NCBI GenBank assembly: GCA_965205425.1
Contig: CBDBGZ010000009.1
Coordinates: forward strand, 576,001 to 640,000
From: Nitrosopumilus sp.
Lineage (GTDB): Archaea > Thermoproteota > Nitrososphaeria > Nitrososphaerales > Nitrosopumilaceae
DNA: 64,000 nt
Direction of reading: 5' to 3'
Shown here: positions 1-64,000 of the stretch, in pieces
Layout of the letters: the number at the start of each line of letters is the position of its first letter
Position numbering within the stretch: position 1 is the stretch's first letter
Notes under the pieces: generated by a model
What the model was told of the DNA's origin: nothing
The model's database searches: none
What the model saw: the letters and a program-made list of their open reading frames with translations, nothing else
Made by a program: the position numbers and the translations under genes

Positions 1-138
1 TTTTGAAAAATCAATTACGGGTAATAGTATTGATTCAGGGATTTGTTTACCATCATTAAGTAATTGAATAGTAGATTCCATTGCTTTGATGACTTTTTCT
101 ATTAATTCATGATCGCGTCTTAATGATGTAGTGGACAT
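1..138 (-). CDS. Hemerythrin-domain protein (5' part; runs off window)
   Basis: Manual translation MSTTSLRRDHELIEKVIKAMESTIQLLNDGKQIPESILLPVIDFSK resembles the HHE/hemerythrin N-terminal helix (LRRDH..I). Confidence 0.6.
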   Translation of the reverse strand, partial: MSTTSLRRDHELIEKVIKAMESTIQLLNDGKQIPESILLPVIDFSK

Positions 139-236
139 ATTTTATTAAAATTAAATCCAATATCTATACCTTATTCATTTTAGAAAAATAATTAAAAGAT
201 AGAAATTAGTTAACGATGATTCGTTAACATGTGGAT

Positions 237-458
237 TTAACGATTAGAAAGGCTATTTGATTTTACAAATGCCCAAATCTTTTTAGTCATCTCACTTGGT
301 GCAATTGGTTTCTTACCAAAGACTTGTTCTACTGTTTCAGAACGTCCTGCAAAACTAATTGCATATCCACCAAATGCTGGTTTTTTAGATTTTGATTTGG
401 TTGCTTTCTTTTTTGGAGCTGCTTTCTTTTTTGTTGTAGTTTTCTTTTTTATTGCCAA
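237..458 (-). CDS. Small basic protein: Lys/Ala-rich tail plus SWIB/MDM2-like domain
   Basis: KKKTTTKKKAAPKKK N-terminus; C-terminal VFGKKPIAPSEMTKKIWAFVKSNSL resembles SWIB (..G..P.SR.EV.KKIW.YIK..L). Confidence 0.65.
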   Translation of the reverse strand: MAIKKKTTTKKKAAPKKKATKSKSKKPAFGGYAISFAGRSETVEQVFGKKPIAPSEMTKKIWAFVKSNSLSNR

Positions 459-494
459 TTTCTTGTAATTTTATTTCAAAGAAAGTATAATAAC

Positions 495-1151
495 TTACAC
501 TTTTAGATAATTCAACACAAGATGGTTTTTGAGCCTCTTGACAGATTTGAGTTGAAGATTAGGAGATTTGGAAATTTTATCAAATCCACTACCTTGAATA
601 AAAGATATCGAATCAGTTCCTCCAATTACAAACGGAGAAAGGGTAACAATTAATTCATCAAAAAGATTTTGTTTTATAAATTCCCAATTTACAGTTCCAC
701 CACCTTCAACTAATATTGTTTCAATTTTTTTCTCTGAAAGTTTTTTCAATAGTGATTTTATATTTACTGACTTTTCTCCAGTAATAATTACTTCAACTGG
801 AAATTTGTTTAATTTTTGTAGATTTGATTTTGTAATGTTTTTTGATACAGCTATTATGGTTGGAATATTATTACATGTCTGTAGAATTTTTGATTTTATA
901 GAAATATCACCTTTAGAATCCAATATTATTCTAATAGGATTTTTCTCTTTAGTATATCGTACAGTTAACAAAGGATCATCTTGAACTAGTGTATTTTTTC
1001 CAATAATTATTCCATCTACTTTAGTTCTTAGTTTGTGCAATCTATGAAAATCTTGTTTTGAAGAAAGTTTTGAGTCACCTGTTCGAGTAGCAATTTTTCC
1101 ATCAACAGATATTGCTGCACTTAAAATTACATACGGCTTATATTTTTCCAT
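495..1151 (-). CDS. arfC: 2,5-diamino-6-ribosylamino-4(3H)-pyrimidinone 5'-phosphate reductase (RibD C-terminal type)
   Basis: AISVDGKIA, GKNT..DDPLL and ILVEGGG motifs; riboflavin operon context. Confidence 0.88.
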   Translation of the reverse strand: MEKYKPYVILSAAISVDGKIATRTGDSKLSSKQDFHRLHKLRTKVDGIIIGKNTLVQDDPLLTVRYTKEKNPIRIILDSKGDISIKSKILQTCNNIPTIIAVSKNITKSNLQKLNKFPVEVIITGEKSVNIKSLLKKLSEKKIETILVEGGGTVNWEFIKQNLFDELIVTLSPFVIGGTDSISFIQGSGFDKISKSPNLQLKSVKRLKNHLVLNYLKV

Positions 1152-2328
1152 ATACTATTTTCCCTCCAATCATTACTGCCTTGATTGCAGATTCAGATGC
1201 TCTATGTACAATTGATGCATGTGGATCATGCATTGGTTCTAAATCTAATGCATGTTTATCTAAGAATATACAATCAGCAATTTTTCCAGATTCAATACTT
1301 CCAATATTTTTATTTAAAATTTTTCCACCATTTACTGTTGCCATTTTAAGAATTTCTTTCGCGTCAATTCTTTTTTTGTGTAACCCCATAGTTACTTTCC
1401 AAATAAAATCCATTTCTCTAAACATATCAGGAGAGTTTATCATCACATTATCTGTGCCTAAAGCCAGTATACAACCTGCTTTTTGCATTAAATCAATATC
1501 AGGAATTCCTTCAGCAAGTGAAGAATTTGCTCTAGGGCAAATTACAATACCTCTTGTTTTTTTAGACGCTATTTTGAGATCAGATTTTGAAGCATATGTC
1601 ATATGAACTAAAAAATCAGGTTTCAGAGCTAAAGCTCGAATGATTTCAGATTTTCCAGTTATTTTTTTTGATTGAGTAATACTTTGTTTAGTTTCAGCAG
1701 AATGAATTGCTCTAATCTTTGATGTTTTTGAATAATAGTTCAATACAGCATTACTATTTTCATTGGCACCACTAACACCAATACCATCACATTTTTTGAG
1801 TAATTTTGTTAATTCATAAGACTTTGTGCTTGGGAATACTGAATTTTTTTTAATGTTTTTGGCATCATGGTATAATTCCATTCTACCTAAAATTATTGAG
1901 CGTAATGGAATATCTTTTAGAACTTTTTTTAATAAAATCACACCATCTAATCCACCTTCTCTAAAATCAACAAAAGTAGTAACTCCTTTTCTAAGCATTG
2001 AATAACACGTATTTTTCATAAAATTTCCTAAAATTTCATTTGATGTATTTTTGAGGATTTTTGATTTTGCTCCAAAGACTGGATGGATTTTTTCATCAAC
2101 TGTATTGTTTAAAGAAATATCTTTTCCAATAGAATCCCCAATATGCGTATGAGCATTTATAAATCCAGGTATTATTAATAATCCTTCACAGTCTAGAGTT
2201 TCTTCTTTTATTATTGGTTTAATTTTTGAATATATTTTTTTAAATTTATCATTTTTAATTTGGATGTCAGTATTCGAAATAAAATCTAAATTTTGACCTG
2301 CTAAAACACTGATATTTTTAATTAACAT
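1138..2328 (-). CDS. Amidohydrolase-superfamily metal-dependent hydrolase/deaminase
   Basis: PGFINAHTHIGD (HxH), IHSAE, LGTDN and GSIESGKIAD motifs. Confidence 0.85.
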   Translation of the reverse strand: MLIKNISVLAGQNLDFISNTDIQIKNDKFKKIYSKIKPIIKEETLDCEGLLIIPGFINAHTHIGDSIGKDISLNNTVDEKIHPVFGAKSKILKNTSNEILGNFMKNTCYSMLRKGVTTFVDFREGGLDGVILLKKVLKDIPLRSIILGRMELYHDAKNIKKNSVFPSTKSYELTKLLKKCDGIGVSGANENSNAVLNYYSKTSKIRAIHSAETKQSITQSKKITGKSEIIRALALKPDFLVHMTYASKSDLKIASKKTRGIVICPRANSSLAEGIPDIDLMQKAGCILALGTDNVMINSPDMFREMDFIWKVTMGLHKKRIDAKEILKMATVNGGKILNKNIGSIESGKIADCIFLDKHALDLEPMHDPHASIVHRASESAIKAVMIGGKIVYGKI

Positions 2329-3074
2329 GATAATTCATAAACTTCAGGTTTTTCCTTGCCTGAATCTCGAATTTCTCTTATAGTATCAAGTGATTGTGTG
2401 GCTAATTTTACAGCCTCTCTTCCAGATTTTGCATTACCTATTCCACAATTCAAAGAAATTTGATCATTATTTTTTACAATATTGATGAAATCTTGTACAG
2501 AATTCTTTGCTTCATTATTTGCTACTACCATAAAATTATCACCACCCATAAAAAATGTAAGAGAGTTTTTTTCTAGAAAATATTTTGACATTTTAGAATA
2601 TAATTCAAAAATTATTGATGAAATTTCATAAGGAGAATCTGTTTTCCTTCTAGAAGTAAGATCATCTACGTCTAAATGCATTATTGAAATTTCTGAATCA
2701 GTTGTATCGTGTACAAATCCAAAAATATTATGTTCTGTGTTTAAAATAATTTTATTTTTCTTTCCTTCATATGCTTTCAAATTTGCTTCAAATGGAGTAC
2801 TTCCAAAACCAATTGAAATTGTTAGTCCAACATCAAATGATTTTTCAAGAATTTTTTGGATTTGAATATGATCCTCCAAAGTAAGGCCATTTGAGACAAC
2901 AAAAAATTCATCAGCCCGATTGAGAAATACCATACAACTTTTATCAGAAAATAATTTTTGAACTTCCTTGTAGAGTGATGCCTGTAGCATTTGAAGTTCA
3001 TGTTCTCTATCACTACCTAATGTTAGTGTCCAAGGACCATATTCAGTGATTTTTAAAATACTTAATTGAATCAT
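2322..3074 (-). CDS. arfA: Archaeal GTP cyclohydrolase III (IIa)
   Basis: YGPWTLTLGSDREHELQMLQA and FFMGGDNFM motifs. Confidence 0.88.
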   Translation of the reverse strand: MIQLSILKITEYGPWTLTLGSDREHELQMLQASLYKEVQKLFSDKSCMVFLNRADEFFVVSNGLTLEDHIQIQKILEKSFDVGLTISIGFGSTPFEANLKAYEGKKNKIILNTEHNIFGFVHDTTDSEISIMHLDVDDLTSRRKTDSPYEISSIIFELYSKMSKYFLEKNSLTFFMGGDNFMVVANNEAKNSVQDFINIVKNNDQISLNCGIGNAKSGREAVKLATQSLDTIREIRDSGKEKPEVYELSC

Positions 3075-3487
3075 TTTTGAATCCTTTTTAGTTCTTCAGA
3101 GATTTTTACAACAGCTTCTACTGCACGTTCTGCAACAGGTCTAATTCTAGCATAAGCATGTCTTTCCTGCATTCCAGGACCTGAAATTCCTAAAGAAACT
3201 GGTTTTTCGTATTTTAGTGACAGATTAGTCAAGGCTTGTGCCGCTGCATGAGAGATAACTTCATCGTGTTTTGTTTGACCCTTAATGATAGCACCTAAGG
3301 TGACTACAGCATCAACATCTTTTTTGTTCAATAGTGCATCAACAATTATAGGCATATCATAGGCTCCTGGAACCATACAAGTATGAGTAATTTTTAATTT
3401 CAATAATTCTGCTTTTTCTTTAGCTATAGAAAGCATCCTAGACGTCACTTCCTCATTAAATTCCGAAAATACTATGGCAATATTCAA
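3071..3487 (-). CDS. ribH: 6,7-dimethyl-8-ribityllumazine synthase
   Basis: SEFN, VPGAYDMP and LGAIIKGQTKHDEVI motifs. Confidence 0.95.
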   Translation of the reverse strand: MNIAIVFSEFNEEVTSRMLSIAKEKAELLKLKITHTCMVPGAYDMPIIVDALLNKKDVDAVVTLGAIIKGQTKHDEVISHAAAQALTNLSLKYEKPVSLGISGPGMQERHAYARIRPVAERAVEAVVKISEELKRIQK

Positions 3488-3489
3488 AA

Positions 3490-4170
3490 TTAATTCACCT
3501 TAGCATATTCTAATAATTCTTTTCCATCAATTAATGGAATTCCATTTTGTTTTGCAAATTTTTCAGCCTTATCAACAGATAGGGCAGCATAAGTTTCAGC
3601 ATCCATCATTTCACAAATTGCAGTAACAGGCGTTAAACCTGCAACTTGAGCTAAATAAACGGACATTTCTGTATGTCCTTGGCGTGCAGCTAACAAACCT
3701 TTGGATGCAATTAACAATGGAACATGTCCTGGAGTTTTAAAAGAAGAAGCAAACTTTTTCTGTTTATTTTCAACATTATAGATTTTAGCCATTTCACTAA
3801 TTGTTAAAGATCTATCTTTATCGGTAATTCCAGTGTATGTTTGATAATGATTTACAGACAATGAAAAAGTAGGATGATCGCCATATGGTGTCAATCCCAT
3901 TATCATTTCTTTATTGGAAATTGATGATTCTGAAAGAATTTCATGCATGTATTGTAACTCGAGTGACGTTGCAAAATTATTATCAATTGCAATGCATAAT
4001 AATCCACCAGCATTTTGACGCATTCGGGCTATATGTTCAGGTGTGACAAATTCTGCAGCTACTACCATATCAATTTCATTTTCTCTACCTGCTGAATCAA
4101 ACAACAAAACAAATTCACCACATTTCAATGATTGCAGTGCAGATTCAAGTGACATATGGAAAAACTTCAT
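3490..4170 (-). CDS. ribB: 3,4-dihydroxy-2-butanone 4-phosphate synthase
   Basis: GRENEIDM, TGITDKDR, FKTPGHV, RQGHTE and ICEM motifs. Confidence 0.95.
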   Translation of the reverse strand: MKFFHMSLESALQSLKCGEFVLLFDSAGRENEIDMVVAAEFVTPEHIARMRQNAGGLLCIAIDNNFATSLELQYMHEILSESSISNKEMIMGLTPYGDHPTFSLSVNHYQTYTGITDKDRSLTISEMAKIYNVENKQKKFASSFKTPGHVPLLIASKGLLAARQGHTEMSVYLAQVAGLTPVTAICEMMDAETYAALSVDKAEKFAKQNGIPLIDGKELLEYAKVN

Positions 4171-4232
4171 AATCTAATTATAAAGTTTACTAAAAAAATA
4201 GTAATTACCACTAAAATTGTAGATAATTGGCT

Positions 4233-4817
4233 TTATTTTAGAATGTATTTTCCAAGAATGTCAGTTTCAATATTAACTTTGTCGCCTATCTTTTTAGTTT
4301 GAAAATTTGTTACATCAATAGTATGTGGAATTAATGAAACTGATGCAAGAGAATTTTTAACATTAACAACTGTTAAACTAATTCCATCAATTGCAATAGA
4401 ACCCTTTTTCACAACATATTTGGACAATTTTTTAGGAACATTAAACCATACTTGTACTTCTTTAGGTTTTTTTACAATTTTTTTAATTATTCCTACACCA
4501 TCAACATGACCCAAAACAAAATGTCCCTCTAAACGTTCACCAGCTTTCAAACTACGTTCAATATTTACAATTCCTCCAACTTTTAAATTTCCAAGATCAG
4601 TTTTTTTAGTAGTTTCCTCAATCATTTCAAAAATACAACTAGATTTAGAAAGTTTTGTTGCGGTAAGACAAACTCCATTTAATGCAACACTTTGTCCAAT
4701 TTTTAATCCCTTTCCATATTTTCCTAAATTTACAGTCATTTGAATAGCACTACGGTTTTTAGTATTTTTAGAAATTTTTTCTACTTTACCAATTCCTTCA
4801 ACAATTCCTGTAAACAT
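4233..4817 (-). CDS. ribE: Riboflavin synthase (bacterial-type alpha chain)
   Basis: N-terminal MFTGIVE, NGVCLT, GHFVLGHVDG and KGSIAIDGISLTV. Confidence 0.95.
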   Translation of the reverse strand: MFTGIVEGIGKVEKISKNTKNRSAIQMTVNLGKYGKGLKIGQSVALNGVCLTATKLSKSSCIFEMIEETTKKTDLGNLKVGGIVNIERSLKAGERLEGHFVLGHVDGVGIIKKIVKKPKEVQVWFNVPKKLSKYVVKKGSIAIDGISLTVVNVKNSLASVSLIPHTIDVTNFQTKKIGDKVNIETDILGKYILK

Positions 4818-4885
4818 GGATCAACTATGAATATTGTGTATAAAATTCTTCATATAGATATACGGATTAATTTTAATGAGAATGA

Positions 4886-5047
4886 CTATTTTCTACTTAA
4901 TTTATCAGTATGACTAGGATCATTTTCTACCGCGTCACGTACTCGTTTTTCTATTGAAGAAATGTGGGAATATCTACATGTATTACTACAGAATTTTTCA
5001 TTTTTACCTTCAAAATTATTACAACAATATTCACAAACAAGTTTCAG
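4886..5047 (-). CDS. Possible small Cys-rich (Zn-finger/TRASH-like) protein without a canonical start
   Basis: Open frame LKLVCEYCCNNFEGKNEKFCSNTCRYSH...DKLSRK*, with CxxC and FCSxxC; only CTG/ATA available as start. Confidence 0.35.
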   Translation of the reverse strand: MKLVCEYCCNNFEGKNEKFCSNTCRYSHISSIEKRVRDAVENDPSHTDKLSRK

Positions 5048-5183
5048 GGTTATATATCATCAATAAAGTATTTTTAAGATTAAAAAATTCATGGTTAAAA
5101 AAATATCAAATATTGTGAAATATTTCTATTTGAGACAAGTTTTATTCTGAAATCGTGACTAGAATGAAGTTATTTGGGTTTAG

Positions 5184-5882
5184 TCAATTTGATTGTTCAA
5201 ATTCATCATCACAAAATTGATGGAAAACAGAGCAATTGTTTTCTTTAGCATCATTTTTTATTTTTTCCATATCTTTGTTAAGAATTCCCTGTGCAGCTAA
5301 AAATGCATTATCAGTCAGCCCCAATTTTTCATACAGGTGAGATTTTGCCAGAGATAATTCTTTTAATTTAGAATCAATTGTTTGTGCTTTATCATAATAG
5401 TCAATGGCATCTTGATAATTTCCCAGATGACTAAGAGAAATAGCCTTATTCATTAATGCAGTAATATCATTAGGATCAATTAGAAGAGATGTGTTATAGC
5501 ACTCAAGAGCTTCTTGATGACGACTTAGTTCATTAAGGGATAGCCCCATACTGTTTAGAACCCATATGTCTTTTGGATTAGTTGAAAGGATTTGTTGGCA
5601 CAATTCCAAAACTTGTTCATATTGTTTTAAATTTTCTAGTGCGAAAATCTTATTTTTTAATGCATAAATATCGGAATTTTTAATTTTTAGAACTTTATCA
5701 CAATATTGAATAGATTCATCGTATTTTTTTAAATAAATTAAAGATAATGAAATATTTTGTAGTGCCACCATATCATTTGGGATTTTTTCAAGTAGATTCT
5801 TACAATAATTATACATTTCATCATATTTTTCAGCATTAAACAATCTAGTAATTACATTTGAAGGATCAAGGAGATCAACCAT
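5184..5882 (-). CDS. Tetratricopeptide repeat protein
   Basis: Repeated TPR helices (ALECYNTSLLIDPND, AIDYYDKA). Confidence 0.85.
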   Translation of the reverse strand: MVDLLDPSNVITRLFNAEKYDEMYNYCKNLLEKIPNDMVALQNISLSLIYLKKYDESIQYCDKVLKIKNSDIYALKNKIFALENLKQYEQVLELCQQILSTNPKDIWVLNSMGLSLNELSRHQEALECYNTSLLIDPNDITALMNKAISLSHLGNYQDAIDYYDKAQTIDSKLKELSLAKSHLYEKLGLTDNAFLAAQGILNKDMEKIKNDAKENNCSVFHQFCDDEFEQSN

Positions 5883-5952
5883 ATACTATTATTGGAAATT
5901 CATTATTCTTTAACCTATTCTAATTAAAATTAATTTTAAAGAAATGAAATAA

Positions 5953-6096
5953 TTATTTTAAAACTTTACGAAGGGTTTCATTCAAAACTTTAGAATAACT
6001 ATATGATGCCTGTTCTTGCTGAATTAGTTTGGCTTGACGTAGTCGAAGTTTTTTATCAAGATCTTCATCAATCATGATTGTTACGCGTTTACTCAT
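5953..6096 (-). CDS. Small ribbon-helix-helix DNA-binding protein
   Basis: MSKRVTIMIDEDLDKKLR alternating beta-strand followed by helices; ATG at 6096. Confidence 0.65.
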   Translation of the reverse strand: MSKRVTIMIDEDLDKKLRLRQAKLIQQEQASYSYSKVLNETLRKVLK

Positions 6097-6271
6097 CGAT
6101 ATCATCAATTTTGTATGAATTTTACAATATAACATTATATGAAAAGTTCCAAAAATGGGATTTTAATTGAAATATTACATGAAACCACATGCTCATGAAA
6201 AATGTAAGCTTTAGCTAGAAGTGATTACAGATCAATGACTGTCAAAATTGATCTTAAGTAAAAAAATGATT

Positions 6272-6622
6272 TTAGTTTTGAATGATAGAAATTACTTGAT
6301 CCATTTTGAATGGTTTTTGAATTAGAGGAATGTTTAGTTTTTCTAATTTTTCTTCAGTCGCAAAACTTCCATCAGCAGTTACAGCAATTATTCGTGCTTT
6401 GGGATCAATATCTTGAATTTTTTTAATTGCATAAAATCCACTTCCATTTGGCATATTTAGATCAATTAACACAACATCAGGTTTTGTTTCTTTGAATAAT
6501 TTAACTGCAGTAACACCATCAAATCCATTACCAATTACATTAATCTCATTTTCTTCAAGGAATTCACTGAATAATCTAACAGTGTCTTCATCATCATCAA
6601 TTACTATTACAGATTTAGGCAT
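6272..6622 (-). CDS. Stand-alone CheY-like response regulator receiver
   Basis: VIDDD, DVVLIDLNMP.GSG, VTA and IQKPF motifs. Confidence 0.92.
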   Translation of the reverse strand: MPKSVIVIDDDEDTVRLFSEFLEENEINVIGNGFDGVTAVKLFKETKPDVVLIDLNMPNGSGFYAIKKIQDIDPKARIIAVTADGSFATEEKLEKLNIPLIQKPFKMDQVISIIQN

Positions 6623-6680
6623 ATCTAGTCATATTACAAAGAGCAGTGCTTTAATATTTTCCATCATTTACAATTTTTGT

Positions 6681-7292
6681 ATGGGTGGTATTGATAGATT
6701 GATTGCATCTGCACTATCATCTGAGATTAAAAAATATCTAGATTTGGAAATTCTAAGGGCCACTGAACGGGAATTATTTTTAGAACATGGAATGTCAATC
6801 AAACTATCAATTGAACATTTTCATAAATTTTCAAGTATTCTTAGAAAAAATTCAAGATTGGATGTAAAGAAATTTGAAAAAGATTGTATTAATAAAATTC
6901 TTAAAATAAAAAAAAGAGATGATAAATTTTTAGTGACAATTATTAATCATGATTTAAGGGATTTAATTTTAGAATTATTTGGGGAAGTTGAAACAAGGAA
7001 AATCATTTCTGTTCTTTTAGAAAATGAATATACTATACCGGAAATTTTGAAAGAATCTAAAGTTCCTAAAACATCTGGCTATAGAAAAATTGAAAATTTA
7101 ATACTTCATGGATTAATTATTGAATCTGGAAAAGTACTGAGCGAAAGTAAAAAAATATCCAAACTACAATGTGTTTTTGAAGAAATAAAATTAGATATAA
7201 AAAAAGATAAAATCCTAGTAATCGGAATGGTAAACGAAAAAATGTTTGAAAAGAGTACTAGTATGAAAATAATTTTAGAATCATTTGAGTAG
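6681..7292 (+). CDS. Thaumarchaeal winged-helix transcriptional regulator
   Basis: Start MGGIDRL at 6681; C-terminal HTH TIPEILKESKVPKTSGYRKIENLI. Confidence 0.7.
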   Translation: MGGIDRLIASALSSEIKKYLDLEILRATERELFLEHGMSIKLSIEHFHKFSSILRKNSRLDVKKFEKDCINKILKIKKRDDKFLVTIINHDLRDLILELFGEVETRKIISVLLENEYTIPEILKESKVPKTSGYRKIENLILHGLIIESGKVLSESKKISKLQCVFEEIKLDIKKDKILVIGMVNEKMFEKSTSMKIILESFE

Positions 7293-7310
7293 TTTTAGTA
7301 GGAAAAAATA

Positions 7311-8165
7311 TTATTTTACAAGATTTAGGAGAGCTTTTGCTTGTTTGAAATGTACTTCATCAATCATTTTCCCATCAACAGTAGTAGCACCTTTACCTTT
7401 CTTTGTGGATTCAAGATAAATTTTGCATACTTTTTCAGCCCAAGATATCTCACTTTTGTTTGGATGAAATAATTTGTGTACAACTGGAATTTGATCAGGA
7501 TGTATGATACTTTTTCCTGTATAACCTAGACTTTTTCCTAATTTACAATCTTTTTCTAATCCCTTAGGATCTTTGAGATCTTGCCAAATAGCATCAATGA
7601 CTGCAATTCCTGCTGCATGAGCATCTACAGATATTTTTCTTCTAGAATATTTTTCGCCTTCAGAATCTTTAGTATATTCAACACCCAAATCATTCAATAA
7701 ATCAAAAACTCCAAAAACCACGGCAGGCACTCTCTTTCCAAAAGATGCAATTTCATACGTGTTTACAACACCTTCTGCAGATTCAATTGATGGAATAATT
7801 AGGATCGGTTTTAGTTTTCGAGTTTTTTCCAAGCTATAAAGAATTTTATCAATTTTTTTCATTTCTTTAATATTATTTACTTTGGGGATTACAATTCCAT
7901 CAACTCCTTTTTGTACAATTTCTTTAAGATCAGTTGGAATTTTTCCAGAACTTGGAGAGTTTGTTCTAACAAAAATTGAAGATTTGTATAGTTTTCTAGA
8001 TTTTAATGCAGTTTTGATTAGTTTTCTAGCATTAGATTTTTCATTATCTGGAACAGAGTCTTCTAAATCAAAACAAACAATGTCAGATTGAAGGTTCTTA
8101 GCTTTTTCTAAGAATCTGGAATTATTTCCAGGTACAAAAATGAGACTACGGAAGAGCTGAGTCAT
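7311..8165 (-). CDS. CitE-like CoA-ester lyase (HpcH/HpaI aldolase/citrate lyase family)
   Basis: RSLIFVPG, FDLEDSVP, GKSIIHPDQI and GKMIDEVH motifs. Confidence 0.9.
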   Translation of the reverse strand: MTQLFRSLIFVPGNNSRFLEKAKNLQSDIVCFDLEDSVPDNEKSNARKLIKTALKSRKLYKSSIFVRTNSPSSGKIPTDLKEIVQKGVDGIVIPKVNNIKEMKKIDKILYSLEKTRKLKPILIIPSIESAEGVVNTYEIASFGKRVPAVVFGVFDLLNDLGVEYTKDSEGEKYSRRKISVDAHAAGIAVIDAIWQDLKDPKGLEKDCKLGKSLGYTGKSIIHPDQIPVVHKLFHPNKSEISWAEKVCKIYLESTKKGKGATTVDGKMIDEVHFKQAKALLNLVK

Positions 8166-8172
8166 TAAATGA

Positions 8173-9252
8173 CTAAGCGCCTTCAGGCTTTAGTAAGATT
8201 TTACCAAAGAGTCCCTTACCGGTTAACATCTTTGTGTGTGCTTCTGCTGCTTGCTCAAATGTATAAGTTGAGTCAATTGCAGCTTTAATCTTACCTTGAC
8301 CCATCCAATAGAGACCTTGATCAAGTTCAGCTTTAGTTCCTTGTGTTGAACCTAAGACGTTAATTCCCTTAAAGAATATGTGTCTAAGATCTATCTGTGC
8401 ATCATACCCTGTTGTAGCACCACATGAAACAAGTGATGAACCATACTTTAACAACTGTAATTGTTTGTTGAAGTGGGTTTGACCAATATGATCAAATGCA
8501 ATATCAATTCCAGGTGCTTCACCTTTTGTTTTTGCTATTTCTTTTGAAATTTTAAAGACTTCTTTACTCCAATCGGGTTGTCTATGATCAACTGCATAAT
8601 CAGCACCCAATTCTTTACATTTATCTAGTTTGTCTGGACTTGCAGTTGCAATAACATCACAGTTGTATAATTTTGCGATTTGAATTCCAAAACTTCCAAC
8701 TCCAGAACCACCACCCATAATGAGTACTGTTTGACCTGGAGTGATTTTTGCTCTTCCTACCAACATGTGCCAGGAAGTAAGAAGTGTCATGGATGCAGCA
8801 GCTGCATCATCATATGAAACTCCTTCAGGAATTTTTGAAACATTAACTTCTGGTAAATGTATTTGTTCAGAGTATGCTCCCCATAAAGGTCCAGTTTGGA
8901 AACCCCAAACTTGTCTTTTCACACAATCAAATTCTCTTCCATCAGTACATGCTTTACAAACTCTGCATGAAAGATTAGAATGAGAAACTACTCGATCTCC
9001 AACTTTGAAATTTGTTACATCTTCACCTACGGCTATTACATCTCCAGCTACATCAGAACCAGAAACGTGTGGAAGAGGAACTGCAACTGGCACTCCTCTC
9101 ATTCCCCAAATATCATTATAATTTAGGGCAGATGCTTTATTGGTAAAAATTACCTCATCTGACTTTGGTTTTGGTTCATCTATATCCTGGACTTTGAGGA
9201 TTTTAGCATAATTATCATCTGGTGCATATTCATTGTATACAACGGCTTTCAT
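8173..9252 (-). CDS. Zn-dependent medium-chain dehydrogenase/reductase (candidate acryloyl-CoA reductase of the HP/HB cycle)
   Basis: GSDVAG, structural Zn motif CRVCKAC...C and Rossmann GGGSGVG; specific function is inference. Confidence 0.8.
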   Translation of the reverse strand: MKAVVYNEYAPDDNYAKILKVQDIDEPKPKSDEVIFTNKASALNYNDIWGMRGVPVAVPLPHVSGSDVAGDVIAVGEDVTNFKVGDRVVSHSNLSCRVCKACTDGREFDCVKRQVWGFQTGPLWGAYSEQIHLPEVNVSKIPEGVSYDDAAAASMTLLTSWHMLVGRAKITPGQTVLIMGGGSGVGSFGIQIAKLYNCDVIATASPDKLDKCKELGADYAVDHRQPDWSKEVFKISKEIAKTKGEAPGIDIAFDHIGQTHFNKQLQLLKYGSSLVSCGATTGYDAQIDLRHIFFKGINVLGSTQGTKAELDQGLYWMGQGKIKAAIDSTYTFEQAAEAHTKMLTGKGLFGKILLKPEGA

Positions 9253-9293
9253 GAGTTAACGAAAATTGTTTCTAAATTTAAATTTTTTCTGAT

Positions 9294-9578
9294 TTATACT
9301 CGATTTATCTTAAAATCACGTTTTGGTTGCTGTGTAGAGAGTAAAATTTGCTTTAATTGATCGTCACTAATTTGGCCAGGTAACTTTCCTTGAGTTGCCA
9401 TACCGATCAAATATTGTTCAACCATATCAGATAACTCAGGTTTCACCATTTTGATATTGTTTAGTCTACTTCGAGCTTCAGGGGTTAGAACTTGCTTTAG
9501 AATTTGCTCTTTTTGTGCAGCTAATTCATGATTAGTGTTATCGATAGGTGGTTGTTCGTTAGAATCTGGAAAATCCAT
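9294..9578 (-). CDS. PDCD5-family double-stranded DNA-binding protein
   Basis: LTPEARSRLNNIKMVKPE and ISDDQLKQIL; next to rps19e as usual in archaea. Confidence 0.92.
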   Translation of the reverse strand: MDFPDSNEQPPIDNTNHELAAQKEQILKQVLTPEARSRLNNIKMVKPELSDMVEQYLIGMATQGKLPGQISDDQLKQILLSTQQPKRDFKINRV

Positions 9579-9585
9579 TTTTAAT

Positions 9586-10038
9586 CTAAGAATATACTTT
9601 TAGTTGTGGGTTTTCAACAATTAGTTCTTTAAGAATTTCTGTTGATAGTCTATCAAGTTTTTGCATTCCTTGTTTAGAAACTATACGGCCTTTCTTCTCA
9701 ACTTTTTCTAAATAGCCAAGTTTTTCTAGTCCTTGAATTGCATTTCTAATAATTGCACCACTAGCATCTTTATGATGTGCAGCGCCATATCCAGAAGGTT
9801 TACCACCGCCATAATCATTTCTTAAAGCATTAATTCCAATTGGACCATTAAGGTAAATTTTTCTCAAAATTGAAGCACATCTTGTATGCCACCATTCTCT
9901 ATTTTGTGGAGGTTTATCTGCATGAGCTCCAGTTTTAACAAATGGAGTCCATGAAGGTGCAGGAATATCTTCATTCTTTAATGCTGAAGATAGTCTTTCT
10001 ATCAATACATCTGCGGGTACATCGTATACCTTTGCCAT
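9586..10038 (-). CDS. rps19e: 30S ribosomal protein S19e
   Basis: VYDVPA, W..FVKTGAH and WW.TRCASILRKIY. Confidence 0.97.
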   Translation of the reverse strand: MAKVYDVPADVLIERLSSALKNEDIPAPSWTPFVKTGAHADKPPQNREWWHTRCASILRKIYLNGPIGINALRNDYGGGKPSGYGAAHHKDASGAIIRNAIQGLEKLGYLEKVEKKGRIVSKQGMQKLDRLSTEILKELIVENPQLKVYS

Positions 10039-10069
10039 AGAGTGAAAAACTCGATAATCGTCTTATAAA

Positions 10070-10372
10070 TCATTGAGATATAATTTTACGATAAGTATGC
10101 CCACACAAGTTACAAGAAATTCTGATCGACTTGACTGACGCCCTACCTAAACGAATTCTAGAATTTATTCCAGGTGCAATAAAGGATTTACATTTTTTAC
10201 AGAAAACCATTCTAAGATAATATGGCATTCTAATTTTATGTCTGGTGCTAATTCTTCTAGCAATAGATGCTTGCCTCTGAGAAAGTTCAGGATTTATCCT
10301 TGCATTACTAATTGCATTTTCGATAAGAATTTCCATTCTCTCCATTGCAATTTTTTTTGTTCCAAGTTTCAC
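10070..10372 (-). CDS. rnp4: RNase P protein component Rpp21
   Basis: FCKKCKSF...CNLCG Zn ribbon; likely GTG start at 10372 (the longer ORF would overlap the tRNA). Confidence 0.9.
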   Translation of the reverse strand: MKLGTKKIAMERMEILIENAISNARINPELSQRQASIARRISTRHKIRMPYYLRMVFCKKCKSFIAPGINSRIRLGRASVKSIRISCNLCGHTYRKIISQ

Positions 10373-10423
10373 AATGGTATCTAAAAGTAGACCTAAAAAT
10401 TGGTTCTTATAAGAATTGAAAAA

Positions 10424-10497
10424 TGCAGTCAGCGGGATTCGAACCCGCGTCACAGGGTTGGAAACCCCGAATACTAACCAGGCTATACTATGACTGC
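10424..10497 (-). tRNA. tRNA-Gly(TCC), no encoded CCA
   Basis: Reverse complement GCAGTCATAGTATAGCCTGGTTAGTATTCGGGGTTTCCAACCCTGTGACGCGGGTTCGAATCCCGCTGACTGCA folds as a cloverleaf with anticodon TCC and a GTTCGAATC T-loop. Confidence 0.95.
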
Positions 10498-10518
10498 AAT
10501 AGAATGCAAATTTTATTT

Positions 10519-10531
10519 CCTACATAAAAAT
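10519..10531 (+). repeat. Left attachment-site core CCTACATAAAAAT
   Basis: Identical to 23377-23389. Confidence 0.75.
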
Positions 10532-10714
10532 TTTGTACTGTTACAGAAAATTCAAATTCATCTAGATAATATTGTTGTATAAAATTGATATAATAATTTG
10601 ATAATTGTATCACGTATTTATTAGATTCCTAGATTGTATTAAGTCTTTTTTCTAGTCTTGTTTGTATTACAATATTTTTTCTTCTATTCATACAAAACAA
10701 TCACCAACGAAAAT

Positions 10715-10877
10715 AAACTCCAACAATTATTTTTTCCAAAATATTTCCAATAAACCTAACCAATGCGTTGGAGTTTGTTGGAGTGATTTTCTATGCCTAC
10801 AAAATCTGTATTTCTATGCCTAGAAGTCCAAGTTAGTAATGTTTCAACGAATGACAATAAAGTTGGAACTCCAACAA
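10715..10877. repeat. Cluster of short direct/inverted repeats near the island's left end
   Basis: ACTCCAAC at 10717 and 10868, GTTGGAGT at 10767 and 10777; TTTCTATGCCTA at 10788 and 10811. Confidence 0.55.
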
Positions 10878-11016
10878 AATTCAGTTTTTTATTAGTGATG
10901 ATGTTAAAAATGATTTATTCTTCATTGTAATTCCAAATAATATTTCATACAAAATAAAACAAATGTATTTTTTCCAATGCTATCTAAATATTCGAGTTGT
11001 AAATTATTTATTGATT

Positions 11017-11685
11017 TTATGTATCTGTTTGTAAGATTTGTTTTTGTATTGTGTCTTGTTTTTCTTTCTCTTTTTCTCTCCTTTTCATATCTCGTTTCTT
11101 CATAATATTTTTTATCGTTACACCAAGCATACCTGCTCCTCCAAATATTTTTTTGATTTTTGGATCATTGATTTTATCACCCAATAACAGCTTCAAAGAA
11201 GCAACAAGATCTTTTTCTTCACTTTCTGTCAATTCTTCATTGTCTGGAAACATTATAGATATTAACGAATTTACAACTCTTGCTATGCTGGAATAATCTT
11301 CTTCATTTGTACTAGTTTCTGATAGTTTGATGGTTTTAGGTATGGTTACAATAGAACCAGATGTATTTTCAGATGGCTCACAAACTAGTTTAGATGATTT
11401 ATCGTTTATTGTTACTGGCTTTGTGTCCACTTTGATATCTAATGTATTACTGTATCTTTTTGCCTGTCTTTGTGGAAAAAATTCATTCATATCCATGCCA
11501 TCTTTTTTGACTAGTTTTTTTAGTTCTCGATTGAAGATTGAAGCCACACTAGCACGATTTTTTTCTTGTTCCTGTGCTATTTTCTCAATATGATTAGCTT
11601 TTTCTCTAGGATTTACAAGATGGTTTAGATCATCAATATTTGATAAATAATCTCGGATTATATCAGTTAGAGATTCATTTTTCAT
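11017..11685 (-). CDS. Hypothetical protein (island cargo)
   Basis: 222-aa ORF with no recognisable motif. Confidence 0.6.
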   Translation of the reverse strand: MKNESLTDIIRDYLSNIDDLNHLVNPREKANHIEKIAQEQEKNRASVASIFNRELKKLVKKDGMDMNEFFPQRQAKRYSNTLDIKVDTKPVTINDKSSKLVCEPSENTSGSIVTIPKTIKLSETSTNEEDYSSIARVVNSLISIMFPDNEELTESEEKDLVASLKLLLGDKINDPKIKKIFGGAGMLGVTIKNIMKKRDMKRREKEKEKQDTIQKQILQTDT

Positions 11686-11777
11686 TTGATCTTTTCTTCT
11701 CCGTCATTTCGGCATAGTTGATTCATCATTGATATATATTAGTAGACTTTTAATATATGTCTACTATTTTTTAGATA

Positions 11778-12452
11778 ATGGAACATGAATTAACAGCATT
11801 TGAGAAAAAGATATTGGATTTTCTCAAAGGTCATTATAACCAACAATTTGCCATTGGAAAACAAACAAAGACTGAAACCAAAAGACTATCCAAAGCAAAA
11901 AACGACATCATATCCAAAATGACAAGTTCTATGAATGCATTTATGATATTATCTGAGATAATTAGAATATCTAACACAACATCAGATAGAATATCTGAAA
12001 ATTCAAATAGATACATCAGGCAAAACTTTTCAAATTTACCTGATAGTATCATCAAATCTACATTGAGCTTTGATCTTGTAGGTGAAGAATATACTCTACA
12101 ACATTTTAAGAACATACAAAGAAACCTTGCACAAGATGTCTTTAGCTTGGATAAAGTACAAAATCTCCTAGATGCCATCTTTGTATTTCATCCACAGGGG
12201 ATATCTTCACAATCTATTGGAAGAGATGTTACATACAAAAACACGATAGATGTCAATGATGACCAATACAGGGATTCTCATAAAAAATACTATAGAGATT
12301 TGGCAGGGTTGTTAGTAGAATCTGGAATTAGTCAGATAAAAAAGAACCTTCATCCAGAAAAAGATAAAATGCTAATCAATAATCTAGATTTTACTGTAAA
12401 TATTATTAGAAAATTAGACTATCATGTAGAGAAAATTGAGAAAAAAAGATAG
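11778..12452 (+). CDS. Hypothetical protein (island cargo)
   Basis: 224-aa ORF divergent from the 11017 ORF, TATA-like TTTAATATA upstream; no recognisable motif. Confidence 0.6.
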   Translation: MEHELTAFEKKILDFLKGHYNQQFAIGKQTKTETKRLSKAKNDIISKMTSSMNAFMILSEIIRISNTTSDRISENSNRYIRQNFSNLPDSIIKSTLSFDLVGEEYTLQHFKNIQRNLAQDVFSLDKVQNLLDAIFVFHPQGISSQSIGRDVTYKNTIDVNDDQYRDSHKKYYRDLAGLLVESGISQIKKNLHPEKDKMLINNLDFTVNIIRKLDYHVEKIEKKR

Positions 12453-12571
12453 ATCAACAATAAAATAATTCAAATGTAATATTTTATCTCATAATTAGGA
12501 TATCATAAAAATATTCAAATGAAGAATCTCACAAATCACTTCTGACATAAAAGATAATGCATGCTTGATTT

Positions 12572-13504
12572 CTATTGGATTTCATTTTTATGCATTATCT
12601 TTTTGAATTCTTCAAACATCTCATCTATAGTTGGAGTAAAATAAACTCCGTCAAGGCCATTTTTGTGTCCTAGCAGTTTTTCAGCAATATTATAATTTAT
12701 TGAATTGTCAAGCTTGAGAATAGTGTTGAATCGTTTTCTAAATCCATGATCTATTTGTACATCATAACGATTATCTTGCTTGCATTTTCTTATGTTACTT
12801 TTTGATACTGCCCTATACACAACACTTCTGCTGCCGCTCCATCCAAGCTGTTTCATAGTTTTTCCTATTGTAAAAATCGGAGCATTACTGTCAAATATTT
12901 TGTTGCTTTTTCTGCGTTGATCATGATATGTATCTAATAATCTTGATGCTTGTGGAGTGAGAAATGCCCAGTATTCTTCTATGTGTCCTGCATACAACAA
13001 TATTGCATAACAACCACATGGCATTTTTTTCATATGTCTAATAGCTAATGGATGATCAAAGACTCCTATTCTTGCTCCAGTTGATGCAAGAAAATGAATC
13101 AATGCTTTGTCTCTAATGTTTTTTGTATTGTACAGTATCTCTTTGATTTCATTTGTTGTATATGCCCTCAAGCTAGGTGTCTTTTGTTTTTGTGGAAACA
13201 TCTTGTATATTATGTTCCAATTAAGATTGATTCTATTCATCACAAAAAAATGCTTTATTCCTCTAAACTTTGATGGTATGGAATTTGGGTTTGCAGTATG
13301 TTTCAAGTATAAAATATAATTTTCCAACATAACCTGCAAATCATTTGTGGGAAATTCTAACCATTGATTCTCATCATGTATACCAGTAAATTTTTTGAAT
13401 TGATTAAGATGCGATATATAATTTTGCTTAGTATATTTTGATCGTATAGATTCCTCAAATAAGATCATGCTTCTTTGTGATATATTTTTGATCAAGTACC
13501 ACAT
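12572..13504 (-). CDS. Tyrosine recombinase/integrase (candidate hsdS invertase)
   Basis: Catalytic residues STGARIG (R), HGFRK (HxxR), LLGH (H) and GVYF (Y). Confidence 0.9.
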   Translation of the reverse strand: MWYLIKNISQRSMILFEESIRSKYTKQNYISHLNQFKKFTGIHDENQWLEFPTNDLQVMLENYILYLKHTANPNSIPSKFRGIKHFFVMNRINLNWNIIYKMFPQKQKTPSLRAYTTNEIKEILYNTKNIRDKALIHFLASTGARIGVFDHPLAIRHMKKMPCGCYAILLYAGHIEEYWAFLTPQASRLLDTYHDQRRKSNKIFDSNAPIFTIGKTMKQLGWSGSRSVVYRAVSKSNIRKCKQDNRYDVQIDHGFRKRFNTILKLDNSINYNIAEKLLGHKNGLDGVYFTPTIDEMFEEFKKIMHKNEIQ

Positions 13505-13552
13505 TCTGGAGGAATTTTTATTTTTGTTAATATGTTAAATTTCTTACAGGTC

Positions 13553-13790
13553 TCATGTTATCAATTTATTTTCATAATCATCAACAAACTTTTCTCTAGA
13601 TATCTCGACATCAGATAGTATTCCATGTTGAGTTCCAACTGGTAGTAATCTATTTCCAGCTGGCACAGTTGTAAACACTGTTTTGTTTCTTAATGTTGCA
13701 TGACTTCCTTTTCGTCTGGTAATGGCAAACCCTTTTCGCTGCAGATATCTTATCATTTGATTTCCAGATACCTTTTGGTATCTTTGACAT
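13553..13790 (-). pseudogene. hicA: HicA-family mRNA interferase toxin with an apparent +1 frameshift near the 5' end
   Basis: GF..RRKGSH..L...TTVP motif; ATG at 13790 overlaps the hicB stop (TAATG) but is 1 nt out of frame; removing one base at 13771-13776 gives MSKIPKVSGNQMIRYLQRKGF. Confidence 0.75.
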
Positions 13791-14002
13791 TATTGCTCTA
13801 TTATGAGCATGTTAAAGTCCGTTGGACTTTCACACTCTTCGGCTGCAAGATCCACTGCCTCTTTCATGTTTTCCATTATCTCTCCAAATGTATCGCCTTC
13901 TGAGTTTGCATGTAGTTCATCACATCTTCCAACAAATCCCCCGCCCTCAAGATCTTTGGTTATGATAACTGTGTATGTCTTTTTTTGTAGGGTTGTACTC
14001 AT
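13790..14002 (-). CDS. hicB: HicB-family antitoxin (short form, no C-terminal DNA-binding domain)
   Basis: YTVII.KDLEGGGFVGRCDEL.ANSEGDTFGEIMENMKEAVDL matches the HicB N-terminal domain. Confidence 0.85.
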   Translation of the reverse strand: MSTTLQKKTYTVIITKDLEGGGFVGRCDELHANSEGDTFGEIMENMKEAVDLAAEECESPTDFNMLIIEQ

Positions 14003-14352
14003 GTTATTTGTAATCTAGAAAGTGTTAAAAATATTGCTAGTCTTATGCATTTTTTTATGGTAATACATATCCTACAACAAGAATTTGGTGTTCAACTCCA
14101 AAGAAAATAGCTGAAAAAGATGATTTGTTGTTATCAGTACGTGCTCCTGTAGGTTCTACAAACTTAAGCTCTGAACAATGTTGTATAGGTAGAGGATTAG
14201 CTGCAATCAGACCTATGGATAAAAATATGAATGTAATATTTTTCTTTCATTTTTTTAGACACATTGAACATCATTTGGAAAGTTTAGGAACAGGAACTAC
14301 ATTCAAAGCAATTTCAGGTAAACAAATAAGAGAATTATCTATAACTTTACCT

Positions 14353-14625
14353 CCACTAAACGAACAAAAACGCATCGTCTCAAAAATTGAATCAATCTTC
14401 ACACAGATTGATGCAGCAAAGATACAGCTTGAGATGTTATCATCGCAGGTCAAGTCATCTTCTAGTAGCTTGAATATGTTGAAGAACAGCGTGCTAAAGC
14501 AAGCCTTTGAAGGTAAGCTTGTTCCACAGGATCCAAATGACGAATCAGCAGAAGTCTTGTTGAAGAAAATTCATGGCGATTCAAAGGAATTGAAATTTAA
14601 GAAAGAGAATCTTCCAAAAGGATGG
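14353..14625 (+). repeat. IR1 left arm (273 bp), perfect inverted copy at 20895-21167
   Basis: Base-by-base comparison; encodes the central conserved region PLNEQKRIV...KENLPKGW. Confidence 0.95.
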
Positions 14626-15069
14626 GTAAAAACAAAGATAGAATTGATTTGTGATCTCATAGGTGGTGGCACTCCTTCAAGGAAAAATTTAGAATATTTT
14701 AAAGATGGTCAAATAATTTGGTTAACACCAACTGAAATCAATAAAGAGAAAATATTAAAAATTAATTCTTCTAAAGAAAATATTACAGAATTAGGATTAA
14801 CAAAAAGTTCCGCTAAATTAATACCTAGAAATGCAGTTTTATTAACATCTAGAGCTAGTATAGGATATGTTGCAATAGCAGAAACAACAGTTACAACAAA
14901 TCAAGGATTTGCTTCATTCATATGCTCTAAAATTATCCATAATTATTTTTTAGCTTATTGGTTAAAGAGTAATAAAAATGTCTTAGAAGAACATGCAACA
15001 GGAACAACATTTAAGGAAATTCCCAAATCTGTGATCAAAAAACTATCTATTGAAATTCCACCATTTTCT

Positions 15070-15124
15070 GAACAAAAACGCATCGTCTCAAAAATTGAAT
15101 CAATCTTTGATAAGATTGATGCAA
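15070..15124 (+). repeat. IR2 left arm (55 bp), perfect inverted copy at 20402-20456
   Basis: GAACAAAAACGCATCGTCTCAAAAATTGAATCAATCTTTGATAAGATTGATGCAA present on opposite strands. Confidence 0.95.
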
Positions 15125-15349
15125 AACAAAAAGAGATTGCAATCTTAGAATCCAAATTAAAAAATATACCTGATAGCATAAATGCCATAAAAAGCAGTAT
15201 TTTGAAGCAAGCTTTTGAGGGAAAATTAGTTCCACAAGATCCAAATGATGAACCCGCATCAATTCTATTAGAAAAAATAAAATCTCAAAAATGCAGATCA
15301 TAAATATAATTACTACTGAAATAATTGATGGTAATTTTTGAATAAATAA

Positions 15350-16828
15350 TTATTTTGGAATTTCTTTAGATATGATATTCTTTACATCCTCAAACGCTTT
15401 GATTATATCTTTTCTTATACTGATGAATGAATCTATCAATTCATCTGGTGGCAGTACAATTGTTTCTGTCACATCGTTTGGATTATTGGAATCAAGATTA
15501 TAATCTTGAATATCTTTGATATTTACTTTCCATGCATTTTTATTTGTCTTTTTATTTTTAAACCATTTTTCAATCTCTGAAAAATCCTCATATGCAATTG
15601 GATTTGATTTAGTATATTTTGGATTTTTTGCACGGGTGACTCCTCTTAATCGCTCATTTACATGCATCTGATAATACCATATTTCTTTGGTAGGAGTGGT
15701 TTTATCAAAAAATAAAATATTTGTGGCAATTGTTGTATATGGTTCGAAAACGGTTCTAGGAAGTCTAATTATTGTATGCAAGTTAAATTCTTCAATTAAT
15801 TTTTTCTTGATCTTGGCAGCCATTCCTCCTGCAAACATTGGACCATCTGGAAGAATAATCCCACAACGCCCTCCATCTTTTAATGAATACATGATATACA
15901 ACAAAAATGCAAGTGCAGTGTCTGATGTTTGAAAACCAACAGGCAAATTAGATGATATTCCTTCTTCTTCTTCTCCACCAAATGGAGGATTTGTGATGAT
16001 GATATCATATTGATTGTTTACAGATATTTCTCTTAATGGTTTAGCTAGTGTATTAGTTCTGATAATGTTTGGTTTGTCAAGTTCATGTAATAATGAATTC
16101 ATCATCCCCAATAGATATGGCATTGGTTTTTTCTCAATTCCAAATAATGTCTTGGTTGTTAATTTTTTCAAGTCATGTTTTGTCTTTTGTTCATTTCTTA
16201 GAAATTCTAGAGATTCTATCAAAAATCCTCCTGTGCCACATGCAGGATCCAATATTTTTTCAGATTTTTTGAGACTTGGGTTAATTTGATTGACAATAAA
16301 TCTAATCACAGGTCTTGGTGTATAAAATTCGCCATTAGAACCAGCAGCATCTCTCATTTCTACTAACATATCTTCATAGAGTTTTGCCATTGTGTGAATA
16401 TCATCAGTATTTACAAAATTTACTTTGTCTATCAGATTTAGAATTTGTCTAAGAACATATCCACTTAATATCCTGTTGTTTAATTCTTTAAAGATTGATG
16501 CAAGTACATCTCTTTGTTCAAAACCCTCTCCTCCTACCAATTTTGCAAGTTTAGGAAATAATTCATTATTGACAAAAGAAATTAGATCAGGGCCTGTCAA
16601 AGATTTACTTTTATCTTCAGCCCAATCTCTCCATTGTAATCCTTTGGGAATTGCCTCGACATATTTTTTATTCAATGCTGTTCTTTCTTTTTCAAAATCA
16701 TCAAAACTCTTTAAAAATAAAATCCATGCAATTTGAGGGATTCTATCGACATCCGTATTAAGACCTGCATCTTTTCTCATTAGATCTCTTGCAGATTTTA
16801 TTATAGAACGAAGTGTTTGTGCATCCAT
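15350..16828 (-). CDS. hsdM: Type I R-M N6-adenine methyltransferase subunit
   Basis: GEFYTPRPV, motif I DPACGTGGFL and motif IV NPPFGG. Confidence 0.95.
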   Translation of the reverse strand: MDAQTLRSIIKSARDLMRKDAGLNTDVDRIPQIAWILFLKSFDDFEKERTALNKKYVEAIPKGLQWRDWAEDKSKSLTGPDLISFVNNELFPKLAKLVGGEGFEQRDVLASIFKELNNRILSGYVLRQILNLIDKVNFVNTDDIHTMAKLYEDMLVEMRDAAGSNGEFYTPRPVIRFIVNQINPSLKKSEKILDPACGTGGFLIESLEFLRNEQKTKHDLKKLTTKTLFGIEKKPMPYLLGMMNSLLHELDKPNIIRTNTLAKPLREISVNNQYDIIITNPPFGGEEEEGISSNLPVGFQTSDTALAFLLYIMYSLKDGGRCGIILPDGPMFAGGMAAKIKKKLIEEFNLHTIIRLPRTVFEPYTTIATNILFFDKTTPTKEIWYYQMHVNERLRGVTRAKNPKYTKSNPIAYEDFSEIEKWFKNKKTNKNAWKVNIKDIQDYNLDSNNPNDVTETIVLPPDELIDSFISIRKDIIKAFEDVKNIISKEIPK

Positions 16829-16862
16829 TAGTGATATTTCCTATATCCTCATTAAATATGAT

Positions 16863-19229
16863 TCAATTATTCAAGTACAATTCTTTTGTTAATTGTACTA
16901 TGGCATCATCATATTGATCACCATCTTTGAATCTATCATTAATAATTTCTACTGGACCTCCAAACTGTTTGAATTGTGGCAATTTCAAAATATCTCTTTC
17001 TTCTAATTCTTGATATCCATGATCAGCATAATGATCTAAAATTATCTCAAGAACTTCTCGTGCCTTATCTGGATATTTCTCCAAAAAGGGTTTTTTACGC
17101 ACAGAATTTACTCTTTCTAAACGAGTTTTTGCATCTGCATTAAATGCAAAATGAAGTAACAAATCAAATGCATCTGCTTTAAACATCTGTGTAATTTCTC
17201 TTAGATGTTCAAAATTTATTCCTCTAGTTTTTAATTTTTCGACAAAATGTTTTCGATTTTCAGGATTCGTCCAAAGTTTGTATAGTTCTGTTTGATCATC
17301 ATTAATCAAACGACGTACAGTCTCTTTTGTATAATTCTGATAAGTAATTAATCTGTTACCATCTATTGATTGATCAAATATCAATACAGATTCACCTATA
17401 ATCTTAACTTCATGTCCTTCAATATGATAAGTTTCAATATTTGTTGGATCTCTGGATGTAGAGGATATTCCTTCTTCTATCTTCCTTCTTTCTTCTTCCA
17501 TTCTCTTTTTTACTTTTTCCTTCATCCTGTCTTCTTTTTCTCTGGTAATTCTTTCTTGACCTTCATCTGTTTCAGCAGCAGGTGGACCATCCCATTCTAC
17601 ATCTTCAAATAATCGAGTTGTTTTCCTATAATCTATAATAGAAAACCACATCTTGTCCTTCGGTTCATACACACGTGTGCCACGTCCTATTATCTGTTTA
17701 AATTCGGTCATAGAGTTAATGCTTTTATCTAATGCAATTATTTTACATGTAGGTACATCTACACCAGTAGACATCAATCTAGATGTTACTGCAACAACTG
17801 GAAAATCTCTATTAGGTTCTTGAAAATGATCTAAATGTTCACGACCTATTTCTCCTTCAGCAGAGACTATTCTAACACAATAATCATGTTTTTCTCCAGA
17901 ATAATTTCTGATCAATTTAGTCATTTCAAGTGCATGTTCAGAATTCTGGCAAAATAGAATTGTTTTATTATATTTTTGATTATTTTTTTCTAAAAAGTTT
18001 ACCAGATGCATTGCAACTGCTTTTCGTCTTTCATTTACTCTTAAAATTCTGTCAAAATCTTTGTATGTATACAATCTATCTTCCAATATTTTTCCATCAA
18101 GATCTTTTTCACCTGGTTTTGGTTTGTATCCTTGTATATCAATTTCAAGATTTACTCTATGAATCATGTATGGTGCTAAAAAGCCATCCTCAATTCCTTG
18201 TTTAAGGCTGTACGTGTATACAGGTGTGCCAAAATAATCATAGGTGTCTTTGCTTTCATCATTTCGTTTAGGTGTTGCAGTCATACCTATGTGGATTGCA
18301 TTAGAAAAATGATCCAGTATCTTCCTCCAATTCCCAGATTCATTTGAGCTTCCACGATGACATTCATCTATTATAACATAATCAAAAAAATCTGTTGGAT
18401 ATTGTTTGTATAATTCACCGTTTTCTTTTTCTACATCAAGTGCTTGATATAATGCAAAATACATTCCAAATGCAGTTTGTACAACTCTTTGGATTTTATG
18501 TCTTGCTTCACCAAAATTTGCAAATGCATTATTTCTTGCTTGATCCAATAAAATAGTTCTATCTGCTAAAAATAAGATTTTTGGATGTGGTTTATCTTTA
18601 TTCCATAATTTTTGTGCAATTTGATAAGCAATGAAGGTCTTGCCTGTTCCTGTTGCAAGATTCAACAAAATTCGTTTCTTTCCTGCAAAGATTGATGTTA
18701 ATGCTGCATTGATTGCAATTTCTTGATAATATCTTGGTTCCATAGGTGACCCACCAGGATCTTTTGAGCTTCTATCTAATGGTTCCAACAGAACATTCAT
18801 TTGTTTTTCATCAAAATTCTTATGTCCGTTATATCTTTTTTGTAACTCTTCGGGTGTTGGGAATTTATCAATTGTTCTTTGTTGTTTTGTTGTAACATCA
18901 TATTCTTCAATTTTTTGTCCATTAGTTGCATATGCAAATTGTAGGTTTAGTTTTTCTGCATATATCAAAGCTTGTTGCATTCCTTCATCATGAGGTTTAT
19001 CCCATGCCTTTGCTTCGATCACTGCAATTTTAAAATCAAGTCCTAGTTTTAAAATATAATCTGCTTTATTTGGATCATTCCGTTTTCCTGTACGACCCTC
19101 TGGAATGATTTTTCCTTTATTAATATAATATTCACGAACGATTTTATCTAATTCCCATCCAGAATCTTTCAATTTTGGATCAATAAAACGCATACAAGTA
19201 GTTGATTCTGAAATCTTTTCGTTGCTCAA
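16863..19229 (-). CDS. hsdR: Type I R-M restriction subunit (EcoAI/EcoEI-like, type IB size)
   Basis: Nuclease ADY..IEAK, RYYQ, Walker A ATGTGKT, DECHRG, TATP, TGVD and QIIGRGTR. Confidence 0.95.
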   Translation of the reverse strand: MSNEKISESTTCMRFIDPKLKDSGWELDKIVREYYINKGKIIPEGRTGKRNDPNKADYILKLGLDFKIAVIEAKAWDKPHDEGMQQALIYAEKLNLQFAYATNGQKIEEYDVTTKQQRTIDKFPTPEELQKRYNGHKNFDEKQMNVLLEPLDRSSKDPGGSPMEPRYYQEIAINAALTSIFAGKKRILLNLATGTGKTFIAYQIAQKLWNKDKPHPKILFLADRTILLDQARNNAFANFGEARHKIQRVVQTAFGMYFALYQALDVEKENGELYKQYPTDFFDYVIIDECHRGSSNESGNWRKILDHFSNAIHIGMTATPKRNDESKDTYDYFGTPVYTYSLKQGIEDGFLAPYMIHRVNLEIDIQGYKPKPGEKDLDGKILEDRLYTYKDFDRILRVNERRKAVAMHLVNFLEKNNQKYNKTILFCQNSEHALEMTKLIRNYSGEKHDYCVRIVSAEGEIGREHLDHFQEPNRDFPVVAVTSRLMSTGVDVPTCKIIALDKSINSMTEFKQIIGRGTRVYEPKDKMWFSIIDYRKTTRLFEDVEWDGPPAAETDEGQERITREKEDRMKEKVKKRMEEERRKIEEGISSTSRDPTNIETYHIEGHEVKIIGESVLIFDQSIDGNRLITYQNYTKETVRRLINDDQTELYKLWTNPENRKHFVEKLKTRGINFEHLREITQMFKADAFDLLLHFAFNADAKTRLERVNSVRKKPFLEKYPDKAREVLEIILDHYADHGYQELEERDILKLPQFKQFGGPVEIINDRFKDGDQYDDAIVQLTKELYLNN

Positions 19230-19344
19230 TTTATACTCCTAATTTTTAGATTTATGATGGTTATAAAATAAATCATTATTAATACAACATATTTGTGACA
19301 TCCTAAAAATATTTTAGATGATTTAATGAAAAATATAATATAAA

Positions 19345-20274
19345 TCAAATATTATGTCCATAAATTTGAGAAAATGAATGATATGTTTTATGGCCTTGTA
19401 GAAACCATGATAAAATAACAAAATCTAATTTTCTAATCCTGTAAGCATTGTATGCAATTAACCTGTACAACATCTCATTGTCCTGAGTTGTAACATTTCT
19501 TGATGTGACATCTCCTGACATTATCTGTTTGATCACAAAAAAGATTGTTTCAGATTTGTTTCTCTGATGGTACAATTGTACAGGAAAGTTCCTCTTCATC
19601 TCCTTTCTGTGAATTCCGCTGGTTCTGTAAATTGGAACTGTTCCATATCGAGTTGGAATTATTGCAGCTGTGTTGATCTGTTCTGCACCAACATGGTTAT
19701 TCTCATCATCAAAACCCATGTCACCTAACACAATATCAACTGGAACAATATTGTTGGTTTTGTACAACAATGGCAGAAAATCAGGATTATCATGTTGCAT
19801 GTTGTGGTGTGTCATGACACAGCAAACAAGCTGTGTATTCATGTCAGCACAAACAACAACTTTTAGGAAATTCCTGCGTAACTGTACTCTTTTTGTATAA
19901 TAGTATGATGCTGTACTGTAACTGAATCCGCTACCATCAATTCCAGCTAGAACCAGTCTGACTTTTTTGTACAAAATGAATTCCTGCAACATTTTATGTA
20001 ACAGATTTCCTTCCAGTCTTGCAGCTGCCTTTTGTAGTGTGGTGTAATGTGGAATGGTATACAAACCAAGATATTCCTGAATTCCTACACATTCTTCTAA
20101 AAATTCTGTAAATCTTCTATAACTCTTTGATTCGTACTGTCGTATTGTCAAGAGTATGAGATGTGTCCAAACAGAATAGATATGATTTGATTTTGGATGT
20201 AAGAACCTAGGAATTCTGCATCTGGTGATTATATTGAGTAGTGTTTTGCACATTTTGACGTATGATGAGACCAT
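19345..20274 (-). CDS. IS5-family DDE transposase (reads through the IS end)
   Basis: PHYTTLQK, IDGSGF, LGDMGFD and YHQRNKSETIF motifs. Confidence 0.9.
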   Translation of the reverse strand: MVSSYVKMCKTLLNIITRCRIPRFLHPKSNHIYSVWTHLILLTIRQYESKSYRRFTEFLEECVGIQEYLGLYTIPHYTTLQKAAARLEGNLLHKMLQEFILYKKVRLVLAGIDGSGFSYSTASYYYTKRVQLRRNFLKVVVCADMNTQLVCCVMTHHNMQHDNPDFLPLLYKTNNIVPVDIVLGDMGFDDENNHVGAEQINTAAIIPTRYGTVPIYRTSGIHRKEMKRNFPVQLYHQRNKSETIFFVIKQIMSGDVTSRNVTTQDNEMLYRLIAYNAYRIRKLDFVILSWFLQGHKTYHSFSQIYGHNI

Positions 20275-20362
20275 ACTGTAATCTGCAAATACAATCCTAA
20301 TGGATCTAAATTAGCTAAAATGTATCACAATTGGGTTAAAATCAGATGGTTTCTACAAGGCC
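19392..20362 (-). mobile_element. IS5-family insertion sequence (971 bp)
   Basis: 17-bp perfect TIR GGCCTTGTAGAAACCAT; 9-bp TSD ATGTTTTAT at 19383-19391 and 20363-20371. Confidence 0.92.
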
Positions 20363-21629
20363 ATGTTTTATAAATTATTTTATCTCTCATAGATACTATA
20401 CTTGCATCAATCTTATCAAAGATTGATTCAATTTTTGAGACGATGCGTTTTTGTTCGTTTAGTGGTGGAAGTGGAACCACTACTTGTTTTATTTTTTCTT
20501 GGCTAATGTTTTTTTGAGCTCCTCCAAAACCAATTCTTATCAAATCATTTCTTATTGATTTTAAAAATAAAAATAAATATGAATTGCTTATTATTTTTTG
20601 ATTATTAAATATTGCACATATTGCTTGATTAGTTGATGCGGGAAAACCAAGAATTGATAATTTGCCTATAGTAGCTCCATACATTGCCATTAAAATGGTA
20701 TTTTTAGGATGAAGCACAGCATTGGATTTTTCTAGACCCAATTGACTAATTCTTTCTTCACACTCTAAGATTATAGAATCATTTAACTCTCCTGATTTGA
20801 TCCACGGCACATCTCCTTCAAAATAATTTGAATTCTTTCGTGATGGTGTACCCCCACTTTTTGTTGTACAAATCTCATCAATAGTTGTTTTAATCCATCC
20901 TTTTGGAAGATTCTCTTTCTTAAATTTCAATTCCTTTGAATCGCCATGAATTTTCTTCAACAAGACTTCTGCTGATTCGTCATTTGGATCCTGTGGAACA
21001 AGCTTACCTTCAAAGGCTTGCTTTAGCACGCTGTTCTTCAACATATTCAAGCTACTAGAAGATGACTTGACCTGCGATGATAACATCTCAAGCTGTATCT
21101 TTGCTGCATCAATCTGTGTGAAGATTGATTCAATTTTTGAGACGATGCGTTTTTGTTCGTTTAGTGGTGGAAGTGGAACCACTACTTGTTTTATTTTTTC
21201 TTGGCTAATGTTTTTTTGAGCTCCTCCAAAACCAATTCTTATCAAATCATTTCTTATTGATTTTAAAAATAAAAATAAATATGAATTGCTTATTATTTTT
21301 TGATTATTAAATATTGCACATATTGCTTGATTAGTTGATGCGGGAAAACCAAGAATTGATAATTTGCCTATAGTAGCTCCATACATTGCCATTAAAATGG
21401 TATTTTTAGGATGAAGCACAGCATTGGATTTTTCTAGACCCAATTGACTAATTCTTTCTTCACACTCTAAGATTATAGAATCATTTAACTCTCCTGATTT
21501 GATCCACGGCACATCTCCTTCAAAATAATTTGAATTCTTTCGTGATGGTGTACCCCCACTTTTTGTTGTACAAATCTCATCAATAGTTGTTTTAATCCAT
21601 CCTTTTGGAAGATTCTCTTTCATATCCAT
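20325..21629 (-). CDS. hsdS: hsdS copy B: intact start, TRD-c, conserved region, identical TRD-c, no normal C-terminal helix
   Basis: MDMKENLPKGW start (ATG 21629 or 21623); two identical TRDs; HsdS similarity stops at ...FDKIDA (20402). Confidence 0.85.
   Translation of the reverse strand: MDMKENLPKGWIKTTIDEICTTKSGGTPSRKNSNYFEGDVPWIKSGELNDSIILECEERISQLGLEKSNAVLHPKNTILMAMYGATIGKLSILGFPASTNQAICAIFNNQKIISNSYLFLFLKSIRNDLIRIGFGGAQKNISQEKIKQVVVPLPPLNEQKRIVSKIESIFTQIDAAKIQLEMLSSQVKSSSSSLNMLKNSVLKQAFEGKLVPQDPNDESAEVLLKKIHGDSKELKFKKENLPKGWIKTTIDEICTTKSGGTPSRKNSNYFEGDVPWIKSGELNDSIILECEERISQLGLEKSNAVLHPKNTILMAMYGATIGKLSILGFPASTNQAICAIFNNQKIISNSYLFLFLKSIRNDLIRIGFGGAQKNISQEKIKQVVVPLPPLNEQKRIVSKIESIFDKIDASIVSMRDKIIYKTWPCRNHLILTQL
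20402..20456 (-). repeat. IR2 right arm (55 bp)
   Basis: Reverse complement of 15070-15124. Confidence 0.95.
20419..21621. repeat. 501-bp perfect direct repeat (20419-20919 = 21121-21621), the duplicated TRD-c
   Basis: Line-by-line comparison shows identity at offset 702 bp. Confidence 0.95.
20895..21167 (-). repeat. IR1 right arm (273 bp)
   Basis: Reverse complement of 14353-14625. Confidence 0.95.
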
Positions 21630-21690
21630 GCTTCCAGAGTCATAATTTCTATTTTTACCTAAATCATTCAATATTAACTGTGTAACAACT

Positions 21691-21837
21691 ATTAAAGAAC
21701 AAAAGCAAATTGTATCAATCCTGTCTGGAGTTGATGCATACATTCAGAAAAACCAAGAATATAAGGAAAAGCTGGAGATTCTAAAAAAAGGACTTATGCA
21801 AAAATTGCTAACTGGAAAGATCCGCGTAAAGGTATGA
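21691..21837 (+). pseudogene. hsdS: C-terminal relic of a third, divergent hsdS
   Basis: IKEQKQIVSILSGVDAYIQKNQEYKEKLEILKKGLMQKLLTGKIRVKV* is a typical HsdS C-terminus; no upstream TRD or ATG. Confidence 0.8.
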
Positions 21838-21927
21838 CTCTGCAAGGACATGGCTACCATGCAGGGCAGATTATCATCAAATTCTAAGGAAATTTCTAAA
21901 ACTCACTATACAAATTATAATTCTAAC

Positions 21928-22093
21928 AAGCTACGAAAAAGCTATAACATGTTAGAGAAAGCTATGACCTTAGACCTTGAAAGCTAGTCGTCAATAGCTT
22001 GTTAAAATAACGCCTGTTAACACATTCTAGCTTCTATTGACGCTCAAAAACAGCTAGCTCACTAGCTTTAACAAAAAAGCTATAACAAAGCTA
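21928..22093. repeat. Dense array of AGCTA/TAGCT motifs (iteron-like)
   Basis: 11 copies in ~165 bp of non-coding DNA; AAAAAGCTATAACA occurs twice. Confidence 0.6.
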
Positions 22094-22152
22094 GTGACGC
22101 CTAAAACTGCATAAATTTCTAAGTGAGAAAAGACAGGTAATTTGTACATATT

Positions 22153-22320
22153 ATGAATGGTGTAAAGCCCAGCACTAGACCATATGCTAGAAAAATCCAG
22201 GAATTAATCGATGATCATATTCGCTCTTTGCATATTTCAGAATTAATTGACCCAATGGAGATTACCTATGAGAATTTCCTTGCATTTGTTAAAAAGAAAG
22301 TAAAAAGTAAGAGAGCTTAA
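22153..22320 (+). CDS. Small hypothetical ORF (55 aa) or gene remnant
   Basis: MNGVKPSTRPYARKIQELIDDHIRS...KKKVKSKRA*. Confidence 0.3.
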   Translation: MNGVKPSTRPYARKIQELIDDHIRSLHISELIDPMEITYENFLAFVKKKVKSKRA

Positions 22321-22381
22321 ACTGCATTAATTAAAAACAAGGTAATCCAAGTAATTGAGGAATTAAGGGGACCAAAACAAT

Positions 22382-23341
22382 CTAATTGCTGATTTTTTCA
22401 TTTATCAGCAAATCAGATTCAAATTCAATATATTTTTTCAACTTTTCATCTAATGTCAATCTATCATACACTAACAAATCTCTTGCCTGCTCTTGTCCTG
22501 CAAAATATTTTGCTAGATTTGGATCATGTCTTGATACTTTGGTTATAAAAAATGCCCTAAAACTGTGAGTTGTTATCTTGTGACGACCTGATTCATATTT
22601 TTGATCGAGGTTAATTCGTTTAAGATATTTGGTTAATATCAACTGATAATGATTACTAACATTTGTAGGCTTTGTCTTGCCACGGAAAAATACATAGTTC
22701 TCATCATTCAATCTTTTCAGAATTGGTTTTAGCAAAGGTGTAACCTCTTTGCTAAAAAAAGTCACTCTTGATTTCTTTGTTTTAGTTATGCTGGCAGGAA
22801 CATTTACTATTATCCTCTCCTGCGTAGTATCTAGATCTATTTTTCGTAACTGCAACAATTCTCCTCTTCTTAATCCACTGGATAGTTGTGCTAGGATTTT
22901 CAATCTATTTTTATTGTTACTCACCTCCAATATTCTTCTAATCTCTTCTTTTACTAGGGGATATTTTTCCTCATTAACTTGATGTGGAAAGTTTAGCTCA
23001 TCTGCTACATCTTCTTTTGTGATTTTTATATTATGATATCTGAGATATTTTTTCATATATGAAAAAACTGTAGGGATACTGTTTGGATAGATTCTCTTGT
23101 TATTCCAGTTGAGCCATTCTTGCAAGGATTCATAGACTGTTTCCATCTCGACTTTTTGATATTCTGTTATGGTCTCATCAATTGTTTTACCATATTTTTC
23201 CTTGCAAAATATCTCAAAATTCTTTATTGCTGATCTTATAGAATTTTGTGTACTTGTTGCTTTTGTTTGTATCATTTCCTCAAAACTCTTGCGATCTTTG
23301 GACTTTCGTAGAAAGGTAGACATTTTATTAATATCTACCAT
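22382..23341 (-). CDS. Tyrosine recombinase/integrase (likely island integrase)
   Basis: SGLRRGE, TKTK, HSFR, FAGQ (in place of LGH) and VYDR; starts 36 bp from the right att repeat. Confidence 0.9.
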   Translation of the reverse strand: MVDINKMSTFLRKSKDRKSFEEMIQTKATSTQNSIRSAIKNFEIFCKEKYGKTIDETITEYQKVEMETVYESLQEWLNWNNKRIYPNSIPTVFSYMKKYLRYHNIKITKEDVADELNFPHQVNEEKYPLVKEEIRRILEVSNNKNRLKILAQLSSGLRRGELLQLRKIDLDTTQERIIVNVPASITKTKKSRVTFFSKEVTPLLKPILKRLNDENYVFFRGKTKPTNVSNHYQLILTKYLKRINLDQKYESGRHKITTHSFRAFFITKVSRHDPNLAKYFAGQEQARDLLVYDRLTLDEKLKKYIEFESDLLINEKISN

Positions 23342-23376
23342 AATACCTTAAAAAGATGCCTAAAACGATTGATTTA

Positions 23377-23389
23377 CCTACATAAAAAT
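23377..23389 (+). repeat. Right attachment-site core, overlapping the last codons and stop of nep1
   Basis: CCTACATAAAAAT is the reverse complement of ATT TTT ATG TAG G. Confidence 0.75.
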
Positions 23390-24046
23390 GGTTTTTTCGT
23401 ACTCATATAGCATTCTAGCTACTACAACATGTCCTTCAAATGGTTTATCATCAACTGAATAAAGATCTGAAATTTTATTTTGAATTGAATCAGAAAAATG
23501 TCCTTTTTGGAATCCTCCAATTACAATACAAGCATCATCCTCAACCTCTCCTGCAATTTTTTCATATGAAGATCTGTTACCTTTTGTAGAAAAACCAATC
23601 ACTTTTGATGGTTTTATTTCATCAAGTAATTCAGAAAATGTTTTATCTTCAATTTTTAATAAAATATCATCATTTGTTTTTATTTGTTTTTCTTTATACA
23701 ACTTTTCTATAACTCCCTCAAATCTATGATATGATTTAGGAATGTGAACATTTTCACTAAAAGAAATTACTTTGTCATCAAGAGTATGAACGTAAAGTTT
23801 CATTTTATTTGTAAGATATAATGGAATTGTTGTAGCTTCAAGAATTGAAAAATGTACAAGATCCGGTCGACCTCTTTTCATTTCATTTTCAATTCCTTTC
23901 ATAGCTGCAAAATGCCAAGAATTATCTAGTAAAATTTCTGACGAGTGTTTGCCAAGTTTTCTTGCATGTGAGATAACTGATGGATGATGTATTAATTCAG
24001 AAGGAATAAGTTCTAATGAAGATTCAGATAATATTAAAGAAATCAT
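23378..24046 (-). CDS. nep1: 16S rRNA pseudouridine N1-methyltransferase Nep1/Emg1 (SPOUT)
   Basis: RGRPDLVHFSIL, IPKSYHRFEG and IVIGGFQKGHFS. Confidence 0.9.
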   Translation of the reverse strand: MISLILSESSLELIPSELIHHPSVISHARKLGKHSSEILLDNSWHFAAMKGIENEMKRGRPDLVHFSILEATTIPLYLTNKMKLYVHTLDDKVISFSENVHIPKSYHRFEGVIEKLYKEKQIKTNDDILLKIEDKTFSELLDEIKPSKVIGFSTKGNRSSYEKIAGEVEDDACIVIGGFQKGHFSDSIQNKISDLYSVDDKPFEGHVVVARMLYEYEKTIFM

Positions 24047-24047
24047 T

Positions 24048-25169
24048 TTAGTTTATCATTTCAATTTGTGTCTTAAATTCATTCCATCCAGGTTTTGGAT
24101 TTCCATCTACTTCAATAAGACCAGATTTACAAACGTAGTGATTTAATCTTTCAATTGTGTACTCACTACTTCCTAATCCAAAACCTCCTCCAATTCCAAC
24201 ACTTTCACCATCAATATCTTGTTGTGCTGGAATGCAAGTACCTTCAGGTCTATCTGAATACCTATACCAAGTTAAAAATTCAATTTCAGATTCATTTTCT
24301 GAATAGAAATTAAATAATTTTTCTAAAAATGATTTCTGAGAAGTAGAATTTCCACCTACAAAATCAGAGGAACTCCAACTAACCTCAAAAAATGCAATTT
24401 TTTTATCAGATACAATCTCAAATGCTTGTTTCAAATCCTCTGTAGCGTTTTGTGGGGTTTTTGTAATATCATTTAGATTATCGACTGGAAAATATGAGAA
24501 TGCAACAAAATCTCCAATTGCCAATTCATTAACGATATGACCTAAATCTTTATTCAATACTTGATGTAATGCAAATGAATTTCCAAACTGCACATCAGGA
24601 TGTTTGTCTTTTAGTTTATCATAAACTCTAGAAAACAACTCTTTGTAAACAGGAATATTTTGTTCATTATAACGGAATTGGGATTCTGTTTCCCCTGAAA
24701 TAATTACAGAATCAACTATATGATATCGTGAAAGTATTACATCAAGAGCACTAACAAGTCTATCTTCTCCAATTGAGTTAATTGTAGGCTTTCCAATCCA
24801 ATTCGGAAATGGTCCTAGTGAATTTCCATTAATCACTGAAAAGAAAAGGGTAACCTTAAGATTATTTTTTTCGTTTAATCCCATCAAAACATCAGATTGA
24901 CTCCAATCAAATTCTCCTCTTACAGGTTCAAGTAAATTCCAAAAAAGATATACATTGCTTCTACCAATCCCAGTGTTAGCAGATTTAGAATAAATTTCAT
25001 CTAACTCTTGTAATGTAGTAGATTGATTTGGAGAATTAATTACAAGGCCAATTTTTTCATTAGTTTGTTGAGGAGAAATAATATCTGAATTAGGAATAGA
25101 CATTGCCAGTGCTGCTACAGCAATAATTACAATTATGCCTGTGATTACGCCTAGGGATTTGTTATTCAT
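24048..25169 (-). CDS. Membrane-anchored TIM-barrel/glycoside-hydrolase-like protein
   Basis: N-terminal TM helix; W.LLEP.RGEFDW, FFEVSWSS and GLIEVDGNPKPGW resemble GH clan A. Confidence 0.55.
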   Translation of the reverse strand: MNNKSLGVITGIIVIIAVAALAMSIPNSDIISPQQTNEKIGLVINSPNQSTTLQELDEIYSKSANTGIGRSNVYLFWNLLEPVRGEFDWSQSDVLMGLNEKNNLKVTLFFSVINGNSLGPFPNWIGKPTINSIGEDRLVSALDVILSRYHIVDSVIISGETESQFRYNEQNIPVYKELFSRVYDKLKDKHPDVQFGNSFALHQVLNKDLGHIVNELAIGDFVAFSYFPVDNLNDITKTPQNATEDLKQAFEIVSDKKIAFFEVSWSSSDFVGGNSTSQKSFLEKLFNFYSENESEIEFLTWYRYSDRPEGTCIPAQQDIDGESVGIGGGFGLGSSEYTIERLNHYVCKSGLIEVDGNPKPGWNEFKTQIEMIN

Positions 25170-25215
25170 ACAGATTGGAAAATAAAAGAAAGTAAAAAAG
25201 TTGTGATTCTGTTAT

Positions 25216-27867
25216 TTATCCAGAAGTACAACCACTATACCCACATTCAATGCAGGTACTACAACCTTCAACAAAGACAAGAGCATTTTTACATGTTGGA
25301 CATAATTTGTCCTCAGGAATTTCTTCAATCTTTGGAGTTTCTATTTGAATCTCTTCGTCATGAACCTTTAATGCTAATGCAGCATTGACTTGAGATTTGA
25401 TGTATGGATTTGTAATGTTTTTGGTTACAAACTCATTCATGTAATCACTTGGTGTAACCTCAAAGGTCTTTGTTGCATTCTCACTTGTCATGTGAAGAAC
25501 TTGTTTGTGTCTTGAACCATCACGATAAACAGTCATTCCTTTTAGACCAATTTCATGTGCCAACAAGTATGCAGATTTTACATCCTCTACTGTTACATCA
25601 TATGGCATATTGATTGTTTTTGCAATTGCATTTCCAATCCAATCTTGCCATACACCTTGAGCCATCAAATGATCAGCCCAATGGATATCCATTGCTGTAA
25701 CAAATACATCTTGCATCCATTGTGGAATCTCATCAATTCCTTTCAATGAACCATAGTTGTCTGCAATCTTTTCAAGGATTTCATCTGTGTAAAGACCCTC
25801 TTCTTTTAGCGCTTCTTCAAGAATCTTGTTTGTATAGAAGAATCTTCCAACAGTAACTCTCTTCTCAAACACTAGAGCAAATGCAGGTTCCATTCCGTTT
25901 GAACAGTCTGCAATCATAGATAGTGTTCCAGTTGGGGCTACTGTAGTAGTCAAGACATTTCTAATACCATGTTTCTTGATTTTTGCAATCAGTGGATCCC
26001 ATTCATAAGAATGAGCATCTTTTGATTTCTCATAATATCCAGATACTGGGATCTTTCCTTCAGGAAATTCAGTCTTTGCACATAGTGGGAATTCGCCACG
26101 AGCATTTGCTAGTGCCACACTCTCTTCCATGGAATAGTATGTTAGGGCTTCAGATAATTTTGATTGTAGTTCGTATCCTTCTTTGGAATTGTATGGGATT
26201 TTTAGTCTGTATAGTAAATCAGCTACTCCCATTACTCCTAATCCAATTCTTCTAGATTCTTTTGAGGCTACATTGATTTCTTGAACTGGATAATTGTTTA
26301 CATCAATGATATTATCCAAGAATCGCGTTGTCTTTCTGATTATCTCTTCATATCCTTGCCAATCAAATTCATAAGAACCATCAGCTTGCCTTTTTGCAAG
26401 ATTTGCCAAGTTGATAGAACCCAAGTTACATGATTCGTATGGATAGAGACTTTGTTCACCACATGGATTTGTTGCTCTTAATGGTGCTTGTCTGGCTTTA
26501 GCAAACACATTGTATTTGTTAATTTGATCAAAGAAGATCAACCCAGGCTCTGCACTTTTCCATGCAGATAATGCAATTAGATCAATTAGTTGGTGTGCAT
26601 TAATTTCTTTAACAGGTTTTTTGTCACGTGGACTACGTAAGACATAGTTTCCATCAGTTGTGTTTACAAGTGCATGCCAAAAGTCTTCCCAGATTCCAAC
26701 ACTTATGTTGAAATTCTCTAAAACTCCAGCTTCTGTCTTGTTTGTGATGAATTTTTCTACATCAGGATGCCATGCTTCAATGATTCCCATGTTTGCACCA
26801 CGTCTTTTTCCTCCTTGTTTTACGACTTCAGTTACTGTATTGATGATATTCATGAATGATACTGGACCGGATGCAACACCAGATGTTGATGCAACAATGT
26901 CACCTTCTTCACGAAGATCAGAATAGTTGATACCAACTCCACCACCAGACTTGAAGATTAATGCTGCATCAGAAGTTGATTTCATGATTTCTTCCATGCC
27001 ATCATTCATGCCAAGTACAAAGCATGCTGAGAGTTGTCCTAATCTTCCTCCTGCATTCATCATTGTTGGTGAATTTGGCAAAAAGTCTTGTGCAGTCATC
27101 ATCTCAAAGTATTCAGTAATTTTATCTGAATAACTTTCGAGTTTCTTTCCTGCTAGGAGTGTCAAAAGATCTTTGAAACTAATTTTCATTTGACCTTTGT
27201 TTGCAAGGGTCACATAGTGATTGATTAAAGATCTAAAATGCCATTTGTTGAAGAAATAGTCTCCAACTTTGAATTTATAATCAAAGGCATCTAGTTTTTC
27301 AAGATAAGAGTTTGCTTGTTCAATGTCTTGTTTGTTACTTCCAGATTTGTCAAAAATCTGTGAATCATATAGCATATCACCAATACCGACTAGAATTGCT
27401 ACTCGCTCAAACATTTGAGTAGGAGATTCAATAATCTCACTTTTTGAATTTCTGAATAGATATCTTGAGGCTAGTACTCTAAGACAGTTCAAGTCAAATT
27501 TTTTGGAGACTGGATCAAGGGCTTTAAGATTTAAGACCTTCATTTTTTCATCCCTTAATTTTCTTCTCTCGTGTCTGTAAACGATGTATGCTTTTGCAAT
27601 ATCACTATTGCCGCTATCGATTAAAGTTGACTCTACAATATCTTGAATATCTTCAACTGTAGGTGATCTAGAGCTTGTAAATCCCTGCTCTACTAACTTG
27701 TTAACTACATCTTCTGCTAGTTTGTCGGCAACGCCACGATCGGCTTTAGAGGTGGCTGCCAATGCCTGGTAAATGGCATTTGAAATTTTATCTTTATTGA
27801 AAGCCGTTACTGCGCCACTGCGCTTACGGATCTCACTGATCGTATTTTCTATTTGTGAATTGTCCAT
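25216..27867 (-). CDS. nrdJ: Class II adenosylcobalamin-dependent ribonucleotide reductase with ATP cone
   Basis: IRKRSG ATP cone, FLPNSPT, QLSACF, TNPCGEQ, CNLGSINL, APTGT, TVYRDGSR and C-terminal CxxC pairs; likely start 27867. Confidence 0.95.
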   Translation of the reverse strand: MDNSQIENTISEIRKRSGAVTAFNKDKISNAIYQALAATSKADRGVADKLAEDVVNKLVEQGFTSSRSPTVEDIQDIVESTLIDSGNSDIAKAYIVYRHERRKLRDEKMKVLNLKALDPVSKKFDLNCLRVLASRYLFRNSKSEIIESPTQMFERVAILVGIGDMLYDSQIFDKSGSNKQDIEQANSYLEKLDAFDYKFKVGDYFFNKWHFRSLINHYVTLANKGQMKISFKDLLTLLAGKKLESYSDKITEYFEMMTAQDFLPNSPTMMNAGGRLGQLSACFVLGMNDGMEEIMKSTSDAALIFKSGGGVGINYSDLREEGDIVASTSGVASGPVSFMNIINTVTEVVKQGGKRRGANMGIIEAWHPDVEKFITNKTEAGVLENFNISVGIWEDFWHALVNTTDGNYVLRSPRDKKPVKEINAHQLIDLIALSAWKSAEPGLIFFDQINKYNVFAKARQAPLRATNPCGEQSLYPYESCNLGSINLANLAKRQADGSYEFDWQGYEEIIRKTTRFLDNIIDVNNYPVQEINVASKESRRIGLGVMGVADLLYRLKIPYNSKEGYELQSKLSEALTYYSMEESVALANARGEFPLCAKTEFPEGKIPVSGYYEKSKDAHSYEWDPLIAKIKKHGIRNVLTTTVAPTGTLSMIADCSNGMEPAFALVFEKRVTVGRFFYTNKILEEALKEEGLYTDEILEKIADNYGSLKGIDEIPQWMQDVFVTAMDIHWADHLMAQGVWQDWIGNAIAKTINMPYDVTVEDVKSAYLLAHEIGLKGMTVYRDGSRHKQVLHMTSENATKTFEVTPSDYMNEFVTKNITNPYIKSQVNAALALKVHDEEIQIETPKIEEIPEDKLCPTCKNALVFVEGCSTCIECGYSGCTSG

Positions 27868-28071
27868 TATAATCTCCCCGACATGGGTAAAACGAATATG
27901 GATATAACTGATTCCACAATTTTTTCTTAAAGCTCGGTTCAAAAATATTGACACCACTACTATGAAGTTCATACTGGCGTAAGATCTATAACAGTTGACG
28001 ATGATCGCGATATCTGAAACTGATCAAAAAGTTTTGAAAAATGATCGGAATTAGTTTTTCATTTACGATTT

Positions 28072-30246
28072 TCAGACAACATAAGGTGACTTACACTTTG
28101 GACACTTGTCATCAAATGGTTCATCTTTGAAACCACATTCACCACAAATTGCAGTATGTCTTACAGGTTTGAAAGAATGTGCAAGTTCTGATGTTTTCTC
28201 AATGGATTTTTTGATATCCTCAACCTTTGCATCTTTATCAATATCTAATGTTACTAATAATCCGCCATTAAGTAATTTTGAGAGTTTGTTACACTCAGAG
28301 ATTGGCTCACTCTTGTTAGTATAATCAAAAACTTCTGAAGCATTAACTATGATTCCTTGGGAATAGAATTCAGTATCCATTGAGTTTAGGCTGGAATTTT
28401 TACCATATTTTTCACCATCAAGAGTAGCAAAACGAACAGAGCCTTCAGTATTAGTCATGGAAATAGCCACTGTGTCGCCTAATTCTTTGCCTTTTTTGGC
28501 TCCAACGTCTACGGCTGTTTCAATGACTTTGTGTAGAATATCCCTGCCTTCTTTATTGTCTTGGAATCCAAGTATGTTAAAGACAGCCTCTTTGAGGCCC
28601 ACTAAATTTACTACAAGGGATACAGAGCTTCTTTGCATGTATTGGGTATTCTTTGCAAGAATAGGGTTAAGTCCTCTTCGAGTTAAATCTGAGATTTCTT
28701 TCTTTCTTAATGCCATTGAAGCTAAAGCTGGTTTCATTAACAAAGCTAGTCTTGCTCTAAAATAAGTCTCATCTTTGTTTGATTCAAAGGCTAATCTTGG
28801 AAGGTTAATTGAAACTGATTGTAAGGTAATTGAAAGAGGACCAGAGGTTTTTGTAGATCCATTTGTGATACCATAACTAGATGTTTGACCTTTAGCAAAC
28901 ATTACTTTTCCCCCAAGAGAAATTATTTCAGATGCTGCTTGTGATACATCAGTTATCTTTCCTTTATCAGCATCAATTATCAAACCAATTTTTGGAATTG
29001 GAGTAATTTTTGTATAATTTTTGTATGCATTAATAATTGAATTAATTATTTTTGTATCAGTTCCTAATTGTAAACGGATTGAAACGTTGGTACTAGTTTT
29101 ATTATATTTTGCAGTTGTAGATGCTGTAGCAAAAGCCTCAGTTAATTTTTCTTCAAGTTCTGGAAGTGATTTTGAATGTTTCGTAAATAATGCAACTAAT
29201 CCATCAAGTACAATCTCTTGAGAAGCTTCTTTTGAAAGAAGAGCAATAATAATAGATAATGCACTAGTGATCTCACCTAATTGTTTTGATGCAGGAATTC
29301 TTGATACATCTAGATATTTTCCACCAAGTTCAATTCCATCATCAATTAATTCTTTAACGTTAACAAATATTGTATCAGGAATCATGGACCAAATTCCAGG
29401 ATTAGAAATGTGCAAGTCTCCAGATAAATGTGAATCAGCTACATCTTTAGGTAAAACATTTGTAAGAAGATGTTCAGCAAATACTCTTTGACCTGTGTTA
29501 AACAAAAGACCTTCAGCACCATTATCTACATTATCTAAATTAGATATCATCTCTTGAACATCATAAACAGGTATGCCTAGGCGTGCGAGTTTGTTTCTAT
29601 ATTCCTCGTGACCGTGCTCAAGCAGGACAGAATTAACCATTTCACGAATTAATGCACCTGTAAGATAGGTAGTCTGATATTTGTAAATTCTATTTTCAAC
29701 TTCTTCAGTAATTTTTTGTGCAAGTTCTAATGGAAGGCTTCCTTCACGAACTAATGATTGAATAATTTTGTGTGAGTTAAATTCTTCAATAGATTCAGAG
29801 GATGTTCTAACATACATTTTTCCACTTTCAATAATTGATCTTTCTTCAATTTGTCTTGCTAAACTTAAAACAAGTTTTCCAAGATTTGTAATGGTGTAAC
29901 GTCTTTCTGATTTGTTTAAAGCAACAAGTGATTGTCTAAGTAATTTTCTCAAGTGGTATGCAAATTTCCCACTTTCTTTTTTTGATTTGAATCCGGCAAG
30001 TGATTTTAATTCTGAATAAGTTAATGGACCTTTAGAATTTAAGATTCTAAGGATATCAATTCTGTTTGGACTTGCCATGACAGAAAATATCATTCTTACA
30101 CGTTTTGAGGTAGATTGTAAGATTCCACCTCGTTTTGGATCTGAATCATCTTCGTCGCCATCTAGATCTATATTCAATTCAGAATCATCGTCTAGATCAG
30201 CATTAACGTCTAGATCTAATTCTAAATCTTCTTCGGTTTGTTTCAC
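28072..30246 (-). CDS. ArsR-type HTH + ATP cone + degenerate NrdD-like barrel + Zn ribbon fusion
   Basis: SPNRIDILRIL..LTYSELK..GKFAYHLRKL (HTH), VRTSSESIEEFNSHKIIQSL (ATP cone), AHLSGDLHI-like, SINLPRLA, CGECG..CPKC; no C-terminal glycyl-radical motif. Confidence 0.8.
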   Translation of the reverse strand: MKQTEEDLELDLDVNADLDDDSELNIDLDGDEDDSDPKRGGILQSTSKRVRMIFSVMASPNRIDILRILNSKGPLTYSELKSLAGFKSKKESGKFAYHLRKLLRQSLVALNKSERRYTITNLGKLVLSLARQIEERSIIESGKMYVRTSSESIEEFNSHKIIQSLVREGSLPLELAQKITEEVENRIYKYQTTYLTGALIREMVNSVLLEHGHEEYRNKLARLGIPVYDVQEMISNLDNVDNGAEGLLFNTGQRVFAEHLLTNVLPKDVADSHLSGDLHISNPGIWSMIPDTIFVNVKELIDDGIELGGKYLDVSRIPASKQLGEITSALSIIIALLSKEASQEIVLDGLVALFTKHSKSLPELEEKLTEAFATASTTAKYNKTSTNVSIRLQLGTDTKIINSIINAYKNYTKITPIPKIGLIIDADKGKITDVSQAASEIISLGGKVMFAKGQTSSYGITNGSTKTSGPLSITLQSVSINLPRLAFESNKDETYFRARLALLMKPALASMALRKKEISDLTRRGLNPILAKNTQYMQRSSVSLVVNLVGLKEAVFNILGFQDNKEGRDILHKVIETAVDVGAKKGKELGDTVAISMTNTEGSVRFATLDGEKYGKNSSLNSMDTEFYSQGIIVNASEVFDYTNKSEPISECNKLSKLLNGGLLVTLDIDKDAKVEDIKKSIEKTSELAHSFKPVRHTAICGECGFKDEPFDDKCPKCKSPYVV

Positions 30247-30359
30247 TGATGTTTCTAAAATTAATGCAGTAAATAAGACTTGTGACTAGAACATTATTTC
30301 ATATTCTTGATCAGATTTTTTTGAAAATGGGAAAATGATCTTTAAAGAAGATCAATTAG

Positions 30360-30521
30360 TTATTTCTCTTGTACATCAAGTGAAAATTCTGATGTAGATA
30401 GTTTCTGTCCACATGATGGACATTTGCCATTTGATGGATTTAGTACATCTTTTAGAGATTTTAACATTTTCATGTTTGTGATCTTTTTTCCACATTTACC
30501 ACAGGTTATTTCTACTGACAT
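30360..30521 (-). CDS. Small Zn-ribbon protein (53 aa), not in the ORF track
   Basis: MSVEITCGKCGKK...NGKCPSCGQKLSTSEFSLDVQEK*. Confidence 0.7.
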   Translation of the reverse strand: MSVEITCGKCGKKITNMKMLKSLKDVLNPSNGKCPSCGQKLSTSEFSLDVQEK

Positions 30522-30590
30522 GAATAGATCAGATATGTAAAATAATTAAGAAAAGATTTTGATTTTTTTTAATAATTCAAGCAAATTATT

Positions 30591-30956
30591 TTACTGTTTT
30601 TCGATGAGAATTCCGCGTTCGTCAAAACCAGCAATTTTTGCTCTTGTTCCAACAGGAAGATCAGCCGGAGTAGCAATATTTGGCATAAATCCAGATATCC
30701 TCAAATCTGTGTTATCTACTTGCATGACAACAAAGGCATATGGAGTATATTTCTCAAAGCCAGCAGGAGCTACCGTGATTATAGTATAAGTGGCAACTGA
30801 GCCTACACCATCTAAAATAGTATCCTCAAATCCCTTACTCCCACATTTTATACAATAATACGCTGTAGACAAATGAAGAAATCCACATTCAGTACATTTG
30901 TGAGTTAAGAGTTTGCCTTCTTTGGCATAATCAATTAGTTGTTCTTCAATAGTCAT
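30591..30956 (-). CDS. DUF35 Zn-ribbon/OB-fold protein (thiolase partner)
   Basis: KCTECG..YCIKCGS, G.VATYTII..AP.GF; follows the thiolase. Confidence 0.88.
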   Translation of the reverse strand: MTIEEQLIDYAKEGKLLTHKCTECGFLHLSTAYYCIKCGSKGFEDTILDGVGSVATYTIITVAPAGFEKYTPYAFVVMQVDNTDLRISGFMPNIATPADLPVGTRAKIAGFDERGILIEKQ

Positions 30957-30957
30957 C

Positions 30958-32121
30958 TTACACACTTTGGAATACATGAACAGCACAACTTGCACCTGTT
31001 GCACCAAAGTTATGAGTTAAACCAATTTTTGCATCTTTAACAGTTCTGTCACCGGCTTTTCCAGTTAGTTGATCAAATACTTCTACTACTTGTCCAACAC
31101 CTGTTGCACCAATTGGATGTCCTTTTGATTTTAGACCACCTGATGGATTAATTGAAATATCAGAATTTAATTTTGTTCTACCTTCACGAACAGCTTGAAT
31201 ACCTTGTCCTTTATCAAAGAATCCCAAGTCTTCAGTGTCAACAACTTCTGCAATTGTAAAACAATCATGTACTTCTGCAAAGTCAACATCTTTTGCAGTG
31301 ATACCTGCCATTTTGTATGCATCTGCTACTGCAAGTTTTGTACTAGGAATTGTTGTCATGTGTTCACGTCCTTGTAATGCAGCAGGTGAACCACCTCTAC
31401 CAGAACCAATTACTTCAACATAGTCACCACCATGTTCTTTTGCAAATTTTTCAGAACAAAGAATTACAGAGCTTGCACCATCAGAGAATGGGCAGCAATC
31501 ATAAAGTTTTAGTGGACTTGCAACTACTGCAGATTTCATTACATCATCAACTGTAATTTTCTTTTGCATGTGTGCTTTTGGATTAAGAACACCGTTATCA
31601 TGATTCTTTACTGCAACTGCTGCAAAATCTTCTTCAGTTGCATCAAACTCTGTCAAGTAAGCTCTTGCCATTGATGCAAACAAACCTGGAAATGATGCAC
31701 CAGCTTGGCCTTCATAGAAAAAGTCAGAACAATATGCAAAGTAAGTTGTAGTCCATTCAGTTCCAGTGTGAGTTACTTTTTCAACGCCGGTAACAACAAG
31801 ACAATCATAAAATCCAGCTGCAACATTGGCATATGCCTCTCTAAAAGATACAGAGCCACTGCCACATGCAGACTCTATTGTTAGTGATGGTTTATCAGGA
31901 ATTCCTAATCTACTCATTAAGACAGGACCAATATGGACTTGTTTGTCAGCTACGCCGAAAACGTTTGAAATGTAAGATGCTTGGATGTCTTTTGGAGATA
32001 TTCCTGCACTTTCTATGGCTGAAACTGATGCTTGTGTAGTAATATCTGCAATACTTTCACTTAATTTTCCATATTTGGTGCTACCAGCGCCAAGAACACA
32101 AACCTTTTCCACAAATGTCAC
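30958..32121 (-). CDS. Archaeal thiolase (acetyl-CoA C-acetyltransferase)
   Basis: ESACGSG, DGAS, EVHDCF, GHPIGATG and HNFG motifs. Confidence 0.93.
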   Translation of the reverse strand: MTFVEKVCVLGAGSTKYGKLSESIADITTQASVSAIESAGISPKDIQASYISNVFGVADKQVHIGPVLMSRLGIPDKPSLTIESACGSGSVSFREAYANVAAGFYDCLVVTGVEKVTHTGTEWTTTYFAYCSDFFYEGQAGASFPGLFASMARAYLTEFDATEEDFAAVAVKNHDNGVLNPKAHMQKKITVDDVMKSAVVASPLKLYDCCPFSDGASSVILCSEKFAKEHGGDYVEVIGSGRGGSPAALQGREHMTTIPSTKLAVADAYKMAGITAKDVDFAEVHDCFTIAEVVDTEDLGFFDKGQGIQAVREGRTKLNSDISINPSGGLKSKGHPIGATGVGQVVEVFDQLTGKAGDRTVKDAKIGLTHNFGATGASCAVHVFQSV

Positions 32122-32168
32122 TGACCTATTTCCCTATAAAAATCGTTTTAGTAAATTCATCATAGAAA

Positions 32169-32636
32169 ATGCCAAGAAGAAAATCAAGTCTCAAAACTGT
32201 TCAGATCAAAAAGCCTACAATAAGACATGTAGTCAAAACTACAAAGTCAAAAACAAACATCTTCAAAAAAGAAATTATTCAATATTTTGATAGTAATGGA
32301 TTTCTGTCTTGGTCTGCAAAAGAGAAAAAATACATAATTCTTGGAACAAATTCTCCTAAAAATGGTCTAGTTCCATGTCCTGAATGTAAACTCGGAGAGT
32401 TGATGGTAATCAGAAATAAAGCTACAAGAAAACGATTCATGGGTTGTTCAAATTATTATGGTGGATGTAAAGCATCATCACCATTATTACAAAGAGCAAG
32501 AATGCGAGCAACAAAGACGCCTTGTGATATATGTAAATGGCCAATGATAATTTTTAGATATACACGAAATCAAAAATGGACAAAACAATGTGGAAATTTT
32601 AATTGTGATAGTAGAAAAACTAAGCCTTCAAAGTAG
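32169..32636 (+). CDS. Stand-alone topoisomerase C4 Zn-finger domain protein
   Basis: CPECKLGEL..RFMGCSNYYGGC and CDICKWP..CGNFNC. Confidence 0.8.
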   Translation: MPRRKSSLKTVQIKKPTIRHVVKTTKSKTNIFKKEIIQYFDSNGFLSWSAKEKKYIILGTNSPKNGLVPCPECKLGELMVIRNKATRKRFMGCSNYYGGCKASSPLLQRARMRATKTPCDICKWPMIIFRYTRNQKWTKQCGNFNCDSRKTKPSK

Positions 32637-33426
32637 GATAAACATCAGTTCGTCTGTTTTTAAGTAATGGTAAAATTTTTCTTGTTTGTTTTACTTTGTT
32701 CAAATCAATATCTATAAAACTAATTCCTTGTTTCTTTTTCATATCAAGTAAAATTTTTCCATATGGATCAACTACTAAACTTCTTCCACAATAAATATTT
32801 CCAATTTGATCTGGTGCTATAACATAACATCCATTTTCAATTGCACGTGTTTTGTTAATGGTAATCCAATGCTCCTCTTTCATATTTCCTTTAACCCATG
32901 CTGATGGTGCTACTAATACTTCAGAGCCTGCAGCTGCAAGTGATCTTGACATTTCTGGAAATCTTAAATCATAACAGATCATCATGCCAATTTTTCCAAT
33001 TGATGTTTTGATTGGTTTTGAAATTTTTGAGCCTGATTTCATTTTGTCAGATTCTTTAAATCCTAATGCATCATAGAGATGTATTTTACGATAAGTAGAG
33101 ATTACCTTGCCATATTTATCAATCACAAATGCAGTATCATAAACTCGATCTTTTGTTCTACTCTTCTCATAAAATGAACCTACAACTTGAATTTTATTTT
33201 TTTTTGCAGTTTTTGCAATAGTAGTAACAAAATTTCCATTAATTGTTTCAGATAAACTTGCTAATTGTTTTGATGTTTGAGATGAATTTGTATAAAACAT
33301 CATGAATTCTGGAAATGCACAAAATGTTGCATTCTTTGATGCAGCTTTTGAAATGTATGAAAGAATTTTCTTTAGATTAACTTCCTTGTTAGTTGAAGCT
33401 GTAAACTGAACTACTGCAACTTTCAT
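32620..33426 (-). CDS. Carbon-nitrogen hydrolase (nitrilase superfamily, Nit1-like)
   Basis: FPE, YRKIHLYD, ICYDLRFPE and RAIENG. Confidence 0.92.
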   Translation of the reverse strand: MKVAVVQFTASTNKEVNLKKILSYISKAASKNATFCAFPEFMMFYTNSSQTSKQLASLSETINGNFVTTIAKTAKKNKIQVVGSFYEKSRTKDRVYDTAFVIDKYGKVISTYRKIHLYDALGFKESDKMKSGSKISKPIKTSIGKIGMMICYDLRFPEMSRSLAAAGSEVLVAPSAWVKGNMKEEHWITINKTRAIENGCYVIAPDQIGNIYCGRSLVVDPYGKILLDMKKKQGISFIDIDLNKVKQTRKILPLLKNRRTDVYPTLKA

Positions 33427-33576
33427 GAATTTGATGAATCATATCACAATAAAAGGATAAATTTGTGGTACAACTCAGAAATGTACCATTTTCTTCTTAT
33501 GCAAATTCATCATATACAATACAAACCAATCATAGTGTGTATGTCGTCCCTTGGCTGGAGGGATATTTTCCAGTCA

Positions 33577-34278
33577 AATATTTTTAAAAATAATTAAAGA
33601 AATAGAAATCCTACTAACATGTCCGTTACCACGAAGTAGAGATAAGTTATTAGAAATACCGTTGAGAGTTAGAATATCTACTCCTGGAATGTCTGGAGAA
33701 ATTTTCTTATTTCCAAATAAAAGACCTTCAGGTTCTAGAATAATTGTATCAGAAGTGAAACGAACATCAATTGTTTGACTAAAAGATTCTTGAGTAGTAG
33801 AAATCCAACCAATTTCTTCAGTTTGAGTTACTATAGCGAAAAGATAAAGTTCATGAACTAAATAATTTCAAAAACTAGAAATCAGTTGATCTTACCTATA
33901 GGTAAATACGAATAAACAAATTGAAACACCTAAAAAATAACTCACGAACTTATGCTTCTTGCTATACAAAAGTAGCATCTACATGTGGAATTATAGTAGT
34001 AAATCTTAGGAACCCATCTAAATCAGAAATTTCAGGGGATGTGGAAATGATTTGAGAATTTAAACTATCATGTAAAACCCTACATTACCACTTTGGATTG
34101 TAACCCCTTTGTCAATCTCAACTGTTTCTAATCCATATACTACATAGTTCAAAATATCTGTAATATCAGATGTTTCAGCATAAGCTACAGGTATAGAATA
34201 AAATGAAACAGATAGAGGTCCAATTACTGCAGATGATAATAAAACTAGAATAAGAAAAGACGAAGATACGGTTTTCAT
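33577..34278 (-). pseudogene. Degraded secreted/surface protein gene (frameshift ~34075, MITE insertion)
   Basis: Signal-peptide ORF 34060-34278 continues in another frame; deleting the MITE plus one TA restores ...PHVDATFVVTQTEEIGW... Confidence 0.6.
33832..33966 (+). mobile_element. MITE copy 1 (135 bp including flanking TA)
   Basis: Ends TATAGCGAAAAGATAAAGTTC ... GAACTTATGCTTCTTGCTATA; similar inverted copy at 36076-36210. Confidence 0.8.
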
Positions 34279-34416
34279 ATAAAGTATGAAAAATATTACT
34301 ATTTTAAAATGGATCTATGTAAGAAAAAATTCTTACAAATTAAAAATAAAATTGGTTTTGTACCGTAAAGTTTTGATCGTTGTGTATTATTCTACTAGTC
34401 ACAAATAACCAGACAT

Positions 34417-34593
34417 TTACAATTGCTTTCCTGCTAAAAACCAATTTTCTTTAGGATTGTCTTCAAAAACAACAATAACGTGACTTTCTTTTGTCTTTAG
34501 AATCTCTACTGCTGATTTTGTAATTGCTTTTGCATATTCATCTTTTTGTTCCTGTGTTCTACCAGGATACATTGATACAGTAATCAAAGGCAT
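34417..34593 (-). CDS. 4-oxalocrotonate tautomerase family protein (58 aa), not in the ORF track
   Basis: MPLITVSMYPGRTQEQKDEYAKAIT...VIVVFEDNPKENWFLAG with catalytic Pro1. Confidence 0.9.
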   Translation of the reverse strand: MPLITVSMYPGRTQEQKDEYAKAITKSAVEILKTKESHVIVVFEDNPKENWFLAGKQL

Positions 34594-34626
34594 ATGAATT
34601 TCAAATAGATTCAGTGATTTATTCTT

Positions 34627-35397
34627 TCAATAATCTGGTCTATAGCCATATCTTGTACCATATGTAAAGTCAGAACTGTGCATTTTTTTGTAGATATATC
34701 CAGTTCCCAAACCAACTGCAAAGCCACCAATGTGTGCAAGATATGCTACACCACCACCTGCAACACCAAATCCTCCAATGAAGAAAGGCAATAGATTTTG
34801 AAAAACTAGCCAAAAGGGCAAGAACCATCGAGCTTGTATGTGCATCATTCTCCAAATGAATCCAAGCATCATGAAAGTTTGAACTCTTGCTCTTGGAAAA
34901 ATTATCAAATATGCACCCAGTACTCCAGAAATTGCACCAGAAGCTCCAACTGCAGGAATTGCACTGCTAGGATCTCCAAGTATGTGAATTAATCCCGCAG
35001 CTATTCCCCACATTAAATAAATTCCAAAAAATTTTACTTTGCCAAACTTTTGTTCAATGTTATCACCAAATATCCATAAGAACCAGATGTTTCCACCAAG
35101 ATGAAGTAAACCACCATGCATGAAAGTGGATGTCAGTAATGTAACTTCTGAAAATGCAGGACATTGTATTATTCCATTTACAGTTTCTATTCCACTATAT
35201 GTTCCAGTAACACAAGCCGGAACCGCTCCCCAATTGTAAAACATTACAAATGCTTTTTCATTTGAAAAGTCAAAAAATTGTCCCGTATATGCTACTTCCA
35301 TAAAAAATACTATAACATTTGTAATGATTAATGCAATTGTTACTTTGGGTTTGAATCCTGGAGGATGGGGATTCTCATCTCTTAAAGGAAACAACAA
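34627..35397 (-). CDS. Rhomboid intramembrane serine protease
   Basis: FMHGGLLHLGGN, GASGAISG and AYLAHIGG. Confidence 0.95.
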   Translation of the reverse strand: MLFPLRDENPHPPGFKPKVTIALIITNVIVFFMEVAYTGQFFDFSNEKAFVMFYNWGAVPACVTGTYSGIETVNGIIQCPAFSEVTLLTSTFMHGGLLHLGGNIWFLWIFGDNIEQKFGKVKFFGIYLMWGIAAGLIHILGDPSSAIPAVGASGAISGVLGAYLIIFPRARVQTFMMLGFIWRMMHIQARWFLPFWLVFQNLLPFFIGGFGVAGGGVAYLAHIGGFAVGLGTGYIYKKMHSSDFTYGTRYGYRPDY

Positions 35398-35648
35398 TAT
35401 TCAATGTCAACTAAGATCGTATAAATAAGATACTCAATTTTTGGAAAAAATAAGATGAGAAACATTACCAAAATGACTCTTTTGTTTCTCACCTAACTAT
35501 GGCCGTATAATGTACTATTGTATAATAGATAAAAACAAAATTGGTACATTGATAATTTGTACTGGTTGATAGAAAATCTCATTTTATGTTTGTGAAATCT
35601 ACCAGAAAAATTAATTTTTTAACATTATCTTTAGGAAATTAATTTAAT

Positions 35649-36232
35649 TTAGAAAAATTGATACTTTTTAATTAAATTATGAATCAAAGGATTATTTTTA
35701 ATGAAATATTTTTTTTTGGAATTTTTTATTTTTGATATTACCAGATCATTATTAATTAATTCAGAAAGATTTTAAGAAATTGTAGGTAAAGATTTTCCAA
35801 CTTTATTTACTATTTCATGAAATTTCATGTTATTATCAATTAATGAAAATATTATTTCTCGTGAAGTAGATTTTCTTAAAAACTTAATAATTTTTATTTC
35901 TTCTAAAGCTAATTTCTGGTGAAAAGAGTCTTGTTTTGTCCTTTTCTCTATTAATATTGATAATGCCAGAAGATTCTAATTTGTTAAGATAGTGTGTTAG
36001 TACCCCATTTTTTAATCCAGATATACAGACTATTTCAGAGAAATGTAATCCAGGATTTTTGTAAATTATATCAGTTATAGCGAGAAGCATATGTTCATGA
36101 ACTATTTTCAAGGTGTTTCAGATTGTTTATTCGTATTTACCTTAGGTAAAATCATCTAATCTCTAGTTTTTTGATGATTTTTAGTTCACGAACTTTATCT
36201 TTTCGCTATAATAATGATGATCTATCAGACAC
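35649..36232 (-). pseudogene. Winged-helix transcriptional regulator pseudogene (MITE insertion, frameshift, internal stop)
   Basis: Removing the MITE gives GTG-SDRSSLLTDIIYKNPGLHFSEIV..SGLKNGVLTHYL.KLE; the frame shifts near 35905 into a second HTH. Confidence 0.75.
36076..36210 (-). mobile_element. MITE copy 2 (135 bp including flanking TA)
   Basis: Imperfect 29-bp TIR (23/29 matches); TA duplication; inserted in codon 8 of the wHTH gene. Confidence 0.85.
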
Positions 36233-36305
36233 AATAAAAAAAATTAAAAAATTATAGAAAAGAAAACTGGTTCATTTGTAGAATGTATTGGTATGAAATG
36301 AAAAA

Positions 36306-37862
36306 TTAAATTTTCAATATTCCATTACTAATTAGATATCGAATTCCTTGTACAAATGCATCATCATCAATGGCACCATCTGCCCACCAACCTGCATTAT
36401 TTCTAATCCAAGATGGAATTTCTTTAGATGTTGAAGTTTCTTGTTGAGTTTGAGGAATGGAGATTATTTTGTTTTTAATCATATATTCAATTCCTTGAAT
36501 GAATGTATTATCATCAATTTGTTCAGCAGACCACCATAAAGCATTATTTCTAATCCAATCAGGTAATGAAATTTCTTCATTTGCAGTTATTCTATCAATT
36601 ACAATAGGAATTGTTGTCTTTGCAAGGTTGTTGTTATCCAAGTTTTTAAAATTCAAATTTACAATACCTGAAACATCTTCAAGAATAAAAAATTCTGCAA
36701 CATTGTGTTCATCTTTTGAATCGGTACTAACACCACTTTGTTCATAAAGTATTTTTTCACCTTGAGTCACTGAAAATTCATAATTTGTTGCTACGGGTTT
36801 ATTTTTTAAGAATATATCAGTTACATCAAAAAGAATTTTTCCATTTGAATTTGATTTTAAGTTTTCTGGTTCCCAAGAAACAAGAATTCTAAACTGCCCA
36901 TTTTCAGTTACAGAACTTAGATGAGGGTAATCTTGATTTGGTTTAATTACAAAATCCATTCCATTTTGATTTGAATTATTATCAAAAATATTTTGTAATT
37001 CTTTTTGATATATTATAAAATGAACAATTCTACCATCAGCAAAGAAATCATCAATGTTTACAATATCTTGAGATAATTCTACGCCGTTGACATACATTGT
37101 AAATCCAGATACTAGTAAATCACCAAATGTTTTTGGAATTACTAGTTCTTCATGAACAACTGATGTTTGATTGATGTTTGATTGAGTCCATTCAAAAGGC
37201 ATGAAATAGCTAATTTCTTTTGAATTTGAATCATAATTAAAATTTGAAATTTCATCATAGTATGTAATGACATGAATATTTTGTTCCCCAAAATTAAGAT
37301 CTGTAAAATCATGTCTAGATGTTTGAGCAATAGAAATACCAGCATTGAAAACTAGTGGAACATCTAATTTTTGTGAATATCCATCAGCAGTTAACACACT
37401 TACATCTAACTTGTATAGTCCACCTTCACTAAGTTTAGGTCCTTTAACATGCACCATTCTACTTTCTAATCCCAACAAAGAACCAAAGAGTCCTCCTCCA
37501 TTTTCTTCTTCTAAAATTATTGAATCATTTTCTTCAGATACAAAATTAAAAACTATGAATCCATTGTCTGCTTTAAATTCTTGCTCAAAAAGAAATTGTT
37601 CTCCACGCTCTGATTTAATTAAAAATGTGACATCTCGTAGTGTAATTTTTGAATTAAAATCAATTAATGATATAGAGATTTGTTGATCATCATTTGTTTC
37701 AGGATCACTTTTGGATGATGAAACTTCTAGCGTTACAAGTTTTCCATCAAGATCAACCGGAGGAAAAGTTTCACTACCTACACCATGACCATATACATTA
37801 TCAAATCCAATAGTAAATACAAATGAAAATATTAAAACCACAAGTAATGAGAAATTTTTCAA
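36306..37862 (-). CDS. Secreted protein with N-terminal His (HGVG) and C-terminal P.WI.NNA.WW repeats
   Basis: Signal peptide ...NVYG|HGVG; two thaumarchaeal IPxWIRNNAxWW repeats; likely TTG start at 37862. Confidence 0.75.
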   Translation of the reverse strand: MKNFSLLVVLIFSFVFTIGFDNVYGHGVGSETFPPVDLDGKLVTLEVSSSKSDPETNDDQQISISLIDFNSKITLRDVTFLIKSERGEQFLFEQEFKADNGFIVFNFVSEENDSIILEEENGGGLFGSLLGLESRMVHVKGPKLSEGGLYKLDVSVLTADGYSQKLDVPLVFNAGISIAQTSRHDFTDLNFGEQNIHVITYYDEISNFNYDSNSKEISYFMPFEWTQSNINQTSVVHEELVIPKTFGDLLVSGFTMYVNGVELSQDIVNIDDFFADGRIVHFIIYQKELQNIFDNNSNQNGMDFVIKPNQDYPHLSSVTENGQFRILVSWEPENLKSNSNGKILFDVTDIFLKNKPVATNYEFSVTQGEKILYEQSGVSTDSKDEHNVAEFFILEDVSGIVNLNFKNLDNNNLAKTTIPIVIDRITANEEISLPDWIRNNALWWSAEQIDDNTFIQGIEYMIKNKIISIPQTQQETSTSKEIPSWIRNNAGWWADGAIDDDAFVQGIRYLISNGILKI

Positions 37863-37863
37863 T

Positions 37864-38070
37864 CTAGGTCCACTTGTCTGGATTTTTCTTTCTAATTTCT
37901 TTTCCATCAACGGTAACTTGATCTTCTTCTTCAAAAACAGTATGCCACCTACCATTGTCTGGAAAAATTTTATTCATTTCTTCAAATTTATCATTTGTAG
38001 GTGCTTTGTTCATTAAAGCTCCCCATCTCATGTTACGGACTTTTGGCATTATATCGTTGATGTCTTTCAT
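37864..38070 (-). CDS. Small conserved hypothetical protein
   Basis: MKDINDIMPKVRNMRWGALMNK...WHTVFEE; co-oriented within the cluster. Confidence 0.6.
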   Translation of the reverse strand: MKDINDIMPKVRNMRWGALMNKAPTNDKFEEMNKIFPDNGRWHTVFEEEDQVTVDGKEIRKKNPDKWT

Positions 38071-38103
38071 TATATTTTCACTAAACAAATTTAATTTAAA
38101 AAC

Positions 38104-39813
38104 TTATGATTGTACTCTCATTATTCCTTCTTTAATCAAGAATTGGATTCCTTGTATGAATGAATCATCATCAATTTGTCCTGCTGCCCACCACTCTGCA
38201 TTATTTTTAATCCAGGCTGGTATGTCGTTTGAGCCAGAACCAGTTCCTTGTGAAGTTGGAGGAATTTTTAGAACATCTTCTTTAATCAAATATTGAATAC
38301 CTTGCACAAATGAACCATCATCAATTTGTCCTGCTGCCCACCACTCTGCATTATTTTTAATCCAACTTGGGATTGGTGTTTTTTCTGGAACCGAAGGAGT
38401 TGAAGTTGAAAAACCTGGACCAATTTCAATAATTGCTGAACCAATTCCGGCATAGGTTGGATCATAATCAAATCCTGTTCCATAAACTAGAATATCAACA
38501 CGTATTTGTCCTGCAGATGGAACATGAATTTTTTGTACATCTAACCCTTCAATAGATACAATTCCAGGATTTAGAGAATCTATACCATCATTTCGAGCTA
38601 TTTCATTTTCATTCTCATCTAAAACAACATATGCATATCTTACATCTTTGATCAAGTCTCTATTATCATCAAAGAAAGTGAATTCAAAAGGAATTTCTTG
38701 ATTGGCACCATATTTTCCATCCCATGCTATATTGACTGTAGTTGGAACTTGTTCGTAATTTGCAGTATCTACAAGATAAAATTCAGTAGAACTTTTTGAT
38801 GCTTCATCTAATGGAACTAATTTCAAATCCATTTGCAAATTATCATGATTTGAAGGACCAAGAGTTTCATTAATTTTTTCTAATTCATTTTTAGTAATTA
38901 AGAAATGAATAATATTGTTATCTTCTGAGGAATATGGATCATTAAGTAATGCTCTTTGATCAATTTCAACACCGTTAACATATCCTTTGAACTGCTTTCC
39001 ATCAGCATAAGGTGCAAATGTTTTTGGGACTCTGACTTCTTCATGTACTACCTGTACTAATCTAACATAGTCAGGATCCCAATCAAATGGCATATCAAAT
39101 GAAATAGAATTATCTAATTTATCAAAAGCAAAGTTATCAACATCATCATAATATGTTTTAATTACAACTGGAATTTCTTCAGCATTTGCAGTTTGGAAAG
39201 AGAAATTTTGATCTTGTGCAACACTGACAAAAGTCTCATAACTTAGTAAATTAGCTAATACAGTTTTTGGACTAGTGGCAGCTTCAATGTCAACTATAAT
39301 TTTGTATAACCCACCTTTAACAAATATTGGACCAGTAATTGACGGTCTACCACAAATATCTAAATTTTCATCATTACAGGCTTCTCCATGTACAAATAAT
39401 GCACCTGGTGCACTAACATGTTCAGAACCACCATAAATTGAACACTCATGAAGATTAATCTCATCACATCCAAACTGTGGTTTGATTTTAACATCTAATC
39501 TTCCATCCATATCATAAAACAAATTTCTAGCTAAAAGTTCGCCACTTTGCCAAACTTCTACTCTGTATGTGACTTTGTCAAGATTCTCATCAGATTCGAT
39601 ATCAAAGAAACGTATTTGCATGTTAGCCGAATCAACATCTCCTACCGTAATATCAGATGGACTCAATTGAGTACTAACAGTGACTTCCATATCACCAAAT
39701 GATAATGGTTCAGCTTGATCTCCTCCAAATCCATGTCCAAATGCATCAGGTAAAATAGTGGCAATTGAGAAAATACCAATTATTGAAACGAATAATGTAA
39801 ACTTGTTATACAA
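38104..39813 (-). CDS. Secreted protein with N-terminal His (HGFG) and two P.WIKNNA.WW repeats
   Basis: Signal peptide ...DAFG|HGFG; paralog of the 36306 and 48196 ORFs (YYD..NF..ISF.MPFDW..VVH). Confidence 0.8.
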
Positions 39814-39928
39814 TACAAAAATTGTGTTAATTCCATATTTAAAGTTGGTACAGCATTCCTACCTATGAAAATTTTTTTCCTTTGGAAAATAGAGTACAAC
39901 TTTTATTTCCGATTTTCAAAGTCAAAAC

Positions 39929-40747
39929 ATGAAATTACTTCTTGCAGTATTATTAATTCCATTATTGATTATTCCTGCATTTGCTGAATCTCAAACTTTG
40001 CCTACAGAAAAAGGAACACTAGATGTAAAATTAACACATGATGAAATAGAACCAAATATTCAAACAAAAATCAACATTGATTTTCTAAATCCACAAACAC
40101 AAAAAGTTCAAGAGCATATTGACTATACAATTTCTGTTTCCAAAGATGGTGAAAAAGTCTTTGGACCAATTCCACTAACTCACACATCAGTTGGTTCTGT
40201 AAAAATTCCAATTGAATTCAATCTTGGTGACGGTATATACACAATGGACTTTGAAATTGAAGGAATTTTATTTCAACCAATTCCAACTGAAACAGTAACA
40301 TTTGATATTGCAGTAGGTGATGCTCATGCTCAACTAACTCCTAACAATGATGTTCCACCTGTTGAAGAGAATGGTGGATGTCTAATTGCAACTGCAGCAT
40401 ATGGTTCTGAAATGGCACCACAAGTTCAACAACTCAGAGAGCTTAGAGACAATACTGTATTATCAACAGAATCTGGAATTGCTTTCATGAGTGGATTTAA
40501 TCAACTCTATTATTCATTTTCTCCCGGTGTAGCTGATCTTGAAAGAAAAAGTCCGATTTTCAAAGAAATTGTTAAAGCTGGATTAACTCCAATGTTATCA
40601 TCATTATCTTTGCTTAATCATGTTGATATTGATTCAGAGCAAGAAATGTTAGGTTACGGAATATCCATAGTACTACTAAACATCGGAATGTATGCTGGAA
40701 TTCCTGTATTTGGAATTCTAAAATTGTACCAATTTAGAAAAAATTAG
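39929..40747 (+). CDS. Secreted CFI-box-CTERM protein
   Basis: GGCLIATAAYGSEMAPQVQQLRELRDN and a C-terminal TM helix. Confidence 0.85.
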   Translation: MKLLLAVLLIPLLIIPAFAESQTLPTEKGTLDVKLTHDEIEPNIQTKINIDFLNPQTQKVQEHIDYTISVSKDGEKVFGPIPLTHTSVGSVKIPIEFNLGDGIYTMDFEIEGILFQPIPTETVTFDIAVGDAHAQLTPNNDVPPVEENGGCLIATAAYGSEMAPQVQQLRELRDNTVLSTESGIAFMSGFNQLYYSFSPGVADLERKSPIFKEIVKAGLTPMLSSLSLLNHVDIDSEQEMLGYGISIVLLNIGMYAGIPVFGILKLYQFRKN

Positions 40748-40804
40748 TTCCGTTTCTGGAATTTCCAGTGAGGTTTTTATGTATCCAACCGAGTAATTTG
40801 TCTA

Positions 40805-41689
40805 ATGAAGACTAAAGCACTTAGATCTTTCTTCGTACTATTTGCTATCGCAGCTGGTATTGTCGCTATGACACCAGGTGCATATGCAGATCATTCAGAA
40901 GTCACAATTGAAGCTGCACAGGGTTCTGGCGCACCAGGTTGTGAAGAAACTCCAGAGGGATGTTACATCCCAGGTACTGCAACAGTAGATGTTGGTGGTG
41001 TTGTTATCTTTTCAAATCCAGATAGCGCAGCACACACTTTCACATCAGGAGATCCAACAATGCCTGAAACAGTTCAGGTTCTATTCGATTCCGGTCTAGC
41101 TATGGCTGGAAGCACATTCGAATGGTCTCCAACTGAAACAGGTGAGGTTCCGTATTTCTGTATGGTTCATCCTTGGATGCAAGGAATAATCATAGTACAA
41201 GAAGTAGGAGCTGTAGAAGATGATCACGGTGACGATCATGGTGACGACGAGGGCATGCATATGCCAGAAGGCGATGCAACTGCAACCGGTATGTTATCTG
41301 ATAGTACAATGGTTTCAATCTGGGCTTCAACACCAACTGCAGGTGAAATGATGGAAATTTCCATTGAGTTTGCTGATGCAGAACATGTTAATCATGACAT
41401 CATGGTAACACAAAACGGTGAAGAAGTTTTACACGATGAAGGTGCACACCATCACGATGGTACAGGTGTACATACAACAGCAGCACTTAGTTCTTCTGAT
41501 CCAGTAGACATCACTATTACCTTCCAAGGTTATGGTGTTGATGATCCTAAAACAGGACCAATTGGTGAAGAAGTTGTATTCACAAATGTTGTCCCAGAAT
41601 TTGGTACAATTGCAATGATGATACTAGCTGTTGCAATCATAAGCATCGTAGCAGTAACTGCAAAATCTAGAGTCGTTCCAAGATTTTAG
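40805..41689 (+). CDS. Plastocyanin-like blue copper protein with His-rich linker and PEFG-CTERM
   Basis: AAHTFTSG, YFCMVHPWMQG (type-1 Cu), DDHGDDHG and VVPEFG+TM+basic tail. Confidence 0.9.
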   Translation: MKTKALRSFFVLFAIAAGIVAMTPGAYADHSEVTIEAAQGSGAPGCEETPEGCYIPGTATVDVGGVVIFSNPDSAAHTFTSGDPTMPETVQVLFDSGLAMAGSTFEWSPTETGEVPYFCMVHPWMQGIIIVQEVGAVEDDHGDDHGDDEGMHMPEGDATATGMLSDSTMVSIWASTPTAGEMMEISIEFADAEHVNHDIMVTQNGEEVLHDEGAHHHDGTGVHTTAALSSSDPVDITITFQGYGVDDPKTGPIGEEVVFTNVVPEFGTIAMMILAVAIISIVAVTAKSRVVPRF

Positions 41690-41703
41690 GAATTCCTCTT
41701 TTT

Positions 41704-42348
41704 CTATTTTCTTTTTATTAATGATACTATTGCCAATATGATAGCTGCAGCTGCAATTGACAATCCAAATATTGCATAGTCATAAGCAGCACCACCATTA
41801 GAAGTAACTTCTGTTTCTCCTGAATTTAGTTTAGAAACATCTTGTTGTAATGATGAAATTGCATTCTTTAATGCTGCAATATCAGTATCGCCACCACTAT
41901 TTGAAGGAGGAAAATCTAAGACTGCTGTAGGCTCAACATCTTCTACGGGAATTTTCACATATATAGGAACACCACGAATTTCGCCTTTGAATTCTACTAG
42001 ATAACTTCCAGTTTTAGTTGGAATGATTGGCGAGTAATAGTATCCAGGTCGTGGATCAGAATTAATATCAACTTTCTTGGTAGCACCACCATACATTACA
42101 GTAGCATCAGTACTTTTGAAAACACTAGTGACTCCATTACGAGTTCCTTCTGTTTCTCCTGCTTCAGTAATTTTGAATACAAGATCATTTCGTATTCCTA
42201 CTACAGGTGGTTCTATTCCCCATCCTGCTTCAATTTCATACGGTCCAACTTCAACAGTAGTATGTGCAAATGAGGGTACAATCATGCCTATTGAAAATAA
42301 TAATGCAATAAAGCCGAAAACTGCTATCTTCACGACCATCAATGACAA
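41704..42348 (-). CDS. Membrane-anchored secreted protein with predicted N-terminal His
   Basis: ...PSFA|HTTVEVGPYEIEAGWGIEPP; C-terminal TM. Confidence 0.75.
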   Translation of the reverse strand: MSLMVVKIAVFGFIALLFSIGMIVPSFAHTTVEVGPYEIEAGWGIEPPVVGIRNDLVFKITEAGETEGTRNGVTSVFKSTDATVMYGGATKKVDINSDPRPGYYYSPIIPTKTGSYLVEFKGEIRGVPIYVKIPVEDVEPTAVLDFPPSNSGGDTDIAALKNAISSLQQDVSKLNSGETEVTSNGGAAYDYAIFGLSIAAAAIILAIVSLIKRK

Positions 42349-42434
42349 TTCATCAGTTATTATCTTTATGTAAATTGGTACAAATTAAGAAAAAGGTAAA
42401 CTGTTTAAATTATCATAAGTGATCTTACCAACAA

Positions 42435-45209
42435 ATGAGAAAATTCCTAATAATTTTACTAGTCTTATCATTTATTTCAATTCCATTTGCAGCAGCTCAT
42501 CCATTTACTGAAGAAACTATTCCAAATTTAGGATCAAACGCACCAGTCGGAATTTCAGAAGTAATTGTATATTTTTCAGAACCAGTTGATATCAACTTTA
42601 GTGAAATCAAAGTTTTTGATAGTAGTGGAAATCAAATTGATAACAAAGATACCAATTACTATGAAGGGGAATTATCTCTAATTGTCACCACATCACCATT
42701 AGAAGATGGAGTTTATACCGCAGCAGTTAAAGTCCTATCAAAAGTTGATGGTCATTTAGTTCCAAGTGCATTCTTGTTTGGAGTTGGAGATGTTATAATA
42801 CAAGACACTAATCCCCCACTAGTAGAATCTGAAATTATTTTCTTACCAGAAGCTGGTGCAAGATTTCCTGGAATTTTAGGTCAAACCATTGTTTTAGGTG
42901 CAGTAATAGCATCACTGATCATTTGGGGCACACAAAACAAACAACTAATCAAAGAAGAATTAGACAAAGTTGAAATTTTTCATCATGGAAAATTCATGTC
43001 CATTACCGGAATAGGGTTGATGCTAGTATTCATTTCAGATATTTTGATGATTGTAGTTCAAACTGTAAGATTAGAAACTTTTCCAATTGAAGTGATTGGA
43101 ACGTATTTTGGAACCGTTTGGCTTGCTAGAATGATTATTACAATTGTTTTACTTGGTATTTGGTTTGGAATGGATAAGAAAAAGATTCTATCAAAGAAAA
43201 ATCAAATTCCCATGCTTGTTGCATCTCTAGTATTAATTTCAACTTCTAGCTTGATTGGTCATGGTGCAGCTAGTGAACAAATGGAAGCATTAGCATTAGA
43301 CTATATTCATAATTTAGTGGCAGCAGTTTGGATTGGTGGAATCATATACTTTGTTTTTACTTTACTTCCAACATTTTCTCAACTAAAGGACACAAACAGA
43401 GAAAAAATGAGCTTGGTAATGATTCCAAGATTTTCTATTGCATTTATCACCTCAATAGGTATTGTAATAATTACAGGACCTACTCTAATGTGGTTCTTAG
43501 AAACAGATGTAGGATTAATTACAGAATCAGTATTTGGCCAATTAATAATTCTCAAAATTGCAATTGCAGCAATTATGGTAGGGTTGGGAGGATATTTCCA
43601 ACTCAGAGTACAAAAAAATGCAGAAAAGAATTTTTCATTAGGTAAAATTGTGGTTTTCAAAAAACTGAAAAAATCACTTAAAGTTGATGCGGCATTAGGA
43701 ATTATTCTTCTAGGAGTTGTTGCATTACTAACTAACGGAACATTACCTGCAGGGGAAATCCAAAAAGTTGATGCTCAAGAAATTATCTATGGATTCAAAA
43801 CTATAGAATTTTCAGAAAATGCAAAATTTGATATCGATATTTCGCCATTTTCTAGTGGAACAAATACAATTCTAGTTAAAGTAAGTGATTTTGATGGAAA
43901 CCAACTTTATGATTCTGAACAGATTAGAGTAAAAATATCAAATCCATCAAAGAATATTTCTCCTATTGAAGTTCCAATATCAATAAAGAATCTCTCAGAC
44001 CCAATTCAATTCCAAGGGGAATTAACATTTGGATTTTCAGGAGAATGGTTAGTAGAGGTTGAAGCTCAAAGAACTGAGAATGCAAATGAATCAATTATGT
44101 TAAATTTACTTGTAAAACCTAGACTAGCAAATATTCAAACACAAATTATTGAATATGATTTACCTGAAGCTGCTAAACCATTATTTGCAGTATATGATGG
44201 AAAAGATTCTTTGTGGATTAGTGATGCATCTGCTCCTAGGATATGGGAATTTTCACTTGAAACAAATGAATTTACTCCATATTCATTTGATGGTTTAGTT
44301 ACAACTTTTCTAACACAAGACAACAAAGGAAATATTTGGTTTACAGATACTCCTAGAAACCAAATTGGATTTATTGACATTGAAACTAAAGAAATTACTA
44401 CTAAAACTATACCAAAACTAGATCCAGTAATTTCAGAAAATTCACCATTGTTCCTTAAAGCAGACTTTGATGATAACATTTGGATTACAATAATCAACAA
44501 AGATAAAATTCTAAAATATTTACCAGAGCAGGATATTTTTGAGGAAATTGGTCTACCTAACAAACAATCTCTTCCATTTGCATTAACATTAGATAATGAT
44601 GGAAAGATTTGGTATTCTGCTACAGGTTCTGGTAAAATTGGATTCATTGATCCTCAAAATAATCAATTAACACAAATCTCAACTGAAACAGTATTGCAAG
44701 CACCAGAAGCTTTGATTTTTGATGAAGATGGGAATCTATGGATTGCAGAGCACACAGGGTTGGCAATTACTAAATTTAATCCAATTTTAGAGACATTTAG
44801 TAAGATAGCTGTGCCTGATAAAGAGGCATTACCATTTGGTATGACATTTGACAAATATGGAAATATTTGGTTTGCACAACATACCGTAGACAGTCTAGGC
44901 GTTTATGATCCTGACAACAATGATTTGTTAGAAATTCCAGTTCCAACTGAAACTTCTTTCATTCAATTTATGGTATCAGATGGAAATGACAATGTTTGGT
45001 TTGTTGAACAGCAATCAAATAAAATTGGAACTATAAAGATGACGGAAATTCCAGTAAGTATTTCACAGATTCAAGAATCAAATGGAGTAGAAATAAAATA
45101 TACAGAACTTGCATCTCCATTAATTGCATTAGGAATTATTGCAACATCATTATTTTATGTAAAAAGCATTCAAGATAAAAGAAGATTAAATTCTTTGATT
45201 AATTCTTAG
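42435..45209 (+). CDS. CopC-CopD-beta-propeller (Vgb-like) copper uptake fusion
   Basis: AAA|HP..., FSEPVD, SKVDGH (CopC); IGHGAA, HNLVAAVWIGG, PRFS (CopD); repeated D..GNIWF blades. Confidence 0.88.
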   Translation: MRKFLIILLVLSFISIPFAAAHPFTEETIPNLGSNAPVGISEVIVYFSEPVDINFSEIKVFDSSGNQIDNKDTNYYEGELSLIVTTSPLEDGVYTAAVKVLSKVDGHLVPSAFLFGVGDVIIQDTNPPLVESEIIFLPEAGARFPGILGQTIVLGAVIASLIIWGTQNKQLIKEELDKVEIFHHGKFMSITGIGLMLVFISDILMIVVQTVRLETFPIEVIGTYFGTVWLARMIITIVLLGIWFGMDKKKILSKKNQIPMLVASLVLISTSSLIGHGAASEQMEALALDYIHNLVAAVWIGGIIYFVFTLLPTFSQLKDTNREKMSLVMIPRFSIAFITSIGIVIITGPTLMWFLETDVGLITESVFGQLIILKIAIAAIMVGLGGYFQLRVQKNAEKNFSLGKIVVFKKLKKSLKVDAALGIILLGVVALLTNGTLPAGEIQKVDAQEIIYGFKTIEFSENAKFDIDISPFSSGTNTILVKVSDFDGNQLYDSEQIRVKISNPSKNISPIEVPISIKNLSDPIQFQGELTFGFSGEWLVEVEAQRTENANESIMLNLLVKPRLANIQTQIIEYDLPEAAKPLFAVYDGKDSLWISDASAPRIWEFSLETNEFTPYSFDGLVTTFLTQDNKGNIWFTDTPRNQIGFIDIETKEITTKTIPKLDPVISENSPLFLKADFDDNIWITIINKDKILKYLPEQDIFEEIGLPNKQSLPFALTLDNDGKIWYSATGSGKIGFIDPQNNQLTQISTETVLQAPEALIFDEDGNLWIAEHTGLAITKFNPILETFSKIAVPDKEALPFGMTFDKYGNIWFAQHTVDSLGVYDPDNNDLLEIPVPTETSFIQFMVSDGNDNVWFVEQQSNKIGTIKMTEIPVSISQIQESNGVEIKYTELASPLIALGIIATSLFYVKSIQDKRRLNSLINS

Positions 45210-46017
45210 ATAATAGCCCTGCAGATTTTATTCCCATTGTTCCTGCAAGTAATCCAATTGCAACCAAAACAATAGTTCCTGCAGGAGTAATATCAAAAAT
45301 ATAAGAAATTAAAATTCCTGAAACCACTGAAAATACAGAGAAGCTCATAGAAATTATTGCAGTTTGTTTGAACCCTTTACCATACATAATTGCAGCAACA
45401 TTTGGAATTACAAATAGAGCAGAAATTAACAATACACCTACAAGTTGTATTGATGTGACTACAGTAATTCCTGCCATAAACACAATCAAATAATTTATTT
45501 TTTCTACAGGAATTCCACTGACTTTAGCTTGTTCCTCATTAAATGTAGAATAGAGAAGTTGTCTATAGAGGCTCAAAATTACAATAAGAATAATGCCAGT
45601 TAAAGATAAGATTAGAACTGTATCATCTACACTAACAAGTAGAATACTACCAAATAGAAAACTAAAGATGTCAATTGTAAAACCTCCAGATAATCCAATA
45701 ATTACAAGCCCAACTGCTATGCCTGAAGATAACAGTACAGCAATAGATGCATCTCCAGATATGTTATATCGATCTTTAATTTTTGTAATTATTAATGCAC
45801 TAGCAATTGAAACTCCATAGGCTGTCCATAATGGATAAATGCCTGCAAGTAATCCTAATGCAATTCCACCAAATGATGAATGCGCAATTGCATCACCAAA
45901 TAGTGAATATCGTCTCAAAACTAGAAACAGTCCTACTACAGAACAAAGAATCGCAATAGCAATACCAGAAATTAAGGCTCTATGCATAAAACTAAAAGTT
46001 AGAATTTCAAAAGACAT
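45199..46017 (-). CDS. znuB: Zn/Mn ABC transporter permease
   Basis: GDAIAHSSFGG, FLFGSIL and VGVLLISALFVIP. Confidence 0.88.
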   Translation of the reverse strand: MSFEILTFSFMHRALISGIAIAILCSVVGLFLVLRRYSLFGDAIAHSSFGGIALGLLAGIYPLWTAYGVSIASALIITKIKDRYNISGDASIAVLLSSGIAVGLVIIGLSGGFTIDIFSFLFGSILLVSVDDTVLILSLTGIILIVILSLYRQLLYSTFNEEQAKVSGIPVEKINYLIVFMAGITVVTSIQLVGVLLISALFVIPNVAAIMYGKGFKQTAIISMSFSVFSVVSGILISYIFDITPAGTIVLVAIGLLAGTMGIKSAGLLSKN

Positions 46018-46019
46018 GA

Positions 46020-46742
46020 TTAATGATGATGCATGTGTTCCTGCATTGAAGCTTCAGAGTATTGTTTCACTAATTCATCATCTGAAAAGAATTTTTCAGA
46101 TTCACCATGAAAGAATAAAGTTCTATTCAAACATGCAACATGATTTGCTAGTTGATTTACTGCATCCAAATCATGAGATGACCAAATGATTGTAATTTTT
46201 TGTTTAGAATTTAGTTCACGTAAAATACTGTAAAATAGATCAATGCTTTGTTGATCAATTCCTGTTACTGGTTCATCTAAAATTAAAATTTTCGGATTAT
46301 TTACCAAAGCTTTTGCAATAAAGACACGTTGCTGTTGACCTCCAGATAGTTCTCCAATTCGTCTATCACGTAGTTCATGTATCCACAACTGTTGCAAAAT
46401 CTCATCAATTTTATTTTCATCAGATTCATTTGTTATACCCATTCGGACGACATCATTTACAGTTACAGGAAAATTTTTTTCAAATATTGGTTTTTGTGGT
46501 ACATATCCAATTTGTTTAAGATATTTTTTTGATTTTTTGATTTCCTCACCAAAAAATTTGATTGTACCTTCATATCTTGTGTAAAGTCCCAACATTGATG
46601 AAAATAGTGTAGATTTTCCTGCTCCGTTAGGACCTATTATGCCTAGAAAATCACCTTCATTGACCTCAAAACTGACATTATCAAGTGCCTTGACATCAGG
46701 GTATTTTACTGTAAGATTTTTGATTTCTACGACTTTCAACAC
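46020..46742 (-). CDS. znuC: Zn/Mn ABC transporter ATPase
   Basis: GPNGAGKST, GYVPQK, LSGGQQQRV, LDEP and a His tail. Confidence 0.9.
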   Translation of the reverse strand: MLKVVEIKNLTVKYPDVKALDNVSFEVNEGDFLGIIGPNGAGKSTLFSSMLGLYTRYEGTIKFFGEEIKKSKKYLKQIGYVPQKPIFEKNFPVTVNDVVRMGITNESDENKIDEILQQLWIHELRDRRIGELSGGQQQRVFIAKALVNNPKILILDEPVTGIDQQSIDLFYSILRELNSKQKITIIWSSHDLDAVNQLANHVACLNRTLFFHGESEKFFSDDELVKQYSEASMQEHMHHH

Positions 46743-47725
46743 AATGCTTCCTTAAGATTTTCAAGATTCTCATTCATCTTAGAAATATAGGTTCCATCTG
46801 TAACAACTTCTAATGGTGACAGTATCAATACTTTACCACCTATTTCATCAGCAATAATTTCAGAAGTTTTTTGATTTACAGCTTCTTCACTGAAAATAAC
46901 TTTAATGTTAAGCTCTTTTGCTTCTGAAATTACTTTTTCTAATGTTCTTGCCGAAGCTTCACCATGTGGATTATTTGAAGAGAGTATAGTATGTTGTGTT
47001 AATTCATACTCATCTGCAAAATATGAAAATGCATCATGGAAAGCTATGAAATCACTTTTACAAGATGATAACTCTGTACGAATTTTTGAGTCAAGGTCAT
47101 CTAATTGTTTTACGTATGCAGCTGCATTTTTTTGGTAAAATTCTCTATTTTCAGGATCTGAATTTGAAAATCCGTTTGCAATATTTTGAACTTGAGTTTT
47201 AGCAAGTACTGGATTTAACCAAATATGAGGATCTCCTAAGCTGTGATTATGTTTGTCATTTGACTCTTCTTCATGTTCTTCTTCATGTTCTTCTTCATGT
47301 TCTTCTTCATGTTCTTCTTCATGTTCTTCTTCATGTTCTTCTTCATGACTTTCAACTAAAATTCCATTACTAGTATCAATAATTATTCCAGAAAAATCAT
47401 TGTTTTCTAAACTTTCAACCCATGTTTCAAAACCAATTCCATTAATAATTATAAGATCTGCTGATTGCATTTTTTGGACATCTTTAATTGTTGGTTCCCA
47501 ATCATGTGGTTCTACACCAATTGGAGTAAGCAGGATTGCGTCAATTTTCTCTTGTCCAATTTTTTGAGAGAATTCATGAAGAGGATAAAACGATGAAATT
47601 ACTTTGAGTTTTGAATTTTCAATAACGTCTGAATTTTTTACAGAATCAGTCCCATAAACTGCAAACACAGCAAGAGGAATTACCACGATAATAGCAATAA
47701 TTGCCATCTTGCTTTGACTATTCAT
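46736..47725 (-). CDS. znuA: Zn ABC transporter substrate-binding protein with (HEEE)7 loop
   Basis: EPHDWEP, DPHIWLNP and FHDAFSYF; likely start 47725. Confidence 0.9.
   Translation of the reverse strand: MNSQSKMAIIAIIVVIPLAVFAVYGTDSVKNSDVIENSKLKVISSFYPLHEFSQKIGQEKIDAILLTPIGVEPHDWEPTIKDVQKMQSADLIIINGIGFETWVESLENNDFSGIIIDTSNGILVESHEEEHEEEHEEEHEEEHEEEHEEEHEEESNDKHNHSLGDPHIWLNPVLAKTQVQNIANGFSNSDPENREFYQKNAAAYVKQLDDLDSKIRTELSSCKSDFIAFHDAFSYFADEYELTQHTILSSNNPHGEASARTLEKVISEAKELNIKVIFSEEAVNQKTSEIIADEIGGKVLILSPLEVVTDGTYISKMNENLENLKEALC
47264..47347. repeat. 12-bp tandem repeat (TTCTTCTTCATG) x7 encoding HEEE
   Basis: Seen directly; the first unit has one mismatch. Confidence 0.95.
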
Positions 47726-47743
47726 GACCAAAAACAATCTAAA

Positions 47744-47805
47744 TTATTAATAAACCTATAAAATCTTAATAAGATTTATTGCTAAACTTATAAGCTAATT
47801 AATAA
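47744..47805. promoter_or_regulatory. Candidate operator in the znuA/nikR divergent promoter
   Basis: Perfect 8-1-8 palindrome AAATCTTA-A-TAAGATTT (47761-47777) and three TTAATAA boxes; the region is very AT-rich. Confidence 0.35.
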
Positions 47806-47815
47806 CATTAGGCAT

Positions 47816-48199
47816 ATGCCAATAGTCTCAATCTCATTAAATGATGAAATTCTATCAGAATTAGACAAGCTTCAATCATCTATGGGGTTTTCTGGTAGGT
47901 CAGAAGCTATCAGAGCAGGAATCCGATCGTTTGTTTCTGAAGAAAAACAAAAAGCAGATTTGGAAGGAAATATTCACGCGATTCTTTTGGTAGTACACAA
48001 TGATGAATTTGATCATATAGTTTCAGGCATCACACATAATTTTGAAGATCTAATTACAACTCACCTTCATAGTAAAATTGAGAAAGAGAAATGTATGGAG
48101 CTTTTTCTAATTGATGGTGATGCAGAAAAAGTATCTACCATGACAAAAGATTTTCAGACAAATAAAAACATGGATACAGTAAAGTTAGTTGCACTTTAG
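47816..48199 (+). CDS. NikR/CopG-family metal-responsive regulator
   Basis: RHH IVSISL..SGRSEAIR plus metal site H...THLHSKI...CMELF. Confidence 0.88.
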   Translation: MPIVSISLNDEILSELDKLQSSMGFSGRSEAIRAGIRSFVSEEKQKADLEGNIHAILLVVHNDEFDHIVSGITHNFEDLITTHLHSKIEKEKCMELFLIDGDAEKVSTMTKDFQTNKNMDTVKLVAL

Positions 48200-49560
48200 A
48201 TATTAAGCGAAGTTTTTCTTGTTACAAAAATAATACTCATTATAGAAATTATCAAAACAAGTATTGCAATACTTCCAAATTCAGGTACTACAACTAGAGC
48301 AAATTCAGTTTCTTGACCTGTATTTCTAATATTTTCAAATTTAATAATTGTTGGACCAGTTTGATCTTCAGAGAATGTAAATTTCTCAAATTCTCCTCCA
48401 ATTTGAGCAGTTCCAGATGTACGGTGAATTTCTTGTCCATTTTGAATTATTACAAATGTATAATCAGAGCTTCTCATAGGTTCATTTGTTTTTCCATCCC
48501 TGATTGTAAAAATAAAATTAGTATCAATGCCAGGTTCTACAGATATAGGATCCCATGCAAGATTAATTTTGAAGTCTTCACTTTTTGTATATGCTTCTAA
48601 TGGAAATGAAGCATCTTCACTTGCAGATAATGTAAATAACATATTATCAGGTAAAGGCTTATCAGATTTTTTCATTTCATTTTTCATATATCGTAAATGA
48701 TCTTGCAATAAAACAAGATGAACTATTCTTTCATCATCTTCAGTATAATCATCAACTGCAACTGAGGATTTGAATAATTCAATTCCATTTACATTTGCAG
48801 AATAGCTAGGAGATAAAAATTCTACAAAATCTTTTGGGAAATGAGTTTCAACATGTACTACTGGTACATGAGACATTTGTTTTTCACTCCAATCAAAAGG
48901 CATTTCAAAAGTGATTTCTTTAGCCTCAGAATTATACTCAAAATTCGATATTGTGTCAAAATATGACTTTGAACCAAATTCAACAGAATTAGTCTCAGAA
49001 TCTTGCTCCATGAAAAACTTAGTCTCAATCAGGCTCAAATCTGCATTATAGATACCAGAATTCTCTATGATGTTTGTAGGTTCATCAATAGTTCTTACTT
49101 CAATTTCAAAATTATACAATCCACCTGATGTAAAAAGCGGGCCAATTATTTCAACAGGGTTGGATTCTGTTCCATGCCAAGCACCAAGTAGAGAATCTTG
49201 TTCTCCATTAATTATAAAATTATTATATCCTTGTTGAGGAGAAATCTTAATTGGTAACACACCATTTTCTGTAAAGAAATAATTTCTAAAAATCATTTCA
49301 TCTTTATGAAATAACCCAATAAGAAAAGTTACATTTTTTGCATTTTCTTTTGTTTCGTCTTCTGTTGCAGTAATTGTGATTTGGCCCTCCTGATCACTTT
49401 CAAAATACATTGGCATCTCTACTGATATTGTGAGTTGTTTACCTTGTACATCTACTGAGGATATGGTATCAATTCCAAATCCATGTCCATAGACACTACT
49501 TGCAGGAAACAATAAGCATGCAACTAGTACAAATATTACAAAATTTTTGAATGGCATCAT
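48196..49560 (-). CDS. PEFG-CTERM surface protein with N-terminal His (HGFG)
   Basis: ...SVYG|HGFG; VVPEFG+TM; paralog of the 36306 and 38104 ORFs. Confidence 0.82.
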   Translation of the reverse strand: MMPFKNFVIFVLVACLLFPASSVYGHGFGIDTISSVDVQGKQLTISVEMPMYFESDQEGQITITATEDETKENAKNVTFLIGLFHKDEMIFRNYFFTENGVLPIKISPQQGYNNFIINGEQDSLLGAWHGTESNPVEIIGPLFTSGGLYNFEIEVRTIDEPTNIIENSGIYNADLSLIETKFFMEQDSETNSVEFGSKSYFDTISNFEYNSEAKEITFEMPFDWSEKQMSHVPVVHVETHFPKDFVEFLSPSYSANVNGIELFKSSVAVDDYTEDDERIVHLVLLQDHLRYMKNEMKKSDKPLPDNMLFTLSASEDASFPLEAYTKSEDFKINLAWDPISVEPGIDTNFIFTIRDGKTNEPMRSSDYTFVIIQNGQEIHRTSGTAQIGGEFEKFTFSEDQTGPTIIKFENIRNTGQETEFALVVVPEFGSIAILVLIISIMSIIFVTRKTSLNI

Positions 49561-49562
49561 AT

Positions 49563-50270
49563 CTACACTGTTAGTAATTCTTCAACTCGTTTAATTAGTT
49601 CATCCATAGTTATAGCTTCCAAAATAGGTTGAAGTTCATGTGGATCTTTTGCACCAATTGCAGATAATGAATAGATATAATCAATTGTAGGGGTATCAGT
49701 GTTTAGATAGTATTGTTCTAAAACATGATCTAATGAATGTGAATCAACAATTTGTGGCAAAGCTTGTTTAATGATTTTCTTTTTCCATAATTCAACAAGT
49801 GCTTCCCATTTCTCAAGTGAAATGCTCTCATCAATTTCTGGAATCATCTCAACTTCAGCTTGAATGTACATTTTTTCTTCTGTTCCAATCTTTTCATGTA
49901 TTTCAGAAATTTCCTGATGTCCTTCTACTGAGAGAGGATCATAATTTGCAGGTTGAGAAATAGATGGTGGAATGATTCGTTTAATTTTAAATGAATTTCG
50001 TCCTAATGTTTCAATGTGTAATTGCAATCCATCAAGTTCTACATCCTCACATTTTGAAATTTTAGCAATAGTTCCTACTAATTTAGGAGAATTCCAGCCA
50101 TTAACAGAATTATGCTCATCAATCAAGCAAACTCCAAACTGACCATCTCCAATCATACAGTCATCTACTAGTTGCTTGTAGCGAGGCTCAAAAATTCGGA
50201 GTGGTAATTCTTGTCTTGGGAATAAAACCAAGTCTAATGGAAAAATTGGAATAATTTTTGTTTCAGTCAA
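49563..50270 (-). CDS. LON peptidase substrate-binding domain protein
   Basis: IPIFPLDLVLFP..LPLRIFEPRYKQLV. Confidence 0.88.
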   Translation of the reverse strand: MTETKIIPIFPLDLVLFPRQELPLRIFEPRYKQLVDDCMIGDGQFGVCLIDEHNSVNGWNSPKLVGTIAKISKCEDVELDGLQLHIETLGRNSFKIKRIIPPSISQPANYDPLSVEGHQEISEIHEKIGTEEKMYIQAEVEMIPEIDESISLEKWEALVELWKKKIIKQALPQIVDSHSLDHVLEQYYLNTDTPTIDYIYSLSAIGAKDPHELQPILEAITMDELIKRVEELLTV

Positions 50271-50322
50271 CTAGTGATATTGAAACGTCTCTAGATATAT
50301 GGAATACGGATTTTCTGAAAAA

Positions 50323-51252
50323 TTAAAATCCATTCTCATTGAGAATCATACCTAATAGAGCAGAACGTGTATGTTTTCCGTATTCAGCTTGTTCAAAGTA
50401 CTTGGCATTTTTTGTTTTATCAACATCAGCTGAAATTTCATCTATTCTTGGTAGTGGATGTAAAATTATTGAATCATTTTTCATTCGTTTTAGCATGTCT
50501 AACCCTACCACATAACTTCCCTTTACTTTGAGATATTCTTCTTCATCAGGGAATCTTTCTTTTTGAATTCTGGTAACATAAAGAACATCAAGTTCATCTA
50601 GATGTTCTTCAATATCAGCAGTTTCAGTAAAGTCTAATTTCTTTTTTATTTCATAAGTTGAATCGGATCTAATTCTTAGTGATTCGGGAGAAATTAATCT
50701 AACATCAACATCATAGTTTCCTAAACCATGTAATAGTGAGTAGACAGTTCGGCCATACTTTAGATCACCAACAATTCCAATTTTAAGACCATCAATCTTT
50801 TTCTTTTCTTTTTTAATTGTAAACAAATCTTGAATTGCTTGAGTTGGATGTTCTTCGGTACCACTGCCTGCATTGATAACTGGTTTTTCAGAAATTTCAG
50901 CTGCAAATCTACTTGAACCATCCAAAGTATGGCGTAAAACAAGTATGTCTGAATAAATGGACATTATTCTAACAGTATCAGCTAGACTTTCACCTTTTTG
51001 AGTTGAGGAAGATGTAATGTCAGAAATCCCTAATGAATTTCCACCAATTGATGCCATTGCTGAATCAAAGCTAAGACGAGTTCTGGTACTTGGCTCATAA
51101 AACAGATATCCCAAAGTTTTGCCTTTACAAATTTCCCTTCTATCAAAAGGGTTTAGCTTCATAATTTTGTCAGTGGCTGTAAAGATGGACTCTAGTTGTT
51201 CTTTAGAATAGTCCTTAATTGAGATGATGTCTTTTTGGTAGAACTCGTTCAT
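50323..51252 (-). CDS. pyrB: Aspartate carbamoyltransferase catalytic subunit
   Basis: FYEPSTRTRLSF, HPTQ, GDLKYGRTV and HPLPR. Confidence 0.97.
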   Translation of the reverse strand: MNEFYQKDIISIKDYSKEQLESIFTATDKIMKLNPFDRREICKGKTLGYLFYEPSTRTRLSFDSAMASIGGNSLGISDITSSSTQKGESLADTVRIMSIYSDILVLRHTLDGSSRFAAEISEKPVINAGSGTEEHPTQAIQDLFTIKKEKKKIDGLKIGIVGDLKYGRTVYSLLHGLGNYDVDVRLISPESLRIRSDSTYEIKKKLDFTETADIEEHLDELDVLYVTRIQKERFPDEEEYLKVKGSYVVGLDMLKRMKNDSIILHPLPRIDEISADVDKTKNAKYFEQAEYGKHTRSALLGMILNENGF

Positions 51253-51293
51253 TCTTTCAATAATATATACAGGTGACTATACAAAGTATTCTG

Positions 51294-51755
51294 ATGGAAC
51301 AGTCCGACCTTATGGTTCGACGAATTAAGGAAGGTACTGTAATTGACCATATAGACGAAGGTAAGGGTCTTCAGGTTCTAAATGCATTAAGAATTGATGG
51401 AAGAGATGGTAGTCTAATTACCATAGCCTTGAATGTTCCAAGTGGGAAATTTAAGAAAAAAGATATCATCAAGGTAGAAAACAAGTTTCTAAAAGATGAT
51501 GACACAAACAAACTAGCAGTGATTGCACCAACTGCAACTATCAACATGATAAAAGAGTACAAGCTTGTTGAAAAAAGAAGAGTTGCGCTACCAAATGAGA
51601 TTGATAGAATTTTTAGATGTTCAAACCCAGATTGTATTACAAACAGTACAGAACACATAGAATCAGTAATGGATGTAATTGACAAGAAAGGAAGAGTGCT
51701 CAAATGCAGATATTGTGCAAGAGTCTTAGACGTAAATCAGCTAAAATATAATTAA
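51294..51755 (+). CDS. pyrI: Aspartate carbamoyltransferase regulatory subunit
   Basis: GTVIDHI, KKDIIKVE, CSNPDCITN and CRYC; divergent from pyrB. Confidence 0.95.
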   Translation: MEQSDLMVRRIKEGTVIDHIDEGKGLQVLNALRIDGRDGSLITIALNVPSGKFKKKDIIKVENKFLKDDDTNKLAVIAPTATINMIKEYKLVEKRRVALPNEIDRIFRCSNPDCITNSTEHIESVMDVIDKKGRVLKCRYCARVLDVNQLKYN

Positions 51756-51792
51756 AGAAAAAATCTAAAAATTGAAAAATTTGTTGTTTGGA

Positions 51793-52098
51793 CTATTGTC
51801 CTAAGATGATAAACATCATAACTATACCGTAGATTGCGATTGATTCGACCATACCTACGAAGATGAATACCTTTGATTGTAAAGCTGGGTTCTCACTAAT
51901 GACTGCAAGACCGGCTGCACCTACTTGACCAAGACCTATTCCTGCTCCACCGGCTGCAATACCAAAGGCTAATCCAGCACCTAGAAGTTTCATAGAGTCG
52001 CCACTAGATGCACCATCTTCTGCTGCAAATGCAACTCCGGTTGAACCTAGAATTGAAATTGCTGATGCTGCCAAAAGTAACATGACGATAGATTTCAT
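51793..52098 (-). CDS. atpK: A-type ATP synthase proteolipid subunit c/K
   Basis: GAGIGLG..GAAG and VESIAIYG (carrier Glu). Confidence 0.92.
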   Translation of the reverse strand: MKSIVMLLLAASAISILGSTGVAFAAEDGASSGDSMKLLGAGLAFGIAAGGAGIGLGQVGAAGLAVISENPALQSKVFIFVGMVESIAIYGIVMMFIILGQ

Positions 52099-52150
52099 TT
52101 ACGATCAGGCTCCATGATATCCATATTTAAATCATGATGAGATAAGAATT

Positions 52151-52282
52151 TTAGATTCGATCTAAAGTTTTCTTTTTGAATGATGACAGATCGTCTTTGA
52201 TAGATTTTACGAAATTATCGTAATCTCCATCTAATTCTTTCTTTGAATTATCAAGTAATTTTTTAATTTCTTCTTTTGCCAT
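52151..52282 (-). CDS. Small helical protein (43 aa) inside the ATP synthase operon
   Basis: MAKEEIKKLLDNSKKELDGDYDNFVKSIKDDLSSFKKKTLDRI*; starts 2 bp after the atpD stop. Confidence 0.55.
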   Translation of the reverse strand: MAKEEIKKLLDNSKKELDGDYDNFVKSIKDDLSSFKKKTLDRI

Positions 52283-52284
52283 TA

Positions 52285-52914
52285 TTATCTACTTTCCATC
52301 TTTGCCTTCACTTTTTTTAACTTTGCGAATTCTTCTCTTTCTCTCTCTTCAAGAGTAGATAGAATAAATCGGATATTATCTTTGTATTGTGGAATAATTA
52401 CATTTTCAAGTGCATTTAGCAGTTTTTGTGTCTTTTCTAATGCTTTTGCAAGACTAAAAATAGAATTTTCATATTCTGCTGCTTTACAGATTTTTGGCAT
52501 CAATTCTTTGATTTGTTTTGCTGCTCTATCAATTGAGGAATTTGTATCTGCAAATCCATAAGGCATTGATTTTGTATCTTTCTCAGTTACGGTAAGTGCT
52601 GGAATTTTAACATCAACGACTCTTCTAACATGAACATCTACTTCCATTACAGGTGGAGTAGATTCTGCAACAGAATCAACTGTGTTGGTACCTAGTGCTA
52701 GATATGCCTCATTAACTGATTTGTAAATATCTTGTAAAGGATCCCAAATTCCACCTCTTGCTTTTGATGCTTCTTGAATCATCTCTTCAATATTTTTTAA
52801 GAGAACTTTACGTTTATCATCTAAAATTTGCTGAACCATTACGGCTATTTGTGTAGATTTTTTGTATTTGAAAAGTTCAATTTTTGTTGCTGCAACGTTT
52901 TGTCCAAATGACAT
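52285..52914 (-). CDS. atpD: A-type ATP synthase subunit D
   Basis: ATKIEL..LDDKRKVL, NALENVIIP and LEEREREEF.KLK. Confidence 0.93.
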   Translation of the reverse strand: MSFGQNVAATKIELFKYKKSTQIAVMVQQILDDKRKVLLKNIEEMIQEASKARGGIWDPLQDIYKSVNEAYLALGTNTVDSVAESTPPVMEVDVHVRRVVDVKIPALTVTEKDTKSMPYGFADTNSSIDRAAKQIKELMPKICKAAEYENSIFSLAKALEKTQKLLNALENVIIPQYKDNIRFILSTLEEREREEFAKLKKVKAKMESR

Positions 52915-52918
52915 TTAG

Positions 52919-54304
52919 TTACTCTTCCTGGTAATATTTTTCTACGTGCTTGTCTTTGATTTTAGTAATCTCATTCTTTGGTAATTTTGATACAATCTTC
53001 CACATGAGAGCAAGTGTTTCTTCAATAGTTCTGTTCTCATCAGTTGCTTGTGTAAGAAATTCTTTTTCAAATGTATCACCTAGTTCCAAGTATTTGAGGT
53101 CAATTTCAGTAAGACCTGCTTTACCTACAATACCTGCTAGTGCTCTTACTTCTTGTGATCTAGAATATGCATCATAAACCTGATTAGAAACTTCACTGTG
53201 ATCATCTCTGGTACTTCCTTCACCAATTCCGTCTTTCATCAGCCTACTAAGACTCGACAAAATATTGATTGGTGGATAAACTCCTTGTCTGAATAAATCT
53301 CTACCAACTACGATTTGTCCCTCAGTAATGTAACCAGTAAGGTCAGGGATTGGGTGAGTAATGTCATCAGATGGCATTGATAGAATTGGAACTTGTGTTA
53401 CACTTCCTTTTCTTCCATTAAGTTTTCCTGCTCTTTCATAAAGTGTTGAAAGGTCAGTGTAAAGATAACCAGGATATCCTTTTCTTCCAGGAACTTCTTC
53501 TCTTGCTGCACTAATCTCTCTTAGTGCCTCTGCATAGTTTGTCATGTCAGTAATTACTACTAGAACATGCATTCCTAATTCAAATGCCAAATATTCTGCT
53601 ACAGTTAATGCTACACGCGGAGTGATGATTCTTTCAATTGCAGGATCATCTGCAGTGTTTAAGAATAGAACACTTCTTTTGAGTGCACCAGATTCTTCAA
53701 GACTTCGTCTGAAATATTCTGCTTCACTGTATTGCACACCAATTGCTGCAAAGACTACAGCAAAGTCATCTTGTTTTCCAACAACACTTGCTTGTCTTGC
53801 AATTTGTGCTGCCAAAAGATTGTGAGACATACCAGAACCTGAAAAGATTGGAAGTTTTTGTCCTCTAACTAGAGTCATCAATCCATCAATTACAGATACA
53901 CCAGTTTGAATGAAATCCTTTGGATATTCACGTTGTTCTGGATTCATTGGTTCACCGTTAATATCTACAAATTTATCAGCAATTGGATCTGGGAGTCCAT
54001 CTTTTGGTCTTCCTAATCCATCAAATACTCTACCAAGTACCTCTTTTGATACTGGCATTTCCATAACTTTACCTACAAATTTTGCGTTAGTTCCAGAGAT
54101 TGATAATCCAGTTGTTCCCTCAAAGACTTGTACAATTGCTTTTCCATTTCCTACTTCGAGAACTTTACCTAATCTTCTTTCGCCTTCAGTAGTTTCAATT
54201 TCAACTAATTCATCAAATGCTGCATTTTCAACATCATCTACAACAACTAATGGACCTTTGATTTCTGCAATCTTACTGTATTGAACTCCACCTTCTGCTG
54301 TCAA
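52919..54304 (-). CDS. atpB: A-type ATP synthase subunit B
   Basis: [27 protein letters not shown] and [15 protein letters not shown]. Confidence 0.97.
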
Positions 54305-56079
54305 TTTGATACTTTAACTCCTGAAATTGATTTGAATTGTTCTTGCATATCTTTATCTAATTGTTCAAGTTTTGGCATCTCATCATCTTTGATATCCATT
54401 CTTGCTTTAAGTAAACTGCTTACTACACCTAATTCACGTATATCAGATAATGCTGTACCTTCTTTGAGTGCTAGTTGTCCTTTCTTGTAAAAGTCAACCA
54501 ATAATTTCATTAATTTGAATTGTTTTTCTGGACTACAATAAGTATCAACATCATCAAATGAGTTTTGTTGTAACAAACCAATCTTTACCATTCTTGCAAC
54601 CTCAAGAATTAATTTTTCTTCATCAGGTAATGCTTCAGGACCTAAGAGTCTAACAATTTCTTTTAGTGTGTCTTCTCTTTGTAGAATACCATAAGTTTCA
54701 CTTCTAATGTTAAACCAATCTTCACTAATGTTTTCACTCCACCATTTTGCAATATCTGCAAGATAGCCAGAATAGCTGTTCATCCAATTAATTGAGGGAT
54801 AGTGTCTAGAGTATGCAAGTTTTGCATCCAAAGCCCAAAAAGTTTTGATAAATCTCATTGTGTGAGTTGTAACTGGTTCTGTAAAGTCACCACCAGATGG
54901 AGAGACAGCACCAATCAAAGTAACTGAACCGTTACGGTCTGGACTACCAGATGCCTGAACACGACCTGCTCTTTCATAAAATTCTGCCAATCTAGATGCT
55001 AAGTATGATGGATAACCTTCTTCTGCAGGCATCTCTTCCAACCTGCCACTCATTTCTCTGAGTGATTCAGCCCATCTACTTGTAGAATCGGCTACTAGTA
55101 CAACGTCTTTACCCATATCTCTGTAATATTCTGCAATTGTGACACCAGTGTAGATACTTGCTTCTCTTGCGGCTACTGGCATGTTACTTGTATTTGCAAC
55201 AAGAACAGTTCTATCCATAAGTGGTTTTCCACTACGTGGATCTTTAAGATGTGGAAATTCAACTAATACTTCAGTCATTTCATTTCCTCTTTCACCACAA
55301 CCAATGTAAACAACAACTTGAGAATCAGCCCATTTTGCAATTTGGTGCAATGTAACAGTCTTTCCTGTTCCAAATGCTCCAGGAATTGAACCAGTTCCTC
55401 CTTTTGCAATTGGGAAGAATGTGTCAATAACACGTTGTCCAGTTAAGAGTGGGACAGTTGGATCGTGTCTCTTATTGTAAGGACGTGGTTTTCGTACTGG
55501 CCATTTGTGATACATTTTAACATCAACTGATTGTCCATCTTTTTCAGTAGTAGCTAGTAGAGTTTCTAAATCGTAATCTCCTTCGGATACAAGATTTGAT
55601 AGTTTTCCACCTTTATGATCTGGTGGAAGCATGATAGGGTGTTCGATAAGATCAGTTTCTTGAACAGTTCCGATAATATTTCCTGCAGCAACTTCATCTC
55701 CATTACTTGCAGTTGGAACAAAATGATATTTTTTTGTCATGTCTACAGCAGATGTTGTGATACCCCTTCCGATGAAGGAACCAGATGCTTTAGATAATTC
55801 TCTTAATGGTCTTTGAATTCCATCATAAAGTTGTCCAATAATTCCTGGACCTAATAATACACTGAGTGGGTTTCCAGTACCAACTACAGGCTCACCTGGT
55901 TTTAATCCACTTGTTGATTCGTATACTTGAATGAATGCTACATCTCCGGTAAGTCGAATAACTTCACCTACTAATTTTGAATTTCCTACAGTTACAGTCT
56001 CGTACATTTTTGCATCAGACATACCGTCTGCTCTTACAGCTGGGCCACTTACCCAAACAATTCTACCTTGAGCTGCCAT
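54301..56079 (-). CDS. atpA: A-type ATP synthase subunit A
   Basis: [17 protein letters not shown] and [12 protein letters not shown]; no intein. Confidence 0.97.
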
Positions 56080-56082
56080 TTT

Positions 56083-56682
56083 CTAATTTCCCACTCCGAA
56101 TTTTGCTGCAATTTCTTTCCTTATTAAAGGCTTCAGACGTTCAATTCTGGCATCGATCGTATTATCGAATGTCATTGTACCATCTTTAGATTTTACTTTA
56201 ATTCCTCCAAGACAATCAATTGTATCAGAGGATAGTTCTGCTCCTGAAAATTGAGATAATGCAGACTGGACAACGTCTTTGTCTTTTGCGTTTGTAGAAA
56301 TACTAATTTCTGAAGTACCCAAAATTTGGGTTGCTTCTTCAATCAAAATTTTAATGAGATTTGAATAATCGCCACTGCGATCAGCATTTGCAATTTGGTC
56401 TAATGCGGTTGAAAATACCTTATCAACTGCTTCCTCTAATGCCATTAGTTGTTTATTTCTGGCTTCAATATCTGCACTTCCTGTGATCTGTTTTTCGATC
56501 TTGTCAGCCTCTTTTTTGCCATCAGAGATAATTTTATCATGTTCACTTTCCAATTTAGGAATAGCAGCATCTAGATTTTGTTGAGAATCATCTAATCCAG
56601 ATTTAATATTTGCCAAAATATCTTGTTCAGTGTTTTTTAGAATTTTGTCAATTGTACTTTCTAATGCAGAATTAGATGCCAA
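56083..56682 (-). CDS. atpE: A-type ATP synthase subunit E
   Basis: Coiled coil plus GGIKVKSKDG..DNTIDARIE; likely TTG start at 56682. Confidence 0.9.
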   Translation of the reverse strand: MASNSALESTIDKILKNTEQDILANIKSGLDDSQQNLDAAIPKLESEHDKIISDGKKEADKIEKQITGSADIEARNKQLMALEEAVDKVFSTALDQIANADRSGDYSNLIKILIEEATQILGTSEISISTNAKDKDVVQSALSQFSGAELSSDTIDCLGGIKVKSKDGTMTFDNTIDARIERLKPLIRKEIAAKFGVGN

Positions 56683-56769
56683 TGGGTGCCGTTGACCCAT
56701 AATGGATTTTAATGTTTGGGATGCTAATCAGAAAGATATTAAACTCAATAAAAATACCCAAAATTTGTC

Positions 56770-58869
56770 TTGGGAACAGCCGATCTAAAACTAGGAACCG
56801 TAATTTTACCAAGAAGTGAGTCTCCTAAAGCAATTTCAAGATTAACAGAGTTTGAGTGGTATCACAAAATTGATTCTGTCGGGGATTTAGTTACGCCTGA
56901 AATCGATGATTTGTTACTAAAAGCACAGCAAACTTACCAATCCATTGATGATGTCATCAAAGGGATGGGAATTCCTCTAGAAGTTGGAATTATGGAGATT
57001 CTATTCAAAGGAACTGTAATCAAGAAAAAAGACTATGAGATTAATGAAATTGAAGATATGGTAGAGCAGTTAAACAAAGAAGCTCCATCAATTATTGATA
57101 AACCAGCAGAACTTCTTGAAGAAGCAGCAACTGCCAGAGTTTCCATTGAAGAATACAAGTCACTCAAAGACACCTTAGAAGTAATTAAAAAATTAAAGAT
57201 GGATATTTCAGGATTTGGTTTAATGAGACACTTTTTCACAAATCTTTTTATAATTAATTCTGCAGATTATGATGAAATTAGTCGTTCCCTTGAAGGCATT
57301 ACTATTTACAAATATGACTTAGAGAATAAAGAAAAAGCAGCAATCTTGATTATTTCTGATTCTACAGATTCTGAAAAAGTTCTCAAAGTTTTACGTAGTT
57401 TCAATTCTAACACATTTAAAATTCCTGAAGGATTTCCTCAAATTCCTAGTGAGGCATATGCACTTGCAGAATCAAAAATAAAAGAGCTAGAAACAAAACA
57501 AGCCTCAATCAAAAAAGAGTTAGGAAAAATTACAAAGAAAGTTAGACGAGATATTCTAGCATTACATGAAAAAGCACAAGTTGCAAAAGATGTTCTTGAG
57601 ACTTTGAGAAAACCAGGTGGAACCAAAAACTTTGCAGTAATTCAAGGATTTATTCCAAAGAAAATGGAGGCAAAATTTACAGATTCAACTAAACAATGGA
57701 TGTCAGTTGTAGAAGATATCACTGACCCTAAACTAAAAGAAGAGATTCCAACCTTATTTGACAATAAACGATTTGTAAGAACTTTTGAAGTAATCACAAA
57801 AAGTCAGGGAATTCCAAAGGCTGGAGAACCAGACCCAACGCCTATGATTGCCCTAATGTGGCCAATTTTCTATGGACTGATGTTTGCAGATATGGGTCAC
57901 GGACTATTACTCATGGCTTTAGGATTACTATTCAAATTCAAAGGACAGGGAGAATTATCAAAATGGGGAATGCTCATTGCAATCTCTGGTGCATCGGCAG
58001 CTATAGCGGGTGTGGCGGCAGGAGAAGCATTTGGTTTCCATCTTGATCATATGGGTCCATTTGAAGGATTGTTGAAAGAAGGTGGAGCATTACATTCAGT
58101 TAGTTGGATAGTAGGTATTCTCAGTGTTGCTGAATTAACATTTGAACAAGTAATCAATATTCTCAAAGTTTCATTATTCATCGGAATCGTACACTTGGTT
58201 TGGGCAATGTCTCTACGTGTAATCAGATTACTAAAAGAAGGACACAAAATGGTAGTCTTTACTGAAGCAATTCCAAACATTACACTCTACGGAGGAATTG
58301 TTGTTATCATGATGTGTGCAATTGGTTCACAATATGACGTCATGAACATGTATTCCAAAGTTCACACAGAAGCTGTTCCTTGGGTAACAATGTTCCTAGG
58401 AGATTGGGCAGAAGTTTGGATTATTACAAGAATTTCAATTATTATCGTACTAGCATCAATGGTCATCATGATGGTTGGTGGCGTAATGCATGCAAAGAAA
58501 CATCCCGAAGATGGAGCAGATCCTGCCAGTGTAATCATGGAAGTTCTCTTAGGTAAAACAGTAGAGAGTTTAGCTCACACAATTAGTTATGCTCGACTTG
58601 GAATTATGTTACTGGTGCATGCGGCTCTGCTGATGACAGTAAACAATGCGTTCACATCTCTAGGAGGTGCCGAGTCTGGAGCTGCAATGGCCATGATTAT
58701 TGGAGGTAACTTGGGAATCATGATGATTGAAGGATTAATTGTATACATCCAGTCTCTAAGATTGCACTTGTATGAATTCTTTACAAAATGGTACGTAGGT
58801 GGTGCACAACCATTTAGACAAATTAGACCAGAATTGATTTACAATCAATTCATCTGGAAGAAGAAATAA
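56770..58869 (+). CDS. atpI: A-type ATP synthase subunit I (a)
   Basis: PTLFDN, DPTP..FYGLMFADMGHG, ISYARL and LRLHLYEFFTKW. Confidence 0.95.
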   Translation: MGTADLKLGTVILPRSESPKAISRLTEFEWYHKIDSVGDLVTPEIDDLLLKAQQTYQSIDDVIKGMGIPLEVGIMEILFKGTVIKKKDYEINEIEDMVEQLNKEAPSIIDKPAELLEEAATARVSIEEYKSLKDTLEVIKKLKMDISGFGLMRHFFTNLFIINSADYDEISRSLEGITIYKYDLENKEKAAILIISDSTDSEKVLKVLRSFNSNTFKIPEGFPQIPSEAYALAESKIKELETKQASIKKELGKITKKVRRDILALHEKAQVAKDVLETLRKPGGTKNFAVIQGFIPKKMEAKFTDSTKQWMSVVEDITDPKLKEEIPTLFDNKRFVRTFEVITKSQGIPKAGEPDPTPMIALMWPIFYGLMFADMGHGLLLMALGLLFKFKGQGELSKWGMLIAISGASAAIAGVAAGEAFGFHLDHMGPFEGLLKEGGALHSVSWIVGILSVAELTFEQVINILKVSLFIGIVHLVWAMSLRVIRLLKEGHKMVVFTEAIPNITLYGGIVVIMMCAIGSQYDVMNMYSKVHTEAVPWVTMFLGDWAEVWIITRISIIIVLASMVIMMVGGVMHAKKHPEDGADPASVIMEVLLGKTVESLAHTISYARLGIMLLVHAALLMTVNNAFTSLGGAESGAAMAMIIGGNLGIMMIEGLIVYIQSLRLHLYEFFTKWYVGGAQPFRQIRPELIYNQFIWKKK

Positions 58870-58906
58870 TTCTTAACTAATTTTTAGTGTAATGAATTTT
58901 CAGATT

Positions 58907-59105
58907 TTATTCTAATCCTTTTTCTAGCTTTATTTTTTTAATCACATCTTTAACTAATTCTTCATCTTTTATGACTAGTTCTTGCAATTTTTTTCTTATA
59001 TTCTTCATCACCCCATTTTTCTAGATTAAACATTTCTTTCACTAATTTTACAATTTCAGATTTATTTCTCTGATGATCACGTTTAGCTATTTCTGAACCT
59101 TCCAT
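58907..59105 (-). pseudogene. Small hypothetical gene with an apparent +1 frameshift in an A7 run
   Basis: MEGSEIAKRDH...DEEYKKK continues as LQELVIKDEELVKDVIKKIKLEKGLE* if one A at 58988-58994 is removed. Confidence 0.4.
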
Positions 59106-59152
59106 GATTTTTCTGAAAGAATAATGAACTTAAGAATATTGATGATTGGAAT

Positions 59153-59947
59153 CTAATTATTTTCATATAGATTTACTGTGACTTTTGTAGTCCATGGTTT
59201 TAGATTATCAGGGAAGATTACTAGTAGACCACTATCTTTTTTGATATTATTACAGGTGCCACTGTAGCTTTGTTTATTTTGTCCATAGCAACCTGATTCT
59301 GAATAATAATCAAATTTAGAACTAGTAAAGTGATCTTTTTGTAAAGATGATGAAACAAAATATACATCAAAACCCAAATCTTTGTTATCTGTTTTTACAC
59401 TATAATTGTACGATGTAGAATCCTGTGATGTGCAAATGGGGAAAAACTGAGCATATCCATTTTTAATTTTTAATTGTTGTTCAAAATTATCATAATTTTT
59501 GTTTTCAATATCAGGATATACAGAAACGCTAGGATCTGAACTTAATTGTTGACCTTGGACATATTCTATCTCATGTCTAACAGTATCTACTGCCTTTCTA
59601 TACAGCATTGGTTGCCATTCTTCTTGACAATCACTAAATTCATGCTTTAATTCAACATATGATTTACCGTTGATTTCATGGAGTTGATTTATGTTGTATT
59701 CTTTAGATTCTGCATTAAAGACTTGATTCACATTACTGATTTTATCGGATTTATGCCAAGTGTTTGTAACATCAAAAATAATATTTTTTGAATCACTTTG
59801 CCATTCGGATAGTAAATGAACATACACTGAATATTTGTTAACAACTTCTTGAGTTTCTGATGCAAAAATCAAATGACCAAAAAATGCATTTATAAAAATT
59901 ATAGAAAATGCAAGAACTGGAATAATTGCATAGAGAATTTTATTCAT
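59153..59947 (-). CDS. Secreted/membrane-anchored hypothetical protein
   Basis: N-terminal hydrophobic helix from ATG 59947; Cys pairs. Confidence 0.65.
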   Translation of the reverse strand: MNKILYAIIPVLAFSIIFINAFFGHLIFASETQEVVNKYSVYVHLLSEWQSDSKNIIFDVTNTWHKSDKISNVNQVFNAESKEYNINQLHEINGKSYVELKHEFSDCQEEWQPMLYRKAVDTVRHEIEYVQGQQLSSDPSVSVYPDIENKNYDNFEQQLKIKNGYAQFFPICTSQDSTSYNYSVKTDNKDLGFDVYFVSSSLQKDHFTSSKFDYYSESGCYGQNKQSYSGTCNNIKKDSGLLVIFPDNLKPWTTKVTVNLYENN

Positions 59948-60064
59948 TTTGACCTCCAAAACAACTAAAAGATAATCCACAAAAACCACATGAGAATTTT
60001 TCATCTTTACATTCTATTTTTTCTGAACCACATTTGGGACATTCTTTACTTTTGATTAATTCAG

Positions 60065-60538
60065 TCATTCTTTCTCCTCAAAGATTGATTTTGAAATAAT
60101 GCCAATTACTGCACCAAAAATAATATGTCTAGACATAGTCATTGCTGGAACTTCAGGAGCAATATTTAATCCTGCAACACCAGCTCCTAAAGCTGGAAGT
60201 ATTCCAAACCATACAGTTGTAGCAGTTACAATTACTCCAAAAATTACTCCATGTATCCAAATTCTGCCATTTAAAATTCTCCTTGAAATAGACATGAAGA
60301 CATATCCGAAGAATAGAGTTAAACCTATACCATTTAGAATATGGAAAATATTTCCAATGATTATTGCAGATTCATCTTCTCCAACAATTAATTGTCCTAA
60401 GACAACTGAAATGTCTAAAGGTACTCCAGTAATTTCCATATCAATAAAGGCGGCAATGTAAAATGCCAAAGTTCCTACTAATCCAGCAATTACCAGACGA
60501 GAAAACTTTTGATTTCTGTATACTTGTTTTACACTCAT
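60065..60538 (-). CDS. Four-TM membrane protein with conserved-looking His residues
   Basis: AGLVGTL, GNIFHILNG and RHIIFGAVIG. Confidence 0.65.
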   Translation of the reverse strand: MSVKQVYRNQKFSRLVIAGLVGTLAFYIAAFIDMEITGVPLDISVVLGQLIVGEDESAIIIGNIFHILNGIGLTLFFGYVFMSISRRILNGRIWIHGVIFGVIVTATTVWFGILPALGAGVAGLNIAPEVPAMTMSRHIIFGAVIGIISKSIFEEKE

Positions 60539-60539
60539 C

Positions 60540-60833
60540 TTAGTTTACTCCAGATGCTTTTGAATTCAACCACGATGAGAGTAATTTTGAGGCTTTGGGT
60601 ATAATGAATGTCATGTAAGACGGAATTACAATTGCATTGATCATAATTACTCCCCAGAGAGGCATAAAGGAAGCCATTGAATCTAGTGCTACATTTAATC
60701 CAAAAGCCATAGGAATTGCTACTGTTACAGCAACAAGAGCTCGTTTAGAATAAGGTGGAAGACTAGACGATTGTTTATTTTTAGAGTTAGTTCTAAAAAA
60801 GAAAAAAGAAGGAGTTCGCATCATATTCATCAA
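60540..60833 (-). CDS. Small two-TM membrane protein
   Basis: PPYSKRALV...MTFIIP..SKLLSSWL, similar to membrane tails of antibiotic-biosynthesis monooxygenases. Confidence 0.55.
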   Translation of the reverse strand: MMNMMRTPSFFFFRTNSKNKQSSSLPPYSKRALVAVTVAIPMAFGLNVALDSMASFMPLWGVIMINAIVIPSYMTFIIPKASKLLSSWLNSKASGVN

Positions 60834-61168
60834 TCTGTACTTTGCAAATACTCCACTACATTCTGGGTTGTTCTTAATGGAACAATTTTTGTAGAATTGA
60901 ATTTTGCAACTTTAGTTTCTACCATAAGATCTTGTATTGCATGTGCTCCAGGAGCTTCAACTATCCATTCGAAGGTATGCTCTAAACCAGAGTGATACAT
61001 TGATAGAACTTTGATTCCTTTTGCATTTGCATCTTGTTCAAAGGTAGATGCTACCTGTAGAAGCAATTTTTTATTTTCCTCATTAAAAAGTGGGCATGCT
61101 TCAGTTGTATGAGTACCATAGATTCCATAGGTTCCCGTTGTTTGGTTTTCTGTTTGTTGTATTGTCAT
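60830..61168 (-). CDS. DUF3303/GYD-like ferredoxin-fold protein
   Basis: THTTEACP..EHTFEWIVEA..KIVPL; start 61168. Confidence 0.6.
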   Translation of the reverse strand: MTIQQTENQTTGTYGIYGTHTTEACPLFNEENKKLLLQVASTFEQDANAKGIKVLSMYHSGLEHTFEWIVEAPGAHAIQDLMVETKVAKFNSTKIVPLRTTQNVVEYLQSTD

Positions 61169-61220
61169 GTTATAATATAATGAGAAATAGTACATAGGCT
61201 GACCGGACTTATTTTTATCA

Positions 61221-61290
61221 AAAAATGTCCAGATTGGACGTAAATAATAGGTTAAAAAGAAAAAATCTATCTAAAAATGTCCAGATTGGA
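61221..61290. promoter_or_regulatory. Twin palindromic operator candidates
   Basis: 18-bp direct repeat AAAAATGTCCAGATTGGA at 61221 and 61273; core TCCA-GAT-TGGA palindrome. Confidence 0.6.
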
Positions 61291-61321
61291 AATGAATATT
61301 AGATTGTTCAAATAATAAAAT

Positions 61322-62317
61322 TTGTTGGTAGACGAAGTAGACAGAATCATCTTATCACAGTTAGGGAAAAATGCTAGAATGTCTTCACAAGAATTACAAA
61401 AGATACTTGATGCATTAGGACACAATATCACTGATAGAGGAATTAGACATCGATTACAAAAATTAGAAAAAAATAATGTGATACTAGGATACTCTGCAAT
61501 TTTAAATCCTAATATTTTATCAGAAAAAATTAATCGCACCATAGTTTTGAAATTTAAATTTTCTAAAGATACTCCTGAATTAATTGACAGATTATCTAGC
61601 TATGTTATTGATGCTCAATTTTGTACATTTTCTAGTAGATTAAGTGGAGATTATGATTGGATATGTCATTTTGTTTTTGATTCTATTGAGCAATATGATC
61701 TTGAAACAAATAATTTTCTAAATAGATTTGGTGAATTAATTTCTGATTTTAGATCCTATGAATCAAATACCATAAAATCATCTCCTTACATGATTTATGA
61801 TGAACAAGAAACAAAAGAGAGAAAAAGACGGATTTATGAAATTTTAGAATCATTAAAAAAATATGACAATATTAACGATAGATTCCAAGAAATTGTTGAA
61901 TGTGTTGTAAAATATTTTGATGCATCGTTTGCTCGTATTTGGTTTGTAGATAAACAAAGGAAGGAATTGATTCTCAAATTTAGTGCTGGAAAATATACGC
62001 AAATTGATGGTAGTTTTTCTAAAGTATCAATTAATTCATTAAAAATTGGACAAATTGCAAAAACCAACAAGCCTGTAGTTTCAAATGATGTAGTAAATGA
62101 TCCGCGAATCAAAATACATGATTGGGCAAAAAAAGAGAAACTCAAATCATTTGTGGGTTATCCATTATCCTACAAAGGAAAAGCAGTGGCTGTAGTAGCA
62201 ATGTTTAGCAAGAAAAAAATGAATCATCTTGAATTTGAACTATTTGGATTATTCTCTGAGCAGCTCTCAAAAGAATTAACTGGGTTTTTTGAGGCTAAAG
62301 ATTTTCTTTCAGAATAG
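61322..62317 (+). CDS. Lrp/AsnC-type regulator fused to a C-terminal GAF domain
   Basis: DEVDRIILSQLGKNARMS..RLQKLEKNNVILGY (AsnC HTH), LSGDYD; ARIW..IGQIA..SNDV.NDPRI..WA..KSFVGYPL (GAF). Confidence 0.85.
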   Translation: MLVDEVDRIILSQLGKNARMSSQELQKILDALGHNITDRGIRHRLQKLEKNNVILGYSAILNPNILSEKINRTIVLKFKFSKDTPELIDRLSSYVIDAQFCTFSSRLSGDYDWICHFVFDSIEQYDLETNNFLNRFGELISDFRSYESNTIKSSPYMIYDEQETKERKRRIYEILESLKKYDNINDRFQEIVECVVKYFDASFARIWFVDKQRKELILKFSAGKYTQIDGSFSKVSINSLKIGQIAKTNKPVVSNDVVNDPRIKIHDWAKKEKLKSFVGYPLSYKGKAVAVVAMFSKKKMNHLEFELFGLFSEQLSKELTGFFEAKDFLSE

Positions 62318-62868
62318 AATTTAAGAAAATTATTGTTTTTGGATATCTGTTCCACAATGAACGCAAAAATAAGACCCATTAGGAGCCCAATAATGTTCAC
62401 AGTCTGAATCATCCATATTTGATTATGATATTTTTGATTCATTATCTCCATAGATTGTGATTTTGTACCAAATACGAAAAAAAATTCACATGCTTTTGTG
62501 TCGAAATGGATCCATGGGGATTCACCTACTAAATTGTGGATAGAAAGGACGCAGTTTTAGTTTGACACTAATAATTCAAAATAATTTCACAGTATGCAAA
62601 AAATTAGAATGGGATGAAATCATCCACAGATGTAACAATTATCACACCTTTACTGTCACCACCAATAGATTTCTTTATTGCATCAGATGTGGATTGAACC
62701 TTGTCTGAATCTACTATTGTAGCTATTATTTTTCGTGGAAGGTGTGAACTTGTGGTACTTGTTCCTCTACCAGAATGTGTTTGTTCTGTTTCTTTGCCTG
62801 CACTCTTTACGTCATATATTATGGCGTCAAGATTAAGCTCTCTTAGAGATACAATTACTGCATCAGCC

Positions 62869-63894
62869 GGGTGTGTCCTAAAAGTAGACAAATATAACAA
62901 TTTTATTCAATTCTGTAACATATTGATCGCATGGAATCACAACAACTATGCAAAACAAATCAAAAAGAGACTGGCAAGTATATGGCACATATCGCAAGGA
63001 TGAGGAGATTCTATTCTTGGAAAAAGTAAAGAAGACAGTTTGGAGTATGGATACACCATGGGAACCAAAGACAGGCGGACGTCCTGCATTTCCAACAAAA
63101 GCAAAGATAATGTGTGCAATGCTAAAGGTAAAGTTTGGATTGGATTATCGTTCCATGGAGTCCCACTTGAGATCAAGGCCGGATCTGTTGGAAATAATGG
63201 AGCTCAAAAAAGCACCAAGCAAGACTGTCATTAATGACAGTCTAAAAAGAATTCCAATGCCTTATTTGAAAAAGGTAAACGCAAAACTCACAGAACCAAT
63301 CAAAAAAAAGACATAGCTCCTGACAGTTCAGGATTTGGTACCAAAAGATGTGAGGCTTGGTTTGACATCAAGACAAACACGCACAAATCCAAGAAATTAT
63401 ATCTAAAACTGCACATCCTAATTGCAATACAGTCCATGGCAATAGTATCTTTTGACATTACTAAAGGAACTCGTGGTGATGCACCAATTCTCAAAAAACT
63501 AATCAAAGACATTCCAAAGGGAATTGGTGATTTTTGTGCAGATCCTGCATATTTGTCACGAGACATTTGCAATATGGTAGCTACTCTGCAAAAGATACCA
63601 TACATCAAACCAAAGAAGAACACAGTTAGAAATCCCAAAGGCTCTGCATCATGGAAAAAAATGATAACATTATTCCAGGACAATCAAGATGAATTTGACA
63701 GACATTATCACAAGAGGTCACTTGTTGAATCAGTATTTGCAGTACTCAAAAGAATCTTTGGAAATAGCTTGTCATCAAAAAACAAGTTGGTTCAAAGAAA
63801 AGAGTTGGCGTTGCGTGTAATTTGTTACAACATACGAGTTGTTAATTTGATGGGGGTTACAAAACATGTTAGAGGATAGTTTTAGGACACACCC
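62869..63894 (+). mobile_element. IS5-family insertion sequence (1026 bp)
   Basis: TIR GGGTGTGTCCTAAAA (15 bp perfect, 17/18 extended); 9-bp TSD GCATCAGCC at 62860-62868 and 63895-63903. Confidence 0.93.
62948..63879 (+). CDS. IS5-family transposase split into OrfA/OrfB joined by a -1 frameshift
   Basis: OrfA ends at A8G (63302-63310); the -1 frame continues DIAPDSSGF..KLHI..ADPAY..YHKRSLVESVF. Confidence 0.85.
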
Positions 63895-64000
63895 GCATCA
63901 GCCTTTTCATTTTTTACTAATACTGCCAATCTTTTCATTCCATTTGTTTATGTTCAATCATATTTAAGATTGTAAAAATTTAGATTAAAGGTGTTTTATT

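Follow-up and report, generated by a model that had tools for sequence, protein, structure and literature searches.

Type I restriction-modification (R-M) systems with inverting hsdS genes are known from bacteria. In the hsd system of Mycoplasma pulmonis the genes follow the order hsdS-hsdR-hsdM-inverted hsdS, with two kinds of site (vip and hrs) and HvsR as the recombinase, and in SpnD39III/ivr of Streptococcus pneumoniae the invertible DNA does not include hsdR or hsdM, and all known states are productive. Further points of reference are the dif sites, with their 11-6-11 layout, and the R64 shufflon, with Rci, several independently invertible segments, short sfx repeats and pilV-type genes. 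Inversion of hsdS in M. pulmonis is cited in the introduction of PMC7672463, and PMC4948785 and PMC7672463 describe SpnD39III/ivr (cod) as a locus in which one hsdS is expressed and further, partial copies are silent, with a tyrosine recombinase (CreX/PsrA/IvrR) alongside and inverted repeats located in conserved regions. For epigenetic invertons with clade-2 invertases, inversion is predicted to yield truncated HsdS and ON/OFF switching of the methylome (Huang et al., 2020; PMC7672463), and the hosts in that survey belong to bacterial phyla only, 91.9% of them host-associated.

A systematic inversion scan excluded archaea (PMC9881135), and in a long-read survey archaea accounted for only 42 data sets, under the labels Euryarchaeota and Crenarchaeota (PMC10028968). 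Atack et al. (2020; PMC7394358) surveyed REBASE, and their supplementary files 2 and 3 flag S1/S2.NmaSCMORF606P, a pair in Nitrosopumilus maritimus SCM1, as a candidate for switching; for this pair the accessible part of the supplement describes no recombinase, site structure or conservation. The original prediction for the locus described here knew of no characterised archaeal example, and our literature searches found no experimentally characterised archaeal case of inverting hsdS, but computational candidates, that of N. maritimus SCM1 included, are already in the supplement, and our locus is thus not the first.

This locus lies in a 64-kb window (the whole stretch of Nitrosopumilus DNA that was analysed), on a contig that also carries an archaeal amoA (E 2e-116), which makes the host an ammonia oxidiser, as had been predicted. 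Gene calls and Pfam matches likewise agree with the predicted arrangement, in which hsdM (15350..16828, minus strand; N6_Mtase E 2e-64, HsdM_N E 6.4e-8) and hsdR (16863..19229, minus strand; ResIII E 3.9e-37, EcoEI_R_C E 2e-29) are enclosed by two facing hsdS copies. The HsdM and HsdR of a type I system are hence both present, as an N6 adenine methylase with HsdM_N and a ResIII/helicase motor. The two hsdS copies are incomplete in complementary ways, again as proposed. hsdS-A (14056..15303, plus strand; Methylase_S E 1.4e-43) is 5'-deleted and comprises a partial TRD-a', site 1, CR1, TRD-b, site 2 and the CR2 tail; its ORF spans 14125-15303, in a frame open from 14056, but a proper start is missing, and of the first TRD just the C-terminal part is left (roughly the first half of TRD1 is gone), where the related loci L012 and L013 have a full-length gene. 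hsdS-B (20325..21629, minus strand; Methylase_S E 1.5e-64), the expression-site copy, lies in an ORF at 20325-21743 with ATG GAT ATG at 21629, and runs from its start through TRD-c, site 1, CR1, a second TRD-c and site 2 into 25 unrelated codons. The two diverge after the motif KIESIFDKIDA, which in hsdS-A leads into a conserved tail of 59 codons plus stop (15125..15303, plus strand), the sole complete CR2 tail of the locus. As hsdS-B has no CR2, and hsdS-A neither a start nor all of TRD1, the assembled locus encodes no intact HsdS. In support of a switch, the frame of the truncated copy stays open over more than 400 codons both in the window and in L013, despite 15% HsdM divergence.

The opposed hsdS genes carry inverted repeats within them, and rechecking confirmed that both predicted pairs are perfect: IR1 (14353..14625 and 20895..21167) is complementary over 273/273 bp and IR2 (15070..15124 and 20402..20456) over 55/55 bp, and neither can be extended by a single base. 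There is also a perfect inverted match of 25 nt at the ENLPKGW box, between 14601..14625 and the hsdS-B N-terminus (21597-21621). The predicted outcomes of inversion hold in silico as well. A flip at IR1 yields a 470-aa HsdS with TRD-c, TRD-b and the full tail, a flip at IR2 a 468-aa HsdS with TRD-c twice and the full tail, and either turns hsdR and hsdM around; an intact HsdS arises only by such a flip. The double flip gives the truncated form again, leaving two of the four states without a complete HsdS.

The locus resembles that of M. pulmonis in that facing hsdS genes flank hsdR and hsdM, inversion reverses both of these, and the sites lie inside hsdS; it differs in its archaeal host, in a recombinase gene that is adjacent here and elsewhere there, in its 28-bp 11-6-11 dyads set in a KIESIF..IDA motif, and in its single shared C-terminal tail, which leaves some states OFF. 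With SpnD39III/ivr it shares an expressed hsdS with a partial copy, a neighbouring tyrosine recombinase and the placement of inverted repeats in conserved regions, but here hsdR and hsdM are inside the invertible DNA and two of four states have no complete HsdS. The likeness to clade-2 invertons as outlined in PMC7672463 is one of predicted outcome, truncated HsdS in some states, and the host here is a marine-type ammonia-oxidising archaeon. The SCM1 pair, compared by its description in the supplement, comes from the same genus and is likewise a computational candidate with two hsdS genes and a common inverted repeat; that repeat, however, is 39 bp long and placed at the 5' ends of both genes. 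The term 'shufflon-like' used in the original prediction suits the locus loosely; a shufflon in the strict R64 Rci/sfx sense we rejected, as there are two nested segments with two classes of site, in hsdS.

The candidate invertase is rec1 (12572..13504, minus strand), a Xer-like tyrosine recombinase of 310 aa assigned by profiles and catalytic residues, which ends 552 bp from 14056, in keeping with the predicted distance of about 550 bp. Its match to Pfam Phage_integrase (E 1.4e-5, 25.4 bits) falls just below the cut-off of 27.1, and PF00589 is precomputed for the same protein; R145, H253-x-x-R256, H280 and Y288, which make up the R...HxxR...H/W...Y signature, are invariant in 13/13 homologues. 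Among NCBIfam profiles rec1 matches archaeal XerA best (E 1.2e-13), but at 51.2 bits against a cut-off of 220, and we therefore rejected orthology to XerA (equivalog NF040815) and call rec1 Xer-like only. Its AlphaFold model is too poor for use (pLDDT 49.1). The gap between rec1 and hsdS-A holds a HicA toxin gene (13553-13756, minus strand; HicA_toxin E 3.7e-7) and a HicB-like antitoxin ORF without a family match (13790-14002, minus strand), and such a pair also accompanies rec1 in L012, L086, L087, L090, L091 and L100. A second tyrosine recombinase, int2 (22382..23341, minus strand; Phage_integrase E 1.7e-16), absent from the original prediction, marks the island edge by the core gene EMG1/NEP1; its homologues stand at the edges of L012, L094, L096, L098 and L100, and it is probably the island integrase.

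Each repeat contains one 28-bp dyad, with 11-bp arms around a 6-bp spacer, embedded in the KIESIF..IDA coding motif. Site 1A (14388..14415, plus strand), at the TRD1/CR1 boundary, reads TGAATCAATCT, TCACAC, AGATTGATGCA, and its partner 1B (21105..21132, minus strand) has the spacer TCACAC on the minus strand; site 2A (15096..15123, plus strand), at the TRD2/CR2 boundary, has the same arms, TGAATCAATCT and AGATTGATGCA, around TTGATA, the spacer that 2B (20403..20430, minus strand) has on the minus strand. Dyads of the 11-6-11 type in which 10 or more of the 11 arm positions are complementary occur only four times in the window, always at TRD/CR boundaries (shuffle mean 1.45). The site pattern matches only these four places in the 2.2-Mb genome and has no match in 42 other HsdM-related loci (281,661 nt). 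The sites share the layout of dif, and the best family match of rec1 is to XerA, but unlike in Xer/dif there are four per locus, within coding sequence and in inverted pairs, an orientation that would lead to inversion and not, as in Xer/dif, to resolution.

The same design recurs across the genus. All 11 paired loci (the window, L012, L013, L086, L089, L091, L092, L094, L095, L098 and L101) have two sites and one tail, with one copy continuing into a tail of 55-66 codons bearing LK..LK.AFEG.LV and the other ending after 15-46 unrelated codons. At site 1 and at site 2 alike the spacers are identical between the copies in 11/11 loci, a match that is partly a by-product of repeat identity, in loci that are related and not independent; there are nonetheless four spacer variants at site 1 and five at site 2, and a sixth site-2 variant in the unpaired L100. 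Homologues of rec1, 59-73% identical, adjoin inverted hsdS pairs or sit within them, also in loci whose HsdM shares only 26-31% identity with that of the window. In 120 other genomes of the genus, 14 of 21 intact rec1-clade copies are within 2.5 kb of a Methylase_S match; the other seven have no adjoining hsdS match among those listed, and four of the seven are on fragmented assemblies. In L086, L087, L091 and L095, rec1 has an hsdS copy on either side and so belongs to the segment that would invert.

Within the window the two copies have a CR1 of 100% identity, and in L012 the figure is 98.4% over 860 nt; between the two genomes CR1 is only 82-84% identical, while their hsdM-hsdR are 99.3% identical, a pattern that appears to be concerted evolution of the hsdS copies. 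The 99.3% block has its first position at 15070, exactly where IR2 arm A begins, and ends about 15 nt past the outer edge of arm B (20456; 95.4% over 20363-20471), with flanks only 70-85% identical, so that the mosaic boundaries lie at the site-2 boxes. A search of relatives for the other orientation had been suggested as a check: relative to the outer markers rec1 and int2, the inner hsdR-hsdM segment of L013 is reversed with respect to the window and L012, although its flanks are not strictly conserved (rec1 points the other way and HicAB is missing).

We favour, at a probability of roughly 65%, a recombinase-driven two-site inversion switch for type I HsdS, carried on an accessory island of the Nitrosopumilus group. 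Rec1 would pair like sites, of the same spacer and in inverted orientation, and invert the DNA between them. Inversion at site 2 (about 5.3 kb) would bring the single tail onto hsdS-B and give TRD-c/TRD-c, and inversion at site 1 (about 6.7 kb) would move TRD-b together with the tail and give TRD-c/TRD-b; the unlike spacers would block events between site 1 and site 2, by which a TRD would be lost. As assembled, the tail is on the 5'-deleted copy, and no complete HsdS can be made, so methylation and restriction should both be off. Inversion would still be ongoing in the organism, and hsdR and hsdM would have a promoter of their own. The dyad sites, the 11/11 design, the recombinase linkage and the mosaic boundaries take the case for a programmed switch beyond the original prediction, whose anatomy and outcomes hold, with the reservations that archaeal candidates were already listed and that a 5' deletion in hsdS-A and an insertion sequence have degraded part of the locus.

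This element, overlooked in the original prediction, belongs to the IS5 family (19392..20362, minus strand; 971 bp, 17-bp terminal inverted repeats) and lies between hsdS-B and hsdR, flanked by a 9-bp target duplication, ATGTTTTAT, at 19383-19391 and 20363-20371; in L012 this site is unoccupied. We rejected it as the cause of the hsdS-B truncation, because it begins 39 bp beyond the end of IR2. It lies about 160 bp upstream of hsdR and has 21 full-length copies in the genome at 98.6-100% identity; like the lost start of hsdS-A, it fits the view that the locus descends from an inversion switch but is now fixed and its R-M system dead in this genome. A decaying locus would look equally devoid of an intact hsdS, and the proposed OFF state, while consistent with this absence, is matched as well by a dead switch; the frameshift in hsdS1 of L012 also counts against a working one. 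Moreover, an HsdM match at E<=1e-50 occurs in just 2 of 150 other genomes of the family, so type I genes of this kind are rare and their loss would be tolerated. We nevertheless consider a frozen remnant unlikely: rec1 is intact with every catalytic residue, hsdM and hsdR are intact and nearly identical to those of L012, the repeats are still perfect and all four dyads preserved, the 160 bp upstream of hsdR are undisturbed, and one flip restores a full gene in silico.

Much less probable is the absence of a dedicated invertase, with the repeats being conserved regions of paralogous hsdS genes whose likeness is maintained by general homologous recombination or by gene conversion, and rec1 an island integrase. 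The repeats do coincide with HsdS conserved regions, integrase-like genes are found at both island ends with a tRNA-Gly nearby, and PMC6620402 reports spnIII recombination in S. pneumoniae as independent of all known site-specific recombinases. Protein constraint, however, does not explain nucleotide dyad symmetry that the 42 related loci do not have, and in several loci homology stops at or within about 10 nt of the site-2 right arm. A position between the hsdS copies is unexpected for an island integrase, the island edges are marked by the different recombinase int2, and rec1 accompanies hsdS pairs across unrelated HsdM backbones.

Least probable of all is an assembly artefact, in which the segment between the 273-bp repeats truly lies the other way, with an intact hsdS, and the assembler chose wrongly or from a mixed population: IR1 does exceed short-read length, and Logan contigs (k=31) of four public runs end at the repeats and are compatible with either orientation, as an inversion adds no new k-mers where the repeats exceed 31 nt, but the independent chromosome-level L012 shows the same site-2 state (the tail upstream of hsdR is truncated, and the one facing hsdM is full), IR2, at just 55 bp, is spanned by ordinary reads, and the 21 near-identical IS copies are placed inside contigs of up to 1.2 Mb, which suggests a long-read assembly.

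The locus is thus probably a recombinase-driven hsdS inversion switch, partly degraded in this genome. New here are the dyad sites, the genus-wide design of two sites and one tail, the recombinase linkage and the IS5 insertion. Evenly balanced, in our view, is the broader proposal of a genus-wide programmed inversion in Nitrosopumilus, in which a Xer-derived recombinase clade named in no source would act on dif-like 28-bp sites in KIESIF..IDA, the 6-bp spacer would set partner choice, and two hsdS heads would exchange a single C-terminal tail, switching restriction and methylome ON/OFF and in specificity in marine ammonia oxidisers that are free-living; Nitrososphaerota would thereby gain its first described programmed inversion system. 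The defined 28-bp site, the candidate recombinase and the spacer rule for partner choice are testable handles. In practical terms, the R-M system of this genome is to be read as currently without a specificity subunit. Found in abundant marine ammonia oxidisers, a conserved switch with a linked recombinase would mean that virus defence, and perhaps the methylome too, is switched stochastically in free-living archaea as well.

The sequence of the type I R-M locus points to a probable hsdS inversion switch, driven by a recombinase and acting at two sites, which is of a known kind and a new variant in design. Two specificity genes face each other across hsdM (15350-16828, minus strand) and hsdR (16863-19229, minus strand), both assigned from open reading frames and Pfam matches: hsdS-A (14125-15303, plus strand, with the frame open from 14056 and a Pfam Methylase_S match to its ORF) and hsdS-B (20325-21743, minus strand, with ATG GAT ATG at 21629, also assigned by ORF and Pfam). 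The inverted repeats that the original prediction described as perfect are indeed so: the arms of IR1 (14353-14625 and 20895-21167) are complementary over all 273 nt and those of IR2 (15070-15124 and 20402-20456) over all 55 nt, and neither repeat can be extended by even one base (a looser view of the repeats was also made). Its account of the two genes stands as well. hsdS-A, taken to be incomplete at the N-terminus and proper at the C-terminus, has only the C-terminal part of a first target recognition domain (TRD) and no credible start, carries TRD-b and ends in a 59-codon conserved tail, while hsdS-B, said to lose its similarity to HsdS at the end of IR2, continues after ...KIESIFDKIDA with 25 unrelated codons and contains one TRD twice (520 nt, 98.8% identity). 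The tyrosine recombinase that the original prediction placed about 550 bp away, rec1 (12572-13504, minus strand), lies 552 bp from hsdS-A, and a HicA/HicB-like pair (Pfam) sits between them. A second tyrosine recombinase, int2 (22382-23341), which had been missed, lies at the island edge and adjoins the core gene EMG1/NEP1.

In the host, the contig that contains the window also carries an archaeal amoA. Among 150 other genomes of the family, just two have HsdM of this type (E ≤ 1e-50), so the locus is accessory; at the DNA level, the window's own genome contains no further hsdM or hsdR of this kind, and a single-TRD hsdS is found on its contig C5. This gene (205 aa) belongs to a second, degraded island (C5:116126-120863), together with an N-terminal fragment of int2, an IS copy and an orf224 paralogue 62% identical to the window's. 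A tRNA-Gly (TCC) is located at 10423-10498, about 2 kb from rec1. The HicA/HicB-like toxin-antitoxin pair (13553-14002) adjoins rec1 in seven loci (the window, L012, L086, L087, L090, L091 and L100) and may be a stabiliser of the recombinase-hsdS module.

Inverted in silico, the locus yields the products that had been anticipated. Inverting 14626-20894 at IR1 gives a full-length HsdS of 470 aa from the hsdS-B start (TRD-c, the central conserved region CR1, TRD-b and the full tail), inverting 15125-20401 at IR2 gives one of 468 aa with a complete C-terminus (TRD-c, CR1, TRD-c and the full tail), and either flip places hsdM on the plus strand, in agreement with the predicted reversal of hsdR/hsdM. 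The double flip, in adjusted coordinates, again gives a truncated product, of 436 aa. Two of the four states would thus be productive, the assembled one being non-productive.

Dyads of the 11-6-11 form in which 10 or more of the 11 arm positions are complementary number four in the 64-kb window, where shuffling gives 1.45 on average; one lies at each of the four boundaries between a TRD and a conserved region. Site 1 (TGAATCAATCT-TCACAC-AGATTGATGCA) occurs at 14388 and 21105, and site 2 (TGAATCAATCT-TTGATA-AGATTGATGCA) at 15096 and 20403; both encode (K)IESIF..IDA, and IR2 ends one base past the right arm of site 2. Inside one gene, sites 1 and 2 are direct repeats with different spacers, and like sites across hsdS-A and hsdS-B are inverted with identical spacers. 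Tyrosine recombinases require spacer identity, so in this layout like sites would be expected to recombine by inversion, and unlike sites not to give deletions.

A further, weaker dyad, TGTATCAATCC-TGTCTG-GAGTTGATGCA (8/11), lies at 21711-21738, some 85-110 nt ahead of the hsdS-B start. Read on the opposite strand, it resembles a box, EQK.I.SILSGVD, that belongs to a second hsdS family, and it is conserved at L012:10998-11032 and near C5:120340-120395 of the own genome. Another dyad, ATCAATTT-CACCAC-AAATTGAT, is a single-copy feature of genomes in several other genera (e.g., G082:C5:106609, G042:C3:37868 and G349:C1:173182) and may represent the chromosomal dif site and the source of the hsdS sites; a search of the window's own genome for a dif-like site resembling ATCAATTT-N6-AAATTGAT gave no clear candidate.

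The same R-M backbone is present in two chromosome-level Nitrosopumilus records, L012 (HsdM 99% identical) and L013 (85%), both laid out as an hsdS truncated just past site 2, hsdR, hsdM and a facing full-length hsdS, flanked by rec1 on one side and int2 or an int2 remnant on the other. Comparisons with them provide evidence of recombination at the hsdS boxes. The two CR1 copies of one locus match each other at 100% in the window and at 98.4% over 860 nt in L012, and CR1 of the window and CR1 of L012 are only 82-84% identical, as against 99.3% for hsdM-hsdR of the same two genomes. This 99.3% block starts exactly at 15070, where arm A of IR2 begins, and reaches the site of an IS element. On the far side of that element the similarity continues, at 95.4% over 20363-20471, and so stops some 15 nt past the outer boundary of IR2 arm B (20456); beyond these limits, identity is 70-85%. 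The tail-hsdM-hsdR module (window 15070-19391, L012:5438-9759) is thus 99.3% identical and the flanking island genes only 70-85%, which points to a recent horizontal replacement of the inner module with the site-2 boxes as its bounds. TRD-b, in position 2 in the window (14626-15069), occupies position 1 of both L012 copies (4170-4600 and 10460-10890) at 90.8% nucleotide identity and with a near-identical protein sequence; by this comparison, the domain has moved between hsdS gene halves. Taking rec1 and int2 as outer markers, the hsdR-hsdM segment of L013 runs the opposite way to that of the window and of L012, but the direction of rec1 also differs in L013 and HicAB is absent. L013 also has, at 4620-5159 between its truncated hsdS and hsdR, a 179-aa ORF that resembles a TATA-box-binding protein by eye only.

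An IS5-family element of 971 bp (19392-20362; NF033579, above cut-off), which the original prediction overlooked, accounts for the ORF at 19345-20274. It is bounded by terminal inverted repeats of 17 bp and a target duplication of 9 bp, and its full-length copies in the genome number 21, at 98.6-100% identity. Insertion of this element is ruled out as the cause of the hsdS-B truncation and does not explain the loss of its C-terminus, since the element starts 39 bp past the end of IR2, its target duplication is clean, and in L012 the IS site is empty, yet the hsdS tail is truncated identically. Several IS copies lack matching target duplications but have half-duplications in common with another copy, GACCACAGT in two copies on C5 (C5:167434-168404 and C5:172743-173713) and GTACAGTTC in those at C9:232636 and C7:102609, which suggests IS-mediated inversions or rearrangements.

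A serious alternative is that the locus is a frozen remnant, no longer flipping in this genome, because it is eroded: hsdS-A has a 5' deletion, an IS has inserted into the locus, and no hsdS is intact. Six public sequencing runs contain the locus, all as Logan contigs (k=31), and four (X2, X4, X5 and X6) were compared with the window; since their contigs stop at the repeat edges, orientation is unreadable from them. They do contain two odd joints, 15108->14506 (or, equivalently, 15108->21014; anchored by 39 nt, at a depth of 1188 in X4 and of 70 in X2) and 21173->20892 (depth 13-15), neither of which inversion at IR1 or IR2 can yield, as it makes no new 31-mers. Between CR1 and CR2, the C-terminal conserved region, of hsdS-A, a 38-nt box is the sole exact repeat of at least 14 nt. 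The interpretation as an inversion switch is supported for the architecture, and the putative switch in the window is one without a complete specificity gene, partly degraded.

The recombinase has archaeal XerA as its best family match (E 1.2e-13), at 51 bits against a cut-off of 220, and is Xer-like, not XerA. Its residues R145, H253-x-x-R256, H280 and Y288 are the same in all 13 homologues. In 120 other genomes of the genus, at least 14 of the 21 rec1 matches (intact, near-full-length, at least 53% identity) lie within 2.5 kb of a Methylase_S match among those listed, from which six are absent; the seven without a listed one nearby are in G235, G252, G165:C50, G177, G167 and G226 (two copies), the first four on fragmented assemblies. 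The clade is large, with 861 members at E ≤ 1e-10, of which the top 120 are at ≥58% identity, and no name for it was found in any source. An AlphaFold2 model built from 13 sequences has a mean pLDDT of 49.1, with the catalytic half below 50, and a PDB sequence search gave no matches at E ≤ 1.

Inverting hsdS systems are established in bacteria (PMC7672463, PMC4948785), and ON/OFF switching through truncated HsdS has been predicted for one invertase clade (PMC7672463); all hosts in that study are from bacterial phyla, 91.9% of them host-associated, and the inversion scan of PMC9881135 covers bacteria only. For archaea, PMC10028968 reports 12 invertons from 42 data sets, with no mention of hsdS among them in the passages available, and refers to Atack et al. 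The supplement of PMC7394358 includes many archaeal hsdS genes, and its supplementary files 2 and 3 flag S2.NmaSCMORF606P of Nitrosopumilus maritimus SCM1 for a 39-bp inverted repeat in S1; term searches of the main text returned no named archaeon. No description of such a switch was found in literature searches on Nitrosopumilus or Thaumarchaeota, nor in the available parts of the reviews PMC11033074 and PMC13076061. The statement that no characterised archaeal example is known therefore holds for the literature found, but computational candidates are in print (PMC7394358 supplement).

In metagenomes and other phyla, more remote HsdM relatives sit in loci with the ordinary co-directional order hsdR-hsdM-hsdS, and the site pattern has no match in 42 other HsdM-related loci (281,661 nt). 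Methylase_S matches occur in 36 of 120 other genomes of the genus, many as facing pairs, and 20 such regions were retrieved for comparison. In L086, L087, L089, L090, L091, L092, L094, L095, L098, L100 and L101, where HsdM is only 26-31% identical to the window's, a rec1 homologue, generally accompanied by HicAB, adjoins a facing hsdS pair or lies inside it. One of these loci, L094, is a 10.6-kb contig (G201:C3) from the same assembly as L013 (G201:C1), with rec1 and int2 flanks and a truncated tail like those of L013. Its R-M backbone differs (HsdM 31% identical), it contains a perfect inverted repeat of 739 nt, and the contig may represent an alternative island allele within the G201 population.

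The site pattern is found in 12 of 14 rec1-bearing loci and in none of the nine retrieved loci without rec1; in L087 and L090, which lack it, the box is of a second type, TGCGTCAATCC-N6-GAGTTGACGCA, by eye also a dyad (9/11). Across 401 genomes of the family, at least three sites per genome occur in this genus only (G000, the window's genome, and eight others), and none of the 302 genomes outside it, from 26 genera, has more than two; the tally takes in one unpublished genome, G331, whose single match supports no claim. Both copies have the same site-1 spacer (variants TCACAC, TCTCAC, TCTCCC and TCGCAC) and the same site-2 spacer (TTGATA, TTGACA, TTGGCA, TTGGTA and TTGCCG) in all 11 paired loci. 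In each of these, exactly one copy has the 55-66-codon tail with its LK..LK.AFEG.LV motif, and its partner stops after 15-46 unrelated codons. As these unrelated tails are kept between some loci (the window as in L012, L013 similar to L094, and L086, L091 and L098 similar to one another), the arrangement has been inherited and does not reflect independent accidents.
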